From an uncultured Opitutales bacterium (lineage in GTDB: Bacteria; Verrucomicrobiota; Verrucomicrobiia; Opitutales; Intestinicryptomonadaceae), in assembly GCA_934613415.1 (NCBI GenBank), contig CAKTSY010000001.1, forward strand, positions 120,001-152,000: 32,000 nt of DNA, written 5' to 3'. The position numbers were made by a program, and so were the translations under genes. The notes under the pieces were generated by a model. The model saw nothing but the letters and a program-made list of their open reading frames with translations. It searched no databases and was not told the origin of the DNA. Within the stretch, counting starts at the first letter, position 1. Each line of letters starts with the position of its first letter. Shown here piece after piece: positions 1 through 32,000 of the stretch.

Positions 1-1283
1 TATTTTCTTTTGGGCATTTCGTCGACAATGTTGCCGGTTTTTAGCATTTCGCTGATTTTCGAAGCCAAAAATAGGTAGTGGTCTTCGGCAACGCCTTCGG
101 TGCCTACAAATGGGCAGCCTTCCGCTACGGGCGGTTCTTTACGGAGTTTGAATATTGCGGTAGCTTCGTCTATTTCGTCGAACATCGAAATATATATCAT
201 ATTTGCGCCGCCTTCTACAGCCTCTTTGCCCATTTCCCAGAAAAACTTTCCGCCAAGTCTTGGCACTTTGTTAAGCTGCGAAGATTTCACAAATTTGGGA
301 TTGTTTTTCATCTTATTATGCCACGAAAAACCCGCATAAATTGTGGGCATATACGAAATATTGTTTTTGGTGCACCACTCTACGTCGTCGGAAACAACAT
401 CGGCAAAAATATTTTTCTTAGCCATCATTTTGCCTTCTTTTTTATTATAGTTATAACGCCCAACATTCCACGGAGAAACAATGTCGGCATATTTTTTAAG
501 GAAATCGTGCAAATAGGGTTTTGCCTTAGAGCAGTCGCCATCGGCCTTCCTAAAGCCAGCACCAGTGCCAATCATAATAGAGCAGTTGCCGTAAACGGGA
601 TCGTTCTTCAAAAAGTCCAGGAACTTAACTAAGTCGGTATCCTGCACAAAGTTAAGCCTGTCGTTAAGCCCTATTCCCCATATACATACAAGGGGCTTGC
701 CGTTATGGAAAACGTAGGTATCTTTAGAAGTAAGCGCCAATTCGTCGAGCAGCATTTTCCAGTCTTTAATAAGGCCGTCGGCGACTTTTTTGCCGCCCAT
801 ACCGCTTAAGTCGTACATTACAATCATACCGACTTTATATTTTTGCGAAGCCTTCATGCAGTTGCCCATAATTTTTACCCAGTCTTGCCAATCGGCTCCC
901 TTGCGGGTTGTATGGTAGTAAAATCTCTGCACAAAGGCTGCGTCAATGCCGTATTCTTTCATCCACTTAAAGTGCAAGTCGCTTGTAGAATAGTCAAGCG
1001 AGCTGAACATTTGAGCGGGTTTGCCGTCTTTTTCCAAAAATTTTGTATCGTAGGTTTTTTCGTATTCGCGCATATCCGGCCACATATCAACCCTGCAAGT
1101 TTCCGGGTCGTACAGCCTAAAAAGTTTGCCTTTGCCGCCGTCGAGCGGGCATCTAAACCAAGCCTGATATCCCGTAACCAAAAGCTTGTCGCAACTTTTA
1201 AATATGGGCGTTGTTGTGTGTTTGCTCTGTGCAAAGGCCGAAATTGCAAATGCGCACAATATTATTGTTAATAATTTTTTCAT
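1..1283 (-). CDS. secreted glycoside-hydrolase-like protein, C-terminus beyond window edge (family unresolved)
   Basis: This gene is absent from the supplied ORF track because it has no stop inside the window. My translation of the minus strand from the ATG at 1283-1281 is open all the way to position 1. It reads MKKLLTIILCAFAISAFAQSKHTT (signal peptide) ...YQAWFRCPLDGG...GMIVMYDLSG...CIWGIGLND...VSPWNVGRY...ISMFDEIDEATAIFK... Plus-strand ORFs 78..632 and 843..1271 are its antisense shadows. The layout looks like a TIM-barrel GH, but the family cannot be fixed without a profile search. Confidence 0.7.
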   Translation of the reverse strand, partial: MKKLLTIILCAFAISAFAQSKHTTTPIFKSCDKLLVTGYQAWFRCPLDGGKGKLFRLYDPETCRVDMWPDMREYEKTYDTKFLEKDGKPAQMFSSLDYSTSDLHFKWMKEYGIDAAFVQRFYYHTTRKGADWQDWVKIMGNCMKASQKYKVGMIVMYDLSGMGGKKVADGLIKDWKMLLDELALTSKDTYVFHNGKPLVCIWGIGLNDRLNFVQDTDLVKFLDFLKNDPVYGNCSIMIGTGAGFRKADGDCSKAKPYLHDFLKKYADIVSPWNVGRYNYNKKEGKMMAKKNIFADVVSDDVEWCTKNNISYMPTIYAGFSWHNKMKNNPKFVKSSQLNKVPRLGGKFFWEMGKEAVEGGANMIYISMFDEIDEATAIFKLRKEPPVAEGCPFVGTEGVAEDHYLFLASKISEMLKTGNIVDEMPKRK

Positions 1284-1302
1284 TGTCATACAAAATAAAG
1301 CG

Positions 1303-1446
1303 TTAAGACAAATACTGTTGCATAGTTTCGCAATTTTGGCCAAAAAAACCTTTCGAAATTGTTACTCCCCTGTCGTCGGTAGATGTACACCCCGAAAAAA
1401 CTACGGCCAACGCTGCCAAAACTAACATAATCTTTATAATTTTCAT
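1303..1446 (-). CDS. small predicted lipoprotein (47 aa), function unknown
   Basis: This is an internal ATG (1446-1444) of the 61-aa track ORF 1303..1488. It gives MKIIKIMLVLAALAVVFSG|CTSTDDRG..., a textbook signal peptide plus lipobox (FSGC). It lies between a terminator hairpin (1461-1501) and the next GH gene, 19 nt upstream of that gene's start. It is short and I recognise no homology. Confidence 0.4.
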   Translation of the reverse strand: MKIIKIMLVLAALAVVFSGCTSTDDRGVTISKGFFGQNCETMQQYLS

Positions 1447-1460
1447 ACAAAACAAGCCTA

Positions 1461-1501
1461 CAAAAAATGCACCCTCTACACAAGGCAATTTTTGGGTGCA
1501 T
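1461..1501 (-). terminator. rho-independent terminator after the GH39-like gene
   Basis: ATGCACCC (1467-1474) pairs with GGGTGCAT (1494-1501). On the minus strand the hairpin is followed by a U-tract (plus-strand A-run 1462-1467). The loop is rather large at 19 nt. Confidence 0.5.
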
Positions 1502-1524
1502 TTTTAAAAATTTACCGCGCTTAG

Positions 1525-3198
1525 CTACTTTTCGATGGGCGTAATTTCGAAAAACACGGCACTATTTCCGCAAAATGTATGGCTTAAATCTATAACGCCG
1601 TTTTCGCCCACTTTTACCGTTTTTACCTCAGGCTCTATCTTAGACATCTTTACGTATTTTGGCCTCAGCTTTTCCATATACAACTTGTGGTTTTTCTTGT
1701 CGCACCAAGCCCTCGGCAAGTCTAGCTGCACGCTTTCGGGAGACCATGTAAAGTCGCTATCCTTTAATTTGTAGATTTTGCGGTCTTTTTTAAACTCGTC
1801 GCAAAAATTGCTTTTATAGTCCATTGTCAGCGTAGAAATTTTCACCTCCTTGCCAGCAAATTGCGGGGCCAAAATGCGCCATTGCGACGGAAGCTCGAAA
1901 CGGTCGTTATAGGTTTGCTTTAAAGAATAGCCCATAATGCGCAGGGTGTTTGCCTTTTTGTCGAAGCCTGCAAAGCCGTTTACTTCGTGCCCCTGTGTTT
2001 TGCCCATTGTGTAGCGCAACACTTTTACCCTGTTGCAATTTTTAAATTTTGAGACGCTTCGGGCGGCATAGTAGCTTGTGTGCGGGAAGCCTTTATGCGG
2101 CTTGTTCGACGAATACCCCCACGAGGCAAAATAGTCTATGTCGTTGTCGTACATAGTTTTTGCAAGTTTAACTTCGTACGGAATTTGGAAAGAGTCGCCC
2201 GTAATGCGCGAAAGCAAATCGGCCTTGTCGCGCCCTTTTGTGCCCGACATCATACGCCCTTCGTCTACGCCGAAAATAAGTTTTAAGCCCAATCTTTTTG
2301 CTGCGGCTTTTGCCTCGAGCATACGCATAATCATAGGTGTTGCCTGTATGCGGCTGGGAGTATGTTGGTAATACGAGATTGCAAAAATATCTAGCTTTGT
2401 GCCCTTTTTGCCGGTTTTATAGTTTGTGCCGTTTGCGCAGTGCTCTAGCAATTCTATCGGGTCCCAAAACGAGCTGTTTGCCGACATTGCGTGCGCGCCA
2501 ATTTGCGCCGTGGGCGAAATGTTTTTTTGAACGGCGTCTACGGTATAGTCGAAAAGCTTAAAATAGGCTTTCATAGTATGTTCCGGGTTTTCGTCTAATG
2601 TTCTAAACCAGCCGTAATTTTCGTATTCGGTAAAAAGCCCGTATCTCCAAGTAGCACATTCTTCTTTGCCGAATTTGTCGGTTAGCGCTTTGCAAACCGC
2701 CGTGGCAAACTTGTAGTATTGCTCGAAATCTTCGGGCGGAAACGGGTTCATATATTCGCCTTTTACATCGCTTTTGGAAAGCTTGCGCGGAACGCTGAAT
2801 TTTACATAGGGCTTAATGTTGTTTTTTAATAGAATTTCGCAGGCGTTTATAAGCTTCGAAAAATCGTAATCGTCCAACACATCGAAATTTTTTGGGTCTT
2901 TAAATGGGTCTCTTTTATACTCGCCGCCAGTGGCCTGCATAATTTGACCGTATTCTACAAACGAGGTATCCATACCCTCGCTTTTATCGAAAGGCTCCAT
3001 TTCGTTAATGGCGTCCCAATAATTGTAGTTGCTAACCTTATTGCCCATTTGCGAAGTCGTATCGATTCTATTCATATCCACAACCATTTTTATGGGCATA
3101 GCATCGTTATGTGCGGTTTCGGCGGTTAAAATATACGAAAAACACATTGCAACCAAAGCAGACAATGCACTCTTAAAAACGGATTTCTTCATAATCAT
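1525..3198 (-). CDS. secreted clan GH-A glycoside hydrolase, GH39-like
   Basis: 557-aa ORF with an N-terminal signal peptide (MIMKKSVFKSALSALVAMCFSYILTA). WRYGLFTEYENYGWF resembles the W-x-fE-x-WNEP acid/base strand of GH39 and clan A. FGVDEGRMM is a plausible nucleophile strand. The DYDFSKL...IKPYVKF layout is typical of GH39 xylosidase-like proteins. The family call is by eye only. Confidence 0.6.
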   Translation of the reverse strand: MIMKKSVFKSALSALVAMCFSYILTAETAHNDAMPIKMVVDMNRIDTTSQMGNKVSNYNYWDAINEMEPFDKSEGMDTSFVEYGQIMQATGGEYKRDPFKDPKNFDVLDDYDFSKLINACEILLKNNIKPYVKFSVPRKLSKSDVKGEYMNPFPPEDFEQYYKFATAVCKALTDKFGKEECATWRYGLFTEYENYGWFRTLDENPEHTMKAYFKLFDYTVDAVQKNISPTAQIGAHAMSANSSFWDPIELLEHCANGTNYKTGKKGTKLDIFAISYYQHTPSRIQATPMIMRMLEAKAAAKRLGLKLIFGVDEGRMMSGTKGRDKADLLSRITGDSFQIPYEVKLAKTMYDNDIDYFASWGYSSNKPHKGFPHTSYYAARSVSKFKNCNRVKVLRYTMGKTQGHEVNGFAGFDKKANTLRIMGYSLKQTYNDRFELPSQWRILAPQFAGKEVKISTLTMDYKSNFCDEFKKDRKIYKLKDSDFTWSPESVQLDLPRAWCDKKNHKLYMEKLRPKYVKMSKIEPEVKTVKVGENGVIDLSHTFCGNSAVFFEITPIEK

Positions 3199-3294
3199 AA
3201 CGCTTTCGTTATACGATTTTCTTGCGCTGGCGTCAAAACAAAAAATCTTCCAAAAACTCTTGCAGGCAAATAAAAAGCCCCTAGCCTAGCCTTT

Positions 3295-3810
3295 GTGGAT
3301 ATAATAGAGCCAAAAAGGGAATATTTAAATTCGTACATACAGGCGTGTCGCGAAACATTCGGGCACGTTCACAACAACTATATTATACACGACCCAGAAA
3401 AAGCCGACATTTGGCAACACACTATTTTTGACGACTATAAAAATAGCGAACTTGGCATAGACTTGCCAAAAGGCTATATGCCAAACAAAACCTATTGGAT
3501 TGTGGACAACGGCGAATATATAGGCACAATAAACATCAGGTTAAAATTAAACGAAATTTTGCGTATCTACGGAGGGTCTATAGGCATAATGATAAGGCTT
3601 AAGGCGCGCAACAAAGGTTATGCAAAAAAGGCATTTGCCCAATCGCTAATTCTTGCAAAAAAACTTGGCTTAAAAGAAATCCTTGTAAGCTGTTTCGAAA
3701 ACAATATATATTCGCACAAAATTCTTTTAAACTCGCCCTACAAAAGCTGCGAAAGCCAAATGGTTGTTTTCGACGGCAAAAGCCAAAGAATTTGGCGGTT
3801 TTTCTTTTAA
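3295..3810 (+). CDS. GNAT-family N-acetyltransferase (COG3981-like)
   Basis: 171-aa ORF. The GTG start at 3295 is the first start codon I find after the in-frame stop at 3271, and there is no ATG before residue 62. The GNAT core is IGIMIRLKARNKGYAKKAFAQSLILAKKLGLKEILVSCFENNIYSHKIL, matching the acetyl-CoA-binding R-x-x-G-x-G/A-like segment followed by N-x-x-S. Confidence 0.65.
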   Translation: MDIIEPKREYLNSYIQACRETFGHVHNNYIIHDPEKADIWQHTIFDDYKNSELGIDLPKGYMPNKTYWIVDNGEYIGTINIRLKLNEILRIYGGSIGIMIRLKARNKGYAKKAFAQSLILAKKLGLKEILVSCFENNIYSHKILLNSPYKSCESQMVVFDGKSQRIWRFFF

Positions 3811-3845
3811 GGAATTTTTTTAATAAATTTTAAGACATACAGAAT

Positions 3846-5144
3846 ATGAAAATTTTAAGGCTATTTTTTATTTTGCAAATTTTGCCGCTTTTGGCGTTTG
3901 CAAATTTTGTAGATTTCCCCCGAAAAGCAAAAGAATGGTTTTCGACAGAAGCCCCCGTCAAAACAGAGGGGCTAAAAAAGTTTAACATTTGCGACTTTGG
4001 GGCGAAAAGCAAAACAAACACCCCGCAAACCGAGGCAATACAAAGCGCGATAGACGCCGCAGCAAAAAACGGGGGCATTGTTGTAATCCCGCAGGGCGAA
4101 TTTTTAAGCGGAGCGTTGTTTTTTAAGCCTAACACGCATTTATATTTAGCCGAAAACGCCGTATTAAAGGGCAGCGACGACATTTCCGACTTTCCCGTTT
4201 TGCCCACCAGAATAGAAGGCCAAAGCATAGACTATTTTGCCGCCCTTGTAAACGCAAACAACTGCAACAATTTTTCGATTTCGGGCAAAGGCACAATAGA
4301 CGGCAACGGAACAAGATATTGGAAATCTTTTTGGCTGAGGCGCAAAGTAAATCGCAAATGCACAAACATAGAGGAGCTGCGCCCGAGGCTGCTGTATGTT
4401 TCGAACAGCAGCAATGTGTCGGTTAGCGGCATTACCCTGCAAAACTCGCCCTTTTGGACATCGCACTACTACAAATGCAAATTCGTAAAAATTTCGGGGC
4501 TGAAAATACTGTCGCCTACAAAACCGGTTCCTGCTCCCAGCACCGACGCCATAGACATAGACGCCTGCGAAAACGTGCATATAAAAAACTGCTATATGTC
4601 GGTTAACGACGACGCCATTGCCCTAAAAGGCGGCAAAGGCCCGTACGCCGACAAAGCCATCGAAAACGGCGCAAACAAAAATATTTTGATAGAAAACTGC
4701 ACTTTCGGCTTTTGCCACAGCACCCTAACTTGCGGAAGCGAAGCGATTTTATGCGAAAACATTGTAATGCAAAACTGCACGTTCGACAATCCCGACAGGG
4801 TTTTGTGGCTAAAAATGCGCCCCGATACCCCGCAATTATACAAAAATATTTCGCTTAAAAACCTTAAGGGAACCGCGCGCCACTTTTTGTATGTAAAGCC
4901 GTGGACACAGTTTTTCGACCTAAAGGGACGCCCCGACATTCCCCTTTCGTTTGCCGAAAACGTAAGTTTTGAAAATATAAAAGTTGAATGTAAAACGCTT
5001 TTTGCCGTACAAAAAAGCGACCAATATTTCCTTAAAAACTTTTCGTTTAAAAACGTAAAGGCAAAGGCCGCAACATATACAACCGACAAAAGCCTTGCCG
5101 AAAGTTTTAAATTCGAAAATTTCGATTTCGAAAAAACAAAATAG
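3846..5144 (+). CDS. glycoside hydrolase family 28 (polygalacturonase / rhamnogalacturonase-type pectinase), secreted
   Basis: Signal peptide MKILRLFFILQILPLLAFA. GH28 signatures are STDAIDIDACENVHIKNCYMSVNDDAIALKGG (the NTDGID ... GDDCIAiKsG pattern) and parallel beta-helix repeats (ISGKGTIDGNG, SVSGITLQNSP). Confidence 0.85.
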   Translation: MKILRLFFILQILPLLAFANFVDFPRKAKEWFSTEAPVKTEGLKKFNICDFGAKSKTNTPQTEAIQSAIDAAAKNGGIVVIPQGEFLSGALFFKPNTHLYLAENAVLKGSDDISDFPVLPTRIEGQSIDYFAALVNANNCNNFSISGKGTIDGNGTRYWKSFWLRRKVNRKCTNIEELRPRLLYVSNSSNVSVSGITLQNSPFWTSHYYKCKFVKISGLKILSPTKPVPAPSTDAIDIDACENVHIKNCYMSVNDDAIALKGGKGPYADKAIENGANKNILIENCTFGFCHSTLTCGSEAILCENIVMQNCTFDNPDRVLWLKMRPDTPQLYKNISLKNLKGTARHFLYVKPWTQFFDLKGRPDIPLSFAENVSFENIKVECKTLFAVQKSDQYFLKNFSFKNVKAKAATYTTDKSLAESFKFENFDFEKTK

Positions 5145-5155
5145 CCGCTTTTAAA

Positions 5156-5554
5156 ATGGACAAAAAATTGCCGAATTTAATGCTAAATACGGTAAAGGCG
5201 GGTTTCCCTTCGGTTAGCGAAAGCGAGTGTGAATATCCGCTAGACCTAAACGAGCTTATGGTAAAAAATGCGCCATCTACCTTTTTTGTGCGTGTAGACG
5301 GCGACTCTATGCAGCCCGCAGGCATTTTTGCAAACGATATTTTGGTTGTAGACCGCTCGCTGGACCCCGTCGACAAAAGCATTGTAATTGCCTGCGTAAA
5401 TAACGAATTTACCGTAAAATATTTTAGGAGACAAAACAGCAAAGTGTGGCTGCAGGCGGCAAATAAAAACTATGGCGACATACATTTTAGCGGCCTAATG
5501 GAGCTTAAAATTTTCGGCGTTGTAACGGGCTTGGTTCGCAAATTCAGCAAATGA
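5156..5554 (+). CDS. umuD: UmuD, S24 peptidase subunit of translesion DNA polymerase V
   Basis: VKAGFPSVSE carries an Ala-Gly self-cleavage site aligned with E. coli UmuD QCGFPSP. Catalytic Ser is in VDGDSMQP and catalytic Lys in EFTVKYF. The stop overlaps the umuC start (ATGA at 5551-5554). Confidence 0.9.
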   Translation: MDKKLPNLMLNTVKAGFPSVSESECEYPLDLNELMVKNAPSTFFVRVDGDSMQPAGIFANDILVVDRSLDPVDKSIVIACVNNEFTVKYFRRQNSKVWLQAANKNYGDIHFSGLMELKIFGVVTGLVRKFSK

Positions 5555-6789
5555 TTGCTCTGGTAGACGGCAACAATTTTTTTGTATCGTGCGAAAGGGT
5601 TTTTAACCCGTCGCTAGAGGACAAACCCGTTGCGGTTTTGTCGAACAACGACGGCTGCGTAATTTCGCGCTCGAACGAATTTAAGTCGCTTAAAATTGCA
5701 ATGGGTACGCCCTATTTTAAGATTAAAAACGACATTAAACCCTTGGGACTAATCCTTAAGTCGGGCAACCACGAACTATACGGAGACCTGTCGCGCAGGC
5801 TAATGCAAACGCTGTATAAATTCGCGCCCCTTGTAGAGCAGTATTCTGTAGACGAGGCGTTTATACACCCCTACGAAACCCCAAACTGGCAGGCTTTCGG
5901 CGAAAATATGCGCAAAAACATTTTAAAGTGCGTGGGTATCCCCTGCGGGGTGGGTTTTGCAAAAACAAAAACTTTGGCTAAAATTGCAAATCACATAGGC
6001 AAAAAATCGGCAAGCGGCGTTTTTGTTATGCCCGAAAACAACAGGCAAATTTTGGCCAATACCCCCGTGGGCGAAATTTGGGGTGTTGGCGGCAATTCCG
6101 AAACAAAATTGGCTGCAAAAGGCATACACACCGCCCTTGCCCTCTCGGAATTCGGCGACGAAAAGCTGCATAAAAGCTTCGGCATAAATATGGCGAAAAT
6201 TGCAATGGAATTAAGGGGCATAAAGTGTATAGACGACGAAATGCCCGACGAACCATCGCAAAGCCTTACATATTCTAGATGTTTCGGCAAAGCGGTTGTA
6301 GATTTCGAGCAATTATGCGAAAGCGTTGCAACCTACCTAGCCAAAGCGGCCGAAAAGTTGCGCGCCGAAAAGCAAAGGGCTTCGGCGGTAAACATCTATT
6401 CTGTTTACTACCCAGAATATAAACCGCATTTTTCGGAGGGCGGCTCGCTTTCGGCAACGATAACCTTTAATACCCCAACCGACAACACAATAGAAATGCT
6501 AAAAGCCGTTTCTCCGCGCATAGGCAGCATATTTATAAAAAACCGCCGCTACAAAAAAACGGGCGTAGTTCTTTTCGGGTTGGAATCGGGCGCATTTCAG
6601 GGCGACTTGTTTTCCAAAAACGAAAGCCATAGCAAACTGTTCGAAGCTGTAGACAAACTAAACCGAAAATTCGGCAAAAACAGCGTTGCCCCGTTGGCGG
6701 CGGGCCTGCAAAAACCGTGGCAGACAAGGCGCGATATGGCATCTCCTAACTACACAACAAGTTGGAGCGATATTTTGTCGGTAAAATAG
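5551..6789 (+). CDS. umuC: UmuC, Y-family translesion DNA polymerase V catalytic subunit
   Basis: The N-terminus [57 protein letters not shown] is near-colinear with E. coli UmuC ([45 protein letters not shown]...). SVDEAF supplies the catalytic acidic motif. Confidence 0.9.
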   Translation: [412 protein letters not shown]

Positions 6790-6832
6790 CAAAAATCGCT
6801 AAAGACAAGTTTGGCAAATATCAACAATTAGC

Positions 6833-6861
6833 TTGACCCAAAATTGCAACAGGCGCACAAT
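6833..6861 (+). promoter_or_regulatory. candidate sigma70-type promoter for tRNA-Val
   Basis: TTGACC (6833-6838), a 17-nt spacer, then CACAAT (6856-6861). This lies about 20 nt upstream of the mature tRNA 5' end. Consensus matching only. Confidence 0.35.
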
Positions 6862-6881
6862 TTTTTCAGTTTTTTCTTAGT

Positions 6882-6958
6882 GGGGACATAGCTCAGTTGG
6901 TTAGAGCATCTGCATCACACGCAGGGGGTCCTCGGTTCGAGTCCGAGTGTCCCCACCA
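6882..6958 (+). tRNA. tRNA-Val (anticodon CAC), CCA encoded
   Basis: Hand-folded cloverleaf. Acceptor stem GGGGACA/TGTCCCC; D arm GCTC-AGTTGGTTA-GAGC; anticodon stem TCTGC/GCAGG with loop AT-CAC-AC; variable loop GGGTC; T arm CTCGG-TTCGAGT-CCGAG; discriminator A followed by CCA. Confidence 0.9.
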
Positions 6959-6973
6959 TTAAATCAAGCTTTA

Positions 6974-7002
6974 AGCCGCAGCCCGTTGGTTGCGGCTTTT
7001 TT
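6974..7002 (+). terminator. rho-independent terminator after tRNA-Val
   Basis: AGCCGCAGCC...GGTTGCGGCT hairpin (GCCGCA/TGCGGC core) followed by TTTTTTG. Confidence 0.65.
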
Positions 7003-7146
7003 GTTGTTTTATACAGACATTCGCACTTGTATTACTTACTTATTAAAAACAAGTTGCATAAAAATCTGCTAATTTTAATCGGGGCAGAAAACTACATTCC
7101 AAACTTGACGAAATATCTATAGCGGCTATACCGCTTGGTGCAAAAA

Positions 7147-7989
7147 TCACCCTATTGATTTTTGCGATTGCGTTTGCAATGCGGAAATATCGAAAGTGTC
7201 TTTTAGCGCAGTTCCGCTAATTTTGCGCTTGCGCGACTCCTCCAAAAGCCAGGCAAGCTTTTTTGTGGCAATATCTATAGGCAAGCCAAGCGGCCTAATG
7301 TTAGAAATGCAGTTTCGGTCGGATTCCACGCTTGCCCACCTTGTGTTGTAGGTAAAATACGCACTAAGGCTGTCGGGCGAACCCAATCCCGGGCGTTCGC
7401 CTACAAGCGCCAAAGTGTGCCTTGCGTGCAAAATTTCGTTTATGGCGTCTTGAATTTTTACCCTTGCAAACGGCGCAATAATTATGGGGTATGCATACCA
7501 GTTTTCTTCGGGTAAATTTGCAAACAACGCCTTTATTGTGTCTACAGCGTGCTCGTTTGCTGCCAACGCCGAAAGCCCGTCGGAAACGACAACCATAAAA
7601 TCGCGCTTGCCCCACTCTTTTGCAAGTTTTGCCAGTTTCTCTGCGGAATCTTCGCTTAATTGGCGGCCAAGTTCGGGGTTCATCAAATAGCTTTGCTTGT
7701 CGGAAACTTTTGTGTGCAAAACAACGCTGTCGAAGCCCGCCGCCTTTAGTTGTTCGGCAATCTTTTCGGGGTAAAACTTTGCAAGAACGGCATCTTTTGC
7801 GCGCGCGTGCGCCAATTTAAAATCCAATATAGACGCCGTGCGTTGGCTGCCTCCCACCCTGCCAATGCCGATTCTCGCCGTGGTATATTTTCTAAGCAAG
7901 CACCAAGTGTCGGGCTTCGACACCGAATTTGCTCTTAGCATATATTCGCCGTTCGGCTTATTTATTGTCGGTAAATCCATAATCTGCAA
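7147..7989 (-). CDS. eutC: ethanolamine ammonia-lyase small subunit EutC
   Basis: LRKYTTARIGIGRVGGSQRT...FKLAHARAKDAV...VVVSDGLSA...LVGERPGLGSPDSLSAY...ESDRNCISNI aligns along its length with E. coli EutC (STVARVCTGRAGPRPRT...VISDGLST...LVGERPGLGQSESLSCY...EADRTCISNI). The start is uncertain. Position 7989 overlaps eutB by 32 nt, and in-frame alternatives exist at 7980 (MDLPT) and 7941 (MLRAN). Confidence 0.88.
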   Translation of the reverse strand: MQIMDLPTINKPNGEYMLRANSVSKPDTWCLLRKYTTARIGIGRVGGSQRTASILDFKLAHARAKDAVLAKFYPEKIAEQLKAAGFDSVVLHTKVSDKQSYLMNPELGRQLSEDSAEKLAKLAKEWGKRDFMVVVSDGLSALAANEHAVDTIKALFANLPEENWYAYPIIIAPFARVKIQDAINEILHARHTLALVGERPGLGSPDSLSAYFTYNTRWASVESDRNCISNIRPLGLPIDIATKKLAWLLEESRKRKISGTALKDTFDISALQTQSQKSIG

Positions 7990-9352
7990 GCAGTTTGTTG
8001 TTATTGTTTAATTCCAACACCTTGTTGTTGTTAAAGATTTTCATCTTTTCAAGCCACGCTTCGAATTCGGGGGCAGGTCTTAGCCCAAGCAACTGGCGCG
8101 CATATAAAATGTCGTGAAAAGACGTTGTTTGATACCCAAGCATAACGTCGTCGCAGCCTGGAATGCCCATTGCATAGTTTAACCCCGCCGCCGCCAAAAG
8201 CGTAAGCAAGGTGTCCATATCGTCTTGATCTGCCTCGGCATGGTTTGTGTAGCAAATATCGCACCCCATAGGCAGGCCAAGCAACTTGCCGCAAAAGTGG
8301 TCTTCCAAACCAGCCCTTATTATTTGCTTGCCGTTATACAAATATTCGGGGCCTATAAACCCTACAACCGTATTTACAAGCAAAGGTCTAAATTCGCGCG
8401 CCACTGCATAGGCTCTGGCCTCGCAAGTTTGCATGTCTACATTCCAGTTGCCCTCTGCCGACAATGCCGAGCCCTGCCCCGTTTCGAAATACATTACGTT
8501 GTCTCCAATAGTGCCTCTGTGCAGCGACAATGCGGCTTCGTGAGCCTCCTTTAAAATCCCCAAATTTATGCCGAAATTTTTATTTGCAATTTCGGTGCCC
8601 GCAATGGATTGAAAAACCAAATCTACGGGCCCGCCGTTTTCCATAACGGCAATAGCGTTTGTTACATGCGAAAGCACGCACGATTGCGTGGGGATTTCGT
8701 AGCGGTGCACAAGCTCGTCTATAAGCTTTAAGATTTCCGTCATTGCCGACACGCTGTCGGTTGCGGGGTTTATGCCTATTACGGCGTCGCCGCTGCCGTA
8801 CAGCAGGCCGTCAAGCATTGAGGCCGCAATCGCCTTAAGGTTGTCGGAAGGGTCGTTCGGTTGCAGTCTTGAAGAAAACCTGCCCTTTAGGCCTATTGTG
8901 TCTCTAAACTTTGTTATAACCTGACGCTTAGAGGCCACCAAAATCAAGTCTTGGTTGCCCATAATTTTCGAAACTGCCGCAACCATTTCGGGGGTTAAGC
9001 CCCAAGTGATTTCCTCTAAAACCTTGCCGTCGGTTTCGTAGCACAGCAGCCAGTCTCTAAATTCGCCCACGGTAAAAGACGAAATAGGCTTGAATGCCTC
9101 TTTGTTGTGGCGGTCTAAAATAAGCCGCGTAACTTCGTCTTCTTCGTAGGGAATTAAAGGCTCTGTAAGGAACATTTCAAGCGGAACGTCGGCCAGACAC
9201 ATTTGGGCTGCAACCCTTTCTTCGTAGTCGGCGGCGGCAACTTTCGCAAGCACGTCGCCCGAGCGCAGGGGCGACGCCTTTGCCATTAGCTCCTTTAAAG
9301 AGTGGAAATTATGGGTTTTGTTCCCAACTAAAATGCTCCAAGACTTTTTCAT
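7958..9352 (-). CDS. eutB: ethanolamine ammonia-lyase large subunit EutB (AdoCbl-dependent)
   Basis: 464 aa. FHSLKELMAKASPLRSGDVLAKVAAADYEERVAAQMCLADVPL...EDEVTRLI...GINPATDS...VLSHVT...FQSIAGTE...YFETGQGSALS...PMGCDICYTNH is the EutB family pattern. The ATG lies 7 nt after the dctM stop. Confidence 0.92.
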   Translation of the reverse strand: MKKSWSILVGNKTHNFHSLKELMAKASPLRSGDVLAKVAAADYEERVAAQMCLADVPLEMFLTEPLIPYEEDEVTRLILDRHNKEAFKPISSFTVGEFRDWLLCYETDGKVLEEITWGLTPEMVAAVSKIMGNQDLILVASKRQVITKFRDTIGLKGRFSSRLQPNDPSDNLKAIAASMLDGLLYGSGDAVIGINPATDSVSAMTEILKLIDELVHRYEIPTQSCVLSHVTNAIAVMENGGPVDLVFQSIAGTEIANKNFGINLGILKEAHEAALSLHRGTIGDNVMYFETGQGSALSAEGNWNVDMQTCEARAYAVAREFRPLLVNTVVGFIGPEYLYNGKQIIRAGLEDHFCGKLLGLPMGCDICYTNHAEADQDDMDTLLTLLAAAGLNYAMGIPGCDDVMLGYQTTSFHDILYARQLLGLRPAPEFEAWLEKMKIFNNNKVLELNNNNKLLADYGFTDNK

Positions 9353-9359
9353 TTTTCAA

Positions 9360-10685
9360 TTACATTTTAGTGTTGAACAGCGACGGTATCCACAATGCGA
9401 TTTCGGGGAATATCATTATAAGAATCAACGCCAGCAACATAAGACCTACAAAGGGAATTATAGAGGCATATATATCCCTTATTGTTATGCTTTTCGGCGA
9501 CATTGCGCGCATAAGGAACAAGTTGTAGCCGAAAGGCGGTGTTATATATGCAATTTGGCAGGTGATTGTGTAAAGTATGCCGAACCATATCGGGTTAAAG
9601 CCAAGCTTTATAACCAAAGGTATGTACAAGGGTGCAACTATTACAAGCATTGCGGTATCGTCCAAAAATATGCCCAATATTATGAACGACAATTGCATTA
9701 AAAGCAGCACTTGCCACGGCGACAAACCCCAGTCGTTAAGGAACAGGCCCTCCAAGGCTCTAACCGCGCCTAGGCCATCGAATACGGCGGCAAACGCAAG
9801 GGCTGCCATCATAACCCACATAAACATTGCCGAGTTATCCAAAGTTTCGCGCAATATTTTCTTAAAGAGCTTCCACGAAAGCCTGCGACGGAACAGCGCC
9901 ACCAAAAACGCGGCAAACGCGCCAAATGCCGAGCTTTCTACCAAGCTTGTAAGCCCGAAGAAAAACGAACCTATAACCGAAAATATCAGCAAAAGCGGAA
10001 TTATGCCCGCGCTTAAAACCTTTAGCTTTTCCTTTAGCGTATAATTGCGCTCGCTTTTTGGAAGCACCGGGCCCATCTTCGGGTTAAAGTGGCACCTAAT
10101 AAGAATATATGCCAAAAACAAACCCGTCATCAATAACCCGGGGCCTATGCCCGCAAGCCAAAGTTGGCTTACCGGTTGGCGGGCAATCATACCATACAAA
10201 ACCAAGACTATGCTTGGCGGAATTAAAATGCCCAGCGAGCTACCCGCTTGTATAAGGCCGCTAATCATGCGCTTGTCGTAATTGCGCTTTAGCAGTTCCG
10301 GTAGTGCAACGCTACAGCCTATTGCCATACCCGCAACGCTAAGGCCGTTCATGCAGGAAATAAGCACCATTACAAACAATGTGCCCACAGCCAAGCCGCC
10401 TTTTAGCGAGCCCATCCAAACGTGGAACATATGGTACATATCGTTTGCAATGCCCGATTCCGAAAGCATAAAGCCCATAAACACAAACAACGGCAGCGTT
10501 AGCATTGGGTACCAGTTAAACAGTTTTATGGCGGCGTTAAAACCCAACGCCGTGCTGCCGTCGCCCCACAAAAGCAGGGCTGCCGCCACACCCACAAAGC
10601 CCATCGCCGCAAACACCCTTTGCCCTGTAAGCATAAGCAGCATTAGCGTCGAAAACATCAACAAAATTATCATTGCAGGAGACAT
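9360..10685 (-). CDS. dctM: TRAP transporter large permease subunit (DctM family)
   Basis: 441-aa polytopic membrane protein. The N-terminus ILLMFSTLMLLMLTGQRVFAAMGFVG and the overall hydrophobic profile are typical of DctM. A GGAAGGAAG Shine-Dalgarno sequence sits inside the dctQ 3' end, and there is a 1-nt gap to the dctQ stop. Confidence 0.88.
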   Translation of the reverse strand: MSPAMIILLMFSTLMLLMLTGQRVFAAMGFVGVAAALLLWGDGSTALGFNAAIKLFNWYPMLTLPLFVFMGFMLSESGIANDMYHMFHVWMGSLKGGLAVGTLFVMVLISCMNGLSVAGMAIGCSVALPELLKRNYDKRMISGLIQAGSSLGILIPPSIVLVLYGMIARQPVSQLWLAGIGPGLLMTGLFLAYILIRCHFNPKMGPVLPKSERNYTLKEKLKVLSAGIIPLLLIFSVIGSFFFGLTSLVESSAFGAFAAFLVALFRRRLSWKLFKKILRETLDNSAMFMWVMMAALAFAAVFDGLGAVRALEGLFLNDWGLSPWQVLLLMQLSFIILGIFLDDTAMLVIVAPLYIPLVIKLGFNPIWFGILYTITCQIAYITPPFGYNLFLMRAMSPKSITIRDIYASIIPFVGLMLLALILIMIFPEIALWIPSLFNTKM

Positions 10686-10686
10686 T

Positions 10687-11283
10687 TTAATACTTCCTTC
10701 CTATTGCGTAGCAAAAATCCTTCAACAATTCGGCAGTGGCTTGCAAAAGCATCAACGCCATACCCGAAGTCATAATTATCTTAATTGGAGCCATTGGGGG
10801 CTTCCAAACACTGTGGTTGCGTTGGTCGAATTCAAGCGCAAACGCCGAGCTGTCGTAGCCGCCTTTTACCATTATGTATAGGTAAAACAGCATAAAGAAC
10901 ACGGTAAATACGTCTACCAAAGCCTTGGTTCTCGGCTTCCAGCGTTCATATAGAAAGTCCATTCTTACATGTATGCCGTGCTTTAGGCTGCTTGCCCCGC
11001 CCAGAATGTAGTAGGCGGCCATTGTAAACTGCGCCATTTCCATAACCCAAATTTCGGGGCGGTGAAACGCATTTGTTACAATAGAATATAGCAATATGCC
11101 CATCATAGCCAAAAGCAGATACATTGCCCCTGCTCCCACAAACTCGCTTAATTTGCCGACATATTTTATATACACGCGCATTAGCCTTAAAATGGGCGCG
11201 CCCATCTTTTCGCCAACCTTGTGCCAATCGACCGAATCAAGCCATTCGTCTAAATCGTCGAATCTCGTTCTTCTTATAATCAT
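10687..11283 (-). CDS. dctQ: TRAP transporter small permease subunit (DctQ family)
   Basis: 198 aa with about four hydrophobic helices. It is positioned between TRAP binding-protein and DctM genes. It has a longer-than-usual cytoplasmic N-terminus. Confidence 0.75.
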   Translation of the reverse strand: MIIRRTRFDDLDEWLDSVDWHKVGEKMGAPILRLMRVYIKYVGKLSEFVGAGAMYLLLAMMGILLYSIVTNAFHRPEIWVMEMAQFTMAAYYILGGASSLKHGIHVRMDFLYERWKPRTKALVDVFTVFFMLFYLYIMVKGGYDSSAFALEFDQRNHSVWKPPMAPIKIIMTSGMALMLLQATAELLKDFCYAIGRKY

Positions 11284-11330
11284 AAAAAAACACCCAATAT
11301 ATTAGTTAAAAGATACGCCGCAAAGCCCCC

Positions 11331-11389
11331 GCCTGAATGCAAAGCTTTTGTTTGCAAACGGGCAGCGGGCCGCAGCATTTTTTATGCGG
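11331..11389 (-). promoter_or_regulatory. two intercistronic stem-loops directly after the TRAP binding-protein gene
   Basis: In mRNA sense the first hairpin is CCGCA-UAAAAAAUGC-UGCGG (11389-11370). The second is GCCCG-UU-UGCAAA-CAAAAGC-UUUGCA-UU-CAGGC (11363-11331, with one A.C mismatch). Neither is followed by a strong U-tract. Confidence 0.35.
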
Positions 11390-11392
11390 ATT

Positions 11393-12484
11393 TTATCTAT
11401 ACGGAGAACCCGCCTTTTCCATCATTGCGTTGTAGTCGCGCAATATTTTTACAACTTGTTTTTGACGCGGTGTGCCCTTGGCGATTAGTTCGTCCCAAAA
11501 CTTTACGGCTTCGGTTTCTACAACTTTCCATTCGTCGGCGGGAATGGTTGTAAGTTTTAGTTTGCCGCCGTTTACGCGCAGGTTTGCCTCGCCGCCCCAA
11601 TACCAGTATTGACGGTAGTAGTGCGAATAATCCATACAAACCTTAAACAATTCTTGCAGGTGCGGGGGAATCTTTTCCCAGGATTTTGTGTTTGCCAAAA
11701 ACGAGCCAATCCACGCGCCCGAAATATTGTTTGTTAAAAAGTAGTTTGTAGCGTTCGACCACCCTACTGTGTAGGCCTCGGTTATGCCGCACCATACAAC
11801 GCCGTCTAGCTCGCCGGTACGCATTGCCATTTCAATATCCTCTACGGGAATTGTAACGGGAACTATGCCAAAGCGCGTTAAAAAGCGACCTGCCGTTGGG
11901 AATGTATAAAGCTTTTTGCCCTTAATATCGGCAAGCGAGCGAATGGGGTCTTTGGTAATAAAGTTGCAAGGGTCCCACGAACCCGAGCTTAGCCAGGTAA
12001 CATTTTTAACTTCTTTATACGATTCCGCCCAAAGCTTGCCCAAACCGAATTCGTTGAACAAGGCGGGAACGTCTAGCGAGTAGCGTGTTGCCAAAGGGAA
12101 ATATGCGCTAAAGGGAGCGACATCTGCGGGAGAACCCATGGAATCGTCGTCGCTTTGTACACAATCTAAAGTGCCTTGTTGCAGTGCGCTAAACAACTCG
12201 CTAGTGGGCACCAACTGATCGGCGTAATACAACTCTATTTTCATCTCGCCGTTGGCGATTTTATTGAATGCGTCTACGGCGGGTTTAATTACATGCGCGC
12301 CCAATGCCGTGCTTGCATACGTTTGCATACGCCACCTTATGGGCTTTTTGGCCGCACCCATTACATAGGGAGCCCCCATAATGGCAGCAGTTCCAATACC
12401 GAGAGTCTTAAAAAAGCCCCTCTTGTTCATGCGTCCTGCCGAAGCGGCAGGTGCGGTTTCCTTTTTTGTATTTGTTGTATTCAT
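11393..12484 (-). CDS. dctP: TRAP transporter substrate-binding protein (DctP-type, COG4663-like) with Tat-type signal
   Basis: 363 aa. NKRGFFKTLGIGTAAIMGAPYVMGAAK is a Tat-like leader with a K-R variant. IRWRMQTY...GEMKIELYYADQLVPTSELFSALQQGTLD is the TRAP extracytoplasmic solute receptor pattern. Confidence 0.85.
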   Translation of the reverse strand: MNTTNTKKETAPAASAGRMNKRGFFKTLGIGTAAIMGAPYVMGAAKKPIRWRMQTYASTALGAHVIKPAVDAFNKIANGEMKIELYYADQLVPTSELFSALQQGTLDCVQSDDDSMGSPADVAPFSAYFPLATRYSLDVPALFNEFGLGKLWAESYKEVKNVTWLSSGSWDPCNFITKDPIRSLADIKGKKLYTFPTAGRFLTRFGIVPVTIPVEDIEMAMRTGELDGVVWCGITEAYTVGWSNATNYFLTNNISGAWIGSFLANTKSWEKIPPHLQELFKVCMDYSHYYRQYWYWGGEANLRVNGGKLKLTTIPADEWKVVETEAVKFWDELIAKGTPRQKQVVKILRDYNAMMEKAGSPYR

Positions 12485-12613
12485 AGTTTTTATAGCCTGT
12501 TTTTAAACTATGCTTTTTATATTAGCATTATCTGTGCCAGTTTTTTGCAGGCACATATTTTTGCTAATTATCAACAATATACAAACAATGCGGTGTTTTT
12601 TGACACCATATGC

Positions 12614-12662
12614 GCATACAAATTTGTATGCAGCTACCAATTTGTAGCAAACAAATTTGAGC
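12614..12662. promoter_or_regulatory. cluster of AAATTT-centred palindromes (candidate operator) upstream of dctP
   Basis: GCATACAAATTTGTATGC (12614-12631) is a perfect 18-bp palindrome. GCTACCAATTTGTAGC (12633-12648) is a 16-bp palindrome with one mismatched pair. A third copy, AACAAATTTGAGC, lies at 12649-12662. The cluster sits 130-180 nt upstream of the dctP ATG and just downstream of the pduO terminator. Confidence 0.5.
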
Positions 12663-12694
12663 AAAAAAATGCCCAAAACGAAAATGCTTTGGGC
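12662..12694 (-). terminator. rho-independent terminator after the adenosyltransferase gene
   Basis: GCCCAAA (12671-12677) pairs with TTTGGGC (12688-12694). On the minus strand the hairpin is followed by AUUUUUUUG (plus-strand A-run 12663-12669). Confidence 0.65.
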
Positions 12695-12731
12695 GAAAAT
12701 CTAAAATCTTAAATTGCTTTGCCGTTTGTAT

Positions 12732-13250
12732 TTATTTTGCCTCCTGCGACAAAATCCAAAGCAAGTCGGAAAGCCTGTTTATATATTTTAGCGGGAAATC
12801 TCTTGCCAAACCCTCAGAATTTGCAAGGGCAACAATTTCCCTTTCGGCAAATCGGCAACGCGTGCGCGCCATATCCAAAGCCGCCTGCAAATGGTTTTCG
12901 CCCGAATATGTCCAAGAATTAAACAGGTTGCCGCTATCTTCTGCCGCCTGAATTTTGTCCTCAAAAAACTTTAAATCGCTTTCGTCCAATAGGTGGATTT
13001 TATGCTCTTTTAGTTTGTAAAAATCTTCATTGGCGGTTGCAAGCTCGGTCATTAAAAACACAAGCGACTTTTGTATTTTTAAAATAAATTCGCCCAAGTC
13101 TTTATCTGCAAAAGAGCGCGCAAAGCCAAGCGTTGCCGATAGGTCGTCTACCGCGCCGTACGCGCATACCCTTGGCGAGTTTTTAAAAACGCTTTTGCCG
13201 AACATAAGCTTTGTTTTGCCGGCGTCTCCCGTTTTGGTGGAAATTTTCAT
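12732..13250 (-). CDS. pduO: PduO-type ATP:cob(I)alamin adenosyltransferase
   Basis: I prefer the ATG at 13250, giving MKISTKTGDAGKTKLMFG..., which matches the PduO/MMAB N-terminal T-x-TGDxGxT motif. The 25 extra residues in track ORF 12732..13325 look non-native. The C-terminus ARTRCRFAEREIVAL...YINRLSDLLWIL is typical of the family. Confidence 0.85.
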   Translation of the reverse strand: MKISTKTGDAGKTKLMFGKSVFKNSPRVCAYGAVDDLSATLGFARSFADKDLGEFILKIQKSLVFLMTELATANEDFYKLKEHKIHLLDESDLKFFEDKIQAAEDSGNLFNSWTYSGENHLQAALDMARTRCRFAEREIVALANSEGLARDFPLKYINRLSDLLWILSQEAK

Positions 13251-13358
13251 AGTTTTTTTGCGAAATAAAAATTCGCGGCAAAAAAATTTCAAGCATTTTT
13301 TCGGCAAAACTTTTGCTGTTTGCAAAAATAATCGCCGAATAACTCCTTTGTGTTTTCC

Positions 13359-14996
13359 CTATTTTATGAAAACTTCGGGATATTTTTGAATGAAATACGC
13401 GGGCGTGCAGCTCCAAGCATGGCATGCGCTGTTAGACGGGTAAAATCCGTAGGGAGAAATATAGTCGTTGTTCGGGTCGTAGGCCTCCCAAAAAGTGTCG
13501 GCACCCTTTTTTACCATAGAGCCCCAATAATTTAATAGATACTCTCTTGCTTCGTCTTTCATACCGCAGGCGAGCATTGCCTCTATTAAATAGTGCGTGG
13601 CGTATGGGGTTCCAAGCTTTACCGACTTTGGGTCTGCAAGCGCGTTTTTAATTGCCGTTTTTTGTTGTTGCCTTGTGCCGACATTTGCCAACGCAAACCA
13701 AGCCTGCGTTAATACCGAAACCTGCCCGCTTGGGCATACAAAAACATTGCGGTTTTTGTCGAAGAGCTTTTCGAAAGATGCGGCTTGCATATCTTCTTGA
13801 ATTTCCTCCCAATTTTCGGAGCTTTTGCCCAGCATTTGCGCAAGCTGCCTAGTTTGCGACAGCGCAAAAATCGTGGCCGCCTGCATACACGCCGTAGGGT
13901 CGAATCCGTCGCGCCAGTCGAAAAACCTCCAACCCTTTTTCTTGCCGTCGTGCATCGAGTTTTTGTCTACATATTCAAGGGCAAGCTCTATTTGCCTTTT
14001 TGCAACGGGCCAAAGGTCTTGTGCGGTTTCGTAGTCTTTTGTGTCTTTTAAATATTCAAGAAGCGTACTGTTAAATAGCAAACTGTACGAAATGCAATTA
14101 GACCTTTGCGAATGAGGAAAAGGCTTTTCGAAACAATTAGGATACACAAAACCGTTTTTGCCCGAAAGTCCGGCAAACAGATACAGGCACCTTTTTGTAA
14201 GGTTAAAATTTTTAAAGGTTTTTGCGTTTGCAAGCGATTCTAAATATAAGTCACCTAGCCAAAGGCGTTGGTCGCGCTTGGGGCCGTCTTCGTAGACGGT
14301 TTGCATACATTCGGCAAGCGTTTTTAACGCAACTTTGTAGATGTCTGCAATATCTTTCGAGGCGTTGACAGGCAGCTTTTCGGGAACATTGTTTGCAGAA
14401 GTTTGCGCCGTTATAAACATATCGTCTATGGCAAAATCGAAATATTTTGAATAGCCCAAAAGCTCTATTTTTAAATACCTAAACGAAACCCTGCGCGGGA
14501 TTGTGTAGGGTTTCCCCATTTCGGTTAAGGTAATAATTTCGTCTTGCATCCAAGCGCGCGAAAGCGAGCATTTCCAGGGATCCAACGGCGTGTTAAGCTC
14601 GGCGGGCAATTCGCCGAAAAAGAATTTTACCCTTACAGGGGCATCTAATGGGGCGTTAAAGAGCTTTGTTTTAAACGTAAAGTAGCCCGTATAGTGGTCG
14701 CCAAAATCCAGCGTTATTGTTTTAATTTTTCTGAAATCGCTCCTATATATGTCCCCTACTTTTTGCCCGTTTTTTACGTATTTTATGCCCTGAAACGCCG
14801 AAGGGTCTTTATGGGCTTGCACAACAAATTTTGGGCGCACAATTTTATAGCTTAATTTCGGGGTAAGGCTTTCTGCCTTTTTTAGCCAGCCGCCGCGCTG
14901 TTCGGCAAAAATGTCGCCATTCGCGCAAAATGCGTTTGCAAACCCCATACATATAATAAGAAAAACCGCTCCTGTAAATTTCATTCTTTCGTACAT
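13359..14996 (-). CDS. secreted six-hairpin (alpha/alpha)6 glycosidase, GH78 alpha-L-rhamnosidase-like
   Basis: Signal peptide MKFTGAVFLIICMGFANAFC (alternative start at 14984). YEDGPKRDQRLWLGDL matches the GH78 D-x-P-x-R-(D/E)-x-x-W-x-GD motif. The C-terminal TFWEAYD...SACHAWSCTPAYF matches the GH78 catalytic-domain end. The protein is shorter than classical GH78 enzymes. Confidence 0.65.
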   Translation of the reverse strand: MYERMKFTGAVFLIICMGFANAFCANGDIFAEQRGGWLKKAESLTPKLSYKIVRPKFVVQAHKDPSAFQGIKYVKNGQKVGDIYRSDFRKIKTITLDFGDHYTGYFTFKTKLFNAPLDAPVRVKFFFGELPAELNTPLDPWKCSLSRAWMQDEIITLTEMGKPYTIPRRVSFRYLKIELLGYSKYFDFAIDDMFITAQTSANNVPEKLPVNASKDIADIYKVALKTLAECMQTVYEDGPKRDQRLWLGDLYLESLANAKTFKNFNLTKRCLYLFAGLSGKNGFVYPNCFEKPFPHSQRSNCISYSLLFNSTLLEYLKDTKDYETAQDLWPVAKRQIELALEYVDKNSMHDGKKKGWRFFDWRDGFDPTACMQAATIFALSQTRQLAQMLGKSSENWEEIQEDMQAASFEKLFDKNRNVFVCPSGQVSVLTQAWFALANVGTRQQQKTAIKNALADPKSVKLGTPYATHYLIEAMLACGMKDEAREYLLNYWGSMVKKGADTFWEAYDPNNDYISPYGFYPSNSACHAWSCTPAYFIQKYPEVFIK

Positions 14997-15114
14997 ATTT
15001 TAACCGAAAAATTTTGGCAAGAAAACAAATTTTGCACCTTGACAACAAACAAAGTTAGAACAAACTAACATTTGCAAAAAAATTAAAAACATCTACTTGA
15101 CCGAGGAAAAATTT

Positions 15115-15693
15115 ATGGCGATAACAAAAAGCATTATGGAAATTTTTAAGAATACCAACAATACCGACGCTTTGCCCGCGCTGCTTGCGCAAAAGCCGCC
15201 CTCTTTTGCGGGTGTGTTGGAGGTTGTGCATTCAATCCCGGGTAGAATAAGGGTAAAGATTCCGTCAACAAAGGGCGTGCCCGTTTTAAGCGACAACATT
15301 GTTAAGGCAATGTCGCCCGTGCGCGGCGTTAAAAAAATTTCGGCAAACGCTTTGTTGGGAACATTTTTAATTGAGTACGACAGCGCGGTTTTGTCGCCAA
15401 CGATAGTTGTTTCGGCGTTGACATATTGCTTTAACTTTGAAGGCGAAATGAGGGCGCGCAAGTCGATTCTTGCCAAAGAGCTTTCTACGGTGGGCTTTGC
15501 GCTAAATCAGGCATTGCTTAGCCGCACAAAGGGCATATTAGACATTAGAGCGGCAATAACCCTTCTTTTGGTATTTCAGCTTGTAAAGTCTATACCCATT
15601 GTAAGGAGAAAACTTGGACTACAGGCATCGCCTACATATTTCCCGATAAACCTTATTTGGTGGCTATTCCAAAGCGTATCGCACAGCAGATGA
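15115..15693 (+). CDS. stand-alone cysteine-less HMA-like (HMA2-type) domain protein 1
   Basis: The track ORF starts at TTG 15097. I prefer ATG 15115, which is preceded by AGGAAAA 8 nt upstream. The domain core is VVHSIPGRIRVKIP...VRGVKKISANALLGTFLIEYD, with no CxxC. The C-terminal half is amphipathic and hydrophobic (AAITLLLVFQLVKSI). The stop overlaps the next start (ATGA 15690-15693). Confidence 0.7.
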   Translation: MAITKSIMEIFKNTNNTDALPALLAQKPPSFAGVLEVVHSIPGRIRVKIPSTKGVPVLSDNIVKAMSPVRGVKKISANALLGTFLIEYDSAVLSPTIVVSALTYCFNFEGEMRARKSILAKELSTVGFALNQALLSRTKGILDIRAAITLLLVFQLVKSIPIVRRKLGLQASPTYFPINLIWWLFQSVSHSR

Positions 15694-16055
15694 ACTCTAT
15701 ACAAAAAACCTTCATAAAACTTTTGGGCAAACCGAAAATTGTACACAGCATTCCGGGCAGGCTAAGGATAAACATTTGGGGGCTAAAAAACAACCCCGAG
15801 TATGTCGCCGAATATGCCGACGCCCTTATTGGCGTGCTAAAGTCTAAAAAGGGGATAAGCGATGTTTCCCTAAACCAATATACGGGCAATGTTTTGGTTG
15901 AATATACCCCCAAAAACATAACCGAAAGCGAAATAACCTGCTGGATAGACACCGCTTGGCAAACCGTTTTAGACTCTTTGAAGACGATAGAAAATCCCGA
16001 CGACGAGCGCAAACTTGTTGCCGATATTTGCGAAAAACTTTCAAAATTAGGCTAA
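15690..16055 (+). CDS. stand-alone cysteine-less HMA-like (HMA2-type) domain protein 2
   Basis: ATG 15690 is translationally coupled to the upstream gene (the track gives TTG 15657). The core IVHSIPGRLRINIW...KKGISDVSLNQYTGNVLVEYTP is a paralogue of the upstream domain. The stop lies 4 nt before the ATPase ATG. Confidence 0.7.
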   Translation: MNSIQKTFIKLLGKPKIVHSIPGRLRINIWGLKNNPEYVAEYADALIGVLKSKKGISDVSLNQYTGNVLVEYTPKNITESEITCWIDTAWQTVLDSLKTIENPDDERKLVADICEKLSKLG

Positions 16056-16059
16056 AAAA

Positions 16060-18288
16060 ATGTCGTTTTTTTCTAAAAACAAAAAGCCCCTTTTAAAGTG
16101 CTCTATTGCACACGAAATTTCGGGGCGCGTAAGGATAACCTGCAACGCGTTTAAATATGTCGGAACCGGCGACGACAAAGAACACTTGGCTGGCCACTTT
16201 AAACTTTTAGAGGGCGTTGTTTCTGCAAGAATAAACCCCTATGCAAAATCGCTTGTTCTTGTATACGACGAATCTAAAAACGATTCGAAACGCCTGTTGG
16301 TTTCGGTAGAGGAAATTGTGGCGGCGCACTCGCTCGGCATTTTGCAAAGAGAGCGCGAAGAGCAAAACAAGCTGCTTGTTCAAGAGCGCGATTTGCACGA
16401 AGAACCACTTTCTACGCTGATAACGCGCAGCGCGGTTTCGGCGGCAATGCTGTTTGGGGTATGGCTTTTAAAGTCGCCGGTGCCTGCAACTTTAAGGGGC
16501 AGGCTTTTCGGGTTCCCCGGCCTTGGCGCAATGTCGCTTGCGCTGCCCTTGTTTAAAAGTGGGCTAAAGGCGTTTAAACGCTCTATGCTACCCAATGCCG
16601 ACACTTTAAGCGCGTTGGCGGTGCTTTCTAGTGTATTATCTGGCAAGGCGGCCTCGGCGTTAACTGTTTTGTTTTTGCACGACTTTGCCGAATCTATGAC
16701 GGTTTACACAATGAACCGCACGCGCAACGCCATAAGAGATATGCTTTCGGTAGAAAACGAAACCGTTTGGCACCCCTACAACAACAAAATAGGCAATCCG
16801 CTTCAAAAAATTTCGGCAAAAGAGCTTAAAAAAGGCGACATAATTGTAGTCCATTCGGGCGAAAAGATTTGCGCCGACGGCGTTGTTCTTTCGGGTCGCG
16901 CCGTTATAAATCAGGCGTCTATTACGGGCGAATTTGAACCCGTTTCGCGCGAGAAAGGCGGCAAAGTTTTTGCTGGAACGCTTGTGGTAGACGGCACAAT
17001 TACCTGCGTTGCCGAATCTGCTGGGGCAGATACTACCGTATCTAAAATAATAAAGATGGTAGAAGACGCAGGCGGCAAAAAGGCCCTTGTGCAAAACTAT
17101 GCCGACAAGTTTTCGTCGGCGCTAGTTCCCCTAAACATATTCCTTTCGGGCTTGGTATATGCCGTAACGCGCGACGTAAACAGGGCGTTGAATATGCTTA
17201 TTATAGACTATTCTTGCGGCATAAAGCTTTCTACGGCGGCAGCCCTTTCGGCGGCAATAAACACCGCGGCGCGCCAGGGCGTGCTTATAAAGGGAAGCGG
17301 CGTAATAGAGGCAATGAGCCACGCCGACACTTTAATTTTAGACAAAACCGGAACTCTTACCGAGGGCAAGCCGCAGGTTGAAAGCGTTGTTCCCCTTTCT
17401 GGCAAATACTCGCAAAACGAGGTTGTTTCGTTTGCGGCTGCAGCCGAAGAAACATCTAAACACCCGATGGCTTCGGCAATTCTTGCAAAGGCCCAACGCG
17501 ACATTATTGCAATTCCCCACCACGGCGATATAGAAACCGTTGTGGGCCGCGGCGTATACACCACCGCAAACGGCGCAATAATACGCGTGGGCAACAAACG
17601 CTTTTTAAACGAATGCGGCATACACACCCACCCTATGCGCGACCAGGCTTCGGCACTTTTTGCAAAGGGCGAAAACGTGGTTTTCGTTTCGAAAGGCAAC
17701 GAAATTGCCGGCTTAATAGGCATAAGAGACCCCTTGCGCGAGAATATGAAAAAGGCGTTAAACCGCCTGCGCACCGTTGGGGTAGACGATATTGTTCTTC
17801 TTACGGGCGACTTAGAGCAACAAGCCGACGTTGTTGCCCGAAGGCTTGGCGTAGACAGCTACGAATACGAGCTTTTGCCCGAAGATAAGGCAAAAGTGGT
17901 TCTCAGAATGCAGTCGCGCGGCAACAAGGTTGTTATGGTTGGCGACGGCATTAACGACGCCCCCGCCCTTGCCTATGCCGATGTGGGCATAGCTTTGGGC
18001 AAAACTCGCACAGATGCGGCAATGGAGGCAGCCGACATTACAATTGCAGGCGACAACGCGCTTATGCTGCCCGGCATATACGGGCTTTCGAAATATACAA
18101 TGGACATTGTGCGCCAAAACCTCTATGCTTCGGTTGGCATAAACACACTCGGTTTGGCGTTGGGTGCATTGGGCACCATACCCGTAATATTCGGGGCTGT
18201 AATGCACAACTCGTCCACAATTTTAGTTGTTGCAAATTCTCTGCGAATACTCTTTTATGATATGGGAAAAGCACCTACTCTAAAATAA
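16060..18288 (+). CDS. P1B-like (heavy-metal-type) P-type ATPase with N-terminal cysteine-less HMA-like domain and non-canonical S-C-G transmembrane motif
   Basis: 742 aa. Motifs present: A-domain TGEFEP, phosphorylation site LILDKTGTLTEG (D428), N-domain SKHPMASAI (the P1B H-P motif), hinge VGDGINDAPALAYADVGIALG, and C-terminal TM AVMHNSSTILVVANSLRIL. The N-terminus CSIAHEISGRVRITC...VVSARINPYAKSLVLVYDE repeats the motif of the two upstream proteins. Where P1B pumps carry CPC/SPC/CPH, this protein reads LIIDYSCGIKLST (codons 17212-17220). Confidence 0.88.
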   Translation: MSFFSKNKKPLLKCSIAHEISGRVRITCNAFKYVGTGDDKEHLAGHFKLLEGVVSARINPYAKSLVLVYDESKNDSKRLLVSVEEIVAAHSLGILQREREEQNKLLVQERDLHEEPLSTLITRSAVSAAMLFGVWLLKSPVPATLRGRLFGFPGLGAMSLALPLFKSGLKAFKRSMLPNADTLSALAVLSSVLSGKAASALTVLFLHDFAESMTVYTMNRTRNAIRDMLSVENETVWHPYNNKIGNPLQKISAKELKKGDIIVVHSGEKICADGVVLSGRAVINQASITGEFEPVSREKGGKVFAGTLVVDGTITCVAESAGADTTVSKIIKMVEDAGGKKALVQNYADKFSSALVPLNIFLSGLVYAVTRDVNRALNMLIIDYSCGIKLSTAAALSAAINTAARQGVLIKGSGVIEAMSHADTLILDKTGTLTEGKPQVESVVPLSGKYSQNEVVSFAAAAEETSKHPMASAILAKAQRDIIAIPHHGDIETVVGRGVYTTANGAIIRVGNKRFLNECGIHTHPMRDQASALFAKGENVVFVSKGNEIAGLIGIRDPLRENMKKALNRLRTVGVDDIVLLTGDLEQQADVVARRLGVDSYEYELLPEDKAKVVLRMQSRGNKVVMVGDGINDAPALAYADVGIALGKTRTDAAMEAADITIAGDNALMLPGIYGLSKYTMDIVRQNLYASVGINTLGLALGALGTIPVIFGAVMHNSSTILVVANSLRILFYDMGKAPTLK

Positions 18289-18312
18289 TTTTTTCACGAA
18301 AGGAAATCTATT

Positions 18313-18621
18313 ATGACAAGAGATTACATATTGGGCGCCGCTTTGGGCGTAGGTTTGGCCGCAACGGGCTTCTATCTATACAAGAAGAACCAAAATAAGA
18401 TAGACGATATTTTGCGTTCGCACGGTATGGACATTCCCGTAAACGAAAACAAGGCTCTCGACTCGATGTCGATTGAAGAACTCGCTTCGATGAAGGAAAA
18501 GATTGAAGACCTTATCGCCGAAAGGGAGCTTGCCGCAAAGGAACAGTCTCAGGAAGAAAAGCCCAAGGCTAAGGCGAAAAAGTCGCGCAGTGCCGCCCCA
18601 AAGGCGCAACCTGCAGCGTAA
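18313..18621 (+). CDS. small single-pass membrane protein with acidic coiled-coil and Lys/Ala-rich tail
   Basis: 102 aa, with an AAGGAAA Shine-Dalgarno sequence 7 nt upstream. It has an N-terminal TM helix (ILGAALGVGLAATGFYLY). This is followed by SIEELASMKEKIEDLIAERELAAKEQSQEE and then KPKAKAKKSRSAAPKAQPAA. It is the last gene of the ATPase module. Confidence 0.6.
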   Translation: MTRDYILGAALGVGLAATGFYLYKKNQNKIDDILRSHGMDIPVNENKALDSMSIEELASMKEKIEDLIAERELAAKEQSQEEKPKAKAKKSRSAAPKAQPAA

Positions 18622-18642
18622 AGCATAAAAAACTTTAAACAC

Positions 18643-18682
18643 AAAAAAACGGAGCAAAGCTAAACGCTTGCCCCGTTTTTTT
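18643..18682. terminator. bidirectional rho-independent terminator between convergent ATPase module and GT8 genes
   Basis: AAAAAAACGGAGCAA...TTGCCCCGTTTTTTT. The stem is AACGG(A)GCAA/TTGC(C)CCGTT, flanked by an A-run on one side and a T-run on the other. Confidence 0.6.
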
Positions 18683-18701
18683 ATGCAAAAATTTAGGCAA
18701 T

Positions 18702-19628
18702 TTATTTCCTTTGTCTTAGGTGTTTTACAGCAAAACACAAAACAACATTGTGCCAGAAGTAATGCCTAAACAAAATTACGGGCTTGCGCGCAAACCTTTT
18801 GGCAAACAATCGCAAAAATATAGCCGTTCTACTTTTTGTATATTCGCATTTTAAATATTTTGTAAAATAGCCGTTTAAGGGGTTTAGCCAGCCAAAATCT
18901 ACATTCCACGGCTTAAAGCGGTTTACAAAATGTATTATTTTCGGCTTTGAAAAGGCTTTGCAAAATTCGCCGCTTTCGTAGCACGACTCCTCCAAAAAAG
19001 GAGGCACATACTGCACATTGTAGCGCAAATCAAGTTCCAGATATTCGTCTTTTAAAACCAAATTCAAAACCGATTGGTCGAACAAGCGCAAATTGTTTGG
19101 CGATTTTGCCAAGAAATCGAAAAGCCTTTTGCACACGTTTTTTTGCCGCCAATAATTTAGGTTTATAAGCAAAACGCCCGCGTTAAAGTAGTGGTAGTCT
19201 AGCCCAAGCCCTATTCTTTTGTCGAATTTTTTGTATATGCAGTCTTTTACGGCAGCTACCGCGTAATTGTCTAAATTTATATCTGCCAATTCCGAAATAT
19301 CGTCGGCAATAGCTATGTCGCAATCCAAATACAAAACCCTTTTTACGCTATCGGGCAAAAGCTCGGCTATTGCAAACCTATACCAGGTAGAAACCGTTAT
19401 GTAGCCGTTCGCGGGAAAGCCCCTAAACATATCTTCGTTTATTTTTACAAATTCTACATTGCCGCAAGTGTTTTTAAGCATTGCCTTGCTGTTTTCCGAC
19501 AATCCGCCGTCTAAAATCCAAAACCGCAGGGGTATTTTGCAGCGGTCTATTGCGCTTTGCATTACAACTTTTGCATATTTAGCATAGTTGTCGTCGGGGG
19601 CCAATGCTATATCTAAAAAAGGCGGCAT
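18702..19628 (-). CDS. glycosyltransferase family 8 (LPS/LOS-type retaining hexosyltransferase)
   Basis: DIALAPDDNYAKYAKVVMQS...VLYLDCDIAIADDISEL (DxD)...YFNAGVLLINLNYWR...IIHFVNRFKPW is the GT8 pattern seen in RfaI/RfaJ/LgtC-like enzymes. Confidence 0.8.
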   Translation of the reverse strand: MPPFLDIALAPDDNYAKYAKVVMQSAIDRCKIPLRFWILDGGLSENSKAMLKNTCGNVEFVKINEDMFRGFPANGYITVSTWYRFAIAELLPDSVKRVLYLDCDIAIADDISELADINLDNYAVAAVKDCIYKKFDKRIGLGLDYHYFNAGVLLINLNYWRQKNVCKRLFDFLAKSPNNLRLFDQSVLNLVLKDEYLELDLRYNVQYVPPFLEESCYESGEFCKAFSKPKIIHFVNRFKPWNVDFGWLNPLNGYFTKYLKCEYTKSRTAIFLRLFAKRFARKPVILFRHYFWHNVVLCFAVKHLRQRK

Positions 19629-19631
19629 TTT

Positions 19632-20588
19632 TTATAAAAACTTACGTTTATTTTGGGCGTATAACCTGCGCATTTTTAGATAATATGGCCGCACAAAGAA
19701 AAAAAGGTGCCATTTAAAGTACCAAACAAAGTTCTTTATGCCGTTAAAATTGCGCAATATTTGCTCTTTTTTGTCGGCATAATTTGTTTTGCCCAAATAG
19801 TAAAAATATGTGCAAGCCCACGGATGCGCGGTTAACCCGTACGGGATTTTCCAAGGCTTGTCTGGCCCTGTAAAATGCACTACAACGGGGTTATATACGG
19901 CTTCGTTTATATCCTTACTGCTCGCGCTTTTAAGCAAAACTTTTTTTCTGAACAAAGGCGAAATTGCGCCGAATTTTGGCGGCAAAAACAAAGCCGTGTT
20001 TGCATATAAAATATTAAGCACGTCTTGGTCTAGATATTTAATAGAACCGCTCAATTCCAAAGTTTTTTGCACAAGCTTTAATGCCGAAGTTTCCTCTCTT
20101 AGCTTTTTTATGTTTGATAGCAAAACGCCCGCATTAAAATAATTTTTAAGCCCCCACTTTTTGTAGTATCGTTCCGAAATCGTATCCTCTACGGCGGCCA
20201 GCGGGGCGTCTTTTAAATCTATGTCGAACAATTCCTCGATATCGCCCAAAACAACTATGTCGCAATCCAAATAAATGCCCTTTTCGTAGTCGTAGTCTAG
20301 CTGGGGTATAAAATATCTATAGCAGGTGGCAATTGAAATATGCTTAGACTTAACGCTAACGTCTTTTACGGCGTCGGCATATGGCTTTATAGAAACAAAG
20401 TCTACCCTTGCGGTTTTTGCCGAATCGGCAATATTTTTTTTGGAACTATCCGAAAGTGCCGCACTTAAAATAATAAAATGCAAATTAGCCTTTGTATTGC
20501 AGCAAATAGACGCCATAACAACGCTTAATTGCGCCGCGTAGTTGTCGTCGCAGCACATATATATTGGAATGGTTTTGCCGTCGCTCAT
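19632..20588 (-). CDS. glycosyltransferase family 8, tandem paralogue
   Basis: IPIYMCCDDNYAAQLSVVMASI...GIYLDCDIVVLGDIEELF (DxD)...YFNAGVLLSNIKKLRE...VVHFTGPDKPW. The stop lies 3 nt before the downstream GT8 start. Confidence 0.8.
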   Translation of the reverse strand: MSDGKTIPIYMCCDDNYAAQLSVVMASICCNTKANLHFIILSAALSDSSKKNIADSAKTARVDFVSIKPYADAVKDVSVKSKHISIATCYRYFIPQLDYDYEKGIYLDCDIVVLGDIEELFDIDLKDAPLAAVEDTISERYYKKWGLKNYFNAGVLLSNIKKLREETSALKLVQKTLELSGSIKYLDQDVLNILYANTALFLPPKFGAISPLFRKKVLLKSASSKDINEAVYNPVVVHFTGPDKPWKIPYGLTAHPWACTYFYYLGKTNYADKKEQILRNFNGIKNFVWYFKWHLFFFVRPYYLKMRRLYAQNKRKFL

Positions 20589-20745
20589 TTACCGCAATAT
20601 ATGTACTAAAATACCCAGTTTTAAGTCAATTCAAAAAAAAAGAAAACTTCAAAGGGTTTTAGATAAATGTTCTTGGCAAATTCCGCAATTTGTAATAGCA
20701 AATTTACCCTAAAACTTTATACAATAATTTTTATATTAAATTTAT

Positions 20746-21669
20746 ATGAAGAAAATAGCACTTTTAGCCCTTTCTTTGACGTTTGCCGCATTTGCATTTG
20801 CAAATCTGCCCGAAAATTTCGACACACTAAACAAAAAATATAACCCGCAGCTTATTTGGCCCGAAGGCAAAATGCCCGCCAATTCGCCCGAGGCGTTGGG
20901 CGCCGCAAAAAAGCTTAACCAGCGCAAAAACGTTATAAACAAGCCCCACTATTCGCTTAAATTGCAAAAGTCCGAAAAGCCCTCCACCCTTGTTATTGTA
21001 GTTCACGGCGGCGCGTATAGGGGCTGCGGCATTGTCTGCGAAGAAGGAACCATGACGGCAAACGCCTTTTACGAACAAGGCTATAGCACGCTTACGCTAG
21101 ACTATCGCGCACCCGACAACCCGCAAGGGGCTTTGCAGGATATGCAAAGAACGATAAGGCTAGCCCGCGCAAATGCAAAAAAATGGAATATAGATAAAAT
21201 TGTAGCCATTGGCTTTAGCGCAGGCGCAAACTTAGTAGCTCGTTCCAGCGCGCCCATAACCTTAAATAGTTATCAAAAAGTAGACGAAATAGACAATTTA
21301 AGCCCCGTGCAAGATGCCACAATTTTGATATACCCTGCCTACTGCGACCAGCCCACAAACGAGCTGCGCTGGAAAAATATAAAGCCAACCCATAAAGATT
21401 ATAATTTGCGCTACGCATTGGCAGAAAACCTTAAAATAACAAAAAATACCCCGCCAGTTTTTATGTACGAAATGCTAGACGATTCGCACATAACTTCGGC
21501 AATAGCGTATTTTTTGGCGGCAAAAGACGCTGGCGTTGAAGCGGAACTTCACGTTAAGCCAAAGGGTGGCCACGGCGGCGGAATGAACTTCCGCAAAGGG
21601 CCCGACCCCATAAGGCTGCAGCTTTGTGTAGACTGGCTAGACAGAATGAATTTTCCCCGCAACAAATAG
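20746..21669 (+). CDS. secreted alpha/beta-hydrolase esterase (carbohydrate-esterase-like)
   Basis: Signal peptide MKKIALLALSLTFAAFAFA. VIVVHGGAYRG forms the oxyanion HGG motif, and VAIGFSAGANL is the G-x-S-x-G nucleophile elbow. A C-terminal GGHG may supply the His region. Confidence 0.7.
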   Translation: MKKIALLALSLTFAAFAFANLPENFDTLNKKYNPQLIWPEGKMPANSPEALGAAKKLNQRKNVINKPHYSLKLQKSEKPSTLVIVVHGGAYRGCGIVCEEGTMTANAFYEQGYSTLTLDYRAPDNPQGALQDMQRTIRLARANAKKWNIDKIVAIGFSAGANLVARSSAPITLNSYQKVDEIDNLSPVQDATILIYPAYCDQPTNELRWKNIKPTHKDYNLRYALAENLKITKNTPPVFMYEMLDDSHITSAIAYFLAAKDAGVEAELHVKPKGGHGGGMNFRKGPDPIRLQLCVDWLDRMNFPRNK

Positions 21670-21693
21670 AATTTAAACTTAAAAAATACACAT

Positions 21694-23694
21694 ATGAAAA
21701 AACTAACATCACTACTTGCATTGTTTGCACTGTTTGCAGGCACAGTCCATGCCGCCGACTATTCGGTTCAGTCGCCCGACGGCCGCCTGCAAGCCGTTTT
21801 AAAATCCGACAAAGAAATAAGCTTTTCGCTTCTCTACAAAGGCAAACCGCTTTTCGAGAATGCGAAAATTGCAATGGATACCGACAAAGGCTCTTTGGGC
21901 GAAAAGTCCGAATTAAAATCGGTTAAAAGCGTTTCAAACGATTCCGAAATAGAAGTCCCTTTCGGCATAGTTTCGAAATTGCGAGATAACTACAATCAAA
22001 TAGACGCCGACTTCGGAACATTTAAGATAATATTCCGCGCCTACAACGATGCCGTTGCCTACCGCATTGTATCGAATTTGGGAAAAGAAAAGATGAAGGT
22101 GCTTTCGGAAACATTGGATATAAATCTCCCCGAAAAGACACCAATTATAGGCATGCTCGAAAATAATGCAATGAGCTCGTACGAACGCCTGTTTAGCCGC
22201 ATAAACAGCTCGGAAAACGACAAACAGCTTTTGTTGCCGGTAATTGTAAAAACCAAAGAAGCCTCGTTTGCGGTAGTCGAAAGCGATGTAAATTCATACC
22301 CAATGCTCAGGTTTAAGGTAAAAGACGGCCTTAAATCTACATTTGTAAAACACCCAAAAAATTTGGTAAAGGCATCGAACTTTATGGTAAAACACGGCGA
22401 ATTCGACGACTTTACCGCCCAAACAGATGCCACCCGCAGTTTCCCGTGGCGAGCCTTTGTTGTTGCCGAAAACGACGCCGATTTTTCCGTAAACAACACC
22501 GTGTTTAAATTGGCAGAACCTTCGCGCTTAAGCGACATTTCGTGGGTAACAACCGGAACTTGCGCTTGGGAATGGTGGAACAACTGGAGCCTTGAAAATG
22601 TAGACTTTAAAACTGGCGTTAACGAAGAAACCTACATTCGCTACATAGACTTTGCCGCGAAATACAAGATTCCCTATATATTGTTCGACGCAGGCTGGCT
22701 TGTGGGCGAAGATGTGGGCAAAATGGGCAGCGATGTGCACGAAATGGCGATTTCGGGCAAGCCATTTTTGAATGTTAAAAAGTTGATAGGCTATGCGCAA
22801 AAAAAGAATGTTAAAGTTGTTTTGTGGTGCTTGGGCCAATCCTTAAACTTGTACGGCGAGAAGGCAATCCCCCTAATGAAAAGCTGGGGTGCCGACGGCC
22901 TTAAAATAGACTTTTTCGACCGAGACGACCAAACAGCAATGGATTTGTATTACCGCCTTGCCCAAATTGCCGCCGACAACAAAATGGTTATAGACTTTCA
23001 CGGCTGCGCAAAGCCCGCGGGCTTAAACAGAACATTCCCGAACGTAATAAATTTTGAAGGCGTTTTGGGTCTTGAAATGAACAAATCTAAAAGACAGCCT
23101 GCAACGCCATCGCACAACGTAGACTTGGTTATGACAAGAATGTTGCAAGGACCTATGGATTACACCCCCGGAGCCATAAACAACGTAAAAGAAAAATACT
23201 ACACGCACAATTCCGACTCGCCCGCCTCGATAGGAACAAGGGCGCACCAGGGCGCGTTGTATACCCTCTTTTACGCCCCCTTGCAAATGTTGTGCGACAG
23301 CCCGACCCAATACGAAAAGTACCCGCAATTTACCTCGTTTATTGCGTCTACCCCCACAATTTGGGACGAATCTAAACCCGTATGCGCAAAGCTTGGCGAA
23401 TATGTTGTTGTTGCGCGCAAAAAAGGCGAAGTTTGGTATATTGCCGGCATTTGCGCGGGCAAAGAAAAGGAAATTCAGCTGGATTTGTCGAAATTTATGC
23501 CCAATAAAAGCTATGCTATAGAAGCTATGCTCGACAGCGTTAACTCCGACAAAACCCCAACCGACGCCAAAATAGGCAAAATAGACGCCCCCAAAGACGG
23601 CAAACTTACCGTTAAAATGGCAAAAGACGGCGGCTTTGTTATAAAGCTTATTCCTCTAAAGGGCTTTTCGAAATTTGTTAACCAAATATTTTAA
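21694..23694 (+). CDS. glycoside hydrolase family 97 (alpha-glucosidase/alpha-galactosidase type), secreted
   Basis: Signal peptide MKKLTSLLALFALFAGTVHA, followed by the SPDGRLQAVL start typical of GH97. WGADGLKIDFFDRDDQ and VIDFHGCAKPAGLNRTFPNVINFEGVLGLE match GH97 catalytic-barrel signatures. Confidence 0.85.
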   Translation: MKKLTSLLALFALFAGTVHAADYSVQSPDGRLQAVLKSDKEISFSLLYKGKPLFENAKIAMDTDKGSLGEKSELKSVKSVSNDSEIEVPFGIVSKLRDNYNQIDADFGTFKIIFRAYNDAVAYRIVSNLGKEKMKVLSETLDINLPEKTPIIGMLENNAMSSYERLFSRINSSENDKQLLLPVIVKTKEASFAVVESDVNSYPMLRFKVKDGLKSTFVKHPKNLVKASNFMVKHGEFDDFTAQTDATRSFPWRAFVVAENDADFSVNNTVFKLAEPSRLSDISWVTTGTCAWEWWNNWSLENVDFKTGVNEETYIRYIDFAAKYKIPYILFDAGWLVGEDVGKMGSDVHEMAISGKPFLNVKKLIGYAQKKNVKVVLWCLGQSLNLYGEKAIPLMKSWGADGLKIDFFDRDDQTAMDLYYRLAQIAADNKMVIDFHGCAKPAGLNRTFPNVINFEGVLGLEMNKSKRQPATPSHNVDLVMTRMLQGPMDYTPGAINNVKEKYYTHNSDSPASIGTRAHQGALYTLFYAPLQMLCDSPTQYEKYPQFTSFIASTPTIWDESKPVCAKLGEYVVVARKKGEVWYIAGICAGKEKEIQLDLSKFMPNKSYAIEAMLDSVNSDKTPTDAKIGKIDAPKDGKLTVKMAKDGGFVIKLIPLKGFSKFVNQIF

Positions 23695-23730
23695 TTCGGC
23701 AAACTAGCCCTTAAACATAGGGCTGGCATT

Positions 23731-23770
23731 GGGCGCATTCGCTTTTCTTGGCGGTGCGCCCTTTTCTTTT
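23731..23770 (+). terminator. rho-independent terminator after GH97 gene
   Basis: GGGCGCA(T)TCGC-ttttcttg-GCGG-TGCGCCC followed by TTTTCTTTT. Confidence 0.6.
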
Positions 23771-23838
23771 CTCCTAATACGTTTGACAAAAGCAAAAGAA
23801 TAAAATCTAATAAAAAGCTTATATTATTATAACAATGT

Positions 23839-23868
23839 TTGCGCCCAATTTTGCGCCGATATTGCGAC
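23839..23868 (+). promoter_or_regulatory. three phased direct repeats TTGCG(C/A)C upstream of Na/Pi cotransporter gene
   Basis: TTGCGCC at 23839-23845, TTGCGCC at 23851-23857 and TTGCGAC at 23862-23868. The spacings of 12 and 11 bp are about one helical turn each. The last repeat ends 22 nt before the ATG at 23891. Confidence 0.35.
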
Positions 23869-23890
23869 AATACCCCCAAAAACAACATAT

Positions 23891-25606
23891 ATGGAATTAG
23901 TACTTCACGTTATCGGAGGTTTGGCTATTTTCATTCTCGGAATGAAAATGATGAGCGACGGCTTAAATACCGTTGCGGGCGAAAAAATGCGCACAATTTT
24001 AGGGCTGTTTTCGTCGAACAAATATGTGGCAATCCTTACGGGAGCTACGGTTACGGCGGTAATACAGTCGTCGGGAGCTACAACGGTAATGGTTATAGGT
24101 TTTGTAAACGCAGGCCTATTAAGTTTGGTTCAGGCAATAGGAATTATATTCGGAGCAAACATAGGTACAACAATTACAGCCCAGCTTGTAGCCTTCGACA
24201 TTAGCTGGATTATTATGCCCGCAATCACGCTGGGTTTAGTTGTAAGCTTTATACCCAAGCCAGCAATTCGCAACTGGAGCGAAACAATTATAGGCTTGGG
24301 CTTTTTGTTTTTCGGCATGCAAATAATGGCAGACGATCTTAAAACTTTGTCGGACCACCCTGCGTTTATGTCGGTATTTCAAACATTTCAATGTATGCCA
24401 ACCGAAAGTGGATATATTCCGTTTTTTGCGCTTTTGGGAGCTATGGGCGTGGGTCTTTTGGTTACGGTTTTAATGCAAAGTTCTTCGGCTTGTTCGGGCG
24501 TTATTGTGGCTCTTGGCGCAAGCGGTTTGATAGACATTTATACGGCAACGGCATTGATATTCGGCAGCAACATCGGCAGCACGGTAACGGCACAGCTTGC
24601 GGCAATTCCCGCAAACCGCGTTGCAAAACAAGCGGCAATGGCCCATACGCTTTTTAATTTACTTGGCGTTTTGATAATTGTGGCAACCTTCTACATTCCA
24701 ATTTCGGGCGACCCTATTTTCTTTAAAATTGTAAGAATGTCGTGCAAGGCGGGCGATATCCCGCGCGAAATTGCAAACGCGCATACAATTTTCAATGTTT
24801 GCGCAACCATAATTTTAGTCCCCTTTATCCCCCTATTGGCAAGAATTTGCGAAAAGATTGTACCTGTAAGAGAAGAAAAGGTAAAATACCAAAGGCTGGA
24901 ACCGCACTTCTTAAATGCGCCCTCCATAGCCTTGGCGCAAACTGCGGGGGCGTTGCGCAAAATGCTTAAAAAGTCGTGGAAAATGGTAGACTGCACCTTA
25001 AAAATGTACAACCAAAACGACGACCGCAACAAGAATATGGTTGCCCAGCTTGAAGAACGTGAAAACGATGTAGATATTCGCCAAAAAGACATTACCGAAT
25101 ATCTTGCCAAGCTAATGCAAAAGAACCTTACCCAAAACGAAGCCGAGCAAATACCCGTTCTATTGCACTGCACAAACGACGCCGAACGTATTGGCGACTT
25201 GACGTTTGTAATACATTCCGTAATGGAACGAATGCTTAAAAACAAATATTCTTTTAGCCCCGAGGCCGAAAACGAATTCAACCAAATTTGTCAAAAGCTA
25301 AACTCTTTGGCGGAATTTTCGATTTCGCTTTTGGAGAAGAAAACCCCCGACGCCCAAAAGATTTCGGATATGTTTAGAAGCGACATTGTAGACACGCTAA
25401 GCCGTCTGGAAACCGAGCATATGGAGCGCATTAAAAACGGCAAATGCCGTCCCGAAGTGGGTATTTTATATTTGGAAATGCTCGAAGCCATGCGCAAAAT
25501 TTCTAAGAACCTATTTAACATAGTAGAACGTGCCTCGAACTTTTACGACAAAATCCCCAAAGTAGATTCCGCAAAGGTTAAATCCTTTGCAAAACCCATG
25601 GCATAA
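23891..25606 (+). CDS. Na+/phosphate cotransporter family protein (NptA/YjbB-like) with C-terminal PhoU-like domain
   Basis: GGLAIFILGMKMMSDGL...TGATVTAVIQSSGATTVMVIGFVNAGLLSL.QAIGIIFGANIGTTITAQL, and the repeat LMQSSSACSGVIVAL...ALIFGSNIGSTVTAQL, are the duplicated Na_Pi_cotrans signatures. The C-terminal 200 aa are helical and PhoU-like (NDAERIGD). Confidence 0.85.
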   Translation: MELVLHVIGGLAIFILGMKMMSDGLNTVAGEKMRTILGLFSSNKYVAILTGATVTAVIQSSGATTVMVIGFVNAGLLSLVQAIGIIFGANIGTTITAQLVAFDISWIIMPAITLGLVVSFIPKPAIRNWSETIIGLGFLFFGMQIMADDLKTLSDHPAFMSVFQTFQCMPTESGYIPFFALLGAMGVGLLVTVLMQSSSACSGVIVALGASGLIDIYTATALIFGSNIGSTVTAQLAAIPANRVAKQAAMAHTLFNLLGVLIIVATFYIPISGDPIFFKIVRMSCKAGDIPREIANAHTIFNVCATIILVPFIPLLARICEKIVPVREEKVKYQRLEPHFLNAPSIALAQTAGALRKMLKKSWKMVDCTLKMYNQNDDRNKNMVAQLEERENDVDIRQKDITEYLAKLMQKNLTQNEAEQIPVLLHCTNDAERIGDLTFVIHSVMERMLKNKYSFSPEAENEFNQICQKLNSLAEFSISLLEKKTPDAQKISDMFRSDIVDTLSRLETEHMERIKNGKCRPEVGILYLEMLEAMRKISKNLFNIVERASNFYDKIPKVDSAKVKSFAKPMA

Positions 25607-25617
25607 AAATTTATAAT

Positions 25618-25650
25618 GCGCAAAGCCCGAAAAACTTTGCGTATTTTTTT
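25618..25650 (+). terminator. rho-independent terminator after Na/Pi cotransporter gene
   Basis: CGCAAAG (25619-25625) pairs with CTTTGCG (25635-25641), followed by TATTTTTTT. Confidence 0.65.
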
Positions 25651-25710
25651 GGAAAAGCTCCCGCGCTTTTTTGCTTGTAGTTATTGGCGCAACAACTAGC
25701 ATTTTAGGCT

Positions 25711-26343
25711 ATGTTAAACGGCAGAATCCACTATATGACACACCCTTTAATTAAGCATAAAATTTCTATGCTTAGAGACGAAAATACTCCCACAAGCGAA
25801 TTTCGTAGGCTTGTTAGGGAAATTTCGCTACTTATAGGGTTCGAAGCCACCCAAAAGCTTTCGCTTAAAAGCAAACCGGTTAAAACCCCATTGGAAACAA
25901 CCTGCGGCGAATTTGTTGAAACGCCCGTTTTGCTTGTACCCATTTTGCGCGCGGGGCTTGGTATGGTAGACGCCCTTTTAGAGCTTATGCCCTTTGCAAG
26001 CACCGGCCACATTGGCCTGTATAGAGACCACAAAACAAAAGAGCCTGTGGAATATTACTGCAAACTGCCCCCAAACGCCGACAAATGCAAAGTTTTTGTG
26101 CTAGACCCAATGTTGGCAACGGGCGGCAGTGCGGCTGCCGCAATTACAATGCTAAAAAAGCGCGGCATAAAAGATATTACCATGCTAAACATTGTTTCGG
26201 CACCCCAAGGCGAAGAAACTTTAACTAAAGCCCACCCAGATGTAGACATATACATTGGTGCGCACGACCGCGACTTGAACGAAAACGCATACATTCTGCC
26301 GGGGCTTGGCGACGCGGGCGACAGGCTTTTTGGAACACTTTAA
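25711..26343 (+). CDS. upp: uracil phosphoribosyltransferase
   Basis: HPLIKHKISMLRDENT...PILRAGLGM...VLDPMLATGGSAAAAI (PRPP-binding loop)...YILPGLGDAGDRLFGT is the canonical Upp pattern. An alternative start exists at 25735. Confidence 0.92.
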   Translation: MLNGRIHYMTHPLIKHKISMLRDENTPTSEFRRLVREISLLIGFEATQKLSLKSKPVKTPLETTCGEFVETPVLLVPILRAGLGMVDALLELMPFASTGHIGLYRDHKTKEPVEYYCKLPPNADKCKVFVLDPMLATGGSAAAAITMLKKRGIKDITMLNIVSAPQGEETLTKAHPDVDIYIGAHDRDLNENAYILPGLGDAGDRLFGTL

Positions 26344-26355
26344 CAAATAATAACA

Positions 26356-27141
26356 ATGAAACTTTTAACATTTTTTGCACTAATTGCCTTTTGCACCTGC
26401 TCGTTTGCGCAGATAAAATGCCAGTGGAACGACAAAAAAGTTGCGTTTTTGGGCGACTCGATTTCCGACAAGGCCCACATTGGAACCAAGAAGAACTATT
26501 GGCAGTTTTTAGAGGAAACTTTGGGCATTAAACCCGTTGTATACGCCATAAACGGAAGCCAATTTTCGGGGCTTACGGCGCAGGCAAGGCTTGCAAAAAA
26601 AGACCACCCCGACATAGACGCCGTTATTGTATTTGCAGGCACAAACGATTTTAACCGCTCCGTTCCCATAGGCGAATGGTTTTCGTACGACTACAAAAAA
26701 GTTCAAGCCGACGACAAAACAGAGCTTAGAAAACACAACAATTTGGTTTTAGACAAAAGCACGCTTAAAGGCAGAATAAACGTTTTAATGACGCTGCTAA
26801 AAAGCGAGTTTCCCGATAAACAGATTATATTTTTAACGCCCATACACCGTAGCTACGCCAAATTCGGCGAAAAAAACATACAACCCGACGAAAGCTACGC
26901 CAACGCTTTGGGGCTTTTTATAGACGACTATGTTAAGGCGGTAAAAGAAACCTCAAACATTTGGGCGGTTCCCGTAATAGACTTAAATTCTATTTGCGGG
27001 CTTTATCCGAACGACCCCAAACACTACCAATATTTCTCGAACAAAGACACAGACAGGCTTCACCCGAACGCAAAAGGCCACCAAAGAATGGCAATGGCGT
27101 TAACCTATGCACTTTTACAATATCCTGCAACATTCGAATAA
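26356..27141 (+). CDS. secreted SGNH/GDSL-family hydrolase (esterase)
   Basis: Signal peptide MKLLTFFALIAFCTCSFA. Block I is VAFLGDSISD (catalytic Ser), block III is FAGTNDF, and block V is DRLHPNAKGH (the D-x-x-H motif). Confidence 0.8.
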   Translation: MKLLTFFALIAFCTCSFAQIKCQWNDKKVAFLGDSISDKAHIGTKKNYWQFLEETLGIKPVVYAINGSQFSGLTAQARLAKKDHPDIDAVIVFAGTNDFNRSVPIGEWFSYDYKKVQADDKTELRKHNNLVLDKSTLKGRINVLMTLLKSEFPDKQIIFLTPIHRSYAKFGEKNIQPDESYANALGLFIDDYVKAVKETSNIWAVPVIDLNSICGLYPNDPKHYQYFSNKDTDRLHPNAKGHQRMAMALTYALLQYPATFE

Positions 27142-27145
27142 GAAT

Positions 27146-28390
27146 ATGAAAAAACAACTTGCAATTATATTTGCGCTAAGTGCCCTATTGTGCGGCTGCA
27201 CCACGCCAAGCGTAAACCCAAAAATTAAGGAATACAACGCCTTTTACCCGTCAAAAATCTGGCTAGACAACAACGGCCGCCACATAAACGCTCACGGAGC
27301 GGGCTTTATTTTCGACGGCGGCAAATATTATATGTTCGGCGAACACAAGCTTGGCGGCGTTTTGGGCAATATGTCGGTTGTGGGCGTACATTGCTATAGC
27401 TCGCAAGATTTGTATAACTGGAAAGATATGGGCATTGCCCTAGAAATGTCCGACAACCCCGAAAGCGAAATTTTTGTTGGAGCTGTAATCGAACGCCCTA
27501 AAGTTTTGTTCAATAAAAAAACGGGCAAATATGTAATGTTTTTCCACCTAGAACCGCGCAAGGGCAAAACTGCAAAAGACCCAAGTTTAAGCGTTATAGA
27601 AAAGGAAAGCCCCGACTATTCCTCGGCACTGCTGGGCTTTGCCGTGGCAAACAGCGTTGAAGGCCCATATAAATTTGTAAAAGCCCAACGCCTGCACGCA
27701 AACGTTTTGCCGCAAAACGCCTCCGAAGAACTGGTAGACTTGGTAAAATCAGGCAGGCAAAACAAAGAAATGACTTTTAACGGAGCTTCGATAAAAAACG
27801 GAACTCCCAACGACATTTTTGCAAAACATTTTAAGGAAGGCCAATATAGCCGCGACTTTACCGCCTTTTTAGACGACGACGGCAAAGCCTATATTATATC
27901 GGCTTCGCTGGGCAATTCTTCGCTTATTGTTTCGCAGTTAGACGAAAGCTTTTTAAATTTTACAGGCAAATACACGTTAAACTTTATCGGACAATATCAC
28001 GAAGCCCCCGCACTTTTTAAGGCAAAATGCAAATACTATATGTTTTCGTCGCACTGCACGGGTTGGGCACCCAATGCTGGCAGAGTTTCGGTGGCAAACA
28101 ACGTAATGGGCCCGTGGTACGAGCTTGGCAACCCCTGCCGCGGCAAAGGCCAGCCCGAAACAAAATTCACCCCCAACGCCGACGCCGACACAACTTTCCG
28201 CTCGCAAAGCACTGCGGTAATTAAAGTACAAAACAAGCCCGATTCGTTCATTTACGTTGGCGACCGTTGGAACCCGAACGACGCCATAGACGGCAGATAC
28301 ATATTCCTGCCCATACAGTGGGAAAACGACACCCCCGTATTCTACTGGCAAGACAAGTGGGACTTGTCGTTTTTCGATAAAAAGAATTAA
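27146..28390 (+). CDS. glycoside hydrolase family 43 lipoprotein (possibly subfamily-24-like exo-beta-1,3-galactanase type)
   Basis: I prefer ATG 27146 (MKKQLAIIFALSALLCG|CTTPS, signal peptide plus lipobox) over the track start at 27107, which overlaps the upstream gene. The five-bladed-propeller motifs are HGAGFIFDGGKYYMFGE, ERPKVLFNKKTGKYVMFFH and HEAPALFKAKCKYYMFSSHCTGWAPN. The subfamily is a guess made by eye. Confidence 0.75.
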   Translation: MKKQLAIIFALSALLCGCTTPSVNPKIKEYNAFYPSKIWLDNNGRHINAHGAGFIFDGGKYYMFGEHKLGGVLGNMSVVGVHCYSSQDLYNWKDMGIALEMSDNPESEIFVGAVIERPKVLFNKKTGKYVMFFHLEPRKGKTAKDPSLSVIEKESPDYSSALLGFAVANSVEGPYKFVKAQRLHANVLPQNASEELVDLVKSGRQNKEMTFNGASIKNGTPNDIFAKHFKEGQYSRDFTAFLDDDGKAYIISASLGNSSLIVSQLDESFLNFTGKYTLNFIGQYHEAPALFKAKCKYYMFSSHCTGWAPNAGRVSVANNVMGPWYELGNPCRGKGQPETKFTPNADADTTFRSQSTAVIKVQNKPDSFIYVGDRWNPNDAIDGRYIFLPIQWENDTPVFYWQDKWDLSFFDKKN

Positions 28391-28415
28391 ATAAGCTTTC
28401 TGCTTAATTTCCGCA

Positions 28416-28450
28416 AAACGCCCGTATTAACAAATGGGCGTTTTTTATTT
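28416..28450 (+). terminator. rho-independent terminator after GH43 gene
   Basis: AACGCCC (28417-28423) pairs with GGGCGTT (28436-28442) within the run GGGCGTTTTTTATTTT. Confidence 0.7.
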
Positions 28451-28491
28451 TACAAACATAACAACATAAAAACAAAGCTATTACAATAAAA

Positions 28492-28505
28492 TGAACAAAT
28501 GTTCA
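28492..28505. promoter_or_regulatory. palindrome TGAAC-AAAT-GTTCA (operator candidate 1)
   Basis: Perfect 5+5 inverted repeat with a 4-nt spacer, located immediately upstream of a TTGACA hexamer. Confidence 0.5.
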
Positions 28506-28513
28506 CTTAAATA

Positions 28514-28542
28514 TTGACACCAAATGAACGTTTGTTCATTAT
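28514..28542 (+). promoter_or_regulatory. candidate promoter of the fadL-like gene
   Basis: TTGACA (28514-28519), a 17-nt spacer, then CATTAT (28537-28542). The ATG at 28552 is only about 10 nt downstream, which implies a very short or absent leader. Confidence 0.4.
28525..28538. promoter_or_regulatory. palindrome TGAAC-GTTT-GTTCA (operator candidate 2)
   Basis: Perfect 5+5 inverted repeat, extendable to ATGAAC..GTTCAT at 28524-28539. It overlaps the spacer and -10 region of the candidate promoter. Its centre lies 33 bp from the centre of operator 1. Confidence 0.5.
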
Positions 28543-28551
28543 TGCGCTTGT

Positions 28552-29805
28552 ATGATAAATAAACTTAGGTATTTAACGGCATTTTCGGTTGCATTTTTAG
28601 GCTTTGCCACAACAAACACATACGCTTGCGGCTTTCAGATTTTAGAGCAAGGGGCTTCTAACTTGGGCACAGCCGTAGCGGGCGCAGGCGCAAACGCCAA
28701 TAACGACGCATCTGCCGCCTATTGGAACATTGCAAGCGCGGTATATTCAAACCTAAACATTGGCGAAACAAGGATAGACATTTCCGCAAACCTTATAATA
28801 CCAAGCCTAAGTTTAGACGCCTCCGAAAGCTCGAACTATTTGGGCGAAAGTTTCGGCACAATAGAAAACTGCGCCCCAATTACGCCGCTGCCAAATATGT
28901 TTGTTTTGCATAGATTTTCGGAAGACTTTTACGGCGGGCTTTCAGTTACGGTTCCCTACGGCCTTAGCACCGACTACCCCGAATCTTGGGGCGGCAGGCA
29001 TATGGCAATAACAAGCTACTTAATGTCTATAGATTTTAATCCTTCTGTTTGTTATAAAGTTAACGACTGGTTGTCGGTTGGCTGCGGCATTTCGGCGCAA
29101 TATTTCTATGCAAAGCTTACTCAAGACAGACCCATAACCAACCAAAGAATTAGGCTTACCGCCGACTCTTGGAGCGTTGGCGGCAACATAGGCTTTGCGG
29201 TAAACTACGCAAAAGACGGCCGCTTTGCCTTTGCCTGGCGCAGCTCTGTTTCGCAAGAGCTTAGTGGCAACGGCACAATGGGCAATATAAACGCCCCCGT
29301 TTCTACCGTAATCGACACTCCCCACACTTTCAATATTAGCTGGTATCAAAGGCTTTGGGGCAAGCTCAACAACTTTGCCGTTATGGCCGACTACACATAC
29401 ACAATGTGGTCGCTCTTCGAAAATTTAGATATTAAAAGCCCCGTCTTTGCCTCGTATAGATACGAAAACTGGAAAGATACTTCTAGAATTTCGTTCGGCA
29501 TGCACTACTACCCCGATTTTAACGAAAAGCTTGTGCTTAGAATTGGCACGGCTTTCGACGAAACTCCCATACGCTCGTACGAATATAGAACCGCGCGCAT
29601 TCCCTGCGCCGACAGGCTTTGGCTTACCTGCGGCTTCGGCTACGTCTTTAACGAGAAAATCTCGATGGACTTCGGCTATCAATATCTTTTCTTTATAGGA
29701 AATACAAATGTAGACGAAGTACCAACTACCCCCTACGCGAATGTGAAGGGACACTACTTTGGCAACAACCAAACGGTTGCGCTGCAAATAAGCCTAAAGT
29801 TTTAG
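28552..29805 (+). CDS. outer-membrane transport protein, FadL/OmpP1/TodX family
   Basis: A signal peptide ending TNTYA is followed by GFQILEQGASNLGTAVAGAGANANNDASAAYWNIAS. This matches the FadL-family N-terminal hatch pattern (eqsa..lG.A.AG.aa.a.DaS..f.NPA). The rest has beta-barrel-like alternating sequence and a C-terminal aromatic residue (LKF). Confidence 0.8.
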   Translation: MINKLRYLTAFSVAFLGFATTNTYACGFQILEQGASNLGTAVAGAGANANNDASAAYWNIASAVYSNLNIGETRIDISANLIIPSLSLDASESSNYLGESFGTIENCAPITPLPNMFVLHRFSEDFYGGLSVTVPYGLSTDYPESWGGRHMAITSYLMSIDFNPSVCYKVNDWLSVGCGISAQYFYAKLTQDRPITNQRIRLTADSWSVGGNIGFAVNYAKDGRFAFAWRSSVSQELSGNGTMGNINAPVSTVIDTPHTFNISWYQRLWGKLNNFAVMADYTYTMWSLFENLDIKSPVFASYRYENWKDTSRISFGMHYYPDFNEKLVLRIGTAFDETPIRSYEYRTARIPCADRLWLTCGFGYVFNEKISMDFGYQYLFFIGNTNVDEVPTTPYANVKGHYFGNNQTVALQISLKF

Positions 29806-29811
29806 CCAAAC

Positions 29812-29850
29812 AAAAGAGCCGCTCTTAAAAAAGAACGGCTTTTTTATTTT
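29812..29850 (+). terminator. rho-independent terminator after fadL-like gene
   Basis: AAAGAGCCG...CGGCTTTTT stem (one mismatch) running into TTTTTTATTTT. Confidence 0.6.
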
Positions 29851-29914
29851 AAACAATACTTGACGAATTTTTAACACTTTTAGATTATCTTTTGCTTAAT
29901 CTTTAGTTGGCTAA

Positions 29915-31234
29915 TTGAACACGGTTTTTATACATTCTTTGGGTTGCAGGGTTAACCAATACGAGGCTGTTGTCTTAAAAGACCTCTTCGGCTCGCTTGG
30001 CTACCAAGTTTTAACTTCGCCCGAAAACGCGTATTTAATTGTGGTAAACACCTGCGCGCTTACGTCGTTGGCAAGGGCAAAAACGCGCAACAATGTGCGG
30101 CATTTTTTGTCGAAAAGCCCCAATGCAAACGTTGCCCTAACGGGCTGCTACGCCCAAACCGACGCCAACGCCCTATGCGGAATAGAAAACGTAAAATGGG
30201 TTGTAGGCAACGACTATAAATTTGACCTGCCCAACATAATAGCCAACAACCCTCCCGAAAATACGGCAAAGATATTTATGTCGCCTTTTCCCGTGCCACA
30301 GGCAAATGTAGAAACCGAAAATTCGGCTACAACCCCCCTAAGCGACCGGAGCAACATAAAAATCCAAGACGGCTGCAACAATGCATGTTCGTACTGCATA
30401 ATTCCCCGAGCCCGAGGCAGAGCGCGCAGCCGTCCGCTAAAAGATATTAAAGCCGAAGCCCTTTCGCTTGCAAAGCGCGGCGTGCGCGAGCTTATAATTA
30501 CGGGCATAAACATTTCGCAGTATAAAGACGCAAACAACACATTGCTAGACGTTGTAGACAGCCTTTGCAATATAGACGAAATTTTGCGCGTAAGAATAGG
30601 CTCTATAGAGCCGCCGGAATTTCCTCTTGAAGAACTTTTGCAAAGAATGAATTTGCCGAATGCAAAACTTGCGCGGCATTTACATATTGTTGCCCAAAAT
30701 TTGTGCGAAAAAACGCTGGTTAAAATGCGCCGCAAACACACGGTTGCAGATTTTTTAAATATGGTAAAAACGGCGCAAGCCCAGTGCCCCGACATTGCAA
30801 TAGGCACCGACCTTATTTGCGGACACCCCGACGAAAGCGAAAGCGACTTTTTAGAGTGTATGGACATTCTACAAAAGTCTAAACTGGCATACGCGCACGT
30901 TTTCACGTTTTCGGCGGCCGACAAAACATTGGCAAAGACAATGCCAAACCAAATTCCCTATTGCGAAAAAAAACGCCGTTCAGACCTTATGCGCAAAGTC
31001 GCCAAACAGCTGCACTATAATTTTGCAAAGGCCCAGCTTGGCAAAACCGGCAAAATTTTGCTAGAAAACAGGCTAGATAACGGAAACTATTTGGGCTATA
31101 CCGACAATTACATTCAGTGCGAGGTTGCAAATTTAAACAAAAACGGCCTAAAAAACACACTTGTAGAGGCAAATTTGGCAAAAATTACACCGCAAGGTAA
31201 AATCGAGGCTGTTTTCGATAAAATAATAGTCTAA
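29915..31234 (+). CDS. mtaB: tRNA t6A37 methylthiotransferase MtaB (radical SAM, MiaB-like)
   Basis: The TTG start at 29915 is immediately preceded by an in-frame TAA, so no upstream start is possible. SLGCRVNQYEA is the MtaB-type N-terminal UPF0004 motif. CNNACSYCIIPRARG is the radical-SAM CxxxCxxC motif. There is a C-terminal TRAM-like segment. Confidence 0.85.
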   Translation: MNTVFIHSLGCRVNQYEAVVLKDLFGSLGYQVLTSPENAYLIVVNTCALTSLARAKTRNNVRHFLSKSPNANVALTGCYAQTDANALCGIENVKWVVGNDYKFDLPNIIANNPPENTAKIFMSPFPVPQANVETENSATTPLSDRSNIKIQDGCNNACSYCIIPRARGRARSRPLKDIKAEALSLAKRGVRELIITGINISQYKDANNTLLDVVDSLCNIDEILRVRIGSIEPPEFPLEELLQRMNLPNAKLARHLHIVAQNLCEKTLVKMRRKHTVADFLNMVKTAQAQCPDIAIGTDLICGHPDESESDFLECMDILQKSKLAYAHVFTFSAADKTLAKTMPNQIPYCEKKRRSDLMRKVAKQLHYNFAKAQLGKTGKILLENRLDNGNYLGYTDNYIQCEVANLNKNGLKNTLVEANLAKITPQGKIEAVFDKIIV

Positions 31235-31316
31235 TAAAACTTGACCCGAACACTGGCTTGCTCCATGATTTAAGACTTTATTTAACACATTTATAGACAA
31301 TTTTACAATATAACAG

Positions 31317-32000
31317 ATGAACACTAAAATAGAAAATATAAACGACACCAGAAAGAAGGTTTTGGTTTCTTTCGACGGTGCCGAAACCGCAAAAGAAAAA
31401 CAGGCCGTTACAGCCGACTTTGTAAAAAACGCCACAATTCAAGGCTTTAGAAGAGGCAAAGCTCCCGCCGCTATGGTTGTTAAAAAGTTCGAAAAAGACA
31501 TTGCAGCCTCTACCGAAAGACAGCTTTTCCAAAAGGCCATACAAGCCCTTAACGACATTAAGGAATTCGACATTTTCTCGGTTGTAGACGCAAAGCCCCA
31601 GGTAAGCGAAAACGGTGCAGAAATTGAAATTACGGTAGACGTATACCCCGAAGTAAAAGTTCCCTCCGAACTTAAAACGTCGGTAGAGCTCGACAACACG
31701 AAAGCCACAAACGAAGAGGTAGACAAGGTTATGGAATACTACCAAAACCAGTATGCCAAATTTGAAAGCGTAGACCGCGAAGTTAAAAAAGGCGACTTTG
31801 TAAACGTTTCGTACGAAGGCAAAATAGACGGCAAATTGGTATCGGAAATAGTACCTAATGCCACAATGTACGGTACGCAAAAATCCACTTGGGAAGAAGC
31901 CGGCAACGAAAACGCCCCCGGCGTTAAGGCAGTTGTAAACGCCCTTGTTGGAATGAAAAAGGGCGACAAAAAACAGGCCGAAGAAACTTTTGCCGAAGAC
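31317..32000 (+). CDS. tig: trigger factor, N-terminal 228 codons (continues past window)
   Basis: This gene is not in the ORF track because it has no stop in the window. My translation from ATG 31317 gives MNTKIENINDTRKKVLVSFDG...IQGFRRGKAPAAMVVKKF, which contains the ribosome-binding GFRxGxxP signature. It continues ...DVYPEVKVP...VKKGDFVNVSYEGKIDGK, the start of the FKBP-type PPIase domain. The minus-strand ORFs 31278..31880, 31439..31726 and 31739..31969 are antisense shadows. Confidence 0.88.
   Translation, partial: MNTKIENINDTRKKVLVSFDGAETAKEKQAVTADFVKNATIQGFRRGKAPAAMVVKKFEKDIAASTERQLFQKAIQALNDIKEFDIFSVVDAKPQVSENGAEIEITVDVYPEVKVPSELKTSVELDNTKATNEEVDKVMEYYQNQYAKFESVDREVKKGDFVNVSYEGKIDGKLVSEIVPNATMYGTQKSTWEEAGNENAPGVKAVVNALVGMKKGDKKQAEETFAED

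Follow-up and report, generated by a model that had tools for sequence, protein, structure and literature searches.

Our results point, with a probability of about one half, to a model in which the four-gene module described here is a ferrosome-like (fez-like) metal pump cluster of a sister lineage, which most likely serves to sequester metal in the manner of ferrosomes, in response to Fe(II)/Mn(II). The module lies in a window of 32,000 nucleotides from a human-gut Opitutales bacterium, and the observations that carry this model are the homology and fold of the domains, the clade in which the pump falls, synteny, neighboring regulator genes and a conserved operator-like sequence. Ferrosomes are membrane-bound iron-storage organelles built by fez clusters (bioRxiv 10.1101/2020.01.10.902569; also Nature 2022; Pi et al.), and the P1B-6 ATPase FezB moves iron into intracellular vesicles (Grant et al.; Pi et al.). 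The fez operons have been deleted, complemented and moved into E. coli (bioRxiv 10.1101/2020.01.10.902569); they are necessary and sufficient for ferrosomes and are derepressed in a C. difficile fur mutant (bioRxiv 10.1101/2020.01.10.902569; PMC13307979; PMC13463818), and work in that species has addressed both FezB and ferrosomes (PMC13307979; PMC13463818). Besides FezB, these clusters encode GxxxG proteins (FezA/E/G) and R-rich proteins (FezC/D). The module shares with them a compact operon found in anaerobes, an R-rich motif (H..PGR.R) at the N-terminus of the pump and small partners alike, a pair of R-rich proteins of which one is membrane-anchored and one soluble, a ~100-aa protein with an N-terminal GxxxG segment, HNxxT in TM6 with N-x20-HN spacing, and iron-type regulators (Fur and DtxR in fez, the DtxR family in module loci).

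Organization of the operon

The four co-directional plus-strand open reading frames are all present (Table 1), and the tight packing originally described is borne out by an ATGA overlap at 15690-15693, a 4-nt gap at 16056-16059 and a 24-nt gap at 18289-18312. Gene 1 had been started at the first in-frame TTG (15097), but the ATG at 15115 is the more likely start, with GAGGA 7 nt upstream and a 192-aa product in public assemblies. The proposed terminator also stands: its hairpin, bordered by an A-run and a U-run, is equalled by 0 of 200 shuffles, and is absent from a simple consensus scan because of a bulge. As had been remarked, an SD-like motif accompanies only 3 of the 26 genes in the window, two of them in the module. 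The window holds no iron-homeostasis gene and no regulator gene.

Table 1. Features of the module, in coordinates of the window
Feature	Coordinates	Strand	Basis
TTGACA, -35-like hexamer upstream of gene 1	15039..15044	+	Read from sequence; putative promoter role
Operator-like inverted repeat AGTTAG-AACAAA-CTAACa	15053..15070	.	Conserved upstream of cluster
Gene 1, 192-aa HMA_2 protein, hydrophobic C-terminal helices	15115..15693	+	Pfam HMA_2 full length, E=6e-30
R-rich motif copy 1, HSIPGRIRV	15229..15255	+	On beta-hairpin of gene 1 model
Gene 2, 121-aa soluble HMA_2 protein resembling FezD in size and motif	15690..16055	+	Pfam HMA_2 E=1e-9; AF2 pLDDT 85
R-rich motif copy 2, HSIPGRLRI	15744..15770	+	Read from sequence
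Gene 3, 742-aa P1B-type ATPase, D[Y/F]xCG clade, sister to FezB/P1B-6	16060..18288	+	TIGR01525 E=1e-156
N-terminal signature PLLKC14-x3-H18-x3-G-R-x-R-x2-C28 (motif copy 3 with two flanking Cys)	16087..16146	+	Conservation, 81 relatives
R-rich motif copy 3, HEISGRVRI (ATPase N-terminus)	16111-16137
TGEF	16924-16935	+
TM4 metal-site motif DYSCGIK	17206..17226	+	D[Y/F]SCG group, not FezB D[Y/F]SCA
DKTGT phosphorylation motif	17341..17355	+	Read from sequence
GDGINDAP	17941-17964	+
TM6 motif HNSST, N-x20 before it	18205..18219	+	Motif comparison
Gene 4, 102-aa single-pass protein	18313..18621	+	Family in 74/85 loci
Bidirectional intrinsic terminator, between gene 4 and convergent GT8 gene	18643..18682	.	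-18.1 kcal/mol, z=-4.8

The R-rich HMA_2 domain

The original prediction described a ~60-aa domain occurring three times with an H-x3-G-R-x-R signature, and Pfam and BLASTP homology confirm it, with the motifs at exactly the stated coordinates. Genes 1 and 2 match Pfam HMA_2 (PF19991), and the ATPase N-terminus does so with E=2.6e-6 at 27.9 bits, slightly below the 30-bit cut-off; pairwise BLASTP among the copies gives E=4e-10, 3e-5 and 4e-3. The cataloguing of such domains as "HMA2-like" proved right, both in Pfam and in the RefSeq label "HMA2 domain-containing protein". The signature is the "R-rich motif" published for ferrosome (fez) clusters. The view that nothing here had been characterized experimentally thus fails for the motif, which is known from fez clusters tested by experiment, and holds for the ATPase clade, on no member of which did we find experiments in the searchable literature.

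An HMA-like fold without CxxC had been expected, and the AF2 model of gene 2 has it: its best Foldseek matches are the HMA domains of RAN1, ATP7B, MerP and CopZ (probability ~1.0, TM 0.6-0.7, rmsd ~1.9 A, at modest E-values of ~1e-2). The model opens with the motif-bearing beta-hairpin and runs beta-beta-alpha-beta-beta-alpha instead of the proposed beta-alpha-beta-beta-alpha-beta; residues 31-110 of gene 1 are confidently modelled in the same order, with its C-terminal helices at low confidence. The module resembles CopZ/CopA-type HMA (PF00403) pairs in carrying a small ferredoxin-like domain both as part of the pump and on separate proteins, and the gene 2 model finds its closest structural counterparts among such domains. 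It differs from them in lacking CxxC, in the His/Arg/Arg-bearing hairpin as first element, in marginal sequence likeness (PF00403 E=0.089; PDB E~1) and in a transmembrane metal site of another class. "Cysteine-less" is accurate for the missing CxxC loop only, since gene 1 has one Cys, gene 2 has two and the ATPase N-terminal domain has C14 and C28. The view that the cis domain lost its thiolates is accordingly not supported: among 81 relatives C14 is kept in 74 and C28 in 72, beside H18 (78), G22 (79), R23 (78) and R25 (78). These two extra conserved Cys also distinguish the pump N-terminus from that of fez clusters.

What do these domains do? The original prediction envisaged a different ligand for them. 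Spelled out as a novel chaperone-pump system, in which they would bind metal without thiolates, or an anion (phosphate, for example), and pass it to the pump, this is a scheme that we consider decidedly unlikely. The His and two Arg are near-invariant in the three paralogues and in ~270 homologous domains, and from strand alternation all three should face one way on the hairpin. However, arginine is a poor metal ligand, and one His combined with two Arg is seen more typically where an anion, lipid or protein is contacted. The ferrosome mineral is iron phosphate (PMC13307979), which makes an anion-binding surface conceivable, but the N-terminal metal-binding domain of CopA-type pumps has a regulatory function and is not essential (PMC13460109). 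Moreover, such ligand transfer is compatible with a fez-like module and not an alternative to it. A role in docking, assembly or regulation, of which docking and regulation had also been suggested, is judged more plausible than thiolate metal transfer.

The pump belongs to a sister clade of FezB

Gene 3 comprises the Pfam domains E1-E2_ATPase and Hydrolase, its catalytic motifs are all intact, and its nearest solved structures are CopA, CoaT and ZntA, at ~270 bits each with none closer. In Supplementary Table 1 of Grant et al., the DYSCG motif corresponds to the D[Y/F]SCG sequences coloured #FCE7F1, whereas FezB has D[Y/F]SCA. In a neighbor-joining tree gene 3 falls in its own D[Y/F]xCG sister clade (bootstrap 0.92), and the xCG, FezB and GTG groups form one superclade of 73 sequences, with support of only 0.64 in a tree that is NJ rather than ML. 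Judged by its TM4 sequence and separate clade, gene 3 is not FezB, and because the FezB-defining motif is unmet (G for A) and the clade distinct, its substrate or destination could differ. Large fez clusters encode a second R-rich P1B ATPase, FezH, which has an R-rich N-terminal domain as well, but carries xCPC[AS]T and HIxHT as transmembrane motifs and falls, like the CtpC-like sequences, outside the superclade. These placements revise the framing of the module as a degenerate CopZ/CopA system: DYSCG, HNSST and N-x20-HN put the pump in a P1B-6-like superclade and not among Cu/Zn pumps. The N-x20-HN spacing is common to all tested xCG, SCA-FezB and CtpC-like sequences. The possibility that the ATPase belongs to a characterized subgroup with known accessories is realized in part, in that the accessory families are those of fez, while the ATPase sits in an uncharacterized D[Y/F]xCG sister clade.

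We also considered an ordinary Cu/Zn/Cd P1B resistance pump with decayed HMA domains and unrelated hypothetical small genes. NCBIfam places gene 3 in a generic heavy-metal ATPase family with Cd/Zn/Cu subfamily matches, and one homologue is annotated at source as "copper-exporting P-type ATPase A". Yet the Cd/Zn/Cu equivalog scores all lie far under their cut-offs, the transmembrane motifs are not CPC, CPH or SPC, the motif is under strong purifying selection with no decay, and the small genes are syntenic across phyla. Contradicted on all these counts, this explanation is highly improbable.

The small proteins and the effluxosome alternative

Genes 1 and 2 match, respectively, an R-rich protein (BLASTP E=1e-6) and the soluble R-rich protein (E=3e-7) of an Azospirillum SCA-type fez cluster. 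The gene 1 family conserves H..PGR.R, G..D and WW among 72 relatives, with no conserved transmembrane histidine in this set; it thus differs from FezC, which binds haem (PMC11334425) and is made a cytochrome by such histidines. Gene 4 has an N-terminal glycine-zipper TM segment (GAALGVGLAATG, 18334-18369), then an acidic helix that is conserved and a tail rich in Lys and Ala, and its family conserves D[YF]..G...G.G...G[FY]Y.YKK and S.EEL..KE..EDLIAE.E. This motif fits the GxxxG fez proteins that Grant et al. place in Group 2-1, such as Dde_0493 (DYLKGLALGAGVAL) and Sputcn32_3194 (QFLLGALLGATAAY). BLASTP of gene 4 against fez GxxxG proteins gave no match, and a gene 4 profile matched the Azospirillum GxxxG protein weakly (E=1e-3); by motif, architecture and this one weak profile match, the sequence matches the GxxxG hallmark of fez.

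The main rival to a fez-like module is an "effluxosome" of the CtpC/PacL type, in which excess Zn, Mn or Fe is exported across the cytoplasmic membrane, gene 4 is a PacL-like single-TM scaffold for pump stability and clustering, and the HMA_2 proteins modulate pump activity. CtpC of Mycobacterium tuberculosis is a P1B-6-like Zn/Mn exporter with detoxifying function that shares with gene 3 an N-terminal G-R-x-R, HN-x-x-S/T and the lack of CxxC, and it needs the small protein PacL1, in which a lone TM helix is combined with Glu/Ala repeats and a disordered tail (PMC13460109), a layout comparable to that of gene 4. In raw distance CtpC-like sequences are as near to gene 3 as FezB (1.23 versus 1.35), and a classical CxxC-HMA P1B pump adjoins the cluster in four related loci. 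On the other hand, CtpC has CPC in TM4 where gene 3 has SCG, and the tree groups the xCG clade with FezB and not CtpC. PacL is a DUF1490 protein with an optional His-rich tail, whereas gene 4 has no Pfam family, DUF1490 included, and no His-rich metal-binding tail. Stand-alone HMA_2 partners are described for fez clusters and not for PacL systems (bioRxiv 10.1101/2020.01.10.902569; PMC13460109). Altogether we find the efflux explanation doubtful.

Regulation and a model for metal sequestration

The commonest immediate neighbor of module loci is a gene for an iron-dependent repressor of the DtxR family (14 of 141 flanking genes; 14 of ~75 loci); other flanking genes encode FeoA (5) and the FeoB Gate domain (3). 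Upstream of gene 1 lies a palindrome with the consensus AGTTAG-N6-CTAACT, whose match within the studied window alone is not significant. It is kept in five further Opitutales species amid diverged flanks, with a TTGAnA hexamer also before it in these relatives. Of 80 upstream windows 10 contain it, where 0.011 per window would be expected, and other phyla have it as well; in one Gemmatimonadaceae locus (L067) a DtxR-family gene is directly followed by a perfect copy. Its spacing is N6 versus N1 in the DtxR/IdeR box. Adjacent DtxR-type regulators and a palindrome over the promoter region suggest a geometry typical of repression when metal is replete, which would run counter to the needs of an efflux pump.

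We infer which metal is moved, in which direction the operon is regulated, that a compartment forms and what the small proteins do, as follows. Gene 3 would spend ATP to clear a divalent transition metal from the cytosol, most likely Fe(II) and possibly Mn(II), through a predicted transmembrane site to which DYSCG contributes its Cys and HNSST its His, Asn and Thr. The analogy with FezB suggests delivery into a membrane-bounded storage compartment and not to the outside. The domains of membrane-anchored gene 1 and soluble gene 2 may serve as docking, assembly or regulatory modules contacting the pump or membrane, and not as thiolate metal chaperones, and the glycine-zipper protein of gene 4 could oligomerize in the membrane and shape or scaffold it. 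A metal-loaded DtxR-family regulator probably represses the operon at AGTTAG-N6-CTAACT, so that the operon would be on under metal limitation, as fez is in C. difficile.

Distribution of the cluster

The xCG pump branch is widespread among anaerobes, and cultured bacteria that carry an xCG cluster include Fusobacterium, Clostridium sporogenes, C. kluyveri and Priestia megaterium (pBM400). Grant et al. listed this clade, coloured apart from FezB, with no clusters tabulated for the members checked; all 12 of the 12 xCG-clade genomes checked in their tables are absent from the FezB-genome list and the cluster tables, which fits xCG clusters standing in for fez. Conservation of the four-gene order, raised in the original prediction, is found in most of the best 80 of 412 matched loci as [HMA_2+TM][HMA_2][ATPase]([HMA_2 ~280 aa])[GxxxG]. 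The carriers among these 80 belong to Verrucomicrobiota, Lentisphaerota, Kiritimatiellota, Planctomycetota, Desulfobacterota, Bacillota, Bacteroidota, Fusobacteriota and Gemmatimonadota. The ~280-aa HMA_2 protein, a further difference from fez clusters, is an addition in relatives outside the PVC group.

A proposed ferrosome-like module of a sister lineage

We favor a model, to which we assign a probability of about one half, in which the four-gene module is a ferrosome-like metal-sequestration system of a sister lineage. Its pump, a P1B-type ATPase encoded by gene 3, would transport Fe(II) or perhaps Mn(II); the HMA_2 domains of the ATPase and of genes 1 and 2 would function as docking, assembly or regulatory modules; and the product of gene 4 would be a glycine-zipper protein with a membrane-shaping or scaffolding role. 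Few lipid-bounded organelles of bacteria have a defined genetic blueprint; ferrosomes do, and they influence C. difficile virulence. The ferrosome gene clusters (fez) encode the ATPase FezB, at least one protein with a GxxxG hydrophobic region and at least one soluble or membrane protein with an N-terminal R-rich motif, H..PGR.R, the signature described for these clusters (Grant et al., bioRxiv 10.1101/2020.01.10.902569). In the same study, ferrosome formation in D. magneticus, S. putrefaciens and R. palustris depended on fez operons, and the S. putrefaciens operon was sufficient in E. coli (bioRxiv 10.1101/2020.01.10.902569). The FezB-dependent ferrosomes of C. difficile contain vivianite-like Fe(II) phosphate and are constitutive in a fur mutant (PMC13307979, PMC13463818).

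Operon layout

The gene junctions of the original prediction proved exact and the proposed terminator is there, a hairpin flanked by an A-run and, at its opposite end, a U-run, which divides gene 4 from a convergent glycosyltransferase gene (see the table). A consensus scan for sigma-70 promoters and terminators found no promoter upstream of gene 1 and also missed this hairpin. The starts listed for genes 1 and 2 are those of public assemblies with an identical ATPase. As had been claimed, Shine-Dalgarno-like motifs are rare, with 3 among the 26 genes of the window, two of them at genes 1 and 4. Together with the G+C content of the ATPase region, the highest in the window, this usage hints weakly at a foreign origin or at composition constraints.

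Positions of features in the window and, where an L-number is given, in related loci
Feature	Position	Detail
UmuD-like (Peptidase_S24) and UmuC-like (IMS) gene pair	5156-6789	
tRNA gene	6882-6955	follows the UmuD/UmuC-like pair
Inverted repeat AGTTAG-AACAAA-CTAACa	15053-15070	upstream of gene 1, 8 nt after TTGACA
Module, four ORFs	15097/15115-18621	+ strand
Gene 1 start	15115	ATG; 192 aa; GAGGA 7 nt 5'
Gene 2 start	15690	ATG; 121 aa
Gene 1/gene 2 junction	15690-15693	ATGA overlap
Gene 2/ATPase junction	16056-16059	AAAA gap
ATPase stretch with C14 and C28	16087-16146	residues 10-29
Highest G+C	17001-18000	ATPase region; 0.517 vs ~0.44
Gene 4 start	18313	ATG, after a 24-nt gap
Terminator hairpin	~18643-18682	-18.1 kcal/mol, z=-4.8
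PhoU-domain Na/Pi cotransporter	23891-25606	same strand, five genes downstream
~280-aa HMA_2 protein	L049 3532-4359; L087 8204-9046	also in 36 other loci
Second P1B ATPase adjoining the cluster	L019 3462-4661; L074 6109-7308; L079 9990-11189; L080 2210-3409	
GC-rich leader	L020 ~4700-4880; L022 ~4150-4330; L024 ~1460-1660; L025 ~4770-4970	~170 nt; Victivallales/Lentisphaeria

The ATPase belongs to a clade sister to FezB

The motifs DKTGT, TGE, GDGxNDxP and HP are all present in the ATPase, which matches the Pfam families E1-E2_ATPase and Hydrolase and scores 522 bits against TIGR01525 (cut-off 346 bits); by these motifs it qualifies as a P-type ATPase predicted to be catalytically competent. 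A decayed Cu/Zn pump is excluded. FezB, of the P1B-6 group, is defined by D[Y/F]SCA in TM4, HNxxT in TM6 and an R-rich N-terminus (Grant et al. and Smith et al.; definitions as in the preprint with its supplementary tables). The window ATPase has HNSST at residues 716-720 and HEISGRVRI at residues 18-26, with neither a CxxC nor a His-rich metal-binding domain, but its TM4 reads DYSCGIK (residues 383-389), and DYSCA occurs in just 2 of its 120 closest homologues. [quoted passage not shown] In a crude hydropathy scan the A-domain is preceded by four hydrophobic segments, a pattern that would point to eight TM helices, against six in the FezB definition.

In a neighbor-joining tree of 145 sequences the ATPase lies in a pure clade of 32 sequences with D[Y/F]xCG in TM4 (xCG; bootstrap 0.92), sister to the D[Y/F]SCA group that contains FezB (SCA) and to a group with D[YF]GTGIR (GTG) in a superclade of 73 sequences (bootstrap 0.64), with CtpC-like and FezH sequences outside. 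Its SCG rather than SCA in TM4 and its place outside the FezB clade exclude the ATPase as a FezB. The FezB definition also includes an Asn at a fixed distance upstream of the TM6 motif; the spacing, N-x20-HN, is the same in 31/31 xCG, 31/31 SCA and 16/16 CtpC-like sequences. When 1.8 billion cluster representatives were searched with HMMER, D[YF]xCG sequences ranked top (E 1e-201 to 1e-121), above CtpC-like, FezH and FezB-type sequences, which came intermixed at 29-40% identity (FezB type ~33-37%); no solved structure was nearer to the ATPase than CopA, CoaT or ZntA. Grant et al. had already colored ATPases with D[Y/F]SCG, HNxxT and H..PGR.R..C as a separate non-FezB group (#FCE7F1, Supplementary Table 1) that includes Clostridium kluyveri, C. 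sporogenes, C. acetireducens, Fusobacterium, Leptotrichia, Intestinibacter, Bacillus, Selenomonadales and Succinivibrio (bioRxiv 10.1101/2020.01.10.902569). The C. acetireducens member of this group, CLAOCE_12990 (P0104 among our matched ATPases), is 50% identical to the window ATPase. All 12 xCG genomes checked are absent from the FezB-genome list and cluster tables of Grant et al., so that, within this sample, the xCG and FezB types seemed to exclude each other, and none of the xCG cluster proteins of these genomes appears in the tables.

The main rival is an efflux platform of the CtpC/PacL type. CtpC has the N-terminal motif and HN-x-x-S/T in common with the window pump and requires a single-TM acidic scaffold (PMC13460109). 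We nevertheless consider this rival rather unlikely, since fez agrees better than CtpC/PacL with the TM4 motif, the tree, the HMA_2 partner proteins and the type of regulator.

Two further sets of homologous ATPases stood out. The GTG group (P0192, P0221, P0223, P0224, P0235, P0251 and P0261) comprises R-rich P1B-like ATPases with SNGSA in TM6 and no Cys, His or Asn at the metal-site positions; in the tree they fall on the side of FezB, and they may transport nothing or act on a different substrate. P0143, P0163, P0171, P0185 and P0189 are proteins of 1549-1706 aa with 3-4 separate stretches that match the ATPase, and may be tandem-fused P1B-type ATPases.

The partner proteins resemble fez accessory proteins

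Genes 1 and 2 both encode R-rich proteins, the first membrane-bound and the second soluble. They resemble the ~190-aa and ~110-aa R-rich groups in the supplementary tables of Grant et al., and BLASTP against two R-rich proteins of the SCA-type cluster on an Azospirillum brasilense replicon gave E=1e-6 for gene 1 and E=3e-7 for gene 2. Across 72 relatives, the gene 1 family keeps the R-rich motif, G..D and, within the last helix, a pair of Trp (WW), and its hydrophobic C-terminal part has no conserved membrane His. FezC is known as a haem-b protein (PMC11334425); gene 1 was rejected as a FezC-like haem-b cytochrome because it has no conserved TM His and no DUF4405 match. Grant et al. do not present a FezC-type protein as universal to fez clusters (bioRxiv 10.1101/2020.01.10.902569).

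Gene 4, whose family is found in 74/85 loci, carries DYILGAALGVGLAATG in its hydrophobic region. Its DYILGAALGVGLAA.. agrees with the Group 2-1 GxxxG proteins of Grant et al. (supplementary tables; 110-124 aa), among them Dde_0493 (DYLKGLALGAGVAL) and Sputcn32_3194 (QFLLGALLGATAAY). The family keeps a glycine zipper, G-x3-G-x-G-x3-G, together with YKK and an acidic helix, S.EEL..KE..EDLIAE.E. Against the Azospirillum GxxxG protein, gene 4 gave no BLASTP match and a profile search reached just E=1e-3. As a PacL scaffold (DUF1490), which the efflux model might call for, it was rejected: there is no DUF1490 match at E<=0.1, and the similarity to the PacL layout of a single TM helix, E/A repeats and a disordered tail is limited to general architecture.

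The HMA_2 domain and its arginine-rich hairpin

Gene 1 matches the whole 154-position Pfam profile HMA_2 (PF19991; E=6e-30, 104.6 bits, gathering threshold 30 bits) and gene 2 its N-terminal half (E=1e-9, 38.9 bits), while the ATPase N-terminus falls slightly under the 30-bit threshold (E=2.6e-6, 27.9 bits) with the invariant H, G, R and R aligned. These four are the only invariant columns when the three copies are aligned with ATPase homologues, and pairwise BLASTP supports the homology of the copies (E=4e-10, 3e-5 and 4e-3). AlphaFold2 models (pLDDT 85 for gene 2, 83-92 for the gene 1 domain) have a beta-beta-alpha-beta-beta-alpha layout. The HMA-like fold originally proposed is recovered by Foldseek against the PDB, with RAN1 MBD3, ATP7B MBDs, MerP, HMA7, CopZ and CCS the main top matches (probability ~1.0, target TM-score 0.6-0.7, rmsd ~1.9 A over 65 columns), at E-values of just ~1e-2, none of them reaching E<=1e-3.

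No copy has a CxxC, in agreement with the original prediction, but its description of the small proteins as cysteine-less is not strictly correct, as genes 1 and 2 have 1 and 2 Cys. A classical HMA metallochaperone (PF00403, CopZ-like) was rejected: there is no GMxCxxC loop, and the matches to PF00403 (E=0.089) and the CopZ NCBIfam model (E=0.063) are far below the cut-offs. In the models the R-rich motif occupies the first hairpin, with His on strand 1, a Pro-Gly turn and Arg-x-Arg on strand 2. Arginine is a poor metal ligand and, by strand alternation, the His and both arginines should lie on the same side of the hairpin, which suggests a protein, anion or lipid interface. The earlier idea that the domain binds a different ligand lies inside the ferrosome-like and efflux models rather than apart from them. 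The ATPase N-terminus reads PLLKC14-x3-H18-x3-G-R-x-R-x2-C28, and C14 is kept in 74/81 and C28 in 72/81 relatives. These two cysteines have no counterpart in the stand-alone proteins of genes 1 and 2. From the hairpin geometry they probably face away from each other on its two sides, which makes a simple Cys2His site doubtful.

Conserved gene order in relatives

Using the N-terminal 420 aa of the ATPase as query against one genome per GTDB species, we obtained 412 loci. Word-indexed homologue searches with the small proteins gave just 2 and 5 matches; their families were therefore rebuilt by jackhmmer from six-frame ORFs at 85 loci, which included the best 80 of the 412 together with Fusobacterium vincentii and Priestia megaterium pBM400. 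In most of the best 80 loci the gene order is conserved in the form [HMA_2 with hydrophobic tail, ~190 aa][HMA_2, ~125 aa][ATPase, DYSCG]([HMA_2, ~280 aa])[GxxxG, ~90 aa]. Clostridia, Planctomycetota, Desulfobacterota, Bacteroidales and others have the five-gene form; Opitutales, Victivallales and Kiritimatiellae have four genes, as in the window. RefSeq labels the Priestia copies "HMA2 domain-containing protein" and "cation-translocating P-type ATPase".

The ~280-aa protein, not found in the four-gene form, keeps AV.H..E....G.[YF]DPEV.S..YL and TW..FGRHL; Pfam matched HMA_2 at its N-terminus and no further domain. A second P1B ATPase adjoins the cluster in four loci, and the one neighboring pump inspected has a classical CxxC HMA domain (LKGLTCPNCSAKVEKD). 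Two Kiritimatiellaeota MAGs (L035 and L036) encode an xCG ATPase with no HMA_2 or GxxxG partner detected in full 6-kb flanks; either the partners have diverged past detection or the pump is solitary.

DtxR-family neighbors and a conserved palindrome

For about 75 loci, the genes immediately adjoining the cluster on either side (141 genes) were compared with Pfam. The commonest families were two DtxR-type iron-dependent repressor domains, in 14 and 13 of the 141 genes (14 of the about 75 loci), from Victivallales, Planctomycetota, Desulfobacterota and Gemmatimonadota; FeoA (5) and the FeoB Gate domain (3) came next. Upstream of gene 1 lies an inverted repeat, and the palindrome AAGTTAG-N6-CTAACTT recurs 5' of the cluster in five other Opitutales species whose surroundings have diverged. 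With up to two mismatches it is present in 10/80 upstream windows, where 0.011 is expected per window, and in a Gemmatimonadaceae MAG (L067) a perfect copy lies directly 3' of a DtxR-family gene. The half-sites (GTTAG/CTAAC) are like those of the DtxR/IdeR box but the spacing, N6, differs; as the best upstream match to the 19-bp DtxR/IdeR consensus is 12-14/19, that box was rejected in favor of a different, N6-spaced palindrome. Visual inspection of the sequence 5' of the module in the window showed no evident Fur box.

A metal-loaded DtxR-type repressor positioned over the promoter would be expected to restrict expression to Fe/Mn limitation. By analogy, such induction would parallel the Fur control of fez in C. 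difficile, and would be the opposite of what an efflux pump needs.

At the gathering threshold, Rfam found just tRNAs and no riboswitch or leader RNA in the window and nine related loci, and permissive scans of the window leader and a Victivallales leader gave chance-level matches only. In Victivallales/Lentisphaeria relatives the first HMA_2 gene is preceded by a conserved GC-rich leader with several hairpins, itself preceded by an AT-rich promoter-like stretch. This leader, which has no Rfam match, is a candidate new cis-regulatory RNA, possibly metal-sensing.

A possible second class of ferrosome-like organelle

The fez/ferrosome system as a kind, the HMA_2 domain and the R-rich and GxxxG motifs are already known. 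The original claim that such proteins lack experimental characterization therefore fails for the kind of system, fez having been studied genetically, but holds for the xCG branch, for which we found no experiment in the searchable literature (with fez definitions taken from the preprint version). Within the same literature we found no published description of the xCG pump, a gene 1 protein devoid of the haem site, the two N-terminal Cys, the four- and five-gene architecture, the DtxR link or the operator. The iron particles of Clostridium RJ-1 (bioRxiv 2024.05.15.594430) were set aside as Fe-S particles of C. bifermentans with no genetic link to xCG-type clusters.

We tentatively entertain a broader reading, in which D[Y/F]xCG clusters specify a second, unstudied class of ferrosome-like organelle, or ferrosomes adapted to a different metal, for example Mn(II). 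Such clusters are widespread among anaerobes of gut and sediment (Opitutales, Victivallales, Kiritimatiellae, Fusobacterium, Clostridium, Planctomycetes and Desulfobacterota among them) and would be under the control of a dedicated DtxR-family regulon acting through AGTTAG-N6-CTAACT operators. The His/Arg/Arg face of the hairpin would be an assembly or targeting code that recruits partners to the pump or the organelle membrane, and the four-gene PVC version, with neither a cytochrome-like nor a ~280-aa component, would be a minimal organelle kit.

Membrane shaping, the role of the R-rich domain and the existence of similar compartments for other metals are open questions in the field (PMC13463818). 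If the sister-clade clusters build compartments, the bacterial reach of these organelles would be far wider, including abundant human-gut Verrucomicrobiota and Lentisphaerota and oral and gut Fusobacteria; SCA and SCG pumps would offer a natural comparison for metal selectivity and the four-gene version a minimal test bed. If they are instead efflux platforms, they would bridge the FezB and CtpC/PacL paradigms. For the window, the immediate gain is that the labels "hypothetical protein" and "HMA2 domain protein" can give way to a correct annotation.

Genomic surroundings

The window derives from an uncultured human-gut member of the Opitutales (Verrucomicrobiota). Over the ATPase, a contig of a species-representative MAG is 98% identical to it, and Hadza gut metagenome contigs encode an identical ATPase. 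The module is flanked mainly by glycoside hydrolases, plus a TRAP transporter, EutBC and a Na/Pi cotransporter, and the 32-kb window holds no Feo, Fur, DtxR or other metal-homeostasis gene. EutBC and the TRAP transporter lie upstream of the module, as does a PduO-type adenosyltransferase; there are no microcompartment shell genes in the window. We note the phosphate transporter since the ferrosome mineral is an iron phosphate; nothing ties this gene to the module. The window also contains a UmuD-like and UmuC-like gene pair followed by a tRNA gene.
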